Of a DNA stretch of 64,000 nt, positions 1 to 64,000 are shown piece by piece. Position numbers and translations under genes: made by a program. Every line of letters begins with the position of its first letter. The stretch's first letter is position 1. A model generated the notes under the pieces. The model saw only the letters and a list, made by a program, of their open reading frames with translations, was not told the origin of the DNA and made no database searches. The stretch lies in the NCBI GenBank assembly GCA_965204665.1, contig OZ242002.1, positions 1,497,995 through 1,561,994 on the forward strand, read 5' to 3'. The DNA comes from Thermodesulfobacteriota bacterium. Its GTDB lineage: Bacteria; Desulfobacterota_D; UBA1144; Nemesobacterales; Nemesobacteraceae.

Positions 1-1
1 G

Positions 2-928
2 GTGCTGAGCGATAGGGATAAAAGAGCGCGTTATGACAGTTTCGGGCATATGTCCGGCACGGACATGGGTGGTTTTCCAAACGGTTTCAGCGACATCTTC
101 GGAGATATATTCGGTGATGTCTTCAACTCCGGCAGAGGTCGCAGTGCGAACCGGGCGCGCAAGGGCGCCGATATACGATATGACCTGGCTTTGGGGTTTG
201 AAGACGCGGCGTTCGGGACTGAGAAAGAGATAGTTATAAGAAAAAGAAAACAGTGTGATGACTGCTCCGGCTCGGGAGCGCAGCCGGGAGGTGAATCAAT
301 TTGCAGAAGTTGCGGAGGCGACGGAACAGTAGCGTATTCCCAAGGGCCTTTTTCAATCAGCCAGGGATGTCCTTCATGCGGCGGTAACGGGAAAATAATA
401 ACCGAACCCTGCCGAGAATGCCGGGGTTCCGGAGTTTCCTATGCGGACAAATCCGTTAAAGTGAAAATTCCGGCCGGAATCTCAAACGGGATGAGTCTTA
501 TCATAAGAGGTGAAGGAGAGTTCGGAACTCGGGGAGGCCCCCCGGGGGATCTGTACATACAGGTAACCGTGGATGAACATCCGGTCTTCAGACGGGAGGG
601 AAACGACATCATATGCGAACTTCCGATAAGCATCGCCCAAGCCGCGCTGGGATGCGAGGTCGAGGTTCCCGCTCTTCAGGGCGCAAGAGAAATCAAGATA
701 CATCCGGGCACACAACCGAGTCAGACTATAAGGATAAGGGGAGGCGGTATCGTCGATGTCAACTCGGGAGACCTGGGTGATCAGTACGTCGTCGTAAAAG
801 TCGTGGTACCTCAAAAACTCACCAGAAAGCAGAAAAAGACTCTGTTGGATTTTGAGGAAAACTACGACCGGAAGAAAGAACCCGTCATCGAGAAATATCT
901 GAGCAAGATAAAAGAGTTGCTCAACTGA
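2..928 (+). CDS. dnaJ: Chaperone DnaJ, C-terminal part (5' end outside the window)
   Basis: Four CxxCxGxG zinc-finger repeats (CDDCSGSG, CRSCGGDG, CPSCGGNG, CRECRGSG) followed by a DnaJ C-terminal domain. The ORF is open to the window edge. Confidence 0.9.
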   Translation: MLSDRDKRARYDSFGHMSGTDMGGFPNGFSDIFGDIFGDVFNSGRGRSANRARKGADIRYDLALGFEDAAFGTEKEIVIRKRKQCDDCSGSGAQPGGESICRSCGGDGTVAYSQGPFSISQGCPSCGGNGKIITEPCRECRGSGVSYADKSVKVKIPAGISNGMSLIIRGEGEFGTRGGPPGDLYIQVTVDEHPVFRREGNDIICELPISIAQAALGCEVEVPALQGAREIKIHPGTQPSQTIRIRGGGIVDVNSGDLGDQYVVVKVVVPQKLTRKQKKTLLDFEENYDRKKEPVIEKYLSKIKELLN

Positions 929-966
929 AATCAGTTCACGACATCATAGTCGCGCGAGGAAGGAAA

Positions 967-1239
967 TCATCCTCCCGCTATTGCCGGGATGATCGACACA
1001 ACGGCTCCGTCGTTGAGTTTCGTATCCATTCCTTCCAGGAACCTTATGTCTTCGTTGTTCACGTAGACATTTATGAACCTTCTCAGCGACCCGCTGTCAT
1101 CGCAGAGTCTGCTCTTAATCCCGGGGCATTCAGTTTCGAGTTTGTCCACGAGTTCCGATACATCGGCCGCATCTATTTCAACTTCGCCTCTGTCTTTTGA
1201 GAGTTTTCTAAGAGGGGTTGGGATTCTTACCGATACCAT
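967..1239 (-). CDS. MoaD/ThiS-family small sulfur-carrier protein
   Basis: 90 aa protein ending in Gly-Gly (...PAIAGG) with a beta-grasp-like sequence. It lies immediately downstream of the ThrC-family gene on the same strand. Confidence 0.65.
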   Translation of the reverse strand: MVSVRIPTPLRKLSKDRGEVEIDAADVSELVDKLETECPGIKSRLCDDSGSLRRFINVYVNNEDIRFLEGMDTKLNDGAVVSIIPAIAGG

Positions 1240-1309
1240 GTTTTTCTCTCCTTAAAGTTTTATTCTGATCTTTGCCCGACAATTTTTCCGCGGCGGTTCA
1301 GTGTACCAT

Positions 1310-2548
1310 CTAATTTGCCAGTTTTTTATTGTAGAGTTCTTGAAAGTCCTCAATGGTCGGCTCGATTATTTCCGGTTCGTCAAGGCTTGTTGAGACCGCA
1401 TCTTGAGTTTTGAGGCCGTTTCCGGTTATTGAGACCACTATGGGTTCATCACGCGGAATAATGCCGTTGTCTATAAGTTTTTTCGTCGTCCCGAGAGTTA
1501 CTCCACCTGCAGTTTCAGTGTATATTCCTTCTGTTTCCGCAAGGAGTTTTATCGCTTCCACTATTTCCGCATCGCTTACGTCCTCCGCCGCGCCGCCGCT
1601 TTCCCTTATTATGTTCATGGCGTAGTAGCCGTCTGCCGGAGTTCCTATGGCTAGTGATTTCGCTATGGTGTCGGGTTTTACGGGCTTGAACATGTCCCAG
1701 CCGTTTTTAAACGCGGTTGATATGGGTGAACATCCGGTCGCTTGGGCTCCGTATATCCTTGTGCCCTCAGGTTCGACTATTCCCATCATTTCAAACTCCT
1801 GCACCGCTTTCCATATCTTGGTCAGAAGAGATCCGCTTGCCATCGGAACCACTATGTGTTTCGGTGCTCTCCATCCGAGTTGCTCCATTACCTCAAACCC
1901 GAAGGACTTGGATCCCTCAGAATAGTAGGGCCTCATGTTTATGTTCACGAATGCCCAGTTGTATTCGCCAGCAATCTGGCTGCAGAGTCTGTTTACGTCG
2001 TCATAGACGCCTTTCACTCCTATAAGATTCGCTCCGTAGACTACCGTATTGAGTATTTTTGAGCGCTCGAGATCATGGGGGATAAGTATGAAACTTTTGA
2101 GGTTTCCGCTTGCTGAAAGTGATGCCACAGAATTTGCGAGATTTCCTGTGGATGCGCATCCGGTCGTATCAAATCCGAATTCTTTTGCTTTTGAGAGGGC
2201 GACGGATACGACTCTGTCCTTGAAGGAAAGAGTCGGATAGCAGACGGCGTCATTCTTTATATAGATTTCACCGACACCCAAAGATTCTGCAAGATTTGTT
2301 GCTCTTACAAGTGGCGTGTATCCGACTTGAGCACCTATCGCCGGCTCAGAATCAATCGGCAGCAGTTCGGCGTATCTCCATATGTTCTGTGCTCGAGGTG
2401 TTATTTTTTCCCTGGAGAAGTTCTTTTTAATCTCCTCATAATCGTAGGCCACCTCCAGAGGGCCGAAACACATCTCGCATACATGTTTCGGTTCCTTGGG
2501 GTAAAACTCCCCGCACTCCTTGCATTTAAGAGATTTTACAAACCCCAT
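1310..2548 (-). CDS. Threonine synthase-family (fold type II PLP) enzyme with N-terminal Cys4 zinc ribbon
   Basis: PLP-lysine motif SFKDRVVS and an N-terminal CKECG...CEMC ribbon. The likely start is the ATG at 2548 (MGFVKSLK), preceded by GGAGGA. The ORF-track start at 2704 is an upstream extension. Confidence 0.8.
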   Translation of the reverse strand: MGFVKSLKCKECGEFYPKEPKHVCEMCFGPLEVAYDYEEIKKNFSREKITPRAQNIWRYAELLPIDSEPAIGAQVGYTPLVRATNLAESLGVGEIYIKNDAVCYPTLSFKDRVVSVALSKAKEFGFDTTGCASTGNLANSVASLSASGNLKSFILIPHDLERSKILNTVVYGANLIGVKGVYDDVNRLCSQIAGEYNWAFVNINMRPYYSEGSKSFGFEVMEQLGWRAPKHIVVPMASGSLLTKIWKAVQEFEMMGIVEPEGTRIYGAQATGCSPISTAFKNGWDMFKPVKPDTIAKSLAIGTPADGYYAMNIIRESGGAAEDVSDAEIVEAIKLLAETEGIYTETAGGVTLGTTKKLIDNGIIPRDEPIVVSITGNGLKTQDAVSTSLDEPEIIEPTIEDFQELYNKKLAN

Positions 2549-2705
2549 GATTCCTCCGGAAACAATATAAAGAGAAATAAAAATTACCTTAACATGTTTT
2601 GAAGTCAAAGAATTGAGACTTCGAGGCAGCTGCACTGCTGGTGATGACGGTCGCTGAATTTGCCCGCAAAAACAGAAAGCAGTTGTCCAAAGTGCGTTAA
2701 ACATG

Positions 2706-2743
2706 TAACCGTTCAGTCAAGGTGCGACGGATTGGGAAGTTTC
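2706..2743 (+). repeat. Conserved non-coding motif taaccgttcNgtcaaggtg...gattgggaNgtttc, copy A
   Basis: Near-identical to 54562-54599, with a partial copy at 54723-54747. Its reverse complement contains cTTGAC, which is -35-like. Confidence 0.5.
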
Positions 2744-2962
2744 GGCAGTTCCGCGACACGACAGCATAGACTCAGTCCCGAGGGACACCGTACGGCTTCC
2801 CTCAATCGGAACGGGTCGGAACCGCGCAGGGACGCGGACGCTGCGACCGGTACAGTTAATTCCGCAACGACTCGGTGATTATGACAAGGAAGCCGACCTT
2901 AAGGGCCATTGCAACCTAAGTGCCTCTTTCAGGTAAACTTCCGCGTAAAAAGGAGATACCAG

Positions 2963-3754
2963 ATGTATGTACTTAGAGAAAGCGGATTCTCCATACACGG
3001 TTTTAAGGTTGACGGAAGTTCTCGGAACTACAATTATCTTGTCGCCTGCGAGCATACAGGAGAGTGCGTCGTCATAGACCCCCTTGATCCGATAACCTTA
3101 CTTGAGATAATACGCAAAATGGATTACAGGGTCTCGTATGTGGTGAACACGCACGCACACTCAGATCACACGAAGGGAAACGATCCAATAATCAAGGTCT
3201 TTCTCTCATCGAAGATACTCATACACAAAATGGCTCTCGACTACGTTTCTCCCAGAAGTGATGGACTGGATGAGGGAGACGCAATAGATTTTGGAAAACA
3301 GCAATTGCGGGTCATTCACACCCCGGGACATTGTCCGGAGCACATCTCGCTTCTGATAGGGGACAACATTTTTCTGGGTGACACCGTGTTTGTTTCGGGA
3401 TGCGGGAATGTCAAGTTCAGAGGCGATGCGGAAGAACTCTGCCGGACCTTCGAGACAAAAATATCAGAACTTCCCGGGACCCTTCGCATGTTCTGCGGTC
3501 ACGACTACGCGGAAAACAATTTAAATTTTCTGCTTTCCCTCACTCCTGATAACGCGGCTGCGAAAATAAAACTTGCGGAACTTCACGAGAATAAATTTCC
3601 TCGATCAACCCTAGGGGAGGAAAGAAAGTACAATCCGTTTATGAGGACATCTGATCCTGACCTCATTTCTGCGCTTGCAGAAAAAAATCCGTCTATGGGT
3701 GATAATCCGAGAGATGTCTTCATAAAACTGAGAGAACTCAGGGACAGTTGGTAA
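2963..3754 (+). CDS. Metallo-beta-lactamase-fold hydrolase (glyoxalase II-like)
   Basis: THAHSDH metal-binding motif. AAGGAGA lies 6 nt upstream of the ATG at 2963. A 48 bp gap to metH suggests co-transcription. Confidence 0.75.
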   Translation: MYVLRESGFSIHGFKVDGSSRNYNYLVACEHTGECVVIDPLDPITLLEIIRKMDYRVSYVVNTHAHSDHTKGNDPIIKVFLSSKILIHKMALDYVSPRSDGLDEGDAIDFGKQQLRVIHTPGHCPEHISLLIGDNIFLGDTVFVSGCGNVKFRGDAEELCRTFETKISELPGTLRMFCGHDYAENNLNFLLSLTPDNAAAKIKLAELHENKFPRSTLGEERKYNPFMRTSDPDLISALAEKNPSMGDNPRDVFIKLRELRDSW

Positions 3755-3802
3755 AACATCCTTTCCGAATTACGAAAAAACGTTTTTTCAGGTGAAATTG
3801 AA

Positions 3803-6800
3803 ATGAAGACGAATAAAAAAACCAGTTCGTCATATGAGCAACTGAATGCTCTTCTGGATGAGAGAATTCTTTTTCTGGACGGGGCGATGGGAACCATGAT
3901 CCAGCGCCACAAACTTACAGAAGAGCATTTCAGGGGGAAATTGTTTGAGGACCACTCTGTGGACCTGAAGGGGAACAATGATCTGCTTACTCTTACTCAA
4001 CCCGAAATCATATACCAAATCCACACTGCCTACTTTGAGGCGGGCGCTGATATAGTGGAGACGAACACCTTCAGTTCCACTTCAATAGCCCAAGCTGATT
4101 ACGGACTCTCCGACTGGGCTTACAAACTTAATTTCGAGTCCGCCGGAATCGCGAAAAGAGCCGCACGGGACTTTATGGATGAAAACCCTAACAGACAGTG
4201 CTTCGTCGCAGGTTCTCTCGGCCCCACGAATAAGACCGCCTCAATGTCTCCTGATGTAAACGACCCCTCATACAGGTCCATCACGTTCGATGAATTGGTG
4301 AAGGCGTATCGTGAACAGACACAGGCTCTTGTAGAGGGCGGCGCGGACATACTTCTTCCGGAAACTACCTTCGACACCCTGAATCTCAAAGCTGCCGTAT
4401 ATGCGATTGAAGATTTTTTCTCCGATTACGGAGAGAGACTTCCGGTTATGGTCTCCGTAACCATAACGGATCGTTCCGGACGTACGCTTTCAGGTCAGAC
4501 GGTGGAAGCGTTCTGGAATTCGGTACGGCACGCAAAGCCTCTTAGCGTCGGTCTTAACTGCGCTATGGGAGCACGGGATATGCGCCCTTACTTAGAGGAA
4601 ATTTCAAACATCGCGGACTGCAGGGTGAGTTGCTATCCTAATGCCGGGCTTCCGAATCCGCTCAGTGAGACCGGATATGATGAAACTCCTGAAACCACTT
4701 CTGAAATCCTGCTTGATTTCGCCCGAAGCGGTTTTCTCAATATTGTCGGCGGATGCTGCGGCACTACTCCTGACCATATAAGGGCGGTGGTCGAAAGACT
4801 TTCCCCGATAACTCCGAGAGACATCCCGGCAACTAAGAGTCTTACCAGACTCAGTGGACTTGAGCCGCTTAATATATCGGCTTCGGCAGAAGCGCCTTTT
4901 GTATTGATAGGGGAGAGAACCAACGTCACGGGGTCTCCAAAGTTTTCAGAACTGGTGAAGCAGGGAGATTTCGAAGGTGCGGTCTCAGTTGCGTTTCAGC
5001 AGGTTCAGAATGGAGCAAACATAATAGATGTAAATTTCGATGAAGGACTTCTGGATTCAGAAGAATGCATGAAGCGGTTTCTAAATCTTATCGCGTCGGA
5101 GCCTGAAGTGACGAAAGTTCCGATAATGATAGACAGTTCTAAATGGTCCGTCATAGAGCAGGGTCTCAAATGCATACAGGGTAAGTGCATAGTGAATTCC
5201 ATAAGCCTCAAGGAAGGTGAAGAGACGTTCTGCCGGCATGCGCGCTCTGCGATGCGCTATGGTGCGGCTGTTGTTGTGATGGCTTTCGACGAGAAGGGAC
5301 AGGCGGTTGAGAAACAGGAAAAGGTCGACATATGCAGAAGGGCTTACCGAATACTCACGGAAGAAGTCGGAATGGACCCCTGCGACATAATTTTTGATCC
5401 CAATATCCTTACTGTGGGTACCGGTATAGAGGAACATGATCCATACGCGGTGAATTTCATGGAAGCTGTAAGAGAGATAAAGCGGGCTTGTCCTAAATCT
5501 CTTACAAGCGGAGGAGTGAGCAACATATCGTTTGCTTTTAGGGGAAACAACGTGGTGCGTGAAGCCATGCACAGCGCATTTCTGTACCACTCGATAAAAT
5601 GCGGTCTCGACTTGGGAATAGTAAACGCGGGTATGCTGGCTGTCTATGACGATATAGAACCCGAACTGCTCCGCATGGTGGAAGATGTTCTCCTTAACCG
5701 CCGCCCTGACGCGACGGAGAAACTTGTGGAGTATGCAAAGCATTTTGAAGGAGTAAAGACGGGTTCTTCTGAAAGGGACGGCGCCGAGTGGAGAGAGGAA
5801 TCTGTGGAGAAACGCCTTGAGTACTCACTTGTAAACGGCGTAACGGACTTTATAGAGAGCGACACTGAAGAGGCTCGGGCGAAATACGGCAGGCCTCTTG
5901 AGGTCATAGAGGGTCCTCTTATGGATGGCATGAAGGTCGTGGGGGACTTGTTCGGCGACGGCAGAATGTTTCTTCCTCAGGTGGTGAAAAGCGCCAGGGT
6001 GATGAAAAGAGCTGTCGCTTACCTGCAGCCGTTTATGGAGAAAGAAAAAACTACAGGCGGGTCGTCTAAGGGAAAGTTCGTCATAGCTACGGTTAAGGGA
6101 GATGTTCACGATATCGGGAAAAACATCGTGTCAGTAGTTCTGAGTTGCAATAACTACGAGGTTATAGATCTCGGAGTTATGGTTCCATGCGATAGAATTC
6201 TGAATGCGGCGAAGCAGGAATGTGCAGATTTTATAGGTCTGAGCGGACTCATAACGCCGTCTCTTGACGAAATGGTGCATAACGCAGCGCAGATGGAACG
6301 CGAGGGATTTAAAATTCCGCTTCTGATCGGCGGAGCAACAACCAGCAGGGCGCATACTGCGATAAAAATAGCTCCTTTCTACAGGGGTATAGTGGATTAC
6401 ATACCGGATGCGTCTCTTGTGGTTGGGGTGTGTAATCAGATAACGAATCCGGAAAAAATCTCTAATTACAAAAAAAATCTTAAAAAAAGCAACTTTGAGC
6501 AGCAGAAGTTGTTTGAGCAGGCGAAGTCGAAGATAGAATGTCTTTCTCTTGAGGAGGCGAGGAAGAAAGCTTTTTCCACAGACTGGGAAAACACGGAACC
6601 TGATTATCCGGAAAAACTCGGGATTTTCGTATATGACGAAATTGACCTTGCCGAAGTCTCAGAATATATAGACTGGTCTCCGTTTTTTTGGGCGTGGGAA
6701 CTCAAGGGAGTTTTCCCGAAAATCCTTGATCATCCGAAAAGAGGGAAGCAAGCCAGAGAACTTTATCGCGACGGCAAATCGCTTATGGATAGAATAGTCT

Positions 6801-7498
6801 CGGAAAAATTATTTTCGCCCAAAGCGGTTGCAGGAATGTTTCGTGCCAACAGCGTAGTGGATGATGTTGAAATGTACTCGGAGGACGGGAAGCGGGTTGC
6901 CGTATTTCATTTTCTCCGTCAACAGGAAGTTAAAGGGGGGATTCACTACTGTCTGTCTGATTTCGTAGCTCCCGCGGAGCGCGGAAAAAAAGATTATATG
7001 GGATGCTTCGTTGTGACTTCGGGAGATGAGGTGGAAAAATTGTCCGGTGAATTCAAGTCTGCGGGGGATGTCTACAACTCCATTATGATAAGCCTTCTGG
7101 GGGATAGGATAGCGGAAGCACTTGCTGAGATTATCCACAAAAGAATAAGAGACCTGTGGGGTTACGGCAAAAAGGAGAAACTGACACCTTCAGACGTAAT
7201 AAAGGGAAAGTACAGGGGAATAAGACCGGCTCCGGGTTATCCTGCTTGTCCTGATCACACTGAAAAAAATACGCTGTGGAAACTTCTTGACGCTCAGAGG
7301 CACACGGGGGTTTCTCTTACCGAGAGTTTTGCCATGAGTCCTCCAAGTTCCGTATCGGGTTTTTACATTGCGCATCCGCGGTCGCGGTATTTTACGCTCG
7401 GTAGAATAACAAAAGACCAAGTTGTTGATTACGCGAGAAGAAAACAAACGACTTCTGTTTACGTAGAGAAGTGGCTTTCTCCTAATTTAGGGTACTGA
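3803..7498 (+). CDS. metH: Cobalamin-dependent methionine synthase
   Basis: 1231 aa with homocysteine-binding, pterin-binding, B12-binding (GDVHDIGKN, the DxHxxG motif) and AdoMet-activation domains in the canonical order. Confidence 0.95.
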
Positions 7499-7706
7499 TG
7501 GAGTTATGTCACGCTCTTTTTTTGTTTTATAAAATCAAGGACACCGGTTTCTTTACATCACGGTATTATAAGATATACGGGGAATCGTTTGGTCGGAATT
7601 CATCTTCCCGCTGTTGTTCTATGTATTGCAGGGCGACATGAGATTACAATGATGTTTTTACGTTGTCCAAGGTTGCTATTTTCACTTCAGACAGATTCAC
7701 TGCAAT

Positions 7707-7740
7707 AAATCTGGGTCTCAATTTCTTGAGACCCAGATTT
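7707..7740 (-). terminator. Hairpin terminator after RTX-lipoprotein paralog 1
   Basis: Perfect stem aaatctgggtctcaa/ttgagacccagattt with A/T runs on both sides. It is homologous to the hairpin after paralog 3 (56389-56424). Confidence 0.55.
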
Positions 7741-7815
7741 ATCTCGAAAAAAACGAACAGGGTTTACTGAATATAAGGCGGGGCCGTTTCTTTTACGAAA
7801 ACAACTTCACCTGAT

Positions 7816-9255
7816 TCAGTCTACGAACTCATACTTGTTCTGGCTGATTATATTCCCCGCTCGGTCGTTGTTTGCCGAGCCGCTTACTCGTATCTCAACA
7901 ACTTCAACTGCTCCTACGGAAATCTTGCCGGCAGCGTTGGTCAACGCTCTGGCCCCCGCCGCGAAGCCGCTGAACTGAATCTTGTCGTCCGCCAGTGTGA
8001 AGTCCGTAATGATGTCCACACCGCCGTCGGCTTTTCTGATGAGGAAAGTGTCGTTTCCGGCTCCTCCCGTAAGGTTGTCGGCGCCTTCTTCGCCTATGAG
8101 AACATCATTTCCCGCTCCGCCGTTGAGATTGTCTTCGCCTTTACCGCCTCTGAGGGTGTCGTTTCCTCCCCTACCTTCAAGAGTGTCGCCGGCGTTTCCT
8201 CCTGTGAGAGTATTCGCCTTGCTGTCCCCTTTGAAAGTAACAGATGAAATACGAGGAGCGGACCTGAAACTTGCCAGTACGGCTGAAAGGTTCTCGAAGT
8301 TGGACATATTGGAAGTATGAGTGCTGTCTGTAAGATCGAATTCGTTTCTGTGCCCGGTGCCGTCCACCGTGTAGGTGTTGCCTTGGATGAAATACTGACC
8401 TCCGTACACTATAAGAGTATCGTTGCCTTCACCGCCGTCTGCCGTACCTGCAGAGCCGTTAGCAAATTTAAGAGGAGAGGGTTCGATCGTATCATCTCCC
8501 TTGCCGCCTATCAGAGTATCCGCACCGTACCATCCGATCAGAACGTTGTCCCCGTCGTCTCCCGTGATGTGGTCGTCACCTCTGCTGCCCGCAACATCCT
8601 CGATACTCTCAAATGTATCATTCCCGAATGTGGCGTGCGTGAAGGTTTCTGAACTGAGGTCGAAAGTAACAGCCACCTTCCGCGTGTCACTCGATATATT
8701 CCCGCCGAAAGCAGCAGGGGGACCGGAAAAAAATAACATGTCCCGCCCGAGGCCGCCGTTGAACGTGTCGTCTCCCGGGTCCGTAATGAAGAAGAAATCA
8801 GTTCCCCCGCCGCCGTGGAGTTCATCATTTCCGGCGTCACCATAGATATCCTCGCTCCCGTCACCGCCGTAGAGAGTGTCGGTACCTGCTCCACCCCGAA
8901 TATAGTCATCCCCGCCTTCGCCGTAAACAACATCATCACCGTCTCCGGCTCTGATCTCGTTGGTGTCATCATTTCCGCAGATGACGTCGTCATCTGCGGT
9001 TCCCTGAATTAACCGTACGCCTCTCACCGCATTTATACCGTCACTTCTATCGCATCTGGGATCATCGGTCGGTGCCGGGTCCCCGCCCGGGTCACCTTTG
9101 TCCCCCTTATCTCCTTTCGGTCCCGCCACTCCAGGGTCTCCCTTATCTCCTTTTGCCCCGTCTTTCCCTGCCGGACCCATCTCTCCTTCACAGGCGGCAA
9201 GGAAAACCGCTCCGCCGAGCAGAAACAACATCACTAAGAAATTACGTAATCTCAT
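7816..9255 (-). CDS. Lipoprotein with collagen-like Gly-X-Y repeats and RTX (GGxGxD) calcium-binding beta-roll repeats, paralog 1
   Basis: Signal peptide plus lipobox (LAAC), then GPAGKDGAKGDKGDPG...-type triplets, then many GGAGNDTL / GGxGxD nonapeptide repeats. The C-terminal ~230 aa are about 90% identical to paralog 3. GGAGG RBS. Confidence 0.85.
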   Translation of the reverse strand: MRLRNFLVMLFLLGGAVFLAACEGEMGPAGKDGAKGDKGDPGVAGPKGDKGDKGDPGGDPAPTDDPRCDRSDGINAVRGVRLIQGTADDDVICGNDDTNEIRAGDGDDVVYGEGGDDYIRGGAGTDTLYGGDGSEDIYGDAGNDELHGGGGTDFFFITDPGDDTFNGGLGRDMLFFSGPPAAFGGNISSDTRKVAVTFDLSSETFTHATFGNDTFESIEDVAGSRGDDHITGDDGDNVLIGWYGADTLIGGKGDDTIEPSPLKFANGSAGTADGGEGNDTLIVYGGQYFIQGNTYTVDGTGHRNEFDLTDSTHTSNMSNFENLSAVLASFRSAPRISSVTFKGDSKANTLTGGNAGDTLEGRGGNDTLRGGKGEDNLNGGAGNDVLIGEEGADNLTGGAGNDTFLIRKADGGVDIITDFTLADDKIQFSGFAAGARALTNAAGKISVGAVEVVEIRVSGSANNDRAGNIISQNKYEFVD

Positions 9256-9357
9256 AATACAACCTCCTCATAAAAAGATGCTTCGTTTATTTACATAGAG
9301 TCGGAGTCAGTTATCCACTCCCGTTAAATTTGCTGTAACCCTACGCAACAGGCTTCA

Positions 9358-9384
9358 ATTTTACCCCCCCCCGATTTGAGTCAA
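9358..9384 (-). promoter_or_regulatory. Sigma70-like promoter with poly-G(9) spacer tract upstream of paralog 1
   Basis: On the minus strand: TTGACT - caaatc + G9 (15 nt spacer) - TAAAAT. It lies about 100 nt upstream of the ATG at 9255. Confidence 0.6.
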
Positions 9385-9736
9385 GCCCTTTTTTCGGCGT
9401 GGAGAATCACATACCTGTAATCCCGCCTGAGTGCTGAGTCGAGAGGGGCTGCAGGCGGACCGGACACCGGCGGGGTCCCCGCAAAGCACTGACGGCGGGG
9501 CTGCAGTTGCGCAGTCTGAAGGATGCTCCGGGCTGGGTGCTTGAGTTCCGCCGGCACTACCCGCTCACACAATACTGACGACAACACGCTTTATGGTGGC
9601 AGACACGCACTCATACATCCTCATTACATGAAGATTGAGCCCGAAAACGTTACGGCGCAACTGGCTCACAGATGATTTTCTTGACAATCCGTCCCGGAAT
9701 ATTTACAATGATACGAAATGGTTTTCATGGAGAGTT

Positions 9737-10027
9737 ATGAAAAAATCCGAATTTGAAGAGAAAATTTCCAGAGAGTTTGGTCTTAATTTCTCAGAATCCA
9801 GAAAAGTCGTTGATACCATAGTTAACTCCATGAGCGACACGCTTGGTGAAGGCGGCGGAATAGAGATAAGAGGTTTCGGGAGTCTCTATACCAAGTCCTA
9901 TATGCCTTATGAGGGAAGAAATCCTAGAACTGGAGATAAGATATCTGTCGCTGCAAAAATTCTGCCTATGTTCAAGGTGAGCAGATTACTTCTTTCCAGT
10001 CTTTCTGAAAAACCTGATGAAGAGTGA
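9737..10027 (+). CDS. HU/IHF-family DNA-binding protein
   Basis: GFGSLYTKSYMPYEGRNPRTGDKISVAAKILPMFK arm motif. The likely start is the ATG at 9737 (MKKSEFEEK...), not the ORF-track start at 9635. Confidence 0.8.
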   Translation: MKKSEFEEKISREFGLNFSESRKVVDTIVNSMSDTLGEGGGIEIRGFGSLYTKSYMPYEGRNPRTGDKISVAAKILPMFKVSRLLLSSLSEKPDEE

Positions 10028-10714
10028 AGCCGTGCTCCAATGGCTGATTTGAAGAGATATTTCTCGGGACTCTTCCTATGCTGTTGTTTGATGTTCTTTT
10101 TTATCCGGACCTGTTCTAGGGCGCGTATCTGCCCGTGTTGAGAAACCAGTATTCTGTCACGCGACAATTTGGGTGCAATGTATTTCAAGATGGAGGCATC
10201 CGGCATAAGGAAGAAGGAACTATGAAGAGAGTACATTGTGGGACATGAACTGAAAAATCACAGTCGATGATGTCCGCTACAAACTCAAGCCGTCTACTCT
10301 TAAATCATCATATGATGAAACACTAGATGATGTTTTGAGCATTCTTGACAATATAGCGGAAACTGCCCGTGCCGGACGATTGCGGACTAAGTGCTTCCAA
10401 GTTGAAAGAGCAATCGTCTGAAATAGTTTTCACCCGAGGGTTGCAGACAGAGGATGAAGGATGCCTCGGCACATCTGGATTTTCACCGGATTGTGGAAAA
10501 GATGTTTCATAAAGCGCCTGACGGAAAGAAAAGGATGTGTTTTGTACTTGGGCACCTGCGGGGAGTGCCCTCAAAGGGTGATGCGGCACGAAACAGGTCA
10601 TTATAAACAGCATATTGTTTTTGCCGGACTGATAGAAATCAAAAAAACTTCTTACAAGACAAATAAACGAACGCTTTTTACCCGCGAGGACCTAGTTTCC
10701 GCTCTTTATACGAC

Positions 10715-11854
10715 ATGACTTCCGAATTGGTTAAAAATATAGAACCCTTTTACGTAATGGAAGTTCTTGAGAGGGCGAAACGTCTTGAAGAAGGGGGTTG
10801 CGATGTAATCCATTTTGAGGTAGGAGAACCTGATTTTGCCACCTCTGCGGAGATATGCTCATCAGGGGCGAACTGGATAAAACAAGGATACACCAAATAT
10901 ACCGACAGTCTCGGAATTGACGAACTTCGCAGAACCGTTGCAGAGGATTACAGCAGCACATACGGGGTGGATGTAGGGCATGAAAGGGTGATAATAACAA
11001 TGGGGAGTTCACCCGCGCTTCTGATGTCGCTGCTCACGGTCGCCGACCCGGGAGATGAGATACTGATAACCGACCCGTATTACGCCTGCTATCCGCAGAT
11101 AATAAGCGTTGCAAGGGGAATTGCTAGAAAAATACCGATTTACCAAACTGATGGCTATCAGATTGATACCGGACGGGTGAGAAAAAACATCGGTCCTAAG
11201 ACAAAATCCATTCTGATCAACTCTCCGGCAAACCCCACAGGGGCTGTTATGAAAACGGAAATTCTACGGGAACTGTGCGATATGGGGCTTTTTGTAATCT
11301 CGGACGAGATATATCATGGTCTTGTATACGGCGCGCAGGCGGATTCGGTTCTGCAGTTTACTGAAAACGCGATTGTTATAAACGGTTTTTCCAAGTTTTA
11401 CTCCATGACGGGTTGGCGTTTGGGCTACATGATTGTTCCGAAGAAAATGGTGAGATATGTTCAGAAACTTCAGCAGAACCTTTTTATTTCTCCCGGGTCA
11501 TTTATCCAGAAAGCGGGAGTGACCGCTATCGAGAAAGTGAAAAAAGAGGGAGGATACAAGGAGATGGTGGCTGAGTTCGGCAGAAGAAGAGCGGAGATGA
11601 TAAAAGGGTTACGCTCAGTCGGGTTCGACATAGATATGGAACCCCTAGGGGCGTTTTACGTTTATGTCGACTGCTCGCGTTGGAGCAGAGATTCACTTAA
11701 TTTCGCATTTGATATTCTTGAAAACTGCCTTGTGGGAGTAACCCCGGGAACAGACTTCAGCGACAGGGGATCTGATCACCTGAGATTTTCCTACGCGACT
11801 TCGGTTGACTCTATAAGAGAGGGCATAAGGAGACTCGGGCAGTTTCTCAACTGA
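10715..11854 (+). CDS. Class I/II PLP-dependent aminotransferase
   Basis: SKFYSMTGWRLGY PLP-lysine region. Aspartate/aromatic aminotransferase-like, 379 aa. Confidence 0.85.
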   Translation: MTSELVKNIEPFYVMEVLERAKRLEEGGCDVIHFEVGEPDFATSAEICSSGANWIKQGYTKYTDSLGIDELRRTVAEDYSSTYGVDVGHERVIITMGSSPALLMSLLTVADPGDEILITDPYYACYPQIISVARGIARKIPIYQTDGYQIDTGRVRKNIGPKTKSILINSPANPTGAVMKTEILRELCDMGLFVISDEIYHGLVYGAQADSVLQFTENAIVINGFSKFYSMTGWRLGYMIVPKKMVRYVQKLQQNLFISPGSFIQKAGVTAIEKVKKEGGYKEMVAEFGRRRAEMIKGLRSVGFDIDMEPLGAFYVYVDCSRWSRDSLNFAFDILENCLVGVTPGTDFSDRGSDHLRFSYATSVDSIREGIRRLGQFLN

Positions 11855-11908
11855 ATTTTCCGAGAAAATCTTATTTTACGCTTCAGTAGTTTCCGCCGGT
11901 TTCGGAGG

Positions 11909-12712
11909 TTGAGTATGAACAGAAAACTCGTAGCGGGAAATTGGAAAATGAATCTTCTTCGCCGGCAGGCGGAAAGACTTTCCGCAGATGTGGTCAGCGT
12001 GCTCGGTTGTGATTACAGTCGTTGCCAGGTTGTGCTTGCGCCGCCGTATACAAGCCTTGATTCGGTACGCAGAAGCATTGAGGGTTCAACAGTGGAGTTG
12101 GGTGCGCAGAATGTTTATGAAGAACCTTACGGGGCGTTCACGGGAGAGGTGTCTCCAGAGATGCTTTCTGATGCCGGGTGCCGCTGGGTGATAGTGGGGC
12201 ATTCGGAGAGAAGACGCATTCTGGGAGAAACGGACAACCGGATAAACAAAAAACTACTGCTTTGTTTTCGCTGCAAACTCAGTGTGATTTTATGTGTGGG
12301 GGAGACCGCTGCGCAGAGAGAAAAAGCGGTTGCCGGCTGCGGTAAAAACAACGCCTTGCGTCGCAGACTTCTTTTTGAACCGATAAGAATGCAACTGGAG
12401 AGGGGGCTTGGGGGTGTTTCTCCGGAGATGACTTCCGATATCGTCATCGCTTACGAGCCTCTCTGGGCGATAGGTACGGGGAGGAACGCCACTTCACGGG
12501 AAATAACGGAAATTTCACTCTGGATAAGGGGATTTCTCTCTGATATGTTTTCTGATTCCGGCAGCAATATCAGAATTTTATATGGAGGAAGCGTTTCAGC
12601 AGGTAATATTCATAGTATAATGTCCGTTGATCAGGTGAGCGGGGTTCTTGTAGGAGGAGCTAGCCTTTCTGCGGACTCTTTTTCTGAAATAGTAAAATCT
12701 GTAGGGGGTTAG
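11909..12712 (+). CDS. tpiA: Triosephosphate isomerase
   Basis: NWKMN, GHSERR, AYEPLWAIGTG and YGGSV motifs. Confidence 0.9.
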   Translation: MSMNRKLVAGNWKMNLLRRQAERLSADVVSVLGCDYSRCQVVLAPPYTSLDSVRRSIEGSTVELGAQNVYEEPYGAFTGEVSPEMLSDAGCRWVIVGHSERRRILGETDNRINKKLLLCFRCKLSVILCVGETAAQREKAVAGCGKNNALRRRLLFEPIRMQLERGLGGVSPEMTSDIVIAYEPLWAIGTGRNATSREITEISLWIRGFLSDMFSDSGSNIRILYGGSVSAGNIHSIMSVDQVSGVLVGGASLSADSFSEIVKSVGG

Positions 12713-12715
12713 AAA

Positions 12716-13096
12716 TTGGAGTTTTTGATACCGTCTGTAAAAGTCATTCACATAATCGTCAGCATTTTCCTGGTGTTGATCATACTTCTTCAGCCGAGCA
12801 AGTCGGGAGATATAGGTTCCATGTTTGGAGGAGGAACATCTGAATCCCTTTTCGGTTCAAGCGGGGCTATACCTTTTCTTGTCAAGCTCACCAGGTTTTT
12901 CGGGCTTATCTTCGTGGTGACTTCGCTTTTCCTGGGATACGCCTCAATAAAATCCATGTCGGGCTCTGTAATAGATGACCAACAGACGCAGACAATTGAA
13001 GAATTCGAGGAAGTCTTGCCCGAGCGGCCGGAGCTGGAATCGGAGTCTGTAGAACAGACTCAATCCATTGATTCTGAGCAGGAGCCTGAGAAGTAA
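12716..13096 (+). CDS. secG: Preprotein translocase subunit SecG
   Basis: Lies immediately after tpiA. Two TM segments flank an LLQ...GGG...LFG glycine-rich loop. TTG start with a GGGGG RBS. Confidence 0.75.
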   Translation: MEFLIPSVKVIHIIVSIFLVLIILLQPSKSGDIGSMFGGGTSESLFGSSGAIPFLVKLTRFFGLIFVVTSLFLGYASIKSMSGSVIDDQQTQTIEEFEEVLPERPELESESVEQTQSIDSEQEPEK

Positions 13097-13182
13097 CCAT
13101 TTTTTATTTACATCTGCTCAGGTACAATCTAAGGATAAATAAGTAGACATGTTGCACATAAGCCAATTCGGAGGTCTTTCAG

Positions 13183-13449
13183 ATGGCATACATAATCGCA
13201 GAACCATGTATAAAGGTTAAGGACAAGTCATGTGTGGAAGCTTGCCCTGTCGACTGCATATACGATGCGGGCGACCAGCTGGTTATTCATCCGGAAGAGT
13301 GCATAGACTGTGGAGCGTGTGTTGACCCCTGTCCTGTGGACGCCATATTTCACGAAGATGACCTTCCCGAAAAATGGCAGGAATTCATTGATGTAAACAA
13401 AGATTTTTTTGAAGGCAAAGAGGGTCTTGAGCCTGCAAGAAACGACTGA
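13183..13449 (+). CDS. Ferredoxin with two CxxCxxC-type Fe-S cluster motifs (FdxA-like)
   Basis: [17 protein letters not shown] and [12 protein letters not shown] motifs. Confidence 0.85.
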
Positions 13450-13498
13450 ATCCGCAAGGGGTTAAGAAAAAGCGGAGAAATTACATGTTCTCTGTCCG

Positions 13499-14155
13499 TT
13501 GCTTGCCATGAGTACTGTGCACTTAAAGAACAAGGCGCGCAACCTGTTGCGGTTTCTTAAAAAAACCTACCCCGACGCACGATGTCACCTTGTCTACTCG
13601 AACCCGCTTGAACTTCTTGTGGGTTGCATTCTGTCGGCACAATGCACGGATAAGAGGGTAAATATGATAACCCCCGCACTTTTTTCCAGATACCCGGATG
13701 CAGCCGCTTTTTCCACCGCATCGGAGCAGGAATTACAAGAACGCATAAGGTCAACCGGTTTTTACAGAAACAAGGCGAGGGCTATAATAAATTGTTCGGC
13801 GGAGATAGTGCGCAAACACTCGGGAGAGGTTCCCGATACAATAGATGATCTCGTGAAACTGTCCGGAGTGGGAAGAAAAACCGCCAATGTGGTTGTCGGA
13901 AATTATTTTGGAAAACCCGGGATTATAGTCGATACCCATATTTCTAGGCTCAGCCGTCGCATAGGGATTACCCGGAACTCGGATCCGGTCAGAATCGAGT
14001 TCGACCTCAGAGAAGTTGTTCCGAAGAAGGACTGGACATTTTTTTCAAACTCCCTGGGAGACCATGGAAGAACTGTATGCAAGGCGAGAAAACCTATTTG
14101 TTCTGAGTGCGCGATAACCGGTATGTGCTCATATTTTCAGGATATGCATGCTTGA
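13499..14155 (+). CDS. nth: Endonuclease III
   Basis: HhH-GPD core (LVKLSGVGRKTANVV) plus a C-terminal Cx6Cx2Cx5C Fe-S cluster loop. Confidence 0.9.
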   Translation: MLAMSTVHLKNKARNLLRFLKKTYPDARCHLVYSNPLELLVGCILSAQCTDKRVNMITPALFSRYPDAAAFSTASEQELQERIRSTGFYRNKARAIINCSAEIVRKHSGEVPDTIDDLVKLSGVGRKTANVVVGNYFGKPGIIVDTHISRLSRRIGITRNSDPVRIEFDLREVVPKKDWTFFSNSLGDHGRTVCKARKPICSECAITGMCSYFQDMHA

Positions 14156-14182
14156 AGAAAAGAGTTTACTGCAGAGCGTGGG

Positions 14183-14389
14183 GTGAGTATGAGCGCTGAT
14201 TATTCAGGGTATTTTCCATTCGGGTGGATAAGATCCGAGGGCGGGGACAACCGGCAGATTTACTGGAGTGGAAAAACGGGGGAATTATACCTGAAAGCCA
14301 CAAAGACGGATGCGCTGGTAAAAGTCGCGGAAGCCGCGAGTTGGATGGAAGCCAAGAAAAAAGCAGACTTGCTTATAAAAGGAACCTGA
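14183..14389 (+). CDS. Small hypothetical protein
   Basis: 68 aa ORF in the nth-hydrolase gap with no recognisable motif. Confidence 0.3.
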   Translation: MSMSADYSGYFPFGWIRSEGGDNRQIYWSGKTGELYLKATKTDALVKVAEAASWMEAKKKADLLIKGT

Positions 14390-14494
14390 TTCTGTTTTAT
14401 CTGCGGTTCATGAGAACTGAGTTCAGTTCAGGATTTTGACTCGGACCGCAGATATTTATAATATCCGAATAATTTTTCATAACAGTTTCCAACG

Positions 14495-15397
14495 ATGAAA
14501 TATGTAGAACAGGAACTGCTTTTCATACCCGTCGGCAAGAGCGGAGTGAATGCTCTTTACTACAGAGCGCTTAACAACGATTCTGATAAGAGGAAGACCG
14601 TAATCATTCACATCCACGGTTTTCTGGGCAATTTTCTTGACGGAAGTCAGAGATTTTTACCTCCAATTCTCGCAAAGGCCGGCTATTCGTCTATCTCAAT
14701 TAACACCAGAATGGCGAATTTCGGACTTTTTTTCGGCTTCGGAATAGTGGACGAGACGGTTCCCCAGATAGACGGTGTAGTGAAATATCTGAAGGAAATG
14801 GGGTATGAGAATATTATCGTTTCCGGCTACAGTCTCGGTGGAGGCGTGGTTTTCAGATATCTTTCCCTCAAAAGCCTCACGGACGGCTTGGAGAACGACA
14901 GTACCGTAAAGGGTGTCATAGCGCTTGCCACCCCGTATTCAATTCCCGATTCCGTAAAGAGAAGATGGAACAAGTGGGGAAGCATGCCGTCCTATGATGA
15001 AATGTATCAGGAGGCTGGGGAGATACTCGGCGATGACCCGCACAAATCAAAACAAGACAGGACCGTGCTTATTTTCAGGGCCAGAGGGGATTCCTACCGG
15101 CCGGAACACACGGAGATATACACTTACAAGACCTGGTGGTTTCTTGCGGGGCCGGAAGCGGAAGCGGTAAAAAGTTACAAGCAGATAAAAAACATAAAAC
15201 TGCCGATTCTGCTCATACAAGGCTGGGAGGACGAGTTTGTAAAGCCTGATGAAGCCTACAACCTCGCTCAAATAGCTATAGATAATGGAAACGACGATGT
15301 TTCCGCATATTACCTGAACACCGGACACACGCTCGACGGAAAAAAAGAGGAACTCGGCGACATTATAATAAGATGGCTTGACAGAAGATTCGTCTGA
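14495..15397 (+). CDS. Alpha/beta-fold hydrolase (GYSLGG nucleophile elbow), tandem paralog 1
   Basis: GxSxG motif. Shares blocks (NTRMA, TYKTWWF, GxxDxxV) with the next gene. Confidence 0.7.
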   Translation: MKYVEQELLFIPVGKSGVNALYYRALNNDSDKRKTVIIHIHGFLGNFLDGSQRFLPPILAKAGYSSISINTRMANFGLFFGFGIVDETVPQIDGVVKYLKEMGYENIIVSGYSLGGGVVFRYLSLKSLTDGLENDSTVKGVIALATPYSIPDSVKRRWNKWGSMPSYDEMYQEAGEILGDDPHKSKQDRTVLIFRARGDSYRPEHTEIYTYKTWWFLAGPEAEAVKSYKQIKNIKLPILLIQGWEDEFVKPDEAYNLAQIAIDNGNDDVSAYYLNTGHTLDGKKEELGDIIIRWLDRRFV

Positions 15398-16307
15398 TTA
15401 CGCCATGGTGAAAGAACAGAAGACTCTGCTCACTTACAGGACTGAAGACGGGTTCGATGTGAATTCCCTGCTGATTACTCCGGAGTTCTCCTCAGAGGAG
15501 GAACTCTACAACGCTCCTGTAATCATCAACCTTTACGGGGTGTTGGGGCATTTTCTCACAAGAGGGACTCCTGTGACGCTTCCCCCTCTTCTCAGAGAGA
15601 AAGGTATAAGTACTCTCTCGGTAAATACCCGGATGGCGTTTATGGGGCAGATAATGGGGGAAGGCATATTCCCCGAGACTATTCAGGAGATGAGGGAGTC
15701 GGTGAGCGTTCTTCAGAGAGAAGGGTTTCAGAACATTTTCATGCTGGGTTACAGTCTGGGGGCGAGCATGGCCGTCTACTATTCGCACATAACCGATTCT
15801 CAAGGCATAAAGGGGCTTGTTCTTGAAGGCTGTTCCTATTCTCTTCCCTATTCCCAGCAAAGAAGACTCGAGAGAAATAAAAGTATTCCTTCTTATGATT
15901 CTATTTACCGAAAGGCGAAAGAAGTTCTCGGTCCCGATCCGGAAAAAAAGAGAAACGATCAAATCTTTATTGTCTACAGGGCGTGGGGGAATTCGTTTAA
16001 CCCTGTAGATGCGGAGATGTTCACCTACAGAACATGGTGGTTTATGAGAGGACCTGATGCATACTACGCAAAAACCTGCGAGATAATAAAGGATGTCAGA
16101 GTTCCTGTACTCTTCATACACGGGGTAAATGACGATATAGTTGATGTTTGGGAACCCAGAGAACTCAAAAATATAATGAATCGAGCCGGGAACGAGCATA
16201 TAACCCTGCGGTATATACCCGGAGCGAAACATGACTGCGTTGAGAACCCCGAAGAAGCGATAAAGGTCATAACCGAATGGATATCACAGGTGAACGCTTA
16301 CTCTTAA
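15378..16307 (+). CDS. Alpha/beta-fold hydrolase (GYSLGA), tandem paralog 2
   Basis: Paralog of the 14495-15397 gene and overlaps it by 20 nt. An alternative start at 15405 is possible. Confidence 0.7.
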   Translation: MTEDSSDYAMVKEQKTLLTYRTEDGFDVNSLLITPEFSSEEELYNAPVIINLYGVLGHFLTRGTPVTLPPLLREKGISTLSVNTRMAFMGQIMGEGIFPETIQEMRESVSVLQREGFQNIFMLGYSLGASMAVYYSHITDSQGIKGLVLEGCSYSLPYSQQRRLERNKSIPSYDSIYRKAKEVLGPDPEKKRNDQIFIVYRAWGNSFNPVDAEMFTYRTWWFMRGPDAYYAKTCEIIKDVRVPVLFIHGVNDDIVDVWEPRELKNIMNRAGNEHITLRYIPGAKHDCVENPEEAIKVITEWISQVNAYS

Positions 16308-16440
16308 GGATGTTTTTTTGCAACAGCATATTGCAAAAAAGAAAAATTCATATACCTTAAACCGCTTCAGATTAAAAGGTCTATCTTTTTTGGCGTATTC
16401 CGATTGAATATCCGCGCCAGAGAATTTGGAGGCAAAAACC

Positions 16441-18003
16441 ATGTCCGAGAATTTTTCAATCAAGAAGGAACTTTCCGAAAAACACGATCTTGAATCTCCG
16501 TCGGAAGTCTACTACAACCTTCCTGTTCCCACCCTTTACGAAGAAGCGATCAGAAGAGGGGAGGGGAGGATCGGTGAAGGCGGAACCTTTGTGGGTTATA
16601 CATCTCCTCACACGGGCAGGTCTCCGAAGGACAGGTTCATCGTAAAGGAGCCGTCGACGGAGAACGACATAGACTGGGGCGTTGTTAATAAGCCGGTCGC
16701 TCCGGAGGTCTTCGACCATTACTACCGCAAAGTGATGGAGTATTTCAAGGGGAGGGATGTTTTCGTAAAGGACCTCCAGGTATGCTCCCACCCGGACTAC
16801 AGGACCGACGTAAGGATTATAAACGAATTCGCCTGGCATAATATATTTGCGAACAACCTTTTTCTCAGAACCGATTCATCCGAGTGTCCTCACAGAGAAG
16901 TGGGTTTCACGGTCATTTCCGCACCGGGATTCAAGGCGGATGATTTTAAGGATCACGGTATCAACAGTGAGACATTCATACTGCTTAACCTCGGTCGGAG
17001 AATCGCTCTTATAGGCGGTACGCGCTATGCAGGAGAGATGAAGAAATCTGTTTTCGCCGCAATGAATTTTCTGTTACCCGAAAAAAACGTATTTCCCATG
17101 CACTGCTCGGCCAACGTAGGCAGGGACGGAGATGTAGCGCTTTTCTTCGGACTGTCGGGAACCGGAAAAACAACCCTTTCAGCGGACCCCGAAAGGGCTC
17201 TTATCGGAGATGATGAACACGGTTGGTTCGATGGAGGGGTTTTCAACTTCGAGGGCGGATGCTACGCGAAGATGATAAAACTCAACCCCGATACCGAGCC
17301 TGAGATATACCGCGCGGCGCTTAAATTCGGTTCGGTTCTGGAAAACGTGAAACTTGATCCGAAGACCGCAAAAATAAATTTCGACAGCGATAAGTATACG
17401 GAAAATACCAGGGGCGCCTATCAGATTGATATGCTCGACAACATCGTTGCGGATGGAGTCGGTGGAGTTCCCAAGAACATCTTTATGCTGACCTATGACG
17501 CTTTTGGAGTTCTGCCGCCGATATCGAAACTTGATTCCGATCAAGCCATGTATTATTTCCTTCTGGGTTATACCGCGAAAGTAGCCGGTACCGAAAGAGG
17601 GGTGAGTAAGCCGCAGGCCACATTCAGTTCCTGTTTCGGTTCTCCTTTTCTTCCGAGATCTCCCAGGTTTTACGGACAGATGCTCAAGCGGAGAATGGAA
17701 AGCAACAGTGATGTGAAAGTCTGGCTTCTCAACACCGGTATTTCAGGCGGACCTTTCGGCGTGGGTAAGAGAATGCCTCTTCCGTCTACAAGGGCTCTTG
17801 TCACATCCGCCGTATCGGGCGAACTGTTCAAAAGAGAATTCATCAGGGTTCCGATACTTAATTTATCAGTACCAGCAGATTGTCCGGGAGTTAACTCGAA
17901 GCTTCTTCAGCCCAGACTTTCCTGGGATGATCAGGATGAGTACGACAGAAAAGCTGAACAACTTTCAGAACTTTTTGAAAAAGAATACCGCAAATATCTT
18001 TAA
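16441..18003 (+). CDS. pckA: Phosphoenolpyruvate carboxykinase (ATP)
   Basis: Kinase-1a GLSGTGKTTLS and PEPCK-ATP signature blocks. ATG at 16441 with GGAGG 8 nt upstream. The ORF-track start at 16426 is a TTG. Confidence 0.9.
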   Translation: MSENFSIKKELSEKHDLESPSEVYYNLPVPTLYEEAIRRGEGRIGEGGTFVGYTSPHTGRSPKDRFIVKEPSTENDIDWGVVNKPVAPEVFDHYYRKVMEYFKGRDVFVKDLQVCSHPDYRTDVRIINEFAWHNIFANNLFLRTDSSECPHREVGFTVISAPGFKADDFKDHGINSETFILLNLGRRIALIGGTRYAGEMKKSVFAAMNFLLPEKNVFPMHCSANVGRDGDVALFFGLSGTGKTTLSADPERALIGDDEHGWFDGGVFNFEGGCYAKMIKLNPDTEPEIYRAALKFGSVLENVKLDPKTAKINFDSDKYTENTRGAYQIDMLDNIVADGVGGVPKNIFMLTYDAFGVLPPISKLDSDQAMYYFLLGYTAKVAGTERGVSKPQATFSSCFGSPFLPRSPRFYGQMLKRRMESNSDVKVWLLNTGISGGPFGVGKRMPLPSTRALVTSAVSGELFKREFIRVPILNLSVPADCPGVNSKLLQPRLSWDDQDEYDRKAEQLSELFEKEYRKYL

Positions 18004-18093
18004 CCTCGCGGCAAAAAACTTTTTCTCCGAGCAGTGATGAACTCGAATCCTTGATTTATTTTTACCGCGGAGGTCCGCCTGAATTTTCTCGTA

Positions 18094-18171
18094 TGGCGTC
18101 CCCGAGGGGATTTGAACCCCTGTTACCGGCGTGAAAGGCCGATGTCCTAGACCTGACTAGACGACGGGGAC
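18094..18171 (-). tRNA. tRNA-Glu (anticodon TTC), CCA encoded
   Basis: Reverse complement GTCCCCGTCGTCTAGTCAGG...CTTTCAC...GGTTCAAATCCCCTCGGGGACGCCA folds as a cloverleaf. Confidence 0.85.
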
Positions 18172-18182
18172 ATAAAAAGACA

Positions 18183-18255
18183 TGAGCCGTACAGGATTCG
18201 AACCTGTGACCCACTGCTTAAAAGGCAGTTGCTCTACCAGCTGAGCTAACGGCTC
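18183..18255 (-). tRNA. tRNA-Lys (anticodon TTT)
   Basis: Reverse complement GAGCCGTTAGCTCAGCTGGTAGAGC...CTTTTAA...GGTTCGAATCCTGTACGGCTCA. Confidence 0.85.
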
Positions 18256-18532
18256 GTAAACGGCGGGATGATACCATAAAAGCTGCTGTTGTCAAAAACC
18301 GGAATCTGATACGATTTGACCTGTCGATGGAACCTCCGTAAATTCTTATGCGTGCCGATATTCGTATTCATCGGTATATGGCCCTGAAGGAAGTTTGGAA
18401 ACCCTACGGAGCCGATGCCCGTTACTGGTTTCGATCATTGATGTTTCCGGCTCTCAATACCTCGGTCACGGGTTGGAAACACCGCTCTTCAACTATGAGA
18501 TATGCGGACTATTTCTATAAGGAAGTGTAATC

Positions 18533-21355
18533 ATGCGCCTGTCGTGGAATGAGGTCCGCATCAGGGCTGCCTCTTTCGCCGAGGAATGGAAGGATGCGAC
18601 CTACGAGAAGGGCGATACACAGAGTTTCTACAACGATTTTTTCGAAGTGTTCGGAGTTCGTCGGCGAAGCATCGCACGCTACGAGGAGCATGTCGCGAAG
18701 TTGAATGACAGCTCCGGATTCATCGACTTATTCTGGCCGGGCGTTCTCATCGTCGAACAAAAGAGCGCCGGGCGCGACCTGAAGGCAGCCTACGAACAGG
18801 CCGGCGAGTATTTCGACGCTTTGTCCGAAAACGAACGCCCGCGCTACATCCTCGTCAGTGACTTCCAGACCTTCGATCTTCACGACCTCGACGAGCGCGG
18901 AAAGGTCTCCTTTCCACTCGCGGACCTGCCCAAGCGTATCGAAGCGTTCAGTTTTATATTGGGTGTGCAGCGCAGGACCTTCCGCGATCAGGACCCGGCG
19001 AACATCGAGGCCGCCGAACTGGTCGGGCTGCTTCACGATGCGCTCGGAGACACCGGGTACAGCGGGCATGACTTGGAGCAGTTCTTGGTGCGGATTGTCT
19101 TCTGCCTGTTTGCCGACGACACGGGTATCTTCGAGCCGCGCGACCTCTTTCTTGATTTCCTTGAAGAACGTACCGGCGAGGACGGGGCAGATCTCGGTCC
19201 GCGACTTGCACAACTGTTCCAGGTCCTGGACACTCCGGAGGTCGAGCGTCAGAGCACGCTCGATGAAGACCTCGCATGTTTTCCTCATGTAAACGGCGAA
19301 CTATTCAAGGGGTCTCTGCGCATTCCGGCGTTTGACTCGGCGATGCGCACTGCACTGCTGAATGCCTGTCGCTTCGACTGGTCGAACATCTCACCCGCAA
19401 TCTTCGGAGCGCTTTTCCAGTCTGTGATGGAACCGGCGGAACGCCGCGCCCGGGGTGCGCATTACACGACCGAAAAGAACATCCTCAAAGTGATCGAACC
19501 ACTTTTCATGGACGGCCTGCGCGCCGAGTTTGAGCGGATCAGGACGCGGCGCGGACGCAACCGTCTCGCCCTGCTTCGTCAATTCCATGCAAGTCTCGGC
19601 AGTCTGACGTTCTTCGACCCCGCGTGCGGTTGCGGCAACTTCCTCATCATAGCCTACCGTGAACTGCGCCTGCTGGAAATCAAGGTCATCCAGGAGATCA
19701 GGAATGCCACCTTCACGACCCGATATAGAGAACTCAATGTCGTCTGGCAATCTGTGGTGGATGTGGACCAGTTCTACGGAATCGAGATCGGAGAGTTCCC
19801 CGTTCGCATAGCTGAAACGGCGCTTTGGATGATGGATCACATCATGAACAACCAGCTGAGTCTTGAGTTCGGCCAGAGTTTTGTTCGTATCCCGCTTGAG
19901 AAGTCGCCGCACATCCTTCACGAGGACGCGCTGGAAGCAGACTGGTCGGACCTGTTGCCGCCGGGCGAGTGCTCCTTCGTACTTGGGAACCCGCCTTTTG
20001 TCGGGGCGAAGTATCAGACACCGGAGCAGCGCGCTCAGGTGCACGGGGTCGCGATGCTGGGCAAGAGCGGCGGCACGCTGGATTATGTCTCCGCATGGTT
20101 CATCAAGGCGGGCGAGTACGTGAAAGGTGAAAATGTCCGCATCGGCTTTGTCGCGACCAATTCGATCACCCAGGGCGAACAGGTCGCGCAGCTCTGGCCG
20201 ATCCTGTTCGAGCGTTGTCGGATGGAAATCGCCTTCGCGCACCGGACCTTCGCTTGGGGGTCGGACGCGCTGGGCAAAGCGCATGTCCATGTCGTCATTC
20301 TCGGCCTTGACCGCCGCGAGGCAGTACCGTCGGATAGGCGTCTGTTCAGTTATCCCGACATAAACGGCGAACCGGAAGAAAGCCGCCACGCTGCGCTGTC
20401 TCCCTATCTTTACGATGCCGCGGGGCTGTCGGACCCGCATCTGACGGTGCGGGAGGAAAACCGGCCGATCAACGGGATGCGGAGACTGATTATCGGTTCC
20501 CAACCCATCGACGGCGGCAACTACATATTCGATGAGCAGGACCGCGCCGCGTTTCTTGATGCGGAGCCGGATGCCTCACCCTATCTTCGACCTTTCATAG
20601 GGGCGAAAGAATACCTACAGGGCGGCAAGCGTTGGATTCTGGCTCTGCACGATGTGCCGCCCGATGCGCTGGCGCGTCTGCCGCGCGTACGCGAGCGGAT
20701 CGTTGCGGTTCAGACCTATCGCCGGAAGAGTAACCGTAAATCGACTCTGAATCTTGCCGAGACTCCTATGCTCTACCAGGTCAATCTTCTTCCCACCGAA
20801 CCGTTTCTGTTGATTCCTCGGGTCAGTTCCGAGCGGCGGGAATATGCGCCCATCGGCTGGCTGGAGCCGCCGGCTATTCCCAGCGATGCCGCGCTTGTGC
20901 TTCCTGAAGCCACCTTGGAGGATTTCGCGCTGTTGACTTCTGCGATGCACATGACGTGGCTGCGCCATGTCGGCGGGAGACTTGAGAGTCGCTACCGCTA
21001 TTCCATCGGCCTTGTGTACAACACTTTCCCGTCGCCTCCTGCAGGCGCGGACCTGTCGAAGTTACGACCCCTGGCGCAAGCCGTGCTCGATGCCCGGGCC
21101 GATCATCCAGGTGCAACACTAGCCCGCCTGTATGATCCCGTCCTTATGCCGCCGAACCTGCGCCGTGCGCATCAAAAACTTGACCGTACGGTGGACCGGC
21201 TCTACCGGCGTACCGGATTCAGGTTCGAGTATGAGCGTGCGGAACATCTGTTCTTACTCTATGAGAAGATGCTCGCACCGCTGCACGCCGGTCGGAAGAA
21301 GACGCGACGGCGCCGACCGGGGAGGGTCGTACCGATGAAAAGAGCGAGTTGCTGA
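18533..21355 (+). CDS. MmeI-family Type IIL restriction-modification enzyme (single-chain endonuclease + gamma-class N6-adenine methyltransferase + TRD)
   Basis: N-terminal D-x9-ExK nuclease motif (IDLFWPGVLIVEQKSAG). MTase motif I FFDPACGCGNFLI and motif IV GNPPFVG. Family blocks NSITQGEQV, GGRLESRYRYS and LVYNTFP. The gene is strongly GC-rich compared with its neighbours. Confidence 0.8.
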   Translation: MRLSWNEVRIRAASFAEEWKDATYEKGDTQSFYNDFFEVFGVRRRSIARYEEHVAKLNDSSGFIDLFWPGVLIVEQKSAGRDLKAAYEQAGEYFDALSENERPRYILVSDFQTFDLHDLDERGKVSFPLADLPKRIEAFSFILGVQRRTFRDQDPANIEAAELVGLLHDALGDTGYSGHDLEQFLVRIVFCLFADDTGIFEPRDLFLDFLEERTGEDGADLGPRLAQLFQVLDTPEVERQSTLDEDLACFPHVNGELFKGSLRIPAFDSAMRTALLNACRFDWSNISPAIFGALFQSVMEPAERRARGAHYTTEKNILKVIEPLFMDGLRAEFERIRTRRGRNRLALLRQFHASLGSLTFFDPACGCGNFLIIAYRELRLLEIKVIQEIRNATFTTRYRELNVVWQSVVDVDQFYGIEIGEFPVRIAETALWMMDHIMNNQLSLEFGQSFVRIPLEKSPHILHEDALEADWSDLLPPGECSFVLGNPPFVGAKYQTPEQRAQVHGVAMLGKSGGTLDYVSAWFIKAGEYVKGENVRIGFVATNSITQGEQVAQLWPILFERCRMEIAFAHRTFAWGSDALGKAHVHVVILGLDRREAVPSDRRLFSYPDINGEPEESRHAALSPYLYDAAGLSDPHLTVREENRPINGMRRLIIGSQPIDGGNYIFDEQDRAAFLDAEPDASPYLRPFIGAKEYLQGGKRWILALHDVPPDALARLPRVRERIVAVQTYRRKSNRKSTLNLAETPMLYQVNLLPTEPFLLIPRVSSERREYAPIGWLEPPAIPSDAALVLPEATLEDFALLTSAMHMTWLRHVGGRLESRYRYSIGLVYNTFPSPPAGADLSKLRPLAQAVLDARADHPGATLARLYDPVLMPPNLRRAHQKLDRTVDRLYRRTGFRFEYERAEHLFLLYEKMLAPLHAGRKKTRRRRPGRVVPMKRASC

Positions 21356-21597
21356 ATCCTGATCTGTGAGTCGACCATTGCTCTCTCTGATGGAACACAT
21401 GCCTCCGAAAAATATTAAGTTCGATTTGTCAAAAATTCCTAATGGATAGAGCGGAGTTTCGTGGTCATCAAGATTAGATGACCGGGAAAACTGCACTCAG
21501 GAAGACAAACGGTAACATCCGTTCTGAATGTGGAAACTACAGGATTAATCGTATAGCATATCATCTTTGAACCGGGAATCTTCTGCTGAAAATCTTC

Positions 21598-22770
21598 ATG
21601 ATTGATTTTATAAAAGAATACAGGGACTTTTCTCTGATCACAGTTGCAAATTTATTTTTCCAGTGCGGATTCACTTCGTTCTTTCTGCTGCCTCTTTTTA
21701 TAAGGGATATGGGTGGCGACATGGCTTATGTTGGTTATGTAATGGGGATTTTCGGAGTAGCATCGGTCGGCACTGCTCCTTTTGCGGGTCTTCTTATAAA
21801 TCGATACGGGCAGAAAATATTCATGCTCGGAGGTTCTGTGCTGATGTTCGTAGCGTACTTAGTTCATATATTCATAACAGATACCGGGATTTCCCTGCTT
21901 GTCCTAAGACTTGTGCAGGGCATCGCCTTCGGTTTCTTCTTCACCGCGGCTTCCACTGCGGTTGCCTACTCGGTTCCACGAAAAATAAGACATTCGTGTC
22001 TCACTACCTTCAGTCTTACGACCATAGCATGCTTTGCGATAGGTCCTTTTTTCGGTGAAATCATCATTTCCAAGATCAGTTACAAAATGTTTTTTGTATA
22101 TGCCGCGCTTTTTAATGTGGTAGCGTTTATATTCTGCTTTTTTTCAAATGAAGTGAAGTTTTTGGTAACTCATGCGAATCCGTTTTCAGGATTTTTCAAC
22201 ATCATTAAATCTGAAAGATTCCGCGTACTTATTTTTATGAATATGATGACCGGTGCGGCACTGGGAGCATTGGTTCACTTTTTTCATTTGTTTTTGAATG
22301 ACAAGGGTCTTCAAATGGGAGTTTTTTTTGTTATTTTCGCCGCAACGGCGGTGCTGATCAGAATTATGGGAGGGAATATCCTGAACATTACGGAGAGAAG
22401 AAAAATAGCGCTTCCTTCAATAGTGCTGATGGCTATCGCCATCATCATAGCATTCTCCGTAGACTCTTTTTCCCATCTTGTTCTGTTCTCCATTCTGTTC
22501 AGTCTCGGTTACTCCTTTACCTATCCTACTATAAGTACCATGTTTATAGACAGAACAACGGCGGGAGAGCGGGGAACGGCAATGGGTATCTTCAATATGG
22601 CGTACGGGACGGGGATAAACTCCTGTGCTATAATACTCGGACTTATATTACGCGATTACGGATTCCTTGTAATGTACATATCGGCGGGAATGTTCTTGAT
22701 TTTCGGGTGCGTTATCTTCATTTACAAATATTTTATAAGCATTGAAGAAGAGGAGCCTGTATTTGAATAA
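21598..22770 (+). CDS. MFS transporter, tandem paralog 1
   Basis: 12-TM profile. N-terminus MIDFIKEYRDFSLITVANLFF... parallels the next gene. Confidence 0.75.
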   Translation: MIDFIKEYRDFSLITVANLFFQCGFTSFFLLPLFIRDMGGDMAYVGYVMGIFGVASVGTAPFAGLLINRYGQKIFMLGGSVLMFVAYLVHIFITDTGISLLVLRLVQGIAFGFFFTAASTAVAYSVPRKIRHSCLTTFSLTTIACFAIGPFFGEIIISKISYKMFFVYAALFNVVAFIFCFFSNEVKFLVTHANPFSGFFNIIKSERFRVLIFMNMMTGAALGALVHFFHLFLNDKGLQMGVFFVIFAATAVLIRIMGGNILNITERRKIALPSIVLMAIAIIIAFSVDSFSHLVLFSILFSLGYSFTYPTISTMFIDRTTAGERGTAMGIFNMAYGTGINSCAIILGLILRDYGFLVMYISAGMFLIFGCVIFIYKYFISIEEEEPVFE

Positions 22771-22916
22771 CCGAATGATGCGGTTTCCGTCCGCCCTGCG
22801 TCTATAAGGTTCTTTTTCATCACTGGTCCGGAGTCGCGGAACCGGTCTTGCGGGGAAGTGGAGAGTCAGAGACCGGTAATTTCCACCATATCTGTCCCGA
22901 CGGCAGTTTTTTTGAG

Positions 22917-24068
22917 ATGATTTCCAGAGAATACAGGGATTTTCTTCTAGTAACTCTAGGTAATTTCTTCTTTTTCTGCAGTTTTTCTTCATTCTTCCTG
23001 TTGCCGCTTTTTATAAAGGACATCGGGGGTGATGAATCTCACATAGGGTACGTTATGGGGACTTTCGGTATAACCTCAATAGGAACTATTCCCTTTATCT
23101 CCTATCTGATAGACCACTACGGGCGGAAAAAATTCATGCTTGCGGGTTCATTCCTGATGTTCATCGCATCTTTTCTCTACATTTTCATATCTGATATAAC
23201 CGTAGGAATATTCATTCTGAGGCTTATGCAGGGAATCGCGTTCTCGTTCTTCTTCACTTCTGTCGCTACTGCGGTTTCCGATTACCTGCCGAAAAAGACG
23301 AGAGCTTACGGGCTCGGTATTTTCGGCGCGTTTACCATAGCATCTTATTCAGTAGGCCCTTTTCTCGGGGAGTTTTTGATAGAGAAATCCAATTATGAAT
23401 CTTTTTTTATCTGCGCTTCGTGTTTCAGTGTATTTGCCTTTATTCTCTGTTACTTTTCAAGGGAAGGAAATTTTATTGTCTCCTCGAAGTCCGTCTTCAG
23501 CGGATTTTTCAGCGTAGTTCTTTCTCCGAGGTTCCGCACACTCCTGCTTGTAAACTTGATAGTTGCCGTCGGGCTCGGCTCCATGCTCAATTTCTTCTCC
23601 GTTTTTCTCAGAGAAAACAGAATAAGCGCAGGAAGTTTTTTCACCACTTATTCTGTGACCGTGATACTTGTAAGGGTCCTGGCCGGAAAACTTCCGGATA
23701 TGTTCGAGAGAAGAAAAGTTGCTCTGCCTTCAATGCTGGTGATGGCCGCAGCGTTGCTTTCCGTATTTTCTGTAACATCATGGAGCACCGCTGTCGCAGT
23801 TTCTTTTATTTTCAGTCTGGGCTACGGAATTCTTTACCCTTCTTTAAGCGCGATGATTATCGACAGGGCGCGTGATGATGAAAGAGGAACGGCCATGGGA
23901 TCGTTTAATATGTCCTTCAGCGTCGGTATAAACCTATTCGCTTTCATGCTCGGACTTATAGCTCGGGATTACGGTTTTTCCACCATGTATTCAGTGACCG
24001 GTGCGCTTGTACTTGCCGGTTGCGTCATTTTCACCTATAAATACTTTTTCAGTCCGGTCAGGGGGTAG
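22917..24068 (+). CDS. MFS transporter, tandem paralog 2
   Basis: ATG at 22917 (MISREYRDFLLVTLGNFFF...) is a paralog of 21598-22770. The ORF-track start at 22848 is probably an extension. Confidence 0.75.
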   Translation: MISREYRDFLLVTLGNFFFFCSFSSFFLLPLFIKDIGGDESHIGYVMGTFGITSIGTIPFISYLIDHYGRKKFMLAGSFLMFIASFLYIFISDITVGIFILRLMQGIAFSFFFTSVATAVSDYLPKKTRAYGLGIFGAFTIASYSVGPFLGEFLIEKSNYESFFICASCFSVFAFILCYFSREGNFIVSSKSVFSGFFSVVLSPRFRTLLLVNLIVAVGLGSMLNFFSVFLRENRISAGSFFTTYSVTVILVRVLAGKLPDMFERRKVALPSMLVMAAALLSVFSVTSWSTAVAVSFIFSLGYGILYPSLSAMIIDRARDDERGTAMGSFNMSFSVGINLFAFMLGLIARDYGFSTMYSVTGALVLAGCVIFTYKYFFSPVRG

Positions 24069-24073
24069 AGTCT

Positions 24074-24850
24074 TTGGCTACGATAAAATCCGGAGATACG
24101 GTTCTGGTCGTCTCTCCGGATGAAAAAAGTTTCATGGTTACCGTACATGAAGGCAAGTCCCTTAGTTCCCACATGGGGATACTCGATTTCTCTTCCGTGA
24201 TCGGAAAAAATTGGGGAGGAACTGCCGTTTCAAGTCTCGGAAATCATTTTGTGCTTCTTCCTCCCACGATAGAGCAGAAAATAATGAAGCTGAGAAGAAC
24301 TACGCAGATTGTCTATCCCAAAGACGCGGCTTTTGTCCTGTTCAGAACTGACGTCAGATCCGGAACCAGAGTGGTTGAGGCCGCAACCGGTACGGGAGCG
24401 CTCACGGTCGCGCTTGCGAATTCCGTTGCTCCCTCGGGAAGGGTTTACACTTATGAAAAAAGAAAGGAGTTTATAGGCAATGCGGAGGATAACGTACGAC
24501 GCGCGGGACTTTCCGATTACGTGGAATTTCATTGCGGAGACGCAAGGGATGGTTTTGCGCAAAAGGATGTTGATGTCGTGGTAATTGATCTCCCGTCTCC
24601 ATGGTATGGAATTCCTTCCGCCTATGAAGCGTTACGCCCCGGGGGGAGGCTGGCAAGCATATCACCGACTTATAATCAGGTGGAAAGAGCCGTGGAATCA
24701 CTTGAACAGTCCGGTTTCGTCAAAATAGAGACCGTGGAGATCATAATGAGAAATTTCCAGGTAAAAAAAGGAAAAACCCGTCCTGATAACAGAACCGTAG
24801 CCCATACCGGATTTCTCACATTTGCGTTCAAGACAACGAGCCGTGAGTGA
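24074..24850 (+). CDS. trmI: tRNA (adenine-N1)-methyltransferase, TrmI/Gcd14 family
   Basis: N-terminal beta-barrel followed by an AdoMet-binding Rossmann fold (VVEAATGTGALT...DVVVIDLPSPW). Confidence 0.7.
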   Translation: MATIKSGDTVLVVSPDEKSFMVTVHEGKSLSSHMGILDFSSVIGKNWGGTAVSSLGNHFVLLPPTIEQKIMKLRRTTQIVYPKDAAFVLFRTDVRSGTRVVEAATGTGALTVALANSVAPSGRVYTYEKRKEFIGNAEDNVRRAGLSDYVEFHCGDARDGFAQKDVDVVVIDLPSPWYGIPSAYEALRPGGRLASISPTYNQVERAVESLEQSGFVKIETVEIIMRNFQVKKGKTRPDNRTVAHTGFLTFAFKTTSRE

Positions 24851-24851
24851 A

Positions 24852-25535
24852 ATGAATAACGAGAATCTTCTCAGAGAAGGCGCTCGGCAAATAGGGATAG
24901 AGAACCTTGATACCGATGCGTTTCTTCTTTATATGAGTATGCTGAAACAATGGGGAAGTCGAATCAATCTAAGTTCGGTACTTACGGACAGAGCGATTAT
25001 AATAAGGCACCTTGTCGATTCGCTCACTGCAGCGCGGTTTGTTCCTAAGGGCTCAAGTCTGCTTGACGTAGGTTCCGGGGCCGGGCTTCCCGGTATTCCG
25101 CTTTTTCTTAACGACCCTTCGCTTTCTGTCGTGTTGCTTGAGTCCGTAGGGAAGAAGGTTGCATTTCTTCGGAACGTGAAAAGATCTTTTGGGTTTTCCC
25201 GCTTAGCGGTTCTTTCCGCAAGAGCGGAGCGGGTTGAGGCGGAAATGACGGGAAGCTTCGACCGGGTTATCTTCAGGGCGGTCGGGAGTATAAGTTATAT
25301 TATTTCTCTCGCAACTCCCTATCTGGATATAGAAGGCGAGATCATTATAATGAAGGGGCCTAGGTGGAAAGAGGAGTGGAATGACTATGTGCAAACAACA
25401 AAAAGCCCCGCGGAACTTGTCCGTTCAGAACAGTTCCGGCTACCTTTTTCGGGTGAAGAAAGAGCGATAATAACAGTGGCGCCGCATCGGCGCATGGAGA
25501 AAAATCTTGAAGACCATAGGCGTGATAGGGGGTAG
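24852..25535 (+). CDS. rsmG: 16S rRNA (guanine527-N7)-methyltransferase RsmG/GidB
   Basis: LDVGSGAGLPGIPL motif and family-typical N-terminus. Start chosen at MNNENLL. Confidence 0.8.
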   Translation: MNNENLLREGARQIGIENLDTDAFLLYMSMLKQWGSRINLSSVLTDRAIIIRHLVDSLTAARFVPKGSSLLDVGSGAGLPGIPLFLNDPSLSVVLLESVGKKVAFLRNVKRSFGFSRLAVLSARAERVEAEMTGSFDRVIFRAVGSISYIISLATPYLDIEGEIIIMKGPRWKEEWNDYVQTTKSPAELVRSEQFRLPFSGEERAIITVAPHRRMEKNLEDHRRDRG

Positions 25536-26361
25536 CGGTCTCTATGAGATAGACGGTCTTTCAAACGTAAAGACAGTTTCGGTAGATACTCCGTGGGGTT
25601 CTCCCTCCGCAAGTCTTGTCACGGGAATTTTAGGCTCATCACGGATGGTCTTTCTTCCTAGACACGGGCAAGGACATATAATACCTCCGTCGAAAATAAA
25701 TTTCAGAGCGAACATTTATGCGATGAAGTATATGGGGGTTGAGAGAATAATAGCCGTAAGCGCCGTAGGCAGTATGAAGGAAGAGATAAAGCCCGAAGAT
25801 GTAGTTCTGCCTGATCAATTCATCGATAATACACACGGCCGCGCTTCAACGTTTTTTGAAGACGGGGTGGTGGCTCACGTATCGATGGCGGATCCTGTAT
25901 GCCCCTCTCTCTGCGGTTATCTGAGCCGAATTGCGGTTGACTGCGGTGCTCGGGTTCATCCCAGGGGGACTTATGTCTGCATTGAAGGTCCGCAGTTTTC
26001 TACAAGAGCTGAGAGCGAGTTGTACAGAAAATGGGGAGTGGATGTGATAGGAATGACCGCCATGCCGGAAGTGAAACTTGCTCGGGAAGCTGAAATCTGC
26101 TATTCAACTTTAGCACTTTCAACTGATTACGACTGCTGGAATGATGACCATGAAAACGTTACGGTCTCGGATGTGATAGAGACCATGAACAGAAACGTCG
26201 GTACGGCGAAAAAGATATTGGTTGCGGCTGCCGACTCCATTCCGGAGAAGAGAGACTGCGGATGTGGGGATGCGCTTGCCGCTTCCATTATAACCCCTGC
26301 CGAGCGAATAACTCCGGAAGCAGGAAACAGAGTTGAAATTATCCTGAAAAAATACTTGTAA
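25507..26361 (+). CDS. mtnP: S-methyl-5'-thioadenosine phosphorylase
   Basis: PNP family-2 signature: IGVIGGSGLY, FLPRHG.GH, CIEGPQFSTRAES. Confidence 0.8.
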   Translation: MKTIGVIGGSGLYEIDGLSNVKTVSVDTPWGSPSASLVTGILGSSRMVFLPRHGQGHIIPPSKINFRANIYAMKYMGVERIIAVSAVGSMKEEIKPEDVVLPDQFIDNTHGRASTFFEDGVVAHVSMADPVCPSLCGYLSRIAVDCGARVHPRGTYVCIEGPQFSTRAESELYRKWGVDVIGMTAMPEVKLAREAEICYSTLALSTDYDCWNDDHENVTVSDVIETMNRNVGTAKKILVAAADSIPEKRDCGCGDALAASIITPAERITPEAGNRVEIILKKYL

Positions 26362-26371
26362 TGAGGTTGAA

Positions 26372-27274
26372 ATGAGCATAACTGTTGTCGGTTCGGTGGC
26401 GATAGATACCATAGAGACGCCTTTTGGAAGAGAAGAAAATGTTCTTGGAGGGTCCGCCTGTTATTTTTCGCTTGCGGCGCGGAATTTCACGGATGTTCGT
26501 ATAGTTTCCGCTGTGGGTGAAGATTTTCCCTCAAGTCATATTGAACTGCTTCACTCAAAGGGTGTAAATATCGAGGGACTGAACATAAAACCCGAAGAGA
26601 CTTTCAGATGGGAAGGTAGATACGACTATGATCTCGGGGACCCGGAGACGGTTTCCGTGGCGCTCAACGTTCTCGCGTCCTTTGACCCTGTTCTGCCTGA
26701 AAGTTCCCGGAATTCAGACTACTTATTTCTTGCGAATACGGACCCCGAGATACAGATCAAAGCGCTTGAACAGGTTCGTTCTCCCAAAATGGTGGCCTGC
26801 GACACGATGAATTACTGGATAGAAAACAAACCGGAGCGGTTAAAAGACCTTCTCGGAAAGGTCGATGCGCTTGTAATAAACGACTCCGAGGCCAGACAAC
26901 TTTCACGGGAACCCTTAATGGTGAATGCGGCAAAGCGTATACTGGCTTTGGGTCCTGAATTTCTCGTGATAAAAAGGGGAGAGTACGGAGCCCTTCTTTT
27001 TTCCCGCCAAGAGGTGTTTTTTGCTCCCAGTTACCTGCTTGAGAGAGTTGTTGACCCCACGGGAGCCGGAGATACCTTTGCGGGAGGTTTTATGGGCTAT
27101 ATGGCGGCGCAGCGAGAGGTTCCTGATTTTTCTTCTTTGAAGAAGGGCGTTCTCTACGGGTCTGTTGCAGCCTCGTTTACCGTTGAGGATTTCAGCGTAA
27201 GGAGCATAAGTTCTGTTGATAAAGAACAGATAGAGAACCGGGCGCGGGAGTTTACAAAACTCCTGCAGATCTAG
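26372..27274 (+). CDS. PfkB-family carbohydrate/nucleoside kinase
   Basis: GAGDTFAGGF anion-hole motif. Confidence 0.8.
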   Translation: MSITVVGSVAIDTIETPFGREENVLGGSACYFSLAARNFTDVRIVSAVGEDFPSSHIELLHSKGVNIEGLNIKPEETFRWEGRYDYDLGDPETVSVALNVLASFDPVLPESSRNSDYLFLANTDPEIQIKALEQVRSPKMVACDTMNYWIENKPERLKDLLGKVDALVINDSEARQLSREPLMVNAAKRILALGPEFLVIKRGEYGALLFSRQEVFFAPSYLLERVVDPTGAGDTFAGGFMGYMAAQREVPDFSSLKKGVLYGSVAASFTVEDFSVRSISSVDKEQIENRAREFTKLLQI

Positions 27275-27283
27275 CGCAAAGGA

Positions 27284-27547
27284 TCAACCGAGGGATTTCA
27301 CGTATTTTATCCTGATATTGTAAATCATATCATCAAGAAGTTTTTTTTCCTCTTCAGAAAGATTTCCTTTCGTTTTTTCTGCAAGTATTTCAAGTATGGT
27401 GATTGTATTCTTTGCAGCAGGGATATCGACCTCTCTTTTCATTGAGTGAGGGTCCGGGATCTCTCCCAGATGAATAAGAGCAGAGGCGTTGAGAGAAAGA
27501 ATAAACCCGGAGAAATCCATTGTCAGTTCTCTGTCTACGCTTGTCAT
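27284..27547 (-). CDS. DUF1844-family small protein
   Basis: FSGFILSLNASALIHLGE...TILEILAEKTKGNLSEEE pattern. Confidence 0.55.
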   Translation of the reverse strand: MTSVDRELTMDFSGFILSLNASALIHLGEIPDPHSMKREVDIPAAKNTITILEILAEKTKGNLSEEEKKLLDDMIYNIRIKYVKSLG

Positions 27548-27589
27548 AGTGAATCACTCTCCTTCCGGTAGTCTCATACTGCCGATAAA

Positions 27590-28543
27590 TTATAGATACC
27601 GTCCGAGTTTTTTTCTAGGATCATAGGGAGATTTTTCTCTGATTTCCTTCATTGCAGTTTCTGTTTGCTCGTCAAGTTTTTCAGGCATAGCTATCTGTAC
27701 TATTACAAACTGGTCTCCTGTATTTGTTGTTTTCGGGTTTTTTGTTCCTTTGCCTTCAAGTCTCATCTTCTGACCACTCCCGACCCTGGGGGGTATGGTG
27801 AGCTTGACGGGGCCGTGTATAGTGGGAACTTCCGTAACTGTTCCCAGCGCGGCTTCATAGACTGTGAGAGGGAGGTCTATGTACACATCGTCATTCTCTC
27901 TTCTGAAGATAGGGTGGGGTAGGACTTTTATATCAAGTATGATGTCGCCTGCAGTCGGCGCCGTCCCGCGACTCTTGTCCGGAAGTCTTATTTTGGACCC
28001 GGTTCTTACTCCCTGCGGAATTCTGACTGTTATTTTTTTTGTGCTGCCGTCAGGGGATTTCAGCAGAAGTTCCTTCTTTCCTCCCTTTACCGCGGTCTCA
28101 AAGTCAAGGGTTAATTCATGATGGATATCTCTGGGTTTTCTCTGTTGCTGTATATTGCCGAAATCAAAGATATTCTCAAATCCTCCCCTCCCACCTTCAG
28201 TAGAGTAGGTTCTGCCGCCCATACCGCCCTGGGAAAAAAGATCCTTGAAAATTTCATCTATTCCGGGAAATCCTCGGGAGTACTGACTCTGGTTTCCACC
28301 CGCGTATCTTTGTCCGCCCGCACCGCTCGTTCCAAACATATCATAGGACCTTCTTTTTTCTGAGTCGGAAAGGATTTCGTAAGCATGCTGAATCTCTTTG
28401 AATTTCTCCTCGGAATTTTTATCCCCCTGATTCATGTCGGGGTGGTGCTTCCTCGCAAGGTCTCTGTATGCCTTTTTTATATCATCAGAAGAAGCGCTTC
28501 TTGATACGCCGAGTACATCGTAAAGATTTTTTCCCGCGGTCAT
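27590..28543 (-). CDS. cbpA: J-domain co-chaperone, CbpA/DnaJ class II-like (no zinc finger)
   Basis: J-domain with HPD (YRDLARKHHPDMN), then a G/F-rich region, then C-terminal substrate-binding domains. ATG at 28543 with GGAGG upstream. Confidence 0.75.
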   Translation of the reverse strand: MTAGKNLYDVLGVSRSASSDDIKKAYRDLARKHHPDMNQGDKNSEEKFKEIQHAYEILSDSEKRRSYDMFGTSGAGGQRYAGGNQSQYSRGFPGIDEIFKDLFSQGGMGGRTYSTEGGRGGFENIFDFGNIQQQRKPRDIHHELTLDFETAVKGGKKELLLKSPDGSTKKITVRIPQGVRTGSKIRLPDKSRGTAPTAGDIILDIKVLPHPIFRRENDDVYIDLPLTVYEAALGTVTEVPTIHGPVKLTIPPRVGSGQKMRLEGKGTKNPKTTNTGDQFVIVQIAMPEKLDEQTETAMKEIREKSPYDPRKKLGRYL

Positions 28544-28672
28544 AAGAACCGGACCTCCAGTATGACTCCACCATTCAATATAATCATATATCCGCTCATC
28601 ACAGATGAAAACCAAAGGATTTTACTGGTATGTTCTCTGAATTCGTGAGATTCAAGAGAAAAAATCAGCCGA

Positions 28673-29725
28673 TCAGTTCTCCACGGATTCAAGTATTCTG
28701 TCCGCGATTTCCGAAAAGGCCCCAGCGGCGGCACTTCCGGGGTTCGACTCGACAATCGGGGTTCCCTGGTCGCCCCCGATTCGGATGCGTGGGTCAATCG
28801 GGATTTCTCCGAGAAACGGGACCTCGAATTTCTCCGCCATGCGTCTTCCTCCACCTCTGCCGAATATGTCGACTTTTCCTCCTTCAAGACCCGGCACATC
28901 GAGATAACTCATATTCTCGACTATTCCGAGGATAGGGATGTTGAGCTTGTTGAACATGAGTATTCCCCTTCTGACATCCACCAGAGCCACATCCTGCGGG
29001 GTCGTAACTATAACCCCTCCGCTTATAGGTGCTGTCTGAGCGATGGAGAGTTGAGCGTCACCGGTTCCCGGAGGAAGGTCGATTACCATATAGTTCGTAT
29101 CTGTCCATTCGACATCTTCAACGAACTGTTTTATCGCTCCGTGAACCATCGGCCCCCTCCATATAACCGCTTCCTCTTCATCTATTAGAAAACCGATGGA
29201 CATCACCTTGAGACCGAATTTCTGTATGGGGATAATCTTGTCGTCGGAAGTTGTGCGGGGTTTCTCGCTTATTCCCATCATAAGAGGGGCGCTTGGACCC
29301 CAGATGTCAGCGTCCAGAAGTCCTACTTTCCGTCTTTTTTTTGATATAGAAAGAGATATATTGGTGGCTACCGTAGATTTGCCGACCCCTCCCTTGCCGC
29401 TTGCGACGGCTATATAATATTGAACATCAGGGAGTTTTTTTTTCTTCTCTCCGTTTGAGTCTGTGTCCATGCGCTTCTGCGGCCGTGACCCGATCTTCAG
29501 AGAGAGGTTCTCGACTCCGGACAACCCGAAAACGGCTTTTTTCACAGCATCTTCTATTTCTGTTCGAATCTTCTTATCCGGTTTAGGCAGTACAAGGCTG
29601 ATAGTTACGGCTGACCCTTCCAACTCGATATCCTTTACCAGGCCGAAAGACACTATATCCCTGCTGAAACCCGGATAGTTCACTCCTTTCAGAACTTTAA
29701 TTATCCTTTCTCTAGTTATATCCAT
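28673..29725 (-). CDS. apbC: Mrp/ApbC/NBP35-family Fe-S cluster carrier ATPase
   Basis: Deviant Walker A SGKGGVGKST, N-terminal DUF59-like domain, CxxC region. Confidence 0.9.
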   Translation of the reverse strand: MDITRERIIKVLKGVNYPGFSRDIVSFGLVKDIELEGSAVTISLVLPKPDKKIRTEIEDAVKKAVFGLSGVENLSLKIGSRPQKRMDTDSNGEKKKKLPDVQYYIAVASGKGGVGKSTVATNISLSISKKRRKVGLLDADIWGPSAPLMMGISEKPRTTSDDKIIPIQKFGLKVMSIGFLIDEEEAVIWRGPMVHGAIKQFVEDVEWTDTNYMVIDLPPGTGDAQLSIAQTAPISGGVIVTTPQDVALVDVRRGILMFNKLNIPILGIVENMSYLDVPGLEGGKVDIFGRGGGRRMAEKFEVPFLGEIPIDPRIRIGGDQGTPIVESNPGSAAAGAFSEIADRILESVEN

Positions 29726-29736
29726 TCGTATTTGCC

Positions 29737-30141
29737 TTACTCAAGACCCAGTTTCTTTTTACCTTCTTCAGATATCATGTCGGGATTCCAAGGAGGGTCC
29801 CAGATCACTTCTACAAGAACATTGTCGGCCCCTGCATTCTTTACTGCCGCCTCCGTCTGACCCGCTATATGGGCACCCATCGCACAGCCGGGGGTGGTGA
29901 GCGTCATTTTGATATGGACATTACGTCCCGAGATTTTCGTATCGTAGATAAGACCCAAGTCCACTACGCTCACCGGAAGTTCAGGGTCATAAACTTCCTT
30001 GAGTGCTCTATGGACAATTTCTTCCGTCAGTTCAACGGCAGCTTCTGTCTTTTTCTTGTCTGAAAACTTGGTGAAAGATATGGAACTCTTGCTCTCCTGT
30101 GATTTGCCCTTGTCTATCTGTATTATTTTTTTAATCGCCAT
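29737..30141 (-). CDS. DUF59/MIP18 (SufT-like) Fe-S assembly protein with K/S-rich N-terminal extension
   Basis: DPELPVSVVDLGLIY...TLTTPGCAMG motif. Confidence 0.7.
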   Translation of the reverse strand: MAIKKIIQIDKGKSQESKSSISFTKFSDKKKTEAAVELTEEIVHRALKEVYDPELPVSVVDLGLIYDTKISGRNVHIKMTLTTPGCAMGAHIAGQTEAAVKNAGADNVLVEVIWDPPWNPDMISEEGKKKLGLE

Positions 30142-30259
30142 GAATCATGTCTCCCGTTGAAAAATACCGCACAGTACCTTTTGTAACTCCGTGTATAAGA
30201 TAAAATCTAACTGAAAATTTGTCCGATGCGGAAATCCGGTCTGGAATTTCAGGTAGAGC

Positions 30260-30287
30260 ATTATAAAGTTTTGACCAAGATGGTCAA
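30260..30287 (-). promoter_or_regulatory. Near-consensus sigma70 promoter (TTGACC-N16-TATAAT) overlapped by a 7-3-7 palindrome ttgaccaAGAtggtcaa
   Basis: Read on the minus strand toward DUF59-apbC. The palindrome coincides with the -35 element, which is an operator-like arrangement. Confidence 0.45.
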
Positions 30288-30475
30288 AAAGAGACCTGTA
30301 AGAAGCGGCTGCGGACAGAGTGGGCCGACATCGACCTTGAATGGACCGTTCAAAGGCGGCGCGCGGTAATTTTTTGCATGATGAACCAGGAAAAAATCGG
30401 ATTTTTTCCAGACCTGCGGTGGTGAAAACTAAACTCGGAATTTAGACAAAACTCTTTTCAGCATATGATTTTCCA

Positions 30476-33400
30476 TTGAGAATAATCTATCATCCCAAGA
30501 AGTTTTCCTTTAAACATATTTTTCATAGGTACGGGCTTTGTCCCAGCGACGAGTCCGCTGTTTTTCTGCTGCCCGGAGTTTCTGTTGTACAGGAAATAGA
30601 GGATTACTACTGCGACAGAGGCATCTGGGGAAAAACCCTGATCACCTTCAAAGAGATCTCGGATAGGGTAAACGAAATATCTCCGAACCTTAAGAAAAGG
30701 ACTGTATCAGGCACTCAATCTCTTGCAGTCACAGGAGCGGCTGCGAGTTCGGTTTCAGATGAACTCGGAATTTTCGGGAAGTTTTCTCAGAATCAGGATT
30801 TTCTTTTTTCCACGGAGTCGATTATATCAAGACTCAAACATTGCGAAGTCTCTCCGGAGATGTTTCTGAGCGTTGCGGAGAAAATAAAAGATACGCGGCT
30901 GCGAGAGAGAATCTCCGATATAGGGCTTGTTTACGGACAATACGAAAAAATTCTCACGAGCGGAAATTTTCTTGATGAAGCGGATGCGCTGGGGTACGTC
31001 TCGCGGGAAATTGACCGTGTCGGTCTTACGCCTTTTCTACCTTCTGTGGAAAGACTGGTCATATTTGGTTTTTCTGCTTTCACACCCCTTGAACTTCGTC
31101 TGATAAGGAGTTTGTCCGAAGCGGTTTCGGAAACTTTTTTCTTTATATGCGATTTCGGGGACCTTCGCGAGTGTCGGGACGGTTTTTTCAGTACGCTTTC
31201 AGGATTGTCAATTCCTTTTGATGAAGACCGCAGCATGCTTGCCGAAGACTGCGGGACTGCGGTTAGAAAGGAATTCCGCGAGTTTCGAGACACCTATGAT
31301 GAGATTGAATGGGTAGCGAAACGGATCAAGACGCTTGTTGTTGATGAAGGACGCAGACCGTGCGATTTCCGAATTCTTGTCGACCTTTCACAAAAACGGG
31401 GTAATTCCGTGGCTGCTGTATTTGAAAAGAACGGGCTTGCGTTTGATATTCGCGGCTCACAAACCCTAGCTGAAACCGTTTACGGAAGAATTACGAAAGA
31501 TATCCTGAATCTCAGGCATAGTAATTTTCACAGAAACAACCTCATGAGACTGCTCCGCAGCCCTCTTTTTTCTCTTTACTTGGGAAAAAACAGTCAGGCG
31601 GATCTCTTTGCGATGAGTATAGAGAACATGTCTTCCGCTGCCGGTTCGTTACGAACGGTAAACGGCATTTCGGGCTGGATGAAAATTCTTGATTGCATTG
31701 ACGGACAGCATGGAGACCGGTGCGAGATGACGGAGAAGATGCGCAAAGCTCTCAGTCTTATATCGTCCGGTTTTTCCGGGAAGAGTTTTTCCGGACTCAC
31801 TTCCGATTTAGGAAAGATTCTTTCTGAACTTCGTGTTTCCAGGAGTTCCGAGGTTCTCATGGAAAGAGAGGATGTCTCCCGGGAGTCATTTGACGAGTTT
31901 TCCTCATTTCTCAGGGACATTTCATTTTTCTACGGACAGTTTGATTTTCAGGTTTCCGGTCTGGGGGAATACATAGTGTTTCTTGACGAAATGATGAGGC
32001 GAAAAACCATTCCCCGTAAAACTCCCTGCAATTCTCTTTCCGACAGGGTAAGGGTTGGAGATTTTCATTCCGCACATGGGGTGAATACGCCGTTTATTTT
32101 CTTAATCGGTCTTTGTGAATCCGTGTTTCCCTCCTCCCGGTCGCCGGACCCTGTTCTGAGGCAGAGCGAAAAAACATATGTGAACAGACTGCTCGGGAAA
32201 GATGTGTTTGAGAAGGAAAGTCTTCGATATGAAAGGGAAAAGCATCTTTTTTCCGTTCTTGCGGAAGCGGCGGAAGAGAAAGTCTTCTTTTCCTGGTTTC
32301 GCCGAAGTATGAATTCGGACGAGATAAGACGTTCGGACTTTCTTGAGGAAACAGAAGGTTTTTTCGTTGAGAATGACTTCTCCAAGACACCCGAGGTATG
32401 CGGGATGTTTTCCCGGGAAGATATTCTCCGATACTGCGTTCCGTCTGCAGAGACGGTTCCGCATGCGGACGAGGTTTCAAGACAGTATTACGGGTTCGAC
32501 CTTGCGGATGCTCTCAGAACAGGTGCGCTTGCGGAAAGGCGGAGACTTGAAGTTTCCGGGACATACTCCCGGTTTGAAGGAATGGTAAGTCTGCCCGTAG
32601 CGACTGAAAGTACATTCTCCGCTACTCAGTTTGAAACCTACGGAACATGTCCCTTCATGTATTTCTCTAAAAAAATACTCGGGCTCTCTTCCCTTCAGAA
32701 ACCGGAGGAACTGGCCTCGTCTCAACTTGATTTAGGCTCTATCGCCCACAAAATTCTCGGGGAACTTATGGAAGAAATTTTTCGCACGGGGCCCGGCGGC
32801 GTAAATACCGACCGCATTCTCGAAATCTACCGGAACATAAAGAAATCATATGTCTCGGAACCCGCTTTTTCTCATCTTCCCGGAGCCCTTTCCGATGTGG
32901 AGAAAAAAAGGTTTTTTGAAGTTGTAATGCCGGATTTCATTTTAGATGAAGTGGAGAACATCAAACGCAGCAAGGCGCTTCCGGTACTTTTTGAAAAAGA
33001 ATTCGCTTTTTATCTGAGAAACGGAGAAATCAGGGGAAAAATAGACAGAGTTGATGTAATCAAGGACGAACACGGGGAAAAGGCTCTGGTCATTGATTAC
33101 AAAATCGGAAGCGTGCGGAACAAGAAATTCTATGACTACAAAAACCTGCAACTGCCTCTGTATATGCGGGTTCTTCAGTCGGAAGTGAAATATCATGTGT
33201 TTGGCGGCTGCTACCTTTCCATAGGAAAACCGGAGGAAAATATCAGTCGCACGGGCGCCTCTGAAAAAGTCATGTTGAAAAGTCAAAAGGATGTGATCGA
33301 TATGGTGGAAGATTATCTGGAGAAAATAAAGGAAGGCTTTTTCCCCCCTTATGTGGGAGAGAAGGGCGGACACAGAAATGTGCACCAGCTTCGGATGCCT

Positions 33401-33481
33401 GACGGACCGCCCTGCTCCTACTGCGATTACTCGGACCTCTGCAGGGTGAAGGAAGGAGTAATCAGAAAAGTCGAGCAGTAA
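30476..33481 (+). CDS. AddB/RexB-like helicase-nuclease subunit (degenerate helicase, C-terminal PD-(D/E)xK nuclease with Cys cluster)
   Basis: C-terminal GKIDRVD...IDYKIG nuclease motif and CSYCDYSDLC. No Walker A at the N-terminus. TTG start is uncertain. Confidence 0.65.
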   Translation: MRIIYHPKKFSFKHIFHRYGLCPSDESAVFLLPGVSVVQEIEDYYCDRGIWGKTLITFKEISDRVNEISPNLKKRTVSGTQSLAVTGAAASSVSDELGIFGKFSQNQDFLFSTESIISRLKHCEVSPEMFLSVAEKIKDTRLRERISDIGLVYGQYEKILTSGNFLDEADALGYVSREIDRVGLTPFLPSVERLVIFGFSAFTPLELRLIRSLSEAVSETFFFICDFGDLRECRDGFFSTLSGLSIPFDEDRSMLAEDCGTAVRKEFREFRDTYDEIEWVAKRIKTLVVDEGRRPCDFRILVDLSQKRGNSVAAVFEKNGLAFDIRGSQTLAETVYGRITKDILNLRHSNFHRNNLMRLLRSPLFSLYLGKNSQADLFAMSIENMSSAAGSLRTVNGISGWMKILDCIDGQHGDRCEMTEKMRKALSLISSGFSGKSFSGLTSDLGKILSELRVSRSSEVLMEREDVSRESFDEFSSFLRDISFFYGQFDFQVSGLGEYIVFLDEMMRRKTIPRKTPCNSLSDRVRVGDFHSAHGVNTPFIFLIGLCESVFPSSRSPDPVLRQSEKTYVNRLLGKDVFEKESLRYEREKHLFSVLAEAAEEKVFFSWFRRSMNSDEIRRSDFLEETEGFFVENDFSKTPEVCGMFSREDILRYCVPSAETVPHADEVSRQYYGFDLADALRTGALAERRRLEVSGTYSRFEGMVSLPVATESTFSATQFETYGTCPFMYFSKKILGLSSLQKPEELASSQLDLGSIAHKILGELMEEIFRTGPGGVNTDRILEIYRNIKKSYVSEPAFSHLPGALSDVEKKRFFEVVMPDFILDEVENIKRSKALPVLFEKEFAFYLRNGEIRGKIDRVDVIKDEHGEKALVIDYKIGSVRNKKFYDYKNLQLPLYMRVLQSEVKYHVFGGCYLSIGKPEENISRTGASEKVMLKSQKDVIDMVEDYLEKIKEGFFPPYVGEKGGHRNVHQLRMPDGPPCSYCDYSDLCRVKEGVIRKVEQ

Positions 33482-33493
33482 CGAGAACAGATC

Positions 33494-36400
33494 ATGCAGA
33501 GAATTTCAGAATTCTTCAACTTGAGCAGCGAACAGAACCGCATACTTCTTCCCGAAAGAAAAATCGCGGTCAGCGCCGGCGCCGGATCAGGTAAAACAAG
33601 AGCGATAACGGCCAGATATCTTGGAACTCTTGAAAGCGGGGAATCTGATATTGCTCAGATAGCGACTGTGACGTTTACAGAGAACGCCGCGGCGGAACTT
33701 AAGTCCAGGATAAGCTCCGAGATCTCAAGATATATAAAGGTTTTCGGGCACTGTGGAAACATAGCGCCCGGATGGCGCTATAAAATCGCCTCAGCTCCAA
33801 TAGGAACCATTCACAGTTTCTGCGGAAGGATATTGAGGGAGAACATATTCAGGTCTGATCTGTCGCTGAACCCGTCTGTTCTCGTCGGTAGGGAATTGCA
33901 GGATTTCCGCAGACGCGCCATAGCCAGATTTCTGCTCTCGGAAATCGAAAGCGGTTCCGAGCGGACGAAGAGACTGCTTGAGATTGAGTCCCAGAATTTC
34001 GGCGAAGTTCTCAGAACTCTGATCTTGATACTTGACAACGCCGCAAGATTCCACATCCCGCCTCCCTTTTCAGTCTATCAGCACGAAGTGCATGAGAAAT
34101 ACTGGAATTCAGAACTCACTTCCTCTGAACTCGGACAGATGAACGAGGAACTTAAAACAAGTATCGAAAAATATATTGAGAATCTTTCCGACAGGTCGGA
34201 GAAAAAGAAACAGGCTCTTTATAATTTCTGTCGCAAAATAGACCTGAATCTCGGAATTCATGCGAATATTCGTTATCTGAACGGTATCTACAGACAGGTG
34301 AAATCGCCGCCCGCTTCTCCGACTGTAGGGGACGACAGGTCGAAGTCGCGGCATCTGCTGATGGAGAATATCTTTTCGATTATGAGACATTACCATTCGG
34401 ATGTCACCTCGCTTTATCTTGATCTTGCCTCGTGCGCGTACGAGTTTCTCTCGGATATAAAAACTTCCGAGGAAAAAATAGAGCATGAAGATACGATTCT
34501 CTTCACAATCAGGATTTTTGAAGAAAACCCCGACATACTAAAACACTACAAAGAATCCCTGAAATTGATAATAGTCGATGAATTCCAAGACACGGACTCT
34601 CTTCAGTTGAAACTGATGGATATTCTTTGCTCGGGACCCACATGCCCCGAACTGATTGTCGTCGGAGATTTCAATCAGTCGATATACGGTTTCCGGGGAG
34701 CACAACCTGAGATGTTCGCCTCGGTGCTCAGTGATGGGGATTATAAAAAAGCGTCTATTTCCACCAACTACCGGTCAAGTTCTGCTCTGCTGAAGTTCTT
34801 CAATGCTTTTTTCACCGAAATATTCCCGCAGGGAACCTATGATCCGATGTCGTCTCCTTGCACAGTTCGAGAGAATAACAATTCAGACCGTCCGGTGGAA
34901 ATGATGTTCGTGGGCTCGTATTCATCCAAGAACAGTGGAAGAATGGAAAAGGAGGCGCACATGGTAGCGGTAAGGGTAAAGGAATTACAGAAAACTTCCT
35001 CCGGAACAACCGCGCTTCTGTTCAGAAGGGGGTCTAATGTCGCTGTTTATGAAAAGGCTCTTATGAAAGAAGGTGTGAGGTTTCAGTCTCGCGTAGGACA
35101 CGGTTTTTACGGACTTGCCGAAGTGAGAGATGTCGTGTCCATGCTCAGGTATTTCCTTAATCCACTGGATGAACTGGCGGAGGCGGTGATCCTCAGGTCA
35201 CCTTACTTCGGCGCATCCGATAATGAGTTGTTTGTGCATTTCTGCCGTGAAGCCGAGAAGGAGAATTCCCCGATTGCCCGATACCTTCGTTTCCTTCATG
35301 AGAAAAGAGAAGAGTATCTGACGGGAGAAACTTTCCGGGCGGTCGATTTTGTTGTAAACGGTCTGGGATATTATGCAGCGGCGCTTGCTCTTCCTGACGG
35401 TAAAACTACATGTCTTAACCTTAAAAAATTTCTTCAGATAGCAGAAGACCTTGTTGCGGAAAAGGGATATGGTCTTCATCAAATAGTCGAGCATTTTGAT
35501 TTTCTGCACCGGAGCAGGGAGGAAGACCAGGAATTTGAGGAGGTACAGGATGAGGGAGTGGTGAAGGTCATGACCGTTCACGCAGCCAAAGGACTTGAAT
35601 TCGACAACGTCTTTCTCTGCGATACCAACTATCGGAAAAACGTTATCACCGAAAGGGTTATGGCGGACCCGGAAAAAGGGTTCGTGGTGAGGTATCCCGC
35701 CTGCTCGTCGGATGTCTGGGAGGAACTTAAATCACGGATCGAACAGAGAGAGGCCGAGGAGGAAAAAAGAAACCTATATGTGGCTATGACCAGAGCTAGG
35801 CGGAGGCTTTTTATAAGCTGCTGCGCCAGAGTGTATAAAACGCCTCCCCGGAAAGGTGAACTCATTATCGAGGAAGGCAGTTTCGCCGGCTTTATTGCTG
35901 ACACATGTTCGAAGTTCGAAGATTCATCGACGCCGACCAATGTTCTGTCTATGTGGATGACCAAGAAGGAAATTCTTTTTGATGACCCGATGGACGAGGA
36001 AGATGCGAAGAATGTTTCTGAGGAGAAGAGTTCTGTTTTTTCTGAACAAGAACAAATAAATCCAGTCGAGTTCAGATATCTTGATGCCGTATACGAAAAA
36101 AATAACGAACGGCGGAAACACCCGAATCTTCCCGACCTTTTTTCCCGAACTGACCGCAGGGACGCGGCAAGGCTTGGAAGCATAATGCACAGGTTTCTTG
36201 AAATCTGGGATTTTCAGGAAAAGACCGCGGCCAGGGAAATTGAATTTGTCCTGAGGGAGTTTCTAGCATCGAATCTCGAAGTGAAAAAAATGCTGAAGGA
36301 TCTTTCATCCGCTTTTCTCGGATCAGAGATTCTTTTTTTTCTTGCGGACGCAGTTCGGATAAGAAAGGAACTTAAGTTCGTTATCGCTGACCAGGAGAAC

Positions 36401-36622
36401 CGTAAAACTCCGAAAAGCGGAAGAATAGACCTGCTTACGGAAGAAAAATGCGGCTTGCGTCTTTTTGACTACAAATACATGGAATCAATGAATGCCGCCG
36501 CGCAGGAGGATTATAAAAGGCAGATGGACGGATACTGCGAAGCCATAGCTCGGAGATTTTCAAAACCACTTCTCTCCCGCCACTTAGTTCTTATACCTAA
36601 GGTGGAACTTGTTTCCATATAG
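33494..36622 (+). CDS. AddA/RecB-like UvrD-family helicase with C-terminal RecB nuclease
   Basis: Walker A AGAGSGKTRAIT, DEFQDTD motif II, C-terminal GRIDLL...DYKY nuclease motif. A 13 nt gap from the previous gene suggests an operon. Confidence 0.85.
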   Translation: MQRISEFFNLSSEQNRILLPERKIAVSAGAGSGKTRAITARYLGTLESGESDIAQIATVTFTENAAAELKSRISSEISRYIKVFGHCGNIAPGWRYKIASAPIGTIHSFCGRILRENIFRSDLSLNPSVLVGRELQDFRRRAIARFLLSEIESGSERTKRLLEIESQNFGEVLRTLILILDNAARFHIPPPFSVYQHEVHEKYWNSELTSSELGQMNEELKTSIEKYIENLSDRSEKKKQALYNFCRKIDLNLGIHANIRYLNGIYRQVKSPPASPTVGDDRSKSRHLLMENIFSIMRHYHSDVTSLYLDLASCAYEFLSDIKTSEEKIEHEDTILFTIRIFEENPDILKHYKESLKLIIVDEFQDTDSLQLKLMDILCSGPTCPELIVVGDFNQSIYGFRGAQPEMFASVLSDGDYKKASISTNYRSSSALLKFFNAFFTEIFPQGTYDPMSSPCTVRENNNSDRPVEMMFVGSYSSKNSGRMEKEAHMVAVRVKELQKTSSGTTALLFRRGSNVAVYEKALMKEGVRFQSRVGHGFYGLAEVRDVVSMLRYFLNPLDELAEAVILRSPYFGASDNELFVHFCREAEKENSPIARYLRFLHEKREEYLTGETFRAVDFVVNGLGYYAAALALPDGKTTCLNLKKFLQIAEDLVAEKGYGLHQIVEHFDFLHRSREEDQEFEEVQDEGVVKVMTVHAAKGLEFDNVFLCDTNYRKNVITERVMADPEKGFVVRYPACSSDVWEELKSRIEQREAEEEKRNLYVAMTRARRRLFISCCARVYKTPPRKGELIIEEGSFAGFIADTCSKFEDSSTPTNVLSMWMTKKEILFDDPMDEEDAKNVSEEKSSVFSEQEQINPVEFRYLDAVYEKNNERRKHPNLPDLFSRTDRRDAARLGSIMHRFLEIWDFQEKTAAREIEFVLREFLASNLEVKKMLKDLSSAFLGSEILFFLADAVRIRKELKFVIADQENRKTPKSGRIDLLTEEKCGLRLFDYKYMESMNAAAQEDYKRQMDGYCEAIARRFSKPLLSRHLVLIPKVELVSI

Positions 36623-36628
36623 AGTCCT

Positions 36629-37321
36629 GTGAAGAAAACAGTTGTGATCATTCCTGCGCTTAACGAAGAGCATTCCATAGGACGGGTGATAGATGATATT
36701 CCCCGAGAGCTCATAACCGAGGTATTGGTTGTGAACAACGGTTCGACCGACTCCACTGCGCATGTTGCTTCGAGGTGTGGAGCCACTGTTGTAGATGAGT
36801 GTACAAGAGGTTACGGACAAGCTTGTCTTACAGGAATAAATTACATTAAAAACTCTTCTTATCTACCTGATATAATAGTGTTTCTGGATGCGGACTACTC
36901 TGACTATCCGCAGGAGATGAAAGATCTTCTTCTTCCTATAACCGATGGAGATTACGATATGGTTATAGGGTCAAGAACTATTGGTAAGAGGGAGAGTGGA
37001 TCTCTTCTGCCGCAGGCCGTCGCGGGCAACTATTTGGCTACAAGACTCATAAGACTGTTCTACCGCGCAGATTTCACCGACCTCGGTCCTTTCAGAGCCA
37101 TAAAATACCAAAAACTTCTTTCCCTTGATATGCAGGACAAAACCTTCGGGTGGACGGTCGAAATGCAGATAAAAGCCGCAAAGAAAGGACTGCGTTGTAT
37201 GGAGGTGCCTGTAAGTTACAGAAAGAGAACAGGTAAATCCAAAATAACCGGGACTGTTTCTGGAAGCATCGCCGCATCTGTGAAAATTATCTGGATGATA
37301 TTCAGACAGCTCTTTTCGTAA
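36629..37321 (+). CDS. Family 2 glycosyltransferase (polyprenyl-phosphate sugar synthase, Dpm1-like)
   Basis: VIIPALNEE...VVNNGSTD...LDADYS DxD-type GT-A motifs. Confidence 0.85.
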   Translation: MKKTVVIIPALNEEHSIGRVIDDIPRELITEVLVVNNGSTDSTAHVASRCGATVVDECTRGYGQACLTGINYIKNSSYLPDIIVFLDADYSDYPQEMKDLLLPITDGDYDMVIGSRTIGKRESGSLLPQAVAGNYLATRLIRLFYRADFTDLGPFRAIKYQKLLSLDMQDKTFGWTVEMQIKAAKKGLRCMEVPVSYRKRTGKSKITGTVSGSIAASVKIIWMIFRQLFS

Positions 37322-37335
37322 GTTTTCCGGATGCG

Positions 37336-37409
37336 CGTCCCCGGCAGGATTCGAACCTGCGGCCTCAGGATTAGGAATCCTGCGCTCTATCCTGCTGAGC
37401 TACGGGGAC
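37336..37409 (-). tRNA. tRNA-Arg (anticodon CCT)
   Basis: Reverse complement GTCCCCGTAGCTCAGCAGGATAGAGCGCAGGATTCCTAATCCTG...GGTTCGAATCCTGCCGGGGACG. Confidence 0.85.
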
Positions 37410-37464
37410 TCTAGGATAAAAAGACGAATCTACCTGCTTGAGTTTTTGTTTCAAGAGAAATATA

Positions 37465-38223
37465 TCAGAACTCTATTTCGAATATTTCCGACCAATACTT
37501 CCCCGTGACAAAAAAAGTGTTGGAAGAAGACCTCCACGCAATGCCGTTCAGCACGCCGGCCCTTGAGGGAAGAGTCAGTCTTTTTCTAAGTTCCCCAAGG
37601 TTTATCTCTCTTTCCACAAAGCCTGTTTGTGTATTCACCTCAATTATCCTGTCGGAACCGTAGATATTACAGTATATTTTTGTTCCAGCGTATTCAAGTT
37701 CATTGATCAATTGTACCGATGTACCGTCTTTTCTCTTCACAAAAAGCGTCTTGTTCACTCTGAAATCCTCAGGTGAGACAAAATACAACTTGTCACTTCC
37801 GTCGCTCATAATGATTTCTCTTCCGTCATAAGTCAGCCCCCAACCTTCAGTGTGATATGAAAATGAGCCCTTCATATGCAAAGACTCTTTTTCATATATA
37901 AACCCTTTCTTCGATTTCCAAGTTAACTGATAGAGTCTATTCTCCACTAGCGCTAACCCTTCGCCGAATAATTTCGCCGCAAGTTTTTTCATCATAACTA
38001 CTTCGCCGGTTTTGATATCGGTTTTACGGAGGGTTGATTTTCCATAAATACCCGTGCTTTCATACATTAGGTTGTCATGGTAGAGAAGCCCTTGTGTGTA
38101 GGCGGTTGGGTCATGAGGAAAAGAGTTGATTATTCTGAAATCATCTTGCGGAGCTGCAGAACTAGGAGAAAAAATACAAGATGTAAACACTAGAAGCATA
38201 TGCAGAATGTTTTTCATGCCCAT
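37465..38223 (-). CDS. Secreted glutaminyl-peptide cyclotransferase-like beta-propeller protein
   Basis: Signal peptide, then DPTAYTQGLLY...YESTGIYGKSTLRKTD...TGEV blocks typical of bacterial/plant-type glutaminyl cyclase. Confidence 0.6.
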   Translation of the reverse strand: MGMKNILHMLLVFTSCIFSPSSAAPQDDFRIINSFPHDPTAYTQGLLYHDNLMYESTGIYGKSTLRKTDIKTGEVVMMKKLAAKLFGEGLALVENRLYQLTWKSKKGFIYEKESLHMKGSFSYHTEGWGLTYDGREIIMSDGSDKLYFVSPEDFRVNKTLFVKRKDGTSVQLINELEYAGTKIYCNIYGSDRIIEVNTQTGFVEREINLGELRKRLTLPSRAGVLNGIAWRSSSNTFFVTGKYWSEIFEIEF

Positions 38224-39124
38224 CTATTCTAAGCAATAAAACAATTTTTTCCGTGCACAAGGGATTTGTGCTGTTTTTGGTTCCTGTATCTTATCGCCCG
38301 TCGAACCAGGAGTTTTCAGTTGTTGTCTATTGTACAGATGCAGGCTGTTCTAAATGACAAAATTACGCCGAGCAGATCCTGTTTCCTTGCTGAGGCATTT
38401 TATCCCGAGTCCGAATTACGATCTGGGTGTCCCGAAACCGCTACCAACCGACAGTTATAAAGATTCCATCACGAGAACTGAATATTCTCGGGGCAGACCT
38501 CGACGGTGACGGAAACCGGCGTGCGTTATCAACTGCAGCGGCTGAAGCCTGACCCCAGAGAACATAACGTGGATTTACACACGACTGGAGCAGAGCATAT
38601 ATAATCTCTTCGGCGTTATTGTCGGCGAATGCGGGGGTGAGTCGACATGGGTCAGACGCGTGACGCATTGCGCACACTGATATATACCCCACTGCCGCCG
38701 GTCGGGAGGGAAATATTGGCTGAGCTCAGGGAGAATCTGGACACTCTGAAACTGGACTTCTCAGACCTCAATGCCTCCTGCGACATCAGGGCGCGGGCGT
38801 ATTCGGCGCTGAATACCGAATAACGATGGGATACAGGTTAAAAGCGAAAAAGCCGCCGAGTAAGAAGCCTTTTAACCGCGGGAAATCCTTGGCGACCAAT
38901 CACCGGAGCCTGCTGAAGAAAAAACAACGCGAGACGGCGGACTCAGTCTGCAATCTGGCAATTGAGACTGTGAGAGTATCAAGAGAAAGATCGTTAAAGA
39001 ATAAACCGATTGTCAGGAATACGTCTGTTTTTTTTGAAGGAACAGGTTGAAAATCTTCCGGATCAGGTTCTACACCCCCAAATCCGGTGTCATAATGTTG
39101 AAACAGGAGATTTCTACCCCCGTT

Positions 39125-40615
39125 TCACGCCGTCTGCGGACCGTAAACACTCCTCCCCGCGCAATACTCCCTGAATTTTTCCACACCCGGGATGTTCAAA
39201 ACCCGGGTCAAGTTGTAAGTCAGCGTCATCAGACTGAACTCTCCCCTGCACTTCTCAAGTCCCCGCATAAGAAACTGATGAAAACCGTTTCCGACCTTCA
39301 ATGTTCCGAACAGATGTTCAACAATTCTCCCCCGCTTCCTGATCTTCTCTTCTCCCTGTTCCATTCTCCGCCTGTGCCTCTCAAGCACTTCATGGTGTTC
39401 CCATCTTTGTATCAATCTGACTTGCTTCTCACCGATACAATGCCTGCGCATCGAACACGCCCTGCAGTCCGCACTTCTGCTTGTATATATAGTGTACCTC
39501 TTCCCATTTCTAACCCTTGGTTTTACGCGGGGGTCAGCCTCCTGCCCTGCGGACAATGATAACAATCCTCTCCGGCATCGTAAGTGAATTCGTCAAGACT
39601 GTAACGCCCCCGTTGTTTCATTCTCGAACTGTTGTCGGGAACAGGAACATAGACTGTAATGTCCTCATCCTCGCACCGCTTCAGTTCCATGCTCTCGTAA
39701 TAACCTCCGTCAGCCAGTCCTGTCAATTGTTCCGTATCAAGACTTTTCTTCGCTTCCGTAAGCATCCCGGCCAGTTGATGGTTGTCCGTGCCGTCCTGAA
39801 CCACATTCTCGGCAACTACAAGCTTGTGCTTCGAATCCACCGCTATCTGCGCGTTGTAACCCGCCACGCTCTGCCCCCGCTTCCTGAGCAGCCTCGCGTC
39901 TTTGTCCACCTTTGACACCTGAGTGTCACCACTTCTCTCCATGCGGTCCTTAGTCTCCCGATTCTCCTTCTGACGCTTCTTCAACTTCTCTATCTTCTCC
40001 CTCAACATCTTGTCGTTGCCCGCATCCTGTCTTCCCGCCTTCTCATCAGCGGCGTCAGCCTCCTCAAGTTCCTGCTGATACTCTTCTATCCTGCTCTCTA
40101 TATTCTCCAATTCCCTGTCTATATACCCTCGGGTCCGTATGCTTGCCCTGCTCGCGTCCGCAGAAAAGAAAGAACCGTCGACCGCCACCTCATCCCCGCC
40201 GAACAGGGATAACTCCCTGCACAGCAGAACAAAATCCCTGTTGACCTTCCTCAGTTGCGCCGCATGGTTCTTGCGGAAATCAGCAATGCTCTTGTAAGAC
40301 GGCCGCATCCCTTTCACCAGCCAAATCACTTCGAGATTCCTTCCGGTCTCCGCTTCCAGCTTGCGGCTGCTGCGTATACCATGCTGATATCCGTAAAGAT
40401 GCAAGCTTCAACATCGCCCACGGATTATAGGGAGGCTGCCCCGCTGTGGTGCCGGCCTCGGTATGCCTGAATCCCATGGAAGACAGATCAAGAGTGTCGA
40501 CGTAGGCATCAAGCGCCCGAACCTGGTGGTTCTCTCCGACATAGTCTTCCACTCTCTCGGGCAGAAGCAGTGTTTGTCCTCGGTCAAGTGCGGGTTTGTA
40601 TCGGCGTCGGTTCAT
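39125..40615 (-). pseudogene. IS1182-family (IS5 superfamily) transposase interrupted by two frameshifts
   Basis: Three consecutive ORFs in different frames together give about 497 aa: InsH-N-like (MLKL...YGYQHGIRSSRKLE), a coiled-coil middle, then a DDE/C-terminal YHCPQGRRLT...C..C..C segment. The shifts are near 40390 and 39540. Confidence 0.75.
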
Positions 40616-40756
40616 TGCGTATTACACCTCGGTATCAAGAATATGGAGTAATCGTACCTTAAGAAAGAGGATATATCAACACCTAACTGCATGTAATGCA
40701 AAGATAATTATGCTGTTGTATCAGCCGAGGGGGGGGGGATGAGGAAATCAGATTCT

Positions 40757-40829
40757 GTAAAAACATCTCGGTTCCGAGATATATGCTGAACAATGCAGAA
40801 TCTCAGAATACTTTCACAGTCTCAATTGG
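40757..40829 (+). repeat. Copy of Fic-gene 5' module (promoter + first 11 codons MQNLRILSQSQ), truncated
   Basis: Matches 56469-56538 (+) and 54630-54714 (-). The ORF stops after 17 codons here. Confidence 0.7.
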
Positions 40830-40940
40830 GGCAATCCTGCTAAAAAGTGACCTCAAATAAGCCCTGCCGTTTAAGTCGCGTTCACCGCGGAGGCGCTCAA
40901 AACGCTCTCCTCGGGCGTCTTTCCGTCTTTTCTCCCGAAC

Positions 40941-42257
40941 TCAGTCCACGAATTTATATAGGGTTGACGTACGGATTGAATTTCCTGTGGCGTCATCCTG
41001 CACATCAAATAAATTGTCTGATCCTATAGTGATCGTGCGACCCGATCCTGTCACCGTAGACCCGTTTGGAAAACCTTTGAACTGAAGTATATCGTTCTGA
41101 GAGGCGTTAAAGTCTTTAATATTATCCTTGTTGCTTCTGTGCGCGTACCTGATTTGAAAGGTGTCGGCACCGGCACCGCCCGTAAGAGTATCGGCACCGG
41201 CTTGTCCGTCGATCAGATCATTTCCGCCTCTTCCGTCAAGGGTATCGTTCCCGGCTAACCCGTCTAAATAATTTCCCAGGTTGTCTCCATTAAGAGTATC
41301 ATTTCCGTGTCCACCGAAAAGGTTCTCAATACCTGTAAATGTAATCGATCCTCCTCCATGACCACCGGCGTCAAAAGTCCCCGCGGCAAGATCAACGGTT
41401 CCAGCTGTATTATTTTGTGCGGAACGGATAAAACCATCCTTCACGGCCTGTATTCCCAGGCGGGGATCATCAGTTTGAATGCTCTCTAGGATTATAGCAT
41501 CACCAGTTTGCCGACCATTCCTGACAGCAGTTCCTATCGGGGGGCCGCCGTTAAAGGTGTCGTTGCCTTTACTGTTGACGAGATAAAATATATCTGCCCC
41601 GTCTCCACCGTTGAGCGTATCATTGCCTTCGCCGCCATGGAGAATGTCCCGCCCCGCATCGCCGTTGACCGTATCATCGCCGTCTACTCCCCGGATGAAA
41701 TCAATGCCGTCTCCGCCATGTAGGGTGTTAGCGCCGGCGTTGGCCCAGATGACATCCTCTCCATCTCCGCCATAGATGACGTCATCGGTAGTTTCCGTGC
41801 CTATGCTGCCTGCAACCTGAGCATCGACTTTGTCATCTCCGTCTTCACCGTATATCGTATCCGTGCCGGCACCACCGGCTATCGTGTCGTTTCCGGCACC
41901 ACCGTAAACAGTATCATCTCCGGCTCCGGCACTGATGTTGTTCACGTACTGATTTCCGCAGATGATGTCGTCATCTCCAGTCCCCGTGATATTATTGGAG
42001 ACACCGGGCAGAGCATTTATACCGTTGCTCACGTCGCATCTGGGGTCACCGAAGGATTTTCCCTGATCTCCCTGCGGGCCCGCCGCTCCCTGTGTTCCCG
42101 AGTCTCCTTTATCACCCTTATCTCCTTTCGCCCCGTCTTTACCTGCCGGACCTGTTTCCCCCTTCGGGCCTGCCGGCCCCATATCCCCTTCACAGGCAGC
42201 AAGGAAAACCGCTCCGCCGAGCAGAAACAACAACACTAAGAAATTACGTGACTTCAT
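40941..42257 (-). CDS. Lipoprotein with collagen-like Gly-X-Y repeats and RTX calcium-binding repeats, paralog 2
   Basis: MKSRNFLVLLFLLGGAVFLAACEGDMGPAGPKGETGPAGKDG... followed by GGAGxDT repeats. It is more diverged than paralogs 1 and 3 but has the same architecture and the same C-terminal YKFVD ending. Confidence 0.85.
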   Translation of the reverse strand: MKSRNFLVLLFLLGGAVFLAACEGDMGPAGPKGETGPAGKDGAKGDKGDKGDSGTQGAAGPQGDQGKSFGDPRCDVSNGINALPGVSNNITGTGDDDIICGNQYVNNISAGAGDDTVYGGAGNDTIAGGAGTDTIYGEDGDDKVDAQVAGSIGTETTDDVIYGGDGEDVIWANAGANTLHGGDGIDFIRGVDGDDTVNGDAGRDILHGGEGNDTLNGGDGADIFYLVNSKGNDTFNGGPPIGTAVRNGRQTGDAIILESIQTDDPRLGIQAVKDGFIRSAQNNTAGTVDLAAGTFDAGGHGGGSITFTGIENLFGGHGNDTLNGDNLGNYLDGLAGNDTLDGRGGNDLIDGQAGADTLTGGAGADTFQIRYAHRSNKDNIKDFNASQNDILQFKGFPNGSTVTGSGRTITIGSDNLFDVQDDATGNSIRTSTLYKFVD

Positions 42258-42285
42258 GACAAAACCTCCTTAAGCAGATGTTTTG

Positions 42286-42313
42286 ATTCTACCCCCCCCC
42301 CATATGAAGTCAA
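42286..42313 (-). promoter_or_regulatory. Sigma70-like promoter with poly-G(10) spacer tract upstream of paralog 2
   Basis: On the minus strand: TTGACT - tcatat + G10 (16 nt spacer) - TAGAAT. GGAGG RBS before the ATG at 42257. Confidence 0.6.
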
Positions 42314-42445
42314 GCACTCTTTCTGAACAGGCGGTTGGTACTGTAGCGATTTCTTGACATTGATTGTTGTTTTTGTTAGAGTTAAAAACGAATTTAGACA
42401 TGGCTAAAATATTTTTTCTGCGTGCCTGAAACAGAGGTTTTTCCA

Positions 42446-43132
42446 ATGGAAATTACTAATGAAAAGACCGGAGTGATCTCCAAAGCGGTAGAGGACTACC
42501 TAAAGACCATTTATGAGGTGCAGAACTCAGAAGATAAGGTGTCTACAAACGCGCTTTCAGAAAAATTGGGCGTATCACCAGCATCTGTTACCGCCATGGT
42601 GAAAAAACTTTCGGATAGAAGGCTCATAACTCATAAACGTTATCAAGGGGTTAGACTCACTTCCGCAGGTGAAAAGATAGCTCTTGAGATAATCAGGCAT
42701 CATCGTCTTGTGGAACTCTATCTCAAAGAAGCCCTCGGCGTTCCGTGGGACAGGGTGCACCAAGAAGCCGAAAAATGGGAGCATGTGCTTTCAGAAGATA
42801 TTGAGGACAGGATTGATGAGTTTTTGGGGCATCCGATTACTGACCCTCACGGCTCTCCGATTCCGCAACGGGACGGAACCATGATAGAGAGGCAGTGTAG
42901 AAGTCTCTTAGATATGGAGTCCAGCACGGATGCCAGGGTGGTGGAGGTAAGCGACCACGATTCTGAATTTCTGCGCTATTTGGGAAAAATAGGACTCTAT
43001 CCGCAGACAAAGATAAGAATTGTTTCCAAAGAGCCTTTTGCCGGTCCGATAATAATTGAGTTCGCCGGAAAAAAATATCCTATAGGACAGAACGCGGCTA
43101 AGTACATATTTGTTGAAAAAACGGAGAGGTAA
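42446..43132 (+). CDS. DtxR/MntR-family metal-dependent transcriptional regulator with C-terminal SH3-like/FeoA domain
   Basis: wHTH (LSEKLGVSPASVTAMVKKL), metal-binding helix, FeoA-like C-terminus. ATG at 42446 is preferred over the GTG at 42422. Confidence 0.85.
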   Translation: MEITNEKTGVISKAVEDYLKTIYEVQNSEDKVSTNALSEKLGVSPASVTAMVKKLSDRRLITHKRYQGVRLTSAGEKIALEIIRHHRLVELYLKEALGVPWDRVHQEAEKWEHVLSEDIEDRIDEFLGHPITDPHGSPIPQRDGTMIERQCRSLLDMESSTDARVVEVSDHDSEFLRYLGKIGLYPQTKIRIVSKEPFAGPIIIEFAGKKYPIGQNAAKYIFVEKTER

Positions 43133-43139
43133 AACGAGG

Positions 43140-44126
43140 ATGAGAGTACTGAAAAAACATGTGGAATTTTTAATTCTGGCATCCATGATGTTTTTTTGTT
43201 CGGCTTGCACGGAGAGCACTGCCGGTGCGGGAAAACACATCGGTAGAATAAATGCGGTTACGACTACGGCTATAGTAGCCGACCTTGTACGCAACATCGC
43301 GGGAGACAGAGCGGAAGTAAGTTCTCTTATGGGAACGGGTGTTGACCCGCACCTCTACAAGGCAAGTGCGGGAGATGTATACAGGCTTGCTTCCGCCGAC
43401 ATGATTTTTTATAACGGTCTTCACCTTGAGGGGAAAATTACGGATGTACTTGCGGAGATGAAGAAAAACGGACTATTCACGGTGGCAGTCGCTGAAGGAA
43501 TTGACAAGTCTCTTCTTCTATCTCCCGAAGAGTATGATGGATATTACGACCCGCATGTGTGGTTTGATGTTTCTCTCTGGAAAAATGCGGTGGAGGTGGT
43601 AGTCGAAGCATTTTGCGAGTACGATTCGCAGAATGCGCATATATACAGAAACAACTCAAGGTCCTACATGAAAAAACTTGATGCGTTGCAGGACTATGTG
43701 CAGAAGAAAATCGCTTTGCTTCCGCCCGAAAAAAGGGTTCTTATAACGGCACACGATGCATTCAATTATTTTGGCAGAGGCTACGGGTTTGAGGTGATGG
43801 GTCTTCAGGGGATAAGTACAGATTCAGAAGCAAGCGTATCTGATATAAAAAATCTCTCAGAACTGATCGCTCATAGAGAAATTCCCGCAGTTTTCGTGGA
43901 AACTTCCATTTCTCCCAGATACATGAAAGCTCTTGTGGCCTCAGTAAAAGCGAGAGGGTTTAGAGTTGGTCTCGGGGGGACTCTTTTTTCTGATTCGATG
44001 GGTGCTCATGGAACAGAGGAAGGCACTTACCTCGGAATGTTCAGAAAAAATGTGAATACGATAGTCAAGTCGCTAAGTGGTCCCGACATTGCGGGTTCCG
44101 ATCCCAAGACATCCGGAGGCGGATGA
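43140..44126 (+). CDS. Metal (Mn/Zn/Fe) ABC transporter substrate-binding lipoprotein, ZnuA/TroA family
   Basis: Lipoprotein signal (SAC), cluster A-I SBP blocks, acidic/His loop. Confidence 0.85.
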   Translation: MRVLKKHVEFLILASMMFFCSACTESTAGAGKHIGRINAVTTTAIVADLVRNIAGDRAEVSSLMGTGVDPHLYKASAGDVYRLASADMIFYNGLHLEGKITDVLAEMKKNGLFTVAVAEGIDKSLLLSPEEYDGYYDPHVWFDVSLWKNAVEVVVEAFCEYDSQNAHIYRNNSRSYMKKLDALQDYVQKKIALLPPEKRVLITAHDAFNYFGRGYGFEVMGLQGISTDSEASVSDIKNLSELIAHREIPAVFVETSISPRYMKALVASVKARGFRVGLGGTLFSDSMGAHGTEEGTYLGMFRKNVNTIVKSLSGPDIAGSDPKTSGGG

Positions 44127-44902
44127 TGAACGGTAAGAACATAGAACTGCCGAAACCTGCAATCAGTGTGAATGACCTTACAGTCGCTTACGGAAGCAAA
44201 ACTGTTCTATGGGATATAGACCTCGAGGTCCCCGCAGGGTCAATGGTTGCTGTTGTGGGACCGAACGGAGCTGGGAAGACTACGCTTATAAAGTCCATAC
44301 AGGGACTCGTTCCACGGGTGGTCGGCTCGATTTTCATATACGGAAAAACATATGCGAGGCAAAGAAGGGAAGTTAGCTATGTTCCTCAGAGAGGGTCTGT
44401 GGACTGGGATTTCCCCACATCGGTGGTTGATGTAGTAAAGATGGGTAGTTACGGGGATTTGGGCTGGATAAGGCGACCCGGGAAAAAGGAGCATGTGAAG
44501 GCGCTTGCGGCGCTTGATAAAGTGGGGATGTCCGAGTTTGCGCGTAGACAGATAAGCCAACTTTCCGGCGGTCAGCAACAGAGGGTTTTCCTTGCCAGAG
44601 CGCTTATGCAGAGCGCTTCCGTATATCTCCTTGATGAGCCTTTCCAAGGCGTGGACGCTACAACTGAAAAGGCGATTGTGAAAATACTCAAAGAACTTGC
44701 CTCACGCGGAAAAACCGTGCTTGCAGTACACCACGACCTGAGTACCGTCACTGAATACTATCAGCGGGTCATCATTCTGAATGTCAGACTCGTTGCTCAT
44801 GGAGAAGTTAGGGATGTATTCAACTCGGAAAATCTTAAAAGCGCTTACGGAGGCAATGCCTCAATTTTCTCCGGAAGAACTAATGCCGCAGAAGCGGTCT
44901 GA
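44123..44902 (+). CDS. Metal ABC transporter ATP-binding protein
   Basis: Walker A GPNGAGKTT, LSGGQQQRV signature, Walker B LLDEP. Confidence 0.9.
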   Translation: MMNGKNIELPKPAISVNDLTVAYGSKTVLWDIDLEVPAGSMVAVVGPNGAGKTTLIKSIQGLVPRVVGSIFIYGKTYARQRREVSYVPQRGSVDWDFPTSVVDVVKMGSYGDLGWIRRPGKKEHVKALAALDKVGMSEFARRQISQLSGGQQQRVFLARALMQSASVYLLDEPFQGVDATTEKAIVKILKELASRGKTVLAVHHDLSTVTEYYQRVIILNVRLVAHGEVRDVFNSENLKSAYGGNASIFSGRTNAAEAV

Positions 44903-46041
44903 TGCTTGAATTTGCGGCAGAACTGCTTTCCGACTATACGTCTAGGACCATTCTTCTAGGAGCATCTTCCTTGGGAGTGGTAAGCGGTGTGGTAGGTTCC
45001 TACGCGGTACTGAGAAAACAGAGTTTAGTCGGTGATGTGATGTCGCATGCAACCCTCCCGGGAATAGTAGTTGCCTTTATTGTAGTCGGAGTCAAGGAGC
45101 AATTTGCCGTTTTGATCGGAGCTGCGGTATCTGCGGTAGCAGCTGTGCTTATAATCAATCTTATTACTCAGAACTGCAGAATAAAAATCGACAGCGCCAT
45201 GGGTATGGCTCTTTCTGTTTTCTTCGGACTTGGACTTGTGCTTCTGACCTATGCGCAGAGAATTCCCGGAGCAAACCAGGCGGGACTCGACAAGTTTCTT
45301 TTCGGGCAAGCCGAGGCGCTTGTAGAAAAAGATGTTCTGTCCATAACTCTTACGGGATTTTTCGCGCTTTCTCTGGTAACACTTTTCTGGAAAGAACTCA
45401 AGGTTCTGTGCTTTGATCCTGATTTCGGTAGAACCATGGGGTTTTCCATAAGGTTTCTTGATCTGATGATTACAGCCGTGGTGGTTTCCGCTATTGTGGT
45501 CGGCATTCAAACCGTCGGTGTGGTGCTCATGAGTTCAATGCTCGTGGCTCCTGCGGTCGCTGCGAGACAGTGGACCGCTGACATGGGTTCCATGGTGATT
45601 CTATCCGCCTGCACAGCCGCCGTCTCGGGCGTTTGCGGGGTTGGGCTCAGCACGGGAATCGAAAATTTACCTACCGGTCCTGCTGTGGTCGTGTGCGCAA
45701 GCGTTATTGTTTTTTTCTCGGTTCTTTTCTCTCCCGAAGGTTTTTTCGTCTCAAAATTAAGAGATGCTCGAGATAAAATGGAAATAAAAACGGATTATGT
45801 GCTTTTTGCGCTTTACTCGCTCGGACTTGAGCACGGCGACCCCGGTTATGCGCATCCGCGGAAATTGCTTGAACTTGGAAACAGGAAAGGATTTGCCGTA
45901 GACGCAAGCCTTGCCAAACTGCAGAATGCCGGATATGTGGAGAGAGTCGGCAATGACGACTGGCGTCTTACGGAAAGAGGTGTCGGAGAGGCGGAACGAC
46001 TTCCGCTGGGGGTAAACGACAATGAGTTCACATCAACTTGA
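44902..46041 (+). CDS. Metal ABC transporter permease (ABC-3 family) with about 90 aa C-terminal winged-helix-like extension
   Basis: ABC-3 TM core. The C-terminus (...LLELGNRKGFAVDASLAKLQNAGYVERVGNDDWRLTERG) resembles a DtxR-type wHTH. Confidence 0.8.
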   Translation: MLEFAAELLSDYTSRTILLGASSLGVVSGVVGSYAVLRKQSLVGDVMSHATLPGIVVAFIVVGVKEQFAVLIGAAVSAVAAVLIINLITQNCRIKIDSAMGMALSVFFGLGLVLLTYAQRIPGANQAGLDKFLFGQAEALVEKDVLSITLTGFFALSLVTLFWKELKVLCFDPDFGRTMGFSIRFLDLMITAVVVSAIVVGIQTVGVVLMSSMLVAPAVAARQWTADMGSMVILSACTAAVSGVCGVGLSTGIENLPTGPAVVVCASVIVFFSVLFSPEGFFVSKLRDARDKMEIKTDYVLFALYSLGLEHGDPGYAHPRKLLELGNRKGFAVDASLAKLQNAGYVERVGNDDWRLTERGVGEAERLPLGVNDNEFTST

Positions 46042-47122
46042 CATACAGATTGTGGCTGTGATGGTTGCCGCTTCATGTTCGATACCGGGTGTGTTTCTGG
46101 TTTTGAGAAAAATGTCGATGATGGCTGACGCGATCAGTCACTCCATACTTTTAGGAATAATCATCGCATTTTTCCTTGTACAGGATATTTCCTCGCCCTT
46201 TCTTGTAATGGGGGCGGCCGCAAGCGGGGTTCTTGCGGTGTCGCTCATAGAAACTGTAAATCGTTCAAGACTTGTACGCAAAGATGCGTCCATGGGGATT
46301 GTTTTCCCTTTTCTTTTCAGCGTCGCGGTCATACTGATTTCAATGTACGCGCGCAATGTGCATATTGATGTCCACTCGGTACTTCTGGGAGAAATAGCTT
46401 TTGCTCCGTTTAACAGAGTTGCGGTCGCAGGAGTTGATTTCGGCCCCAAGTCGGCATGGGTTATGGGATTTATTCTTGTCGTAAACCTTGTTTTCCTCTC
46501 TCTGTTTTATAAAGAACTCAAAATATCAACATTTGATCGGAGCTTCGCATCCAGCGTGGGTTTTCGTCCTGGTCTGATGCATTATCTCCTTATGACGGTC
46601 GTCTCCATCACATGTGTCGGCGCGTTTGATGCCGTGGGATCGATACTGGTTGTGGCGTTGATAGTAATTCCTCCTTGCTGCGCCTACCTTCTCACCGATT
46701 CGCTCTCCGAGATGATTCTTCTAAGTGCTGTCTTTGGAGTTCTTGCCGCCGTGAGCGGGTTCTGGGCGGCGACACTGCTTGACGTCAACATAGCAGGATC
46801 CATGGCGGTTATGTGCGGGGTGCTTTTTATCGCAGTTTTTCTCTTTTCTCCCCGGAGAGGATTATTGGGAATGATGAGGGAGAGGAGAAAACAGAAAACA
46901 GATTTTGCCGAGTCGCTTTTTCTTGTGAGTCTTTACAACCAGGAGAGAGGACAGGCACTTTCCGACCACTCCCGAGGTCAGGGAATTTTTGACTCCGCTG
47001 ATTCCGTGCGCAGGGTCGCCAGGACTCTGAAAGGCAGGGGGGATGTGGCGATGTCAGGCGACAGGTTTTCCCTCACCGATAAGGGTAGGGAAAAGGCGAA
47101 ACTTGCGGTCGCGGGAAAATAA
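46022..47122 (+). CDS. Metal ABC transporter permease (ABC-3 family), second subunit, also with a C-terminal extension
   Basis: ABC-3 TM core. The C-terminal segment includes ...VSLYNQERGQALSDHS...RFSLTDKGREKA. Confidence 0.8.
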   Translation: MSSHQLDIQIVAVMVAASCSIPGVFLVLRKMSMMADAISHSILLGIIIAFFLVQDISSPFLVMGAAASGVLAVSLIETVNRSRLVRKDASMGIVFPFLFSVAVILISMYARNVHIDVHSVLLGEIAFAPFNRVAVAGVDFGPKSAWVMGFILVVNLVFLSLFYKELKISTFDRSFASSVGFRPGLMHYLLMTVVSITCVGAFDAVGSILVVALIVIPPCCAYLLTDSLSEMILLSAVFGVLAAVSGFWAATLLDVNIAGSMAVMCGVLFIAVFLFSPRRGLLGMMRERRKQKTDFAESLFLVSLYNQERGQALSDHSRGQGIFDSADSVRRVARTLKGRGDVAMSGDRFSLTDKGREKAKLAVAGK

Positions 47123-47140
47123 GCGGCTGTTTTTCCGTGT

Positions 47141-47890
47141 TCACTCTATATCAATTCTGGTAGCTTTTACCGTTTTTCCACCGATAACCATTTCTCCATC
47201 CACCTCGACCTTGTCTCCTTCGGTGATCGCATCGCACTCGAATTCGTCGTCGTTCCGTATTTCTATGCGGGTTGTATCTTCTACATGGACGCTTACCCTC
47301 ACCGCTTTATCCCCGGACGGTATTTCAACTTCTATGGTTCCGGTGTTTTCCTCATCCGAGCAGTCGTTTTTAGATACCTGACCGGTAAAAATTATCTCGG
47401 CTCCGAGCGTGTCGATGTCGATATTCCCGTTTGAGAGCGTCAGGTCGGGGATATTTATTTCCGCGCCGGGGAAAATAATGAGTCTCAGAGAACCGAGTCT
47501 TGTCTCCGCGTTTGAACTGTCAAAAAATTCAATGTCCGCATCTTCGGAGTCAAGGTTTCCGGTTACGGAGAAACTGCCGTTCGATGAGGTGGTGCCTTCA
47601 TAATTCTGCGATGATTCGCTTCTTGTTACCCTTACCAGGAGATTTGAGACCCCGTCAGTCCGCTCGGGTATAACCCTGCTTACAGAACCTATTATCTGCT
47701 CCGTGGAACTTATTTCTTTTTCTATTCCGCTTTTTCCATTGTTAAGACTGATGTCAACACAGCTCACCGCCGCGGTAAATAGAGGGATAGTCAAAAAAAT
47801 CAGGCAGGTTCTCAGAAAAGCAACGGACCCCATTTGGAACTCTCCATTTCTCAAAGACATCTTAAGTAGTATACTGATCTGAAACTTCAA
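47141..47890 (-). CDS. Hypothetical acidic secreted/lipoprotein
   Basis: Signal peptide with a possible lipobox (TAAVSC), D/E-rich, no recognisable domain. The true start may be the internal MGSVAF. Confidence 0.4.
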   Translation of the reverse strand: MKFQISILLKMSLRNGEFQMGSVAFLRTCLIFLTIPLFTAAVSCVDISLNNGKSGIEKEISSTEQIIGSVSRVIPERTDGVSNLLVRVTRSESSQNYEGTTSSNGSFSVTGNLDSEDADIEFFDSSNAETRLGSLRLIIFPGAEINIPDLTLSNGNIDIDTLGAEIIFTGQVSKNDCSDEENTGTIEVEIPSGDKAVRVSVHVEDTTRIEIRNDDEFECDAITEGDKVEVDGEMVIGGKTVKATRIDIE

Positions 47891-47945
47891 TCAAGATTTC
47901 CCGTTCCACTCAATCTGATGATTTTGCCCGAACACCGCTGTTGGA

Positions 47946-49196
47946 ATGAAAAAGAAAACCGTACTCTTCATTAATCACTCGGTAAGGGACGGAGGTCCCG
48001 GAAGAAGCCTGTTATATATACTGAAGTATATTGACAGGGACAGGATAACCCCGTTTGTTCTGATTCCTAAACACGATATTTTCTCTGAAAATCTCAGAGA
48101 AGAGGGAATTTTCGAAAACGTGATAATTGATCCCAGATTTCCGGAAAATCTTCAGAAGTCCTCCCTGGTGTCCGATTTTCCGCTTCCGCCCGCACTGGTG
48201 AAGGCACTTTCCGTGGTGGTGAACACGGCGCAAATGGTACGTCTTCTGTTCGGTTCGAGGAAATTACTCAGCGAAAACAAAATAGATGTTGTCTACTGCA
48301 ATGGAACCCTCGCTAAAATACTGGGCGCATTTATAGGTAAAAAGAACCGTGTTGCGGTAATCTGGCATGTAAGAAACATTCAGGAGAATCGATTTCTTGC
48401 GTTTCTGATGAAATCTCTTTCACGGTCTGAATGCGTAAAAAAGATAATATGTGTTTCCCGCGCCGCTTCCGGTCAGTTCAGAGATGCGGAAAACAGGGTG
48501 CATGTCGTATACAACGGCATTGACCCTTCTGATTTCAGCAGAGAATCAGTCAACGGCTCTTTACGGGATGACCTGTCTTTGTCTTCCGATACCATTCTGA
48601 TCGGAAACACGGGCAGGGTAGTCCCCCGAAAGGGATATATGAATTTTGTGAACATCGCCTGCAGGATGCTTTCTGACCTGAATATCAGGGACAGGTTGAA
48701 ATTCGTTATAGTGGGCGACACACCGTGGTTTTTTCCTAAAAACCACCTCCGGGAATTAAAAGAGTACGTAGAGAAATGTGGAGTGGACGACAGCTTTATT
48801 TTTACAGGATACAGAAAAGACGTAAGACCGTATCTTAAGGATTTTGATATTTTTGTAATTCCGTCTAACTACCCCGACCCGTTTCCGAGGTCCGTTATAG
48901 AGGCCATGGCGTTCGGTCTTCCGGTAGTGGGGTTTGCCGCAGGGGGAATATCAGAGGCCGTAGAACACGGAAAAACAGGGTTCCTCTGTGAGAGGGATAA
49001 TTTTTCCCAGATGGAAGACAGCATCACCGAACTTGTGCTGGATGAGAAGAAAAGACGCGATATGGGGGTGCGGGCAAGGGAGAGAGTGATGTGCATGTAC
49101 TCCGCCTCTGAGCGTACGGCGGACATACAGGACATAATACTGCAGGTTTTTGAATCAGACCTGTCTTCCTTCCCTGTCTCTGAAAAAAAACCGTAG
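47946..49196 (+). CDS. Family 4 glycosyltransferase (GT-B, glycosyl transferase group 1)
   Basis: C-terminal EAMAFGLPVVGFAAGGISEAVEHGKTGFL motif. Confidence 0.85.
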   Translation: MKKKTVLFINHSVRDGGPGRSLLYILKYIDRDRITPFVLIPKHDIFSENLREEGIFENVIIDPRFPENLQKSSLVSDFPLPPALVKALSVVVNTAQMVRLLFGSRKLLSENKIDVVYCNGTLAKILGAFIGKKNRVAVIWHVRNIQENRFLAFLMKSLSRSECVKKIICVSRAASGQFRDAENRVHVVYNGIDPSDFSRESVNGSLRDDLSLSSDTILIGNTGRVVPRKGYMNFVNIACRMLSDLNIRDRLKFVIVGDTPWFFPKNHLRELKEYVEKCGVDDSFIFTGYRKDVRPYLKDFDIFVIPSNYPDPFPRSVIEAMAFGLPVVGFAAGGISEAVEHGKTGFLCERDNFSQMEDSITELVLDEKKRRDMGVRARERVMCMYSASERTADIQDIILQVFESDLSSFPVSEKKP

Positions 49197-50498
49197 CGGT
49201 ACACCCTCGAAACCTCCATATTCCCTGAGGCGGTGCTCAAGAAACCTTTTGTAGTTCTCCGGGATTCCCTTTGCCGAATTCGTGAAGACGGTAAACGTGG
49301 GCGGCATGGAAAAAGGTTGAGAGATGTAGAAAAACTTTATCTCCTTTTTTCTGTACACCGGGGGAGGGTGTTTTTTCGTCAACTCCTGCAGAAATCTGTT
49401 CAGTTTTCCTGTGGAGATTTTCTTTCTGAAGTTGATCTCGATTTTTTCAATAAGATCAAATATCCGTCCGACCCTTTTCCCCGTAAGACCCGAGACGGTG
49501 AGGACAGGAGCGTAATCTGATCCTTTGATTTTTTCCCTTACCGCCGCATCCACATGCTTCGGTTCTTTTATATCCTCAGGGGCCAGGTCCCATTTGTTGA
49601 GCAGTATTACGAGAGCCCTGTTTCTATCCCTTGTAAGTTCCGCGAGCCTTGAGTCCTGATGGGTCGGTCCGTCCTGCCCGTCTATGACGAGAAGTACTGT
49701 GTGAGCTCTTTCAATCGCTCTTATCGCGCGGAAGACGCTGTGTTTTTCAACAAGCGCCTCTATTTTCGATTTTTTCCTTATTCCCGCCGTATCAATAAAA
49801 ATGTATTTTTTCCCTTCTCTTTCAAAAACCGAGTCCACAGAGTCGCGCGTGGTGCCCGCAACGGGGCTTGTTATCAGCCTTTGTTCTCCGAGTATCTTGT
49901 TCACAAGAGTGGACTTGCCCACATTCGGTTTACCTATAACGGCCACTTTGGTGTATTCATCATCGGATTCTTCGGATAAGGGTTTATAGGTTCCTATGTT
50001 TTCAGTTATGCGTTCCAGAAGTTCATAAATGTTTCTGTTGTGAAGGGCGGAGACCGCAATCAGGTTCTCGACTCCTGAATCGTAGAATTGATAGGTTCCG
50101 AGCGTTTGGGATAAGTTTCCGCGGTCAATCTTGTTTATCGCGCAGATTACCTTGCGGTCTGTCCTCCGAAGGTAGCGCATTATCTCCGAATCCTGAGGCA
50201 TGATTCCGTCTTTTCCGTCGAAAAGCATCACCACAAGGTCAGCCTCCCGAAGTGCGATTTCTATCTGTTCTCTGATCGGCGGGTAGTTTTTGTCATCTTC
50301 GTTTAAGGAGAGTCCTCCCGTGTCAACCAGCGTAAATATCTTTTCCCTCCACAGAACATCTTCGTACACTCTGTCTCTTGTAACGCCCGGTACATCTTCG
50401 ACAATAGTCTTGTTCCACCCTATTATCCTGTTGAAAAGAGTGGACTTGCCCACATTCGGTCTTCCGACTACGGCGACTATCGGTTTATGTCCGGTCAT
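49155..50498 (-). CDS. der: Ribosome-biogenesis GTPase Der (EngA)
   Basis: Two tandem G-domains (GRPNVGKSTLFN, GKPNVGKSTLVN) plus a KH-like C-terminus. Confidence 0.9.
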   Translation of the reverse strand: MTGHKPIVAVVGRPNVGKSTLFNRIIGWNKTIVEDVPGVTRDRVYEDVLWREKIFTLVDTGGLSLNEDDKNYPPIREQIEIALREADLVVMLFDGKDGIMPQDSEIMRYLRRTDRKVICAINKIDRGNLSQTLGTYQFYDSGVENLIAVSALHNRNIYELLERITENIGTYKPLSEESDDEYTKVAVIGKPNVGKSTLVNKILGEQRLITSPVAGTTRDSVDSVFEREGKKYIFIDTAGIRKKSKIEALVEKHSVFRAIRAIERAHTVLLVIDGQDGPTHQDSRLAELTRDRNRALVILLNKWDLAPEDIKEPKHVDAAVREKIKGSDYAPVLTVSGLTGKRVGRIFDLIEKIEINFRKKISTGKLNRFLQELTKKHPPPVYRKKEIKFFYISQPFSMPPTFTVFTNSAKGIPENYKRFLEHRLREYGGFEGVPLRFFFRDREGRQV

Positions 50499-50516
50499 CC
50501 GACTGCTTGTCCGTTC

Positions 50517-53500
50517 TCAGAAATCGAAATTGTAGAAGAAATCCACTCCGGGGTTTTCTCCACCCATCTGACTCTGCAGGGAAAATCTTTTGTCTATCTT
50601 CCACTCAAGATTGACCTTGTTGCGCATCTGCGATGTTTGATCAAGTGAAGTTGCGGACGGCGACCTTTCATAACTCACGAATATGTCTTTTGTGAAGTGG
50701 GATCCGACCTCAAGCGTGCTGTCCTCAAGTCCCTGTTCACCCTCATGTATGTTCAGCACGCTGAGTCCGATCTCCGAACCTATAATTTCTGATATCCCGC
50801 CCGCGGCGACCGCCGTTGCAAATTTCCCCATAAAATCCCTCTGATTTGTGCGGAGGTCGTTACTGGCTCTGCCGAACACTATGTAGGAAACTATGTCTAT
50901 CTGCTCAAGAGGCGGACTGCTTGAAAAAGAAAGTTCAGGGGTTCTGAGATCTTCCGTGACATAAACATATATTTCTACATCGTCCGCGTCATAATAAGCG
51001 TTTACGTCAAGAGACGGGTTATCCGTCTCTCCGTTGAAAGTAAGCGTCGCGTCCTGTATGTCAAACAGCCTTCCGAACACCGTGTAATAACCTTCTCCCG
51101 ACACTATGTTGCCCTGCATCTCCATATCGGCTCCCGGCTGTTTTAAAAGTCTTACCTTTCCGTTTGTGTTGAAGTTGGCTTCTCTAGTCTTTATCCATGT
51201 CCCGGAAGGAATTCTGACCGAGATGTCGAGGGCGGTTTTCTCCCTGTAAAAACCTGTGTTGGAGCGTTCCTCAAGAGAGAACTCGTCTTCGTAGAGTAGT
51301 TGATTCCTGCCGGTGAATCTGATTTCCCGTATAGTCTTCGTTCTGCTTGGATAAAGGCGGATTCTCGCAGCGTCAATATCTATATCCCCCGTGATTTTCA
51401 AGAACTCGCTTTCTTTTTCAAGATGAATATTTCCGGAAATATTCGTCTTTATCGTGTGGGGGTTGAAGTATATGTTTTCTATGTCCGCGTCTGCAGAGAA
51501 AGTAAAGGATGCAATATCCAGTTCTCCCGCAAGCCGAGCCTTTCCGGTCTCCGATATAATTTCCGTTTTTCCGAGCTGCACCTGCTTCCCGTTAAACAAA
51601 AACTGCGCTCGGCGGGCGGAGAAACTGTTTCTTAGCTGGTTAACCCCGATCTCGAAATTTCTTATCTCTGCTTTTCCTGTTATCAGCGGTTCAAGAAAAG
51701 AGCCTGAGAGAGAAATGTTCTCCGTATAAACCGACCCTTCTATTTTTTTAATGGAACCTGAAAAAATCTTCGCGAATCCGATACTGTGCCCGACCGAGGA
51801 AAGTTCAAGTTCCAACTCGGCGCTCTTGACCCACTCCATCAAATCACTTTTGTCCTGTGAAAACTCGAGGTTTCCTTTTACATCAATTGTCCGTTTGTCA
51901 TTTTCAAATGCCTCAAGTTCAAGGTAAAGCCTTCCGTCTGTTCCGCGTAGTCTCGCAACGGCCCGCTCGGCGACCGGCACGCCGTAAGAAAGATCATATG
52001 AAAAAAGCTCAATATCAGATGAAATGGCGCGAAGCGGTCCGCTGATTTCAATTCTTCCACTCACGACGCCGTTGAGATCATGAGAGAAGTTAAGGGACCT
52101 TGAAAGGATAAGAGGATCCAGGTTCTCAATGTCCGCGTGCAGAGCGACATACCTGTCCGCTGTGTTGTTTACCTCACCTGAATAACCGGAGACGGCCCCA
52201 CCTGCGTATACAAACCTCTCTCCTGAAAAAATTGTTTTCATAGGTGATACATAGATGGTGATGTCTCCCTCGCTTTTCAATTCTTTTTCATGCACGAGGC
52301 CGGAGAGATTCGCTACGGTGATTTTTTTCTTGTCGGAAAACAGATTTTCCGCCGCGATCTCTCCTGAAACGAAGGAACCGTCTTCTTTGGTCAGATTGAT
52401 TTCTATTTCCGAGAGATTGTCCGTCTTCCTGAATTTGGCTTTGAGAGCGTCTGCGGAGTTGCCGAATACGCTCGCCTTTTCCGCCAGAACATCAATGTCT
52501 GCGACGGCAATGGAGATTTTTTTTGCGTTTACTCGCGTATGTAGACGCACAGCCGCTTTTTTTGCGAAGATGTCTTGTCTGTAGGAGAAGTTCTCTATTT
52601 CCGCCGTCGCCTCGAGGAGTGGAGAAAAAACCGTTCCGCTTAACTTGCCGCTTGATCTTATCATCCCCGAAACCTCGGATTCAATACCGAACACGGACAG
52701 AAAACCGGGTTTTTTTGAAATAAATTCAAAAGAGCAGTCAAGCGGTTCTTCCGCGTCTTCTCTTCTTCTGGCGGAAAAAGAAAACTCCTGTGAAGCAACG
52801 AAACCTTCTTTTACTGTGATCACGCCGTTTTTTATCTCCGCGTTGATTCGGGAACTGAAATCAGTCATCCCGAAAAGTGTGTCCGAAGCCAACCCCGAAT
52901 CTATTCTGATGTCTGCGGTTTCGATAAAACGGGTTCCTTCTGCAAGGGATACGGAAAGAGCCCCCTCTCCATTGAGACGGCCGCCGAACTGTTTTCCTCC
53001 GATCTCCGATTCAAAGGCAAAACCGCTAGCGCGTGAAGAAATATCTATATCTCTGTGACCGTTCGTGAAGGTCGAACTTCCCTTGAGTTCGAGTGTTCCT
53101 TCCGCATCGTCGCTTATCTTGAACCGGTCTGATTCAATTCGCAACGAATACGTCCGCCTGTTCTGCCAACTGCCGTCAAGCACTAAGTCCGCGTTCAACG
53201 CGGCGCCGTCTCCGAGTGCCAGAGGGTAGGGGAAACGGTTGATCATCTTTATGTTCTTTTCCGCTTCCGGACTTCTAAGAACCGCAGAAATATTGAAAAA
53301 ATTCTTCTGTTCCTTTGCGAGCCATTTTCTGAGATTTACCTCTCCGCTGAACTCGGATTCTAGAGAATTTCTCCGCGCCTTACCCCTGATAACAGCCCTT
53401 GTTCCTCTGATCGTCACAGGTTCAAACTCTACCAAAAGATCTTCTTCGTACAGAGATGAACCTGCCGCCGAGACCTGCACGGCGCCCTCAAGGTCGTCAA

Positions 53501-54335
53501 GGGAGTGCATATTAACCTTGGTTTCCGCCTTGATGTTTATTTCCGCTGCGGATCCCAACTGCAGGGAATCAAGGTAGACGGTCATATCGAATTCCGGTTT
53601 TTTCAGATTACGGATGATGCCGTCTCCCCTCAGCGGTACTCCTTCGAGAGAAAAACCGGAGTCGGAAAACATGCAGTTCCAGGACTCGAAGTCTATTTTC
53701 CCCCGCAGGTTTCTTATTCTGATTTCCGGAGAAACATAGTTGAAGTTTATGTTCTCCGCCGTAAGTTCAACTCTTTTCTTGAGTTCCACTATGCTTAAAG
53801 AGAACACGGACTCTCCTACGAGGTCGAACTCCCATTTTCTTTCTCTCTGCCGGTCAGCCAGCAAAACGCGGGAATTGCGGATTGCCGTATCCGAAAAAAC
53901 AACGGTTGTTCTTATGCGGTCCGGTTTTTCGGGCTCCTTTTCACTCTCCGCTCTTTTCAGTTTCTTGAAATTCCAGACCCCCGCCTTGTCTTTTTCAAGC
54001 AGTAGATCCAACCCGTCTATTTCGGTATCTGAAAGGTAAAGTTTTTTCCCGAAGACAAGAGATGAAATTAAGTTGACGGAATAAGTTGTCGTGAGTCTCT
54101 CTATGGTCAGAAATTGTTCTCCCGCTATTTTTACTTCAACATCTTTCATCCTGAGTTTGGGAAAAACCTCCATGTCCCCAATATTGATTTCGAAATTCGG
54201 GATAAAACTCAGACTGCGCTCCAGTAGATTTTTCATGTAACGACTGCTTGTTTCGGTTTTTGAGAACAGGAATATTCCGAGTACAAGAACAGAAACTACT
54301 GTCATCACGATAAAAAAACCGGTTTTTCTTTCCAT
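50517..54335 (-). CDS. TamB/AsmA-like (DUF490) translocation and assembly module protein
   Basis: N-terminal TM anchor, >1200 aa of beta-rich repeats, DUF490-like C-terminus ending ...FFYNFDF. ATG at 54335 (MERKTGFF) is preferred over the GTG at 54410. Confidence 0.7.
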   Translation of the reverse strand: MERKTGFFIVMTVVSVLVLGIFLFSKTETSSRYMKNLLERSLSFIPNFEINIGDMEVFPKLRMKDVEVKIAGEQFLTIERLTTTYSVNLISSLVFGKKLYLSDTEIDGLDLLLEKDKAGVWNFKKLKRAESEKEPEKPDRIRTTVVFSDTAIRNSRVLLADRQRERKWEFDLVGESVFSLSIVELKKRVELTAENINFNYVSPEIRIRNLRGKIDFESWNCMFSDSGFSLEGVPLRGDGIIRNLKKPEFDMTVYLDSLQLGSAAEINIKAETKVNMHSLDDLEGAVQVSAAGSSLYEEDLLVEFEPVTIRGTRAVIRGKARRNSLESEFSGEVNLRKWLAKEQKNFFNISAVLRSPEAEKNIKMINRFPYPLALGDGAALNADLVLDGSWQNRRTYSLRIESDRFKISDDAEGTLELKGSSTFTNGHRDIDISSRASGFAFESEIGGKQFGGRLNGEGALSVSLAEGTRFIETADIRIDSGLASDTLFGMTDFSSRINAEIKNGVITVKEGFVASQEFSFSARRREDAEEPLDCSFEFISKKPGFLSVFGIESEVSGMIRSSGKLSGTVFSPLLEATAEIENFSYRQDIFAKKAAVRLHTRVNAKKISIAVADIDVLAEKASVFGNSADALKAKFRKTDNLSEIEINLTKEDGSFVSGEIAAENLFSDKKKITVANLSGLVHEKELKSEGDITIYVSPMKTIFSGERFVYAGGAVSGYSGEVNNTADRYVALHADIENLDPLILSRSLNFSHDLNGVVSGRIEISGPLRAISSDIELFSYDLSYGVPVAERAVARLRGTDGRLYLELEAFENDKRTIDVKGNLEFSQDKSDLMEWVKSAELELELSSVGHSIGFAKIFSGSIKKIEGSVYTENISLSGSFLEPLITGKAEIRNFEIGVNQLRNSFSARRAQFLFNGKQVQLGKTEIISETGKARLAGELDIASFTFSADADIENIYFNPHTIKTNISGNIHLEKESEFLKITGDIDIDAARIRLYPSRTKTIREIRFTGRNQLLYEDEFSLEERSNTGFYREKTALDISVRIPSGTWIKTREANFNTNGKVRLLKQPGADMEMQGNIVSGEGYYTVFGRLFDIQDATLTFNGETDNPSLDVNAYYDADDVEIYVYVTEDLRTPELSFSSSPPLEQIDIVSYIVFGRASNDLRTNQRDFMGKFATAVAAGGISEIIGSEIGLSVLNIHEGEQGLEDSTLEVGSHFTKDIFVSYERSPSATSLDQTSQMRNKVNLEWKIDKRFSLQSQMGGENPGVDFFYNFDF

Positions 54336-54561
54336 TTTGCTGTTTTTTGACTTTGGACGAGTCTTTATTTTTTCGGCTCTCGGTAGTTGCGGGATGTGGA
54401 TTTTGTGCACCCCTCTATTCTACTTGACGGAAAAAGATACGCGTTTCTATATTCAGACTTTCTGACCCGGCACAATTTGAATGAACCATTTTTATGGTGT
54501 CCATGGGAGTTCGTAAACAAGTCAGAGATCGGCCCCCGGATAGACTGATTATGCGAGTTTA

Positions 54562-54599
54562 TAACCGTTCGGTCAAGGTGTGGCAGATTGGGAGGTTTC
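54562..54599 (+). repeat. Conserved non-coding motif, copy B
   Basis: taaccgttcggtcaaggtgtggcagattgggaggtttc, compared with copy A at 2706-2743. Confidence 0.5.
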
Positions 54600-54629
54600 A
54601 GATTCCTTTGAAACGGTCGTAATCAGATG

Positions 54630-54714
54630 AGACTGTGAAAATATTCTGAGGTTCTGCATTGTTCAGCGTAGACCTTGGAACCGAGATGTTTTTACAGAAT
54701 CTGATTTGTCCCCA
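54630..54714 (-). repeat. Inverted copy of Fic-gene 5' module (MQNLRIFSQS...), truncated
   Basis: Reverse complement matches 40745-40829 and 56469-56538. Confidence 0.7.
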
Positions 54715-54722
54715 TTTCCCCG

Positions 54723-54747
54723 TAACCGTTCGGTCAAGGTGCAGGCG
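54723..54747 (+). repeat. Conserved non-coding motif, partial copy C
   Basis: gtaaccgttcggtcaaggtgcaggcg. Confidence 0.4.
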
Positions 54748-54821
54748 TACGAATGTTTTCAGCGGTTGCGGATTCGCTTCCTCAAAATGAGTTGTCAATT
54801 CCTCATCTTGAAACAGAGTGC

Positions 54822-54848
54822 TTGACTTCAGTCGGGGGGGGGTAAAAT
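54822..54848 (+). promoter_or_regulatory. Sigma70-like promoter with poly-G(9) spacer tract upstream of paralog 3
   Basis: TTGACT - tcagtc + G9 (15 nt spacer) - TAAAAT. AAGGAG RBS 8 nt before the ATG at 54907. Confidence 0.6.
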
Positions 54849-54906
54849 CAAAAACATGTTCATAGAGACTATGTACAAACAAAATATATTTTAAGGAGTT
54901 TATGTC

Positions 54907-56334
54907 ATGAGATTACGTAATTTCTTAGTGATGTTGTTTCTGCTCGGCGGCGCGGTTTTCTTTGCTGCCTGTGAAGGGGATATGGGTCCGGCGGGTCCGA
55001 AAGGAGATAAGGGCGACCCGGGAACACCGGGACCGGCAGGACCTCCAGGAGCACAAGGACCGGCGGGACCCTCGGGCGATGTCTCCGGTGATCCCAGATG
55101 CGATGTAGGTAACGGCATAGATTCGACTAAAGGCCAACGGGTGATCCAGGGAACCGATGGTGACGATGTCATCTGCGGGAATAATACCGTCAACGACATT
55201 AAAGCCGGTGATGGTGACGACATTGTCTACGGTGCAGGAGCCGACGATGATATATACGGTGAGAAAGGTGACGACACTCTCTACGGAGAAAACGGACAGG
55301 ACTTTATTCGGGGTGGAGAAGGTAACGATGTTCTCTACGGTAACGGTGAGAACGACGATGTCTATGGCGGCCCCGGAAATGATAAACTCTACGGCGGAGA
55401 AAGAACTGATTTCTTCTTCATCGCGGACCCGGGAGACGATACGTTCGACGGCGGTCCCGGTCCGGATATGTTAATTTTTTCCGGTCCTACTCCTAATAAC
55501 GGCGGTAATATACCGGAAACCACGCGGAATGTGGCTCTTACTTTCGACCTCCGTTCAAAAACCCACACGCACGCCACGTTCGGGACTGATGCATTTGAGA
55601 GTATCGAGGATATTGCGGGCAGTAGAGGTAACGATCATATTACAGGAGACGACGGGGACAATGTTTTACTGGGATGGTACGGTACGGACACTCTGATAGG
55701 CGGCAAGGGAGATGATACGATCGAACCCTCTCCTCTTAAATTTAATAACGGCTTTGCAGGTACAGCAGACGGCGGTGAAGGCAACGATACTCTTGTAGTG
55801 TACGGAGGTATGTATGTAATCCAGGGCAACACCTACACGGTGGACGGCACCGGGCACAGAAACGAATTCGATCTTGAAGACAGCAGTCATACTTCCACTA
55901 TGTCCAACTTCGAGAACCTTTCAGCCGTACTGAGAAGTTTCAGAACTCCTCGTAGTTCATCTGTTACTTTCAAAGGGGACTCCAAGGCTAATATTCTCAC
56001 GGGCGGAAACGCCGCAGACACTCTTGAAGGTAGAGGAGGGAACGATACTCTGATAGGCGGCAAAGGCGCCGACAACCTTACCGGCGGAGCCGGAAACGAC
56101 ACTTTCCTCATCGGAAAAGCCGACGGCGGTGTGGATATCATTAAGGATTTCACATTGGCGGACGACAAGATTCAGTTCAGCGGCTTCGCAGCGGGGGCCA
56201 GAGCGTTGACCAACGCTGCCGGCAAGATTTCCGTAGGAGGAGTTGAAGTTGTTGAGATACAGGTAAGCAACTCGGCAAACAACGAACTAGCGGGGAATAT
56301 CATCAGCCGGAACAAGTATGAGTTCGTAGACTGA
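54907..56334 (+). CDS. Lipoprotein with collagen-like Gly-X-Y repeats and RTX calcium-binding repeats, paralog 3
   Basis: MRLRNFLVMLFLLGGAVFFAACEGDMGPAGPKGDKGDPGTPGPAGPPGAQGPAGPSG..., then GGxGxD repeats. Its C-terminal region is about 90% identical to paralog 1. Confidence 0.85.
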   Translation: MRLRNFLVMLFLLGGAVFFAACEGDMGPAGPKGDKGDPGTPGPAGPPGAQGPAGPSGDVSGDPRCDVGNGIDSTKGQRVIQGTDGDDVICGNNTVNDIKAGDGDDIVYGAGADDDIYGEKGDDTLYGENGQDFIRGGEGNDVLYGNGENDDVYGGPGNDKLYGGERTDFFFIADPGDDTFDGGPGPDMLIFSGPTPNNGGNIPETTRNVALTFDLRSKTHTHATFGTDAFESIEDIAGSRGNDHITGDDGDNVLLGWYGTDTLIGGKGDDTIEPSPLKFNNGFAGTADGGEGNDTLVVYGGMYVIQGNTYTVDGTGHRNEFDLEDSSHTSTMSNFENLSAVLRSFRTPRSSSVTFKGDSKANILTGGNAADTLEGRGGNDTLIGGKGADNLTGGAGNDTFLIGKADGGVDIIKDFTLADDKIQFSGFAAGARALTNAAGKISVGGVEVVEIQVSNSANNELAGNIISRNKYEFVD

Positions 56335-56388
56335 ATCAGGTGAAGTTGTTTTCATAAAAGAAGCAGCCTCGCCCCATATTCGGCAAGA

Positions 56389-56424
56389 GAAACCCGGGTC
56401 TCAAGAGATTGAGGTCCGGGTTTC
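56389..56424 (+). terminator. Hairpin terminator after paralog 3
   Basis: gaaacccgggtctcaa-gag-attgaggtccgggtttc. This is the homologous position to 7707-7740. Confidence 0.5.
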
Positions 56425-56468
56425 TGCAGTAAAGGGAAAACCTTGATTCAGACAGGGCGAAAGAGACC

Positions 56469-56538
56469 GTAAAAACATCTCGTTTCTGAGATCTATGCTG
56501 AACAATGCAGAACCTCAGAATACTTTCACAGTCTCAAA
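56469..56538 (+). repeat. Fic-gene 5' module (promoter + start of ORF), full copy leading into the Fic pseudogene
   Basis: gtaaaaacatctcgtttctgagatctATGctgaacaATGcagaacctcagaatactttcacagtctca. Confidence 0.7.
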
Positions 56539-57508
56539 TCGGGAAAACACAAACTGCGGGACAATCCGCCGGCACTTATGCCAGGCGTATACTCAATCGG
56601 TTGCTGATTGATCTTGCGTGGAATTCCAGTCGTCTGGAAGGGAATACATACTCATTGATCGACACTGGGAGACTGATAGAATTCGGTGAAGAAGCGGCGG
56701 GAAGGAACCATACTGAAACGCAGATGATCCTTAACCACAAGGATGCAATTGAATTTCTGGTCGACTACGCCGACAAAATCGACTTCAACAGACACTCGAT
56801 ATGTAATCTGCATGCATTGCTGTCAAATAACCTGCTGGCGAATCGTGCGGCATCCGGACGCTTGCGTAGTATCGCCGTCGGCATCGGAGAGTCGGCTCTC
56901 CACCACTTGAGATACTGCAACTGATTGAAGAATGCTTTGCGCAGATACTGTCCAAAGCGGCCGGGATCGGGGACCCGTTCGAGCAGGCATTTTCCGTATT
57001 GGTTCACATACCCTATCTGCAGCCTTTCGAAGATGTGAACAAGCGTGTTTCGTGCCTAGCGGCCAACATTCCTCTGATTCGCAATAATTTCGTGCCGTTG
57101 TCTTTCACGGATGTTCCGAAGGATGCTTATACAGAAGCCGCCCTCGGGGTATATGAACTGAATGATGTCGCGTTGCTCAAAGATGTCTTCTTGCGGGCCT
57201 ATGAACGGTCAGCGGCAAAACATATCTCTGTCCAGCGGGCACTGGGAGAACCGGATGTCTTTCGTCTCAAATATCGGACCGAATTGCGTGAGATAATAGC
57301 CGAGTTGATTCGAACTGGAACCGGGCGTGCGCAAGTCACAGCTGAAATCGTACAGTGGGCGGAGAACAGAATCAGGCTTGATGACCGCGATGCGTTCGTG
57401 GAAGTCGTCGAGGAGGAACTCATAGAACTGCATGAAGGAAATTTTGCACGCTACAAGGTGCTGTTATCCGAATATGTTGCATGGAAGGATGTATGGACCG
57501 CGAAGTAA
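56505..57508 (+). pseudogene. Fic/DOC-family protein with degenerate active-site motif and a frameshift
   Basis: N-terminal LIDLAWNSSRLEGNTYSL (Fic_N-like) in frame 0 stops at 56924. Frame 2 is open from 56870 and carries ...DPFEQAFSVLVHIPYLQPFEDVNKR, i.e. HPFx(D/E)GNGR degraded to QPFEDVNKR. Confidence 0.55.
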
Positions 57509-58103
57509 GAAAATCGTTAGAGGTGTGTTTGACGATTGCAAGTAGGTTTCAGGCAATAAACCGAGAAGGTTTAGATTTACCGGAAGTGAAGTAGTGGGGG
57601 GGGGCCGATGCTTGTGTTGAAAAACTCATACCCGCTGAGTATTATTTGAAGAAAGGGAAGGCAATCCCGCAGCATAAGGATGGAGTAAAGGCGATGACGA
57701 TTTGTAAGTACGACATGGAAAGATTACCGCGGTCATCGTGATGCCGATGTGTCGAGTCTTCCTTTCATTTCAAAATGCCCTTTGTTTCAAGACTCGGACT
57801 TTCTGACATGACTTTTCAGGTCAACTATTAGACGGGTCGCGGAAGTCGTTGTTTTTCCAACATTTATTTGCGCTGAACTGTAGGTGCGGGTGGACCGGCA
57901 TATGACAGTCGCTGATGCCCGCTACAGACTTAAGTCCATCCACCCGATAATCATTGCATGATGAAACACCGGGTGCGGTTTCGTCATGAAAATGGTTCAT
58001 CAATTTAGGTTGTATCGGGTCGGAAAGTCTGATATCGGCCTGAGCATTTTTTCAGGAATCGGCTACTATAATCATTTATGACTGAGCGCGGAGGTTTTTA
58101 CGT

Positions 58104-59480
58104 ATGCTGAACCTGTCTGGAAAAAAAATCGCTGTCCTGCTGTTGATAGTGACCTTGGGTTTTCTGGCGCTTTTGGTTTTACCTTTTCTGGAAAGAATTC
58201 CTCCGGTTGTATCGGTTGAAAGACTTGAAGAACAAGGTTCCGGTGCAAGCCTGGGTAATGAGCCTTTTAATGTATCCGTATCTGATGAGGGTACAGGTCT
58301 TCTCAAGGTGAGAATATATCTTATGGATGCCTATGGAGAGTCTGTTCTTCTTGAAAAAAAATATGAGAAGGGAATGAAGAAAGACCTTCTGAGCGTTAGT
58401 ATAGACCACCGGAAACTCGGTATAAAAAGTGGTCCTTCCAAGATTTTCGTGGAAGTGACCGACAGATTTACAGAAGGTTTTTTCCCGGGCAATAAAACCG
58501 TCTTCAGCCGTGATGTGACGCTTGATTTTGTCCCTCCGACGATTGAGGAACTGTCTTCCATGAACTACGTGAGGCACGGCGGCAGCGGGGCGATTATATA
58601 CAGGACTTCAAGCGACGCAACCGTAAGCGGAGTGAGTATAAAGGACCTTTTTTTTCCGGGTTATCCCGGACATTTCTCCGACCCGCTCATACATATTGCA
58701 TTTTTCGCCTATCCGCATGACTTTGCCCGAGGTGAAGATATGAAGATTGTCGCCTCTGATTCAGCCGGAAATAAATCATGGGAAGGCATATCCTACAGTC
58801 TTTTGCGGAGCAGTTACGTAGATGACAGGATTTCCGTTTCCCGGTGGTTCATGGAGAAAAAAATCTCTCCTCTTTACTCTAGGATATACGGACGGAAACC
58901 GGAGGCTCGGGAAGGACTGTCTGCGCTTGAAACCGCTTTTTTGAAGATCAACAGGGATATCAGGGCGGAAAACGACCGCACGATATACGAGGTCGGAACT
59001 GTGAGCCGCGGTGAAATACTGTGGGAAGGAAAATTCGACCAACTTCCGAACTCTAAAGTGGGCGCCACTTTTGCCGACCGCAGGGAATACTTGATGGATG
59101 ACCGAGTGATTGATAAGCAGTATCACTTGGGATACGACCTTTCGGTCACAAGAAGATATCCCGTCACCGCATCCAATGCCGGGGTTGTGGTGTTCACGGA
59201 TTTTCTGGGAATATATGGAAACACCGTGATCATCGACCACGGAATGGGTCTTATGACCCTTTATTCTCATTTGAGTTCCATCGATGTCTCGGTCGGGCAG
59301 AGCGTTACGAGAAAAGATATCATAGGAAAAACGGGCACCACCGGACTTGCTGTGGGAGACCACCTTCATTTCGGCGTTTATGTACACGGCATCGCCGTGC
59401 GGCCGCTTGAATGGTGGGACAGCAAGTGGATCAAGGACAACATCGTGCGCAAGATAGATTCTGTCAGAAAAAATTACTGA
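58104..59480 (+). CDS. Membrane-anchored M23-family (LytM) peptidase
   Basis: N-terminal TM. C-terminal HLGYD...GNTVIIDHG...GDHLHFGV zinc-binding motifs. Confidence 0.85.
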   Translation: MLNLSGKKIAVLLLIVTLGFLALLVLPFLERIPPVVSVERLEEQGSGASLGNEPFNVSVSDEGTGLLKVRIYLMDAYGESVLLEKKYEKGMKKDLLSVSIDHRKLGIKSGPSKIFVEVTDRFTEGFFPGNKTVFSRDVTLDFVPPTIEELSSMNYVRHGGSGAIIYRTSSDATVSGVSIKDLFFPGYPGHFSDPLIHIAFFAYPHDFARGEDMKIVASDSAGNKSWEGISYSLLRSSYVDDRISVSRWFMEKKISPLYSRIYGRKPEAREGLSALETAFLKINRDIRAENDRTIYEVGTVSRGEILWEGKFDQLPNSKVGATFADRREYLMDDRVIDKQYHLGYDLSVTRRYPVTASNAGVVVFTDFLGIYGNTVIIDHGMGLMTLYSHLSSIDVSVGQSVTRKDIIGKTGTTGLAVGDHLHFGVYVHGIAVRPLEWWDSKWIKDNIVRKIDSVRKNY

Positions 59481-59497
59481 GTGCCGGAGTCCGCTTC

Positions 59498-64000
<4,503 letters not shown>

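Follow-up and report, generated by a model that had tools for sequence, protein, structure and literature searches.

The 64,000-nucleotide stretch of DNA analysed here (the window) carries three genes, g1, g2 and g3, the predicted products of which join a lipoprotein signal peptide to a collagen-like segment and a set of RTX repeats. The genes and the elements associated with them are:

7707-7812, minus strand: 3′ UTR hairpins of g1, the second at 7740-7707, with a perfect stem and compensatory changes relative to g3
7816-9255, minus strand: g1, 479 amino acids, 79% identical to g3
9358-9384, minus strand: g1 promoter, TTGACT-CAAATC-G9-TAAAAT, spacer of 15 nt (C9 on the plus strand at 9364-9372)
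40941-42257, minus strand: g2, 438 amino acids, 43% identical to g3, with 15 Gly-X-Y triplets, without the insert found at residues 271-375 of g3, and with the C terminus LYKFVD
42286-42313, minus strand: g2 promoter, TTGACT-TCATAT-G10-TAGAAT, spacer of 16 nt
54822-54848, plus strand: g3 promoter, TTGACT (54822-54827), TCAGTC, G9 (54834-54842) and TAAAAT (54843-54848), spacer of 15 nt
54893-54898, plus strand: g3 Shine-Dalgarno sequence, AAGGAG, 8 nt 5′ of the ATG
54907-56334, plus strand: g3, 475 amino acids, with signal peptide and lipobox (residues 1-22), 12 Gly-X-Y triplets (24-59), Cys65/Cys90, three RTX β-roll blocks and a C-terminal cap ending in YEFVD
54976-55083, plus strand: g3 collagen-like segment, residues 24-59, 12 unbroken Gly-X-Y triplets, two residues past the predicted lipidated Cys
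55102-56331, plus strand: g3 RTX region, residues 66-475, with rungs at 9-residue spacing (70-190, 212-297 and 354-400), a hypervariable loop (196-210), an insert (271-375) and the C-terminal cap (400-475)
56339-56425, plus strand: g3 3′ UTR with hairpins at 56339-56373 and 56388-56425, the second being a 17-bp stem conserved across paralogues

An earlier note on this DNA had reported these three open reading frames, and all were found in place. It described them as a three-member family, which holds within the window but not genome-wide: the source chromosome (1.98 Mb, one closed contig) encodes 34 distinct paralogues that occupy 2.3% of its length, and a sister genome holds at least 23 members. 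The lineage of the source bacterium is Dadabacteria-like, as judged by LigA. Paralogues are placed singly between housekeeping genes, with no cluster, and the flanks of the window copies differ and are unique to each (metH/HU; IS/DtxR-Znu; tamB/M23-ligA). The approximately 90% identity of g1 and g3 across 1 kb might raise the suspicion that the copies are assembly artefacts of one locus. These flanks refute that idea, to which we give practically no credence; moreover, protein identity among the copies is just 43-79%, the 34 proteins are distinct and lie on a single closed contig, and a second assembly yields proteins identical to family members. The copies are real, separate loci. The earlier note also called the combination of lipoprotein, collagen and RTX features unusual, and indeed the whole N-terminal module finds a match in only 11 of 1.84 billion representatives. 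Our literature search retrieved no earlier description of this combination, nor of collagen or RTX proteins in Dadabacteria.

The N termini of the three copies read MRLRNFLVMLFLLGGAVF(L/F)AAC and MKSRNFLVLLFLLGGAVFLAAC, and the proposed lipobox Cys is residue 22 in each. A PROSITE-style rule (N-terminal basic region, hydrophobic core, [LVI..][ASTVI..][GAS]C, with the Cys at about 15-35) recognizes all three, together with 33 of the 34 paralogues of the chromosome and 23 of 23 in the sister genome. From this sequence we infer Sec export, cleavage by SPase II and lipidation of Cys22. We know of no meaning of a Glu at +2 in lipoprotein sorting. Two further cysteines (C65 and C90 in g3 numbering) are invariant, and the motif DPRC...xxCG, with a Cys spacing of 22-26 residues, is present in 30/34 paralogues.

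Immediately behind the lipobox, an unbroken Gly-X-Y run starts at residue 24 and continues for 12 (g1), 15 (g2) and 12 (g3) triplets, in line with the collagen-like segment that had been claimed. Across the source and sister genomes the run begins at +2 from the Cys in 56 of 57 members; all 34 paralogues of the chromosome have 10-16 consecutive triplets, the number varying by copy. Pro accounts for about 30% of X positions, and K and D are abundant. Against the Pfam Collagen (PF01391) gathering cutoff of 27.2, only g2 passes (30.5), with g1 (22.5) and g3 (17.5) below it, and a precomputed match to this family exists for most members. The NCBIfam models SclA, SclB and Lcl show weak similarity, to the collagen part only (16-38 bits against cutoffs of 325-500). 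An LPXTG anchor is absent from g1-g3, which end instead in C termini of the YEFVD/YKFVD type. In a monomer AF2 model the collagen segment has a pLDDT of 44-55, a low value that is expected for a monomer. The triple helix of collagen rises 0.29 nm per residue. Calculated from this rise, 10-16 triplets give a predicted stalk of about 10-14 nm. Against the stalk reading, a run of this length is on the short side for a bacterial collagen helix to be stable when no nucleating domain is present.

The RTX assignment of the earlier note is confirmed by profile, model and fold searches. HemolysinCabind (PF00353) matches the three window copies in 5-6 stretches each, with E = 2.5e-35, 5.6e-33 and 1.3e-38 (1e-33 to 1e-38 in round terms). 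The AF2 model has an overall pLDDT of 87 and β-roll strands every 9 residues with pLDDT >90, and Foldseek returned matches solely to CyaA RTX blocks, serralysins and lipases (best: 7rah, 7usl, 1k7i and 2zj7). The loop at residues 196-210 is the most variable segment of the family, and the insert at 271-375 is found in about 40% of paralogues. Two copies end in NKYEFVD and g2 in LYKFVD, just as had been read.

Comparison of the copies shows a mosaic. The g1 and g3 proteins are 79% identical overall and 88-91% identical across residues 271-475, which agrees with the roughly 90% reported earlier for the C-terminal half, and g2 is 43% identical to g3. Along g1 and g3, similarity is high in the first 60 nt at the 5′ end and in roughly the last 60% at the 3′ end, with divergence in the collagen/RTX-A part. 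At synonymous third positions the identity among copies reaches 0.86 across the signal peptide, compared with 0.47-0.59 elsewhere, and 5′-UTR variants are shuffled among copies. The core promoter, the signal peptide and a 3′ hairpin are homogenized, and the gene bodies are divergent and mosaic, a pattern that fits the gene conversion suggested by the earlier note. The shared 3′ UTR and hairpin that it described apply to g1 and g3, and recur at three paralogues located beyond the window, but not to g2, the 3′ end of which is unrelated. These hairpins were identified from folding z-scores and covariation; a consensus terminator scan did not call those of g1 and g3 because the T-run is short. An Rfam search of the window returned three tRNAs only, with no match for an 80-nt repeat or the 3′ hairpin. 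For the ORFs at 56505-57508 a Fic-type toxin was considered and dropped, Pfam giving no match.

A further feature of the family lies upstream of the genes. The window contains 5 G/C runs of at least 9 nt compared with 0.27 expected (18-fold excess, P ~1e-5), and three of them lie in the promoters of g1-g3. In the clade that carries poly-G, a G9-G19 run is found ~30-100 nt 5′ of the ATG at 18 of 18 readable non-redundant loci, and the full layout TTGACT-N5-7-poly-G-TA(A/G)A(A/C/G)T at 17 of these. The homopolymer sits between the -35 and -10 elements in 18 non-redundant complete promoters: 6 from the source species, 11 from the sister genome and 1 from a third strain. The six source-species loci all read TTGACT-N6-G9/10-TA(A/G)AAT, with G9 in 5/6; the 11 sister promoters, from 10 loci, read TTGACT-N5-7-G12-14-TAAA(A/C/G)T. 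On the third-strain contig, locus L067 has one complete G13 promoter, and L066 has a G19 copy without a -35 hexamer plus a G13 run, neither of which is counted as complete. The tract and adjoining hexamers are strongly conserved, and the sequence just outside this core is unrelated between copies. Four near-identical promoters have tract length as their sole core indel (G13/G13/G12/G12), and in the single orthologous pair compared, between the sister genome and a 525-kb contig, both tracts are G13. The G9 found in 5/6 source-species tracts could be a selected fixed length or a homopolymer consensus-calling bias of long-read assembly. More distant relatives of the same protein design are without poly-G, which indicates that the tract is not essential for protein function. 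Scanning of JGI metagenomes for the promoter layout gave 14 matches, none belonging to this family.

Spacers are 15-16 nt long in the source species and 18-20 nt in the sister, mostly outside the range of 16-18 nt; only g2 and the sister loci L003, L007 and L008 fall inside it. A promoter scanner with this range accordingly covers g2 alone among the three window promoters and did not call g3. The same genome has ordinary σ70-like promoters, for example TTGACA-17-TAGAGT 5′ of the DtxR gene. As assembled, most promoters of the family would be off, assuming that the spacing rules of Escherichia coli apply in this lineage. The earlier note had spoken of phase-variable promoters; the homopolymer is indeed present in the promoter spacer of every copy, and its sequence and position suggest, by precedent, that the promoters may vary in phase.

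The closest precedents for such a device come from pathogens. In Neisseria meningitidis, homopolymers of poly-G/C between -10 and -35 of the σ70 promoters of porA, fetA and opc, with a range of ~9-14, alter σ-factor binding and control surface proteins (PMC2791445); here switching is predicted from promoter sequence, and the device is repeated over a whole paralogous family, whereas the neisserial genes are single-copy and encode β-barrels. The Vlp proteins of Mycoplasma hyorhinis are likewise a lipoprotein multigene family in which each promoter contains a homopolymer, a poly-A tract the length of which switches the gene on or off (PMC10502178). They resemble the present family in pairing conservation of the 5′ end and the signal peptide with divergence of the external region, and in size variation by repeat number, matched here by the 10-16 collagen triplets (PMC10502178). 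The likeness is a functional analogy only, without sequence homology: the tract here is poly-G, the 34 genes are dispersed singly and do not form a small cluster, the organism is diderm and belongs to a lineage that is uncultured and either environmental or symbiotic, and the external part is a collagen stalk with an RTX β-roll in place of short tandem charged repeats.

The proteins have separate parallels. Scl1/Scl2 of Streptococcus, BclA of Bacillus and Lcl of Legionella share the unbroken Gly-X-Y run with Pro and charged residues, made with no hydroxyproline machinery, a number of triplets that differs between copies and an expected trimeric stalk-plus-head design. Their stalks have about 20-90 triplets. 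The stalk here is much shorter (10-16), its anchor is an N-terminal lipid as opposed to a C-terminal LPXTG or exosporium attachment, and RTX repeats form its head, at the C terminus. With RTX proteins (CyaA blocks, the C-terminal domains of serralysins and lipases, and RsaA-type S-layers) the family shares GGxGxDxUx nonapeptides and a predicted Ca2+-binding parallel β-roll with a C-terminal cap; it differs in its conserved Cys, in having no enzymatic or pore-forming domain, in T1SS genes not being found nearby, and in a signal that is predicted to be a cleavable lipoprotein signal and not a C-terminal T1SS signal (PMC3034196). Mycobacterial PE_PGRS proteins are also a large Gly-rich multigene family with GGxGxD/NxUx Ca2+-binding β-roll motifs, non-T1SS export and a tie to surface variation (PMC5054227), but they belong to a different lineage, use ESX/type VII export, and lack the lipobox, the collagen run and the homopolymer promoters. 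Animal collectins and C1q work alike only in that a short collagen triple helix adjoining Cys carries three Ca2+-dependent globular heads; they are not homologous, their heads are C-type lectin or gC1q domains, and they are soluble oligomers with no lipid anchor. The design proposed here is similar to the collectin or Scl ‘lollipop’ with its polarity reversed.

The family is best read as a large, lineage-restricted set of variable lipoproteins. We lean towards the view that these are variable surface lipoproteins, exported by the Sec/lipoprotein route, trimeric, and subject to slipped-strand phase variation of the porA/opc or Vlp type, with switching, trimerization and surface exposure being the predicted elements. 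The lipobox signal peptide would direct Sec export, followed by SPase II cleavage and lipidation of Cys22. Three chains anchored side by side could then zip into a triple-helical stalk, as expected from a Gly-X-Y run that begins two residues past the lipidated Cys. This stalk, followed by the invariant Cys pair, would carry three Ca2+-dependent RTX β-roll heads, most likely at the cell surface. Each gene would be driven by its own σ70-type promoter with the poly-G tract setting the -35/-10 spacing; slipped-strand mispairing in replication would lengthen or shorten the tract, and with it the spacer, which would thereby enter or leave the 16-18-nt range compatible with function. The 34 loci would thus switch independently and the population would show changing combinations. 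Recombination between copies would maintain uniformity of the promoter core, the signal peptide and the 3′ hairpin and would reshuffle the exposed RTX parts.

A different reading of the promoters makes poly-G a fixed cis-regulatory or structural element, such that the 34 genes are co-regulated and their diversity reflects many binding specificities, with no stochastic switching. The narrow length distribution in the source species (G9 in 5/6), the equal tracts of the orthologous pair and the strong conservation of the tract and neighbouring hexamers are all consistent with it. We nevertheless regard it as unlikely: tract lengths of 9 to 19 are seen among loci and species, always at a constant position between the two hexamers, near-identical promoters differ in tract length alone, and no candidate regulator linked to g1-g3 is seen among the window ORFs scanned. 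Tracts of G9 or longer are, moreover, established to be intrinsically unstable in every bacterium studied (PMC2791445).

Export and location bear on two other readings. The earlier note had offered a variable surface adhesin or an S-layer-like antigen; a variable lipoprotein family is favoured, with surface exposure as its probable setting, and the S-layer part is disfavoured. If the N-terminal hydrophobic stretch were no functional lipoprotein signal, the proteins could be classical RTX exoproteins or S-layer subunits secreted by T1SS, an export route that defines RTX proteins (PMC3034196), and the RTX repeats and the conserved C-terminal cap ending in YEFVD are what would be expected of them. 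This is very improbable. Classical T1SS substrates have no N-terminal signal peptide, whereas these proteins have a lipoprotein signal peptide that is conserved, with the lipobox Cys at a fixed position in 56/57 members; genes for T1SS ABC, MFP or TolC/OMP components are absent from the scanned set of the window's 20 larger ORFs, among them all immediate neighbours of g1-g3; and in the model the C terminus forms the last strand and is buried (pLDDT >95). RTX S-layer proteins, which use T1SS, are also Cys-free (PMC3034196), in contrast to the invariant Cys pair and the predicted lipid anchor here. Alternatively, the lipoproteins may face the periplasm, serving there as a trimeric spacer comparable to Lpp or as a buffer for Ca2+, and be no surface antigens at all: default Lol sorting leads to the inner leaflet of the outer membrane, the predicted 10-14-nm trimeric stalk matches periplasmic dimensions and the Cys pair implies transit of the oxidizing periplasm. 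We judge this improbable, as a diverging mosaic family of 34 members with hypermutable promoters and a hypervariable loop is hard to explain if hidden from external selection.

Hypermutable repeats by which surface proteins are switched, known as contingency loci, are a textbook trait of host-adapted pathogens. Tentatively, a 2-Mb candidate-phylum bacterium, possibly a sponge symbiont, may have assembled 34 independently switchable contingency loci that encode a combinatorial coat of trimeric, lipid-anchored, collagen-stalked and Ca2+-dependent RTX heads. The sponge link is no more than a hint, drawn from the style of the contig names (metaMDBG) and from a sponge genome note that lists Dadabacteria MAGs. 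If so, a collectin-like architecture was invented in bacteria, RTX β-rolls are exported via the Sec/lipoprotein route in place of T1SS, and the family is among the largest promoter-homopolymer phase-variation families known, outside the pathogens that defined such systems. Contingency-locus logic at the scale of a family in an uncultured organism of the Dadabacteria lineage would imply that this lineage is probably shaped by strong fluctuating selection on its surface, exerted by phage, grazers or a host. The proteins are themselves of unusual design: RTX β-rolls usually go with type I secretion, and here they occur together with a lipoprotein signal and two cysteines able to form a disulfide. 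A very short collagen run placed directly on a lipid anchor would amount to a minimal natural trimerization stalk, of interest for the engineering of bacterial collagens and for surface display.

The three genes that the earlier note had described as lipoproteins with a collagen-like segment and RTX repeats are present in the window as open reading frames (ORFs):

7816-9255, minus strand: g1, ORF of 479 aa; neighbours metH and HU
40941-42257, minus strand: g2, ORF of 438 aa; neighbours an IS remnant and a DtxR-ZnuA operon
54907-56334, plus strand: g3, ORF of 475 aa; neighbours tamB, engA, an M23 peptidase gene and ligA

Each stands singly amid housekeeping genes, and the distinct flanks rule out assembly artefacts. 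The g3 protein is 79% identical to g1 and 43% identical to g2. Pfam HemolysinCabind matches confirm the RTX assignment in all three (E = 6e-33 to 1e-38). The collagen assignment stands structurally, as every gene encodes an unbroken Gly-X-Y run (12 triplets in g1 and g3, 15 in g2) from residue 24, two residues past lipobox Cys22, but the Pfam score exceeds the gathering score (27.2) in g2 only (30.5, compared with 22.5 in g1 and 17.5 in g3). NCBIfam gave only partial, sub-threshold matches to RTX toxins, serralysins and Scl/Lcl collagen adhesins.

An AlphaFold2 monomer model of g3, built from a 59-sequence family alignment (mean pLDDT 87, pTM 0.82), likewise supports the RTX fold. Strands recur at 9-residue spacing over residues 70-190, 212-297 and 354-400 and are followed by a C-terminal cap, whose final strand is formed by the conserved YEFVD tail. 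Model confidence is low only in the signal peptide and the collagen run, as expected of a monomer. Foldseek searches of the PDB returned RTX beta-rolls only (CyaA RTX blocks 7rah and 7usl, PrtC/serralysin and family I.3 lipases), with no catalytic or other additional domain. Two cysteines (65 and 90 in g3) are invariant over the 59 aligned sequences, and a DPRC...xxCG motif with a spacing of 22-26 residues occurs in 30 of the 34 paralogues of the source chromosome.

Beyond the window, the family is far larger than the three members first proposed. A search of 5.8 billion proteins placed g3 and 27 other family clusters on one 1,980,752-bp contig, the source chromosome, and cluster look-ups added six further distinct sequences, including g2; the 34 paralogues occupy 45 kb, or 2.3% of the chromosome. 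At least 23 members occur in the closed 2.39-Mb sister genome (OZ220467.1, labelled a Thermodesulfobacteriota MAG), the LigA of which is 77% identical to that of the window; many small closed genomes, for which the sole names given are Candidatus Dadabacteria, have LigA 60-63% identical. The combination is as unusual as the earlier note held: when the N-terminal module (signal, collagen run and Cys motif) was searched as a profile, only 11 of 1.84 billion representatives matched end to end, the remaining matches being generic collagen or RTX repeats, and no description of it was found in the literature searched. A 2.0-Mb genome labelled Thermodesulfobacteriota (L047, OZ219878.1; LigA P0154, 62% identical to that of the window) encodes an RTX-repeat lipoprotein with no collagen run in the N-terminal region read and no poly-G promoter, so RTX lipoproteins may predate both stalk and switch. 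At family locus L060, 1220-2119 (minus strand) encodes a 299-aa RTX protein in divergent orientation to the adjoining family member; it has an ordinary rather than a lipoprotein signal peptide and neither a collagen run nor a poly-G promoter.

The promoters of g1, g2 and g3 consist of TTGACT, 6 nt, a tract of G9, G10 and G9, and TAAAAT, TAGAAT and TAAAAT, respectively. They lie 28-102 nt before an AGGAGG-ATG start and have spacers of 15, 16 and 15 nt; homopolymer lengths, which come from long-read consensus assemblies, may be off by a base. Three more paralogues of this species, from a second assembly, have the identical layout with G9. The sister genome has TTGACT-N5-7-G12 to G14-TAAA(A/C/G)T with spacers of 18-20 nt (11 non-redundant promoters, ten loci), and on a related 525-kb contig one complete promoter (L067) has G13, while two more genes (L066) have runs of G19 and G13, the latter counted as a tract only. 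The G19 promoter (L066 2375-2393, related strain) has no recognizable -35 hexamer and adjoins a transposase; it may represent a dead promoter or a tract that has expanded out of control. As the design in both species is N6 + Gn, G11 would yield the canonical 17-nt spacer; a consensus scanner (spacers of 16-18 nt) calls the g2 promoter and misses g1 and g3. Five G/C runs of at least 9 occur in the window, against 0.27 expected. Two long G runs on the plus strand, 40729-40738 (G10) and 57596-57604 (G9), have no surrounding hexamers.

Of the phase-variable promoters proposed earlier, the promoter-spacer tract is observed in all three genes, and from it we infer switching. In porA, fetA and opc, a homopolymer between -10 and -35 is established as the switch (PMC2791445), and every vlp promoter of M. 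hyorhinis has a poly-A tract that switches the lipoproteins (PMC10502178). The main rival, a tract that is a fixed regulatory element, is favoured by the uniform G9 of this species (five of six loci) and the equal tracts of one orthologous pair; we consider it unlikely. Among four near-identical promoters, tract length is the sole core indel (13, 13, 12, 12), and sequence beyond the ~40-nt core is unrelated from copy to copy. The tract is absent from more distant relatives built on this protein plan (the MRLRNLF... clade), which places the addition of the poly-G device within one subclade. On unrelated JGI metagenome contigs (L069, L075, L076, L078 and L081), TTGACT-poly-G-TAnAnT lies directly upstream of non-homologous lipoprotein genes, with products beginning, for example, MRLRLAGLFASLLCAAACGSD... 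and MKKFFNIFMVLLAFAFATTAFVSCSSD...; such promoters may thus be more widespread on lipoprotein genes of uncultured bacteria.

Gene conversion, one of the two recent events proposed for g1 and g3, fits their mosaic identity, with the first 60 nt 95% identical, the collagen run 45-65% and the sequence from ~55384 on 82-98%, and a family 5' end that is homogenized at the DNA level. At conserved four-fold codons, compared over six paralogues of this species, third-position identity reaches 0.86 within the signal peptide, versus 0.47-0.59 elsewhere. Homology between g1 and g3 stops ~52 nt beyond the stop codon. Folding detects two hairpins in this 3' UTR (z about -6); the second also occurs at L060-L062 (15 pairs, 4 with compensatory double changes); g2 has neither. 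Triplet number ranges from 10 to 16, and within the protein a loop at residues 196-210 varies most.

In the best-supported reading, which we favour with modest confidence, the proteins would be exported by Sec/SPase II as lipoproteins and trimerize through a membrane-proximal collagen stalk displaying Ca2+-folded RTX heads; slipped-strand switching would act on each gene independently, and gene conversion would keep the common ends uniform. Lipidation, trimerization and surface exposure are, like switching, predictions. Both the lipobox and the invariant Cys pair point to a route through the periplasm, not T1SS, and such a route would depart from the export by which RTX proteins are defined (PMC3034196); the window ORFs scanned include no T1SS genes. 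Each component (lipobox, bacterial collagen, RTX beta-roll, promoter homopolymer) is already known; new are their combination, the putative export of an RTX protein by a route other than T1SS, the scale of 34 copies and the lineage.

A dispersed repeat of ~80 nt (40745-40834, 54628-54707 inverted, and 56462-56546; copies 88-93% identical), which matches nothing in Rfam, flanks g3 on either side and also occurs downstream of g2; g1 and three other family loci do not have it. The G10 run at 40729-40738 abuts one copy; the copy upstream of g3 is only C-rich at the matching position. This latter copy is bracketed by a perfect 19-bp direct repeat, TAACCGTTCGGTCAAGGTG (54562-54580 and 54723-54741), which suggests a MITE-like insertion or local duplication. 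Downstream of g3, two consecutive ORFs (56505-57508; 139 and 169 aa) without a Pfam match, the 139-aa one starting inside the repeat, may be a disrupted gene. The IS remnant immediately downstream of g2 (39523-40615) is a DDE transposase (DUF772 + DDE_Tnp_1) split into two overlapping ORFs, and IS or integrase genes also adjoin family loci L060, L063 and L066. Elsewhere in the window, 18094-21355 encodes a 940-aa MmeI-type restriction-modification enzyme with all five MmeI domains; this stretch, with 55% GC versus ~47% elsewhere and directly adjoining tRNA-Glu and tRNA-Lys, is probably a horizontally acquired island.
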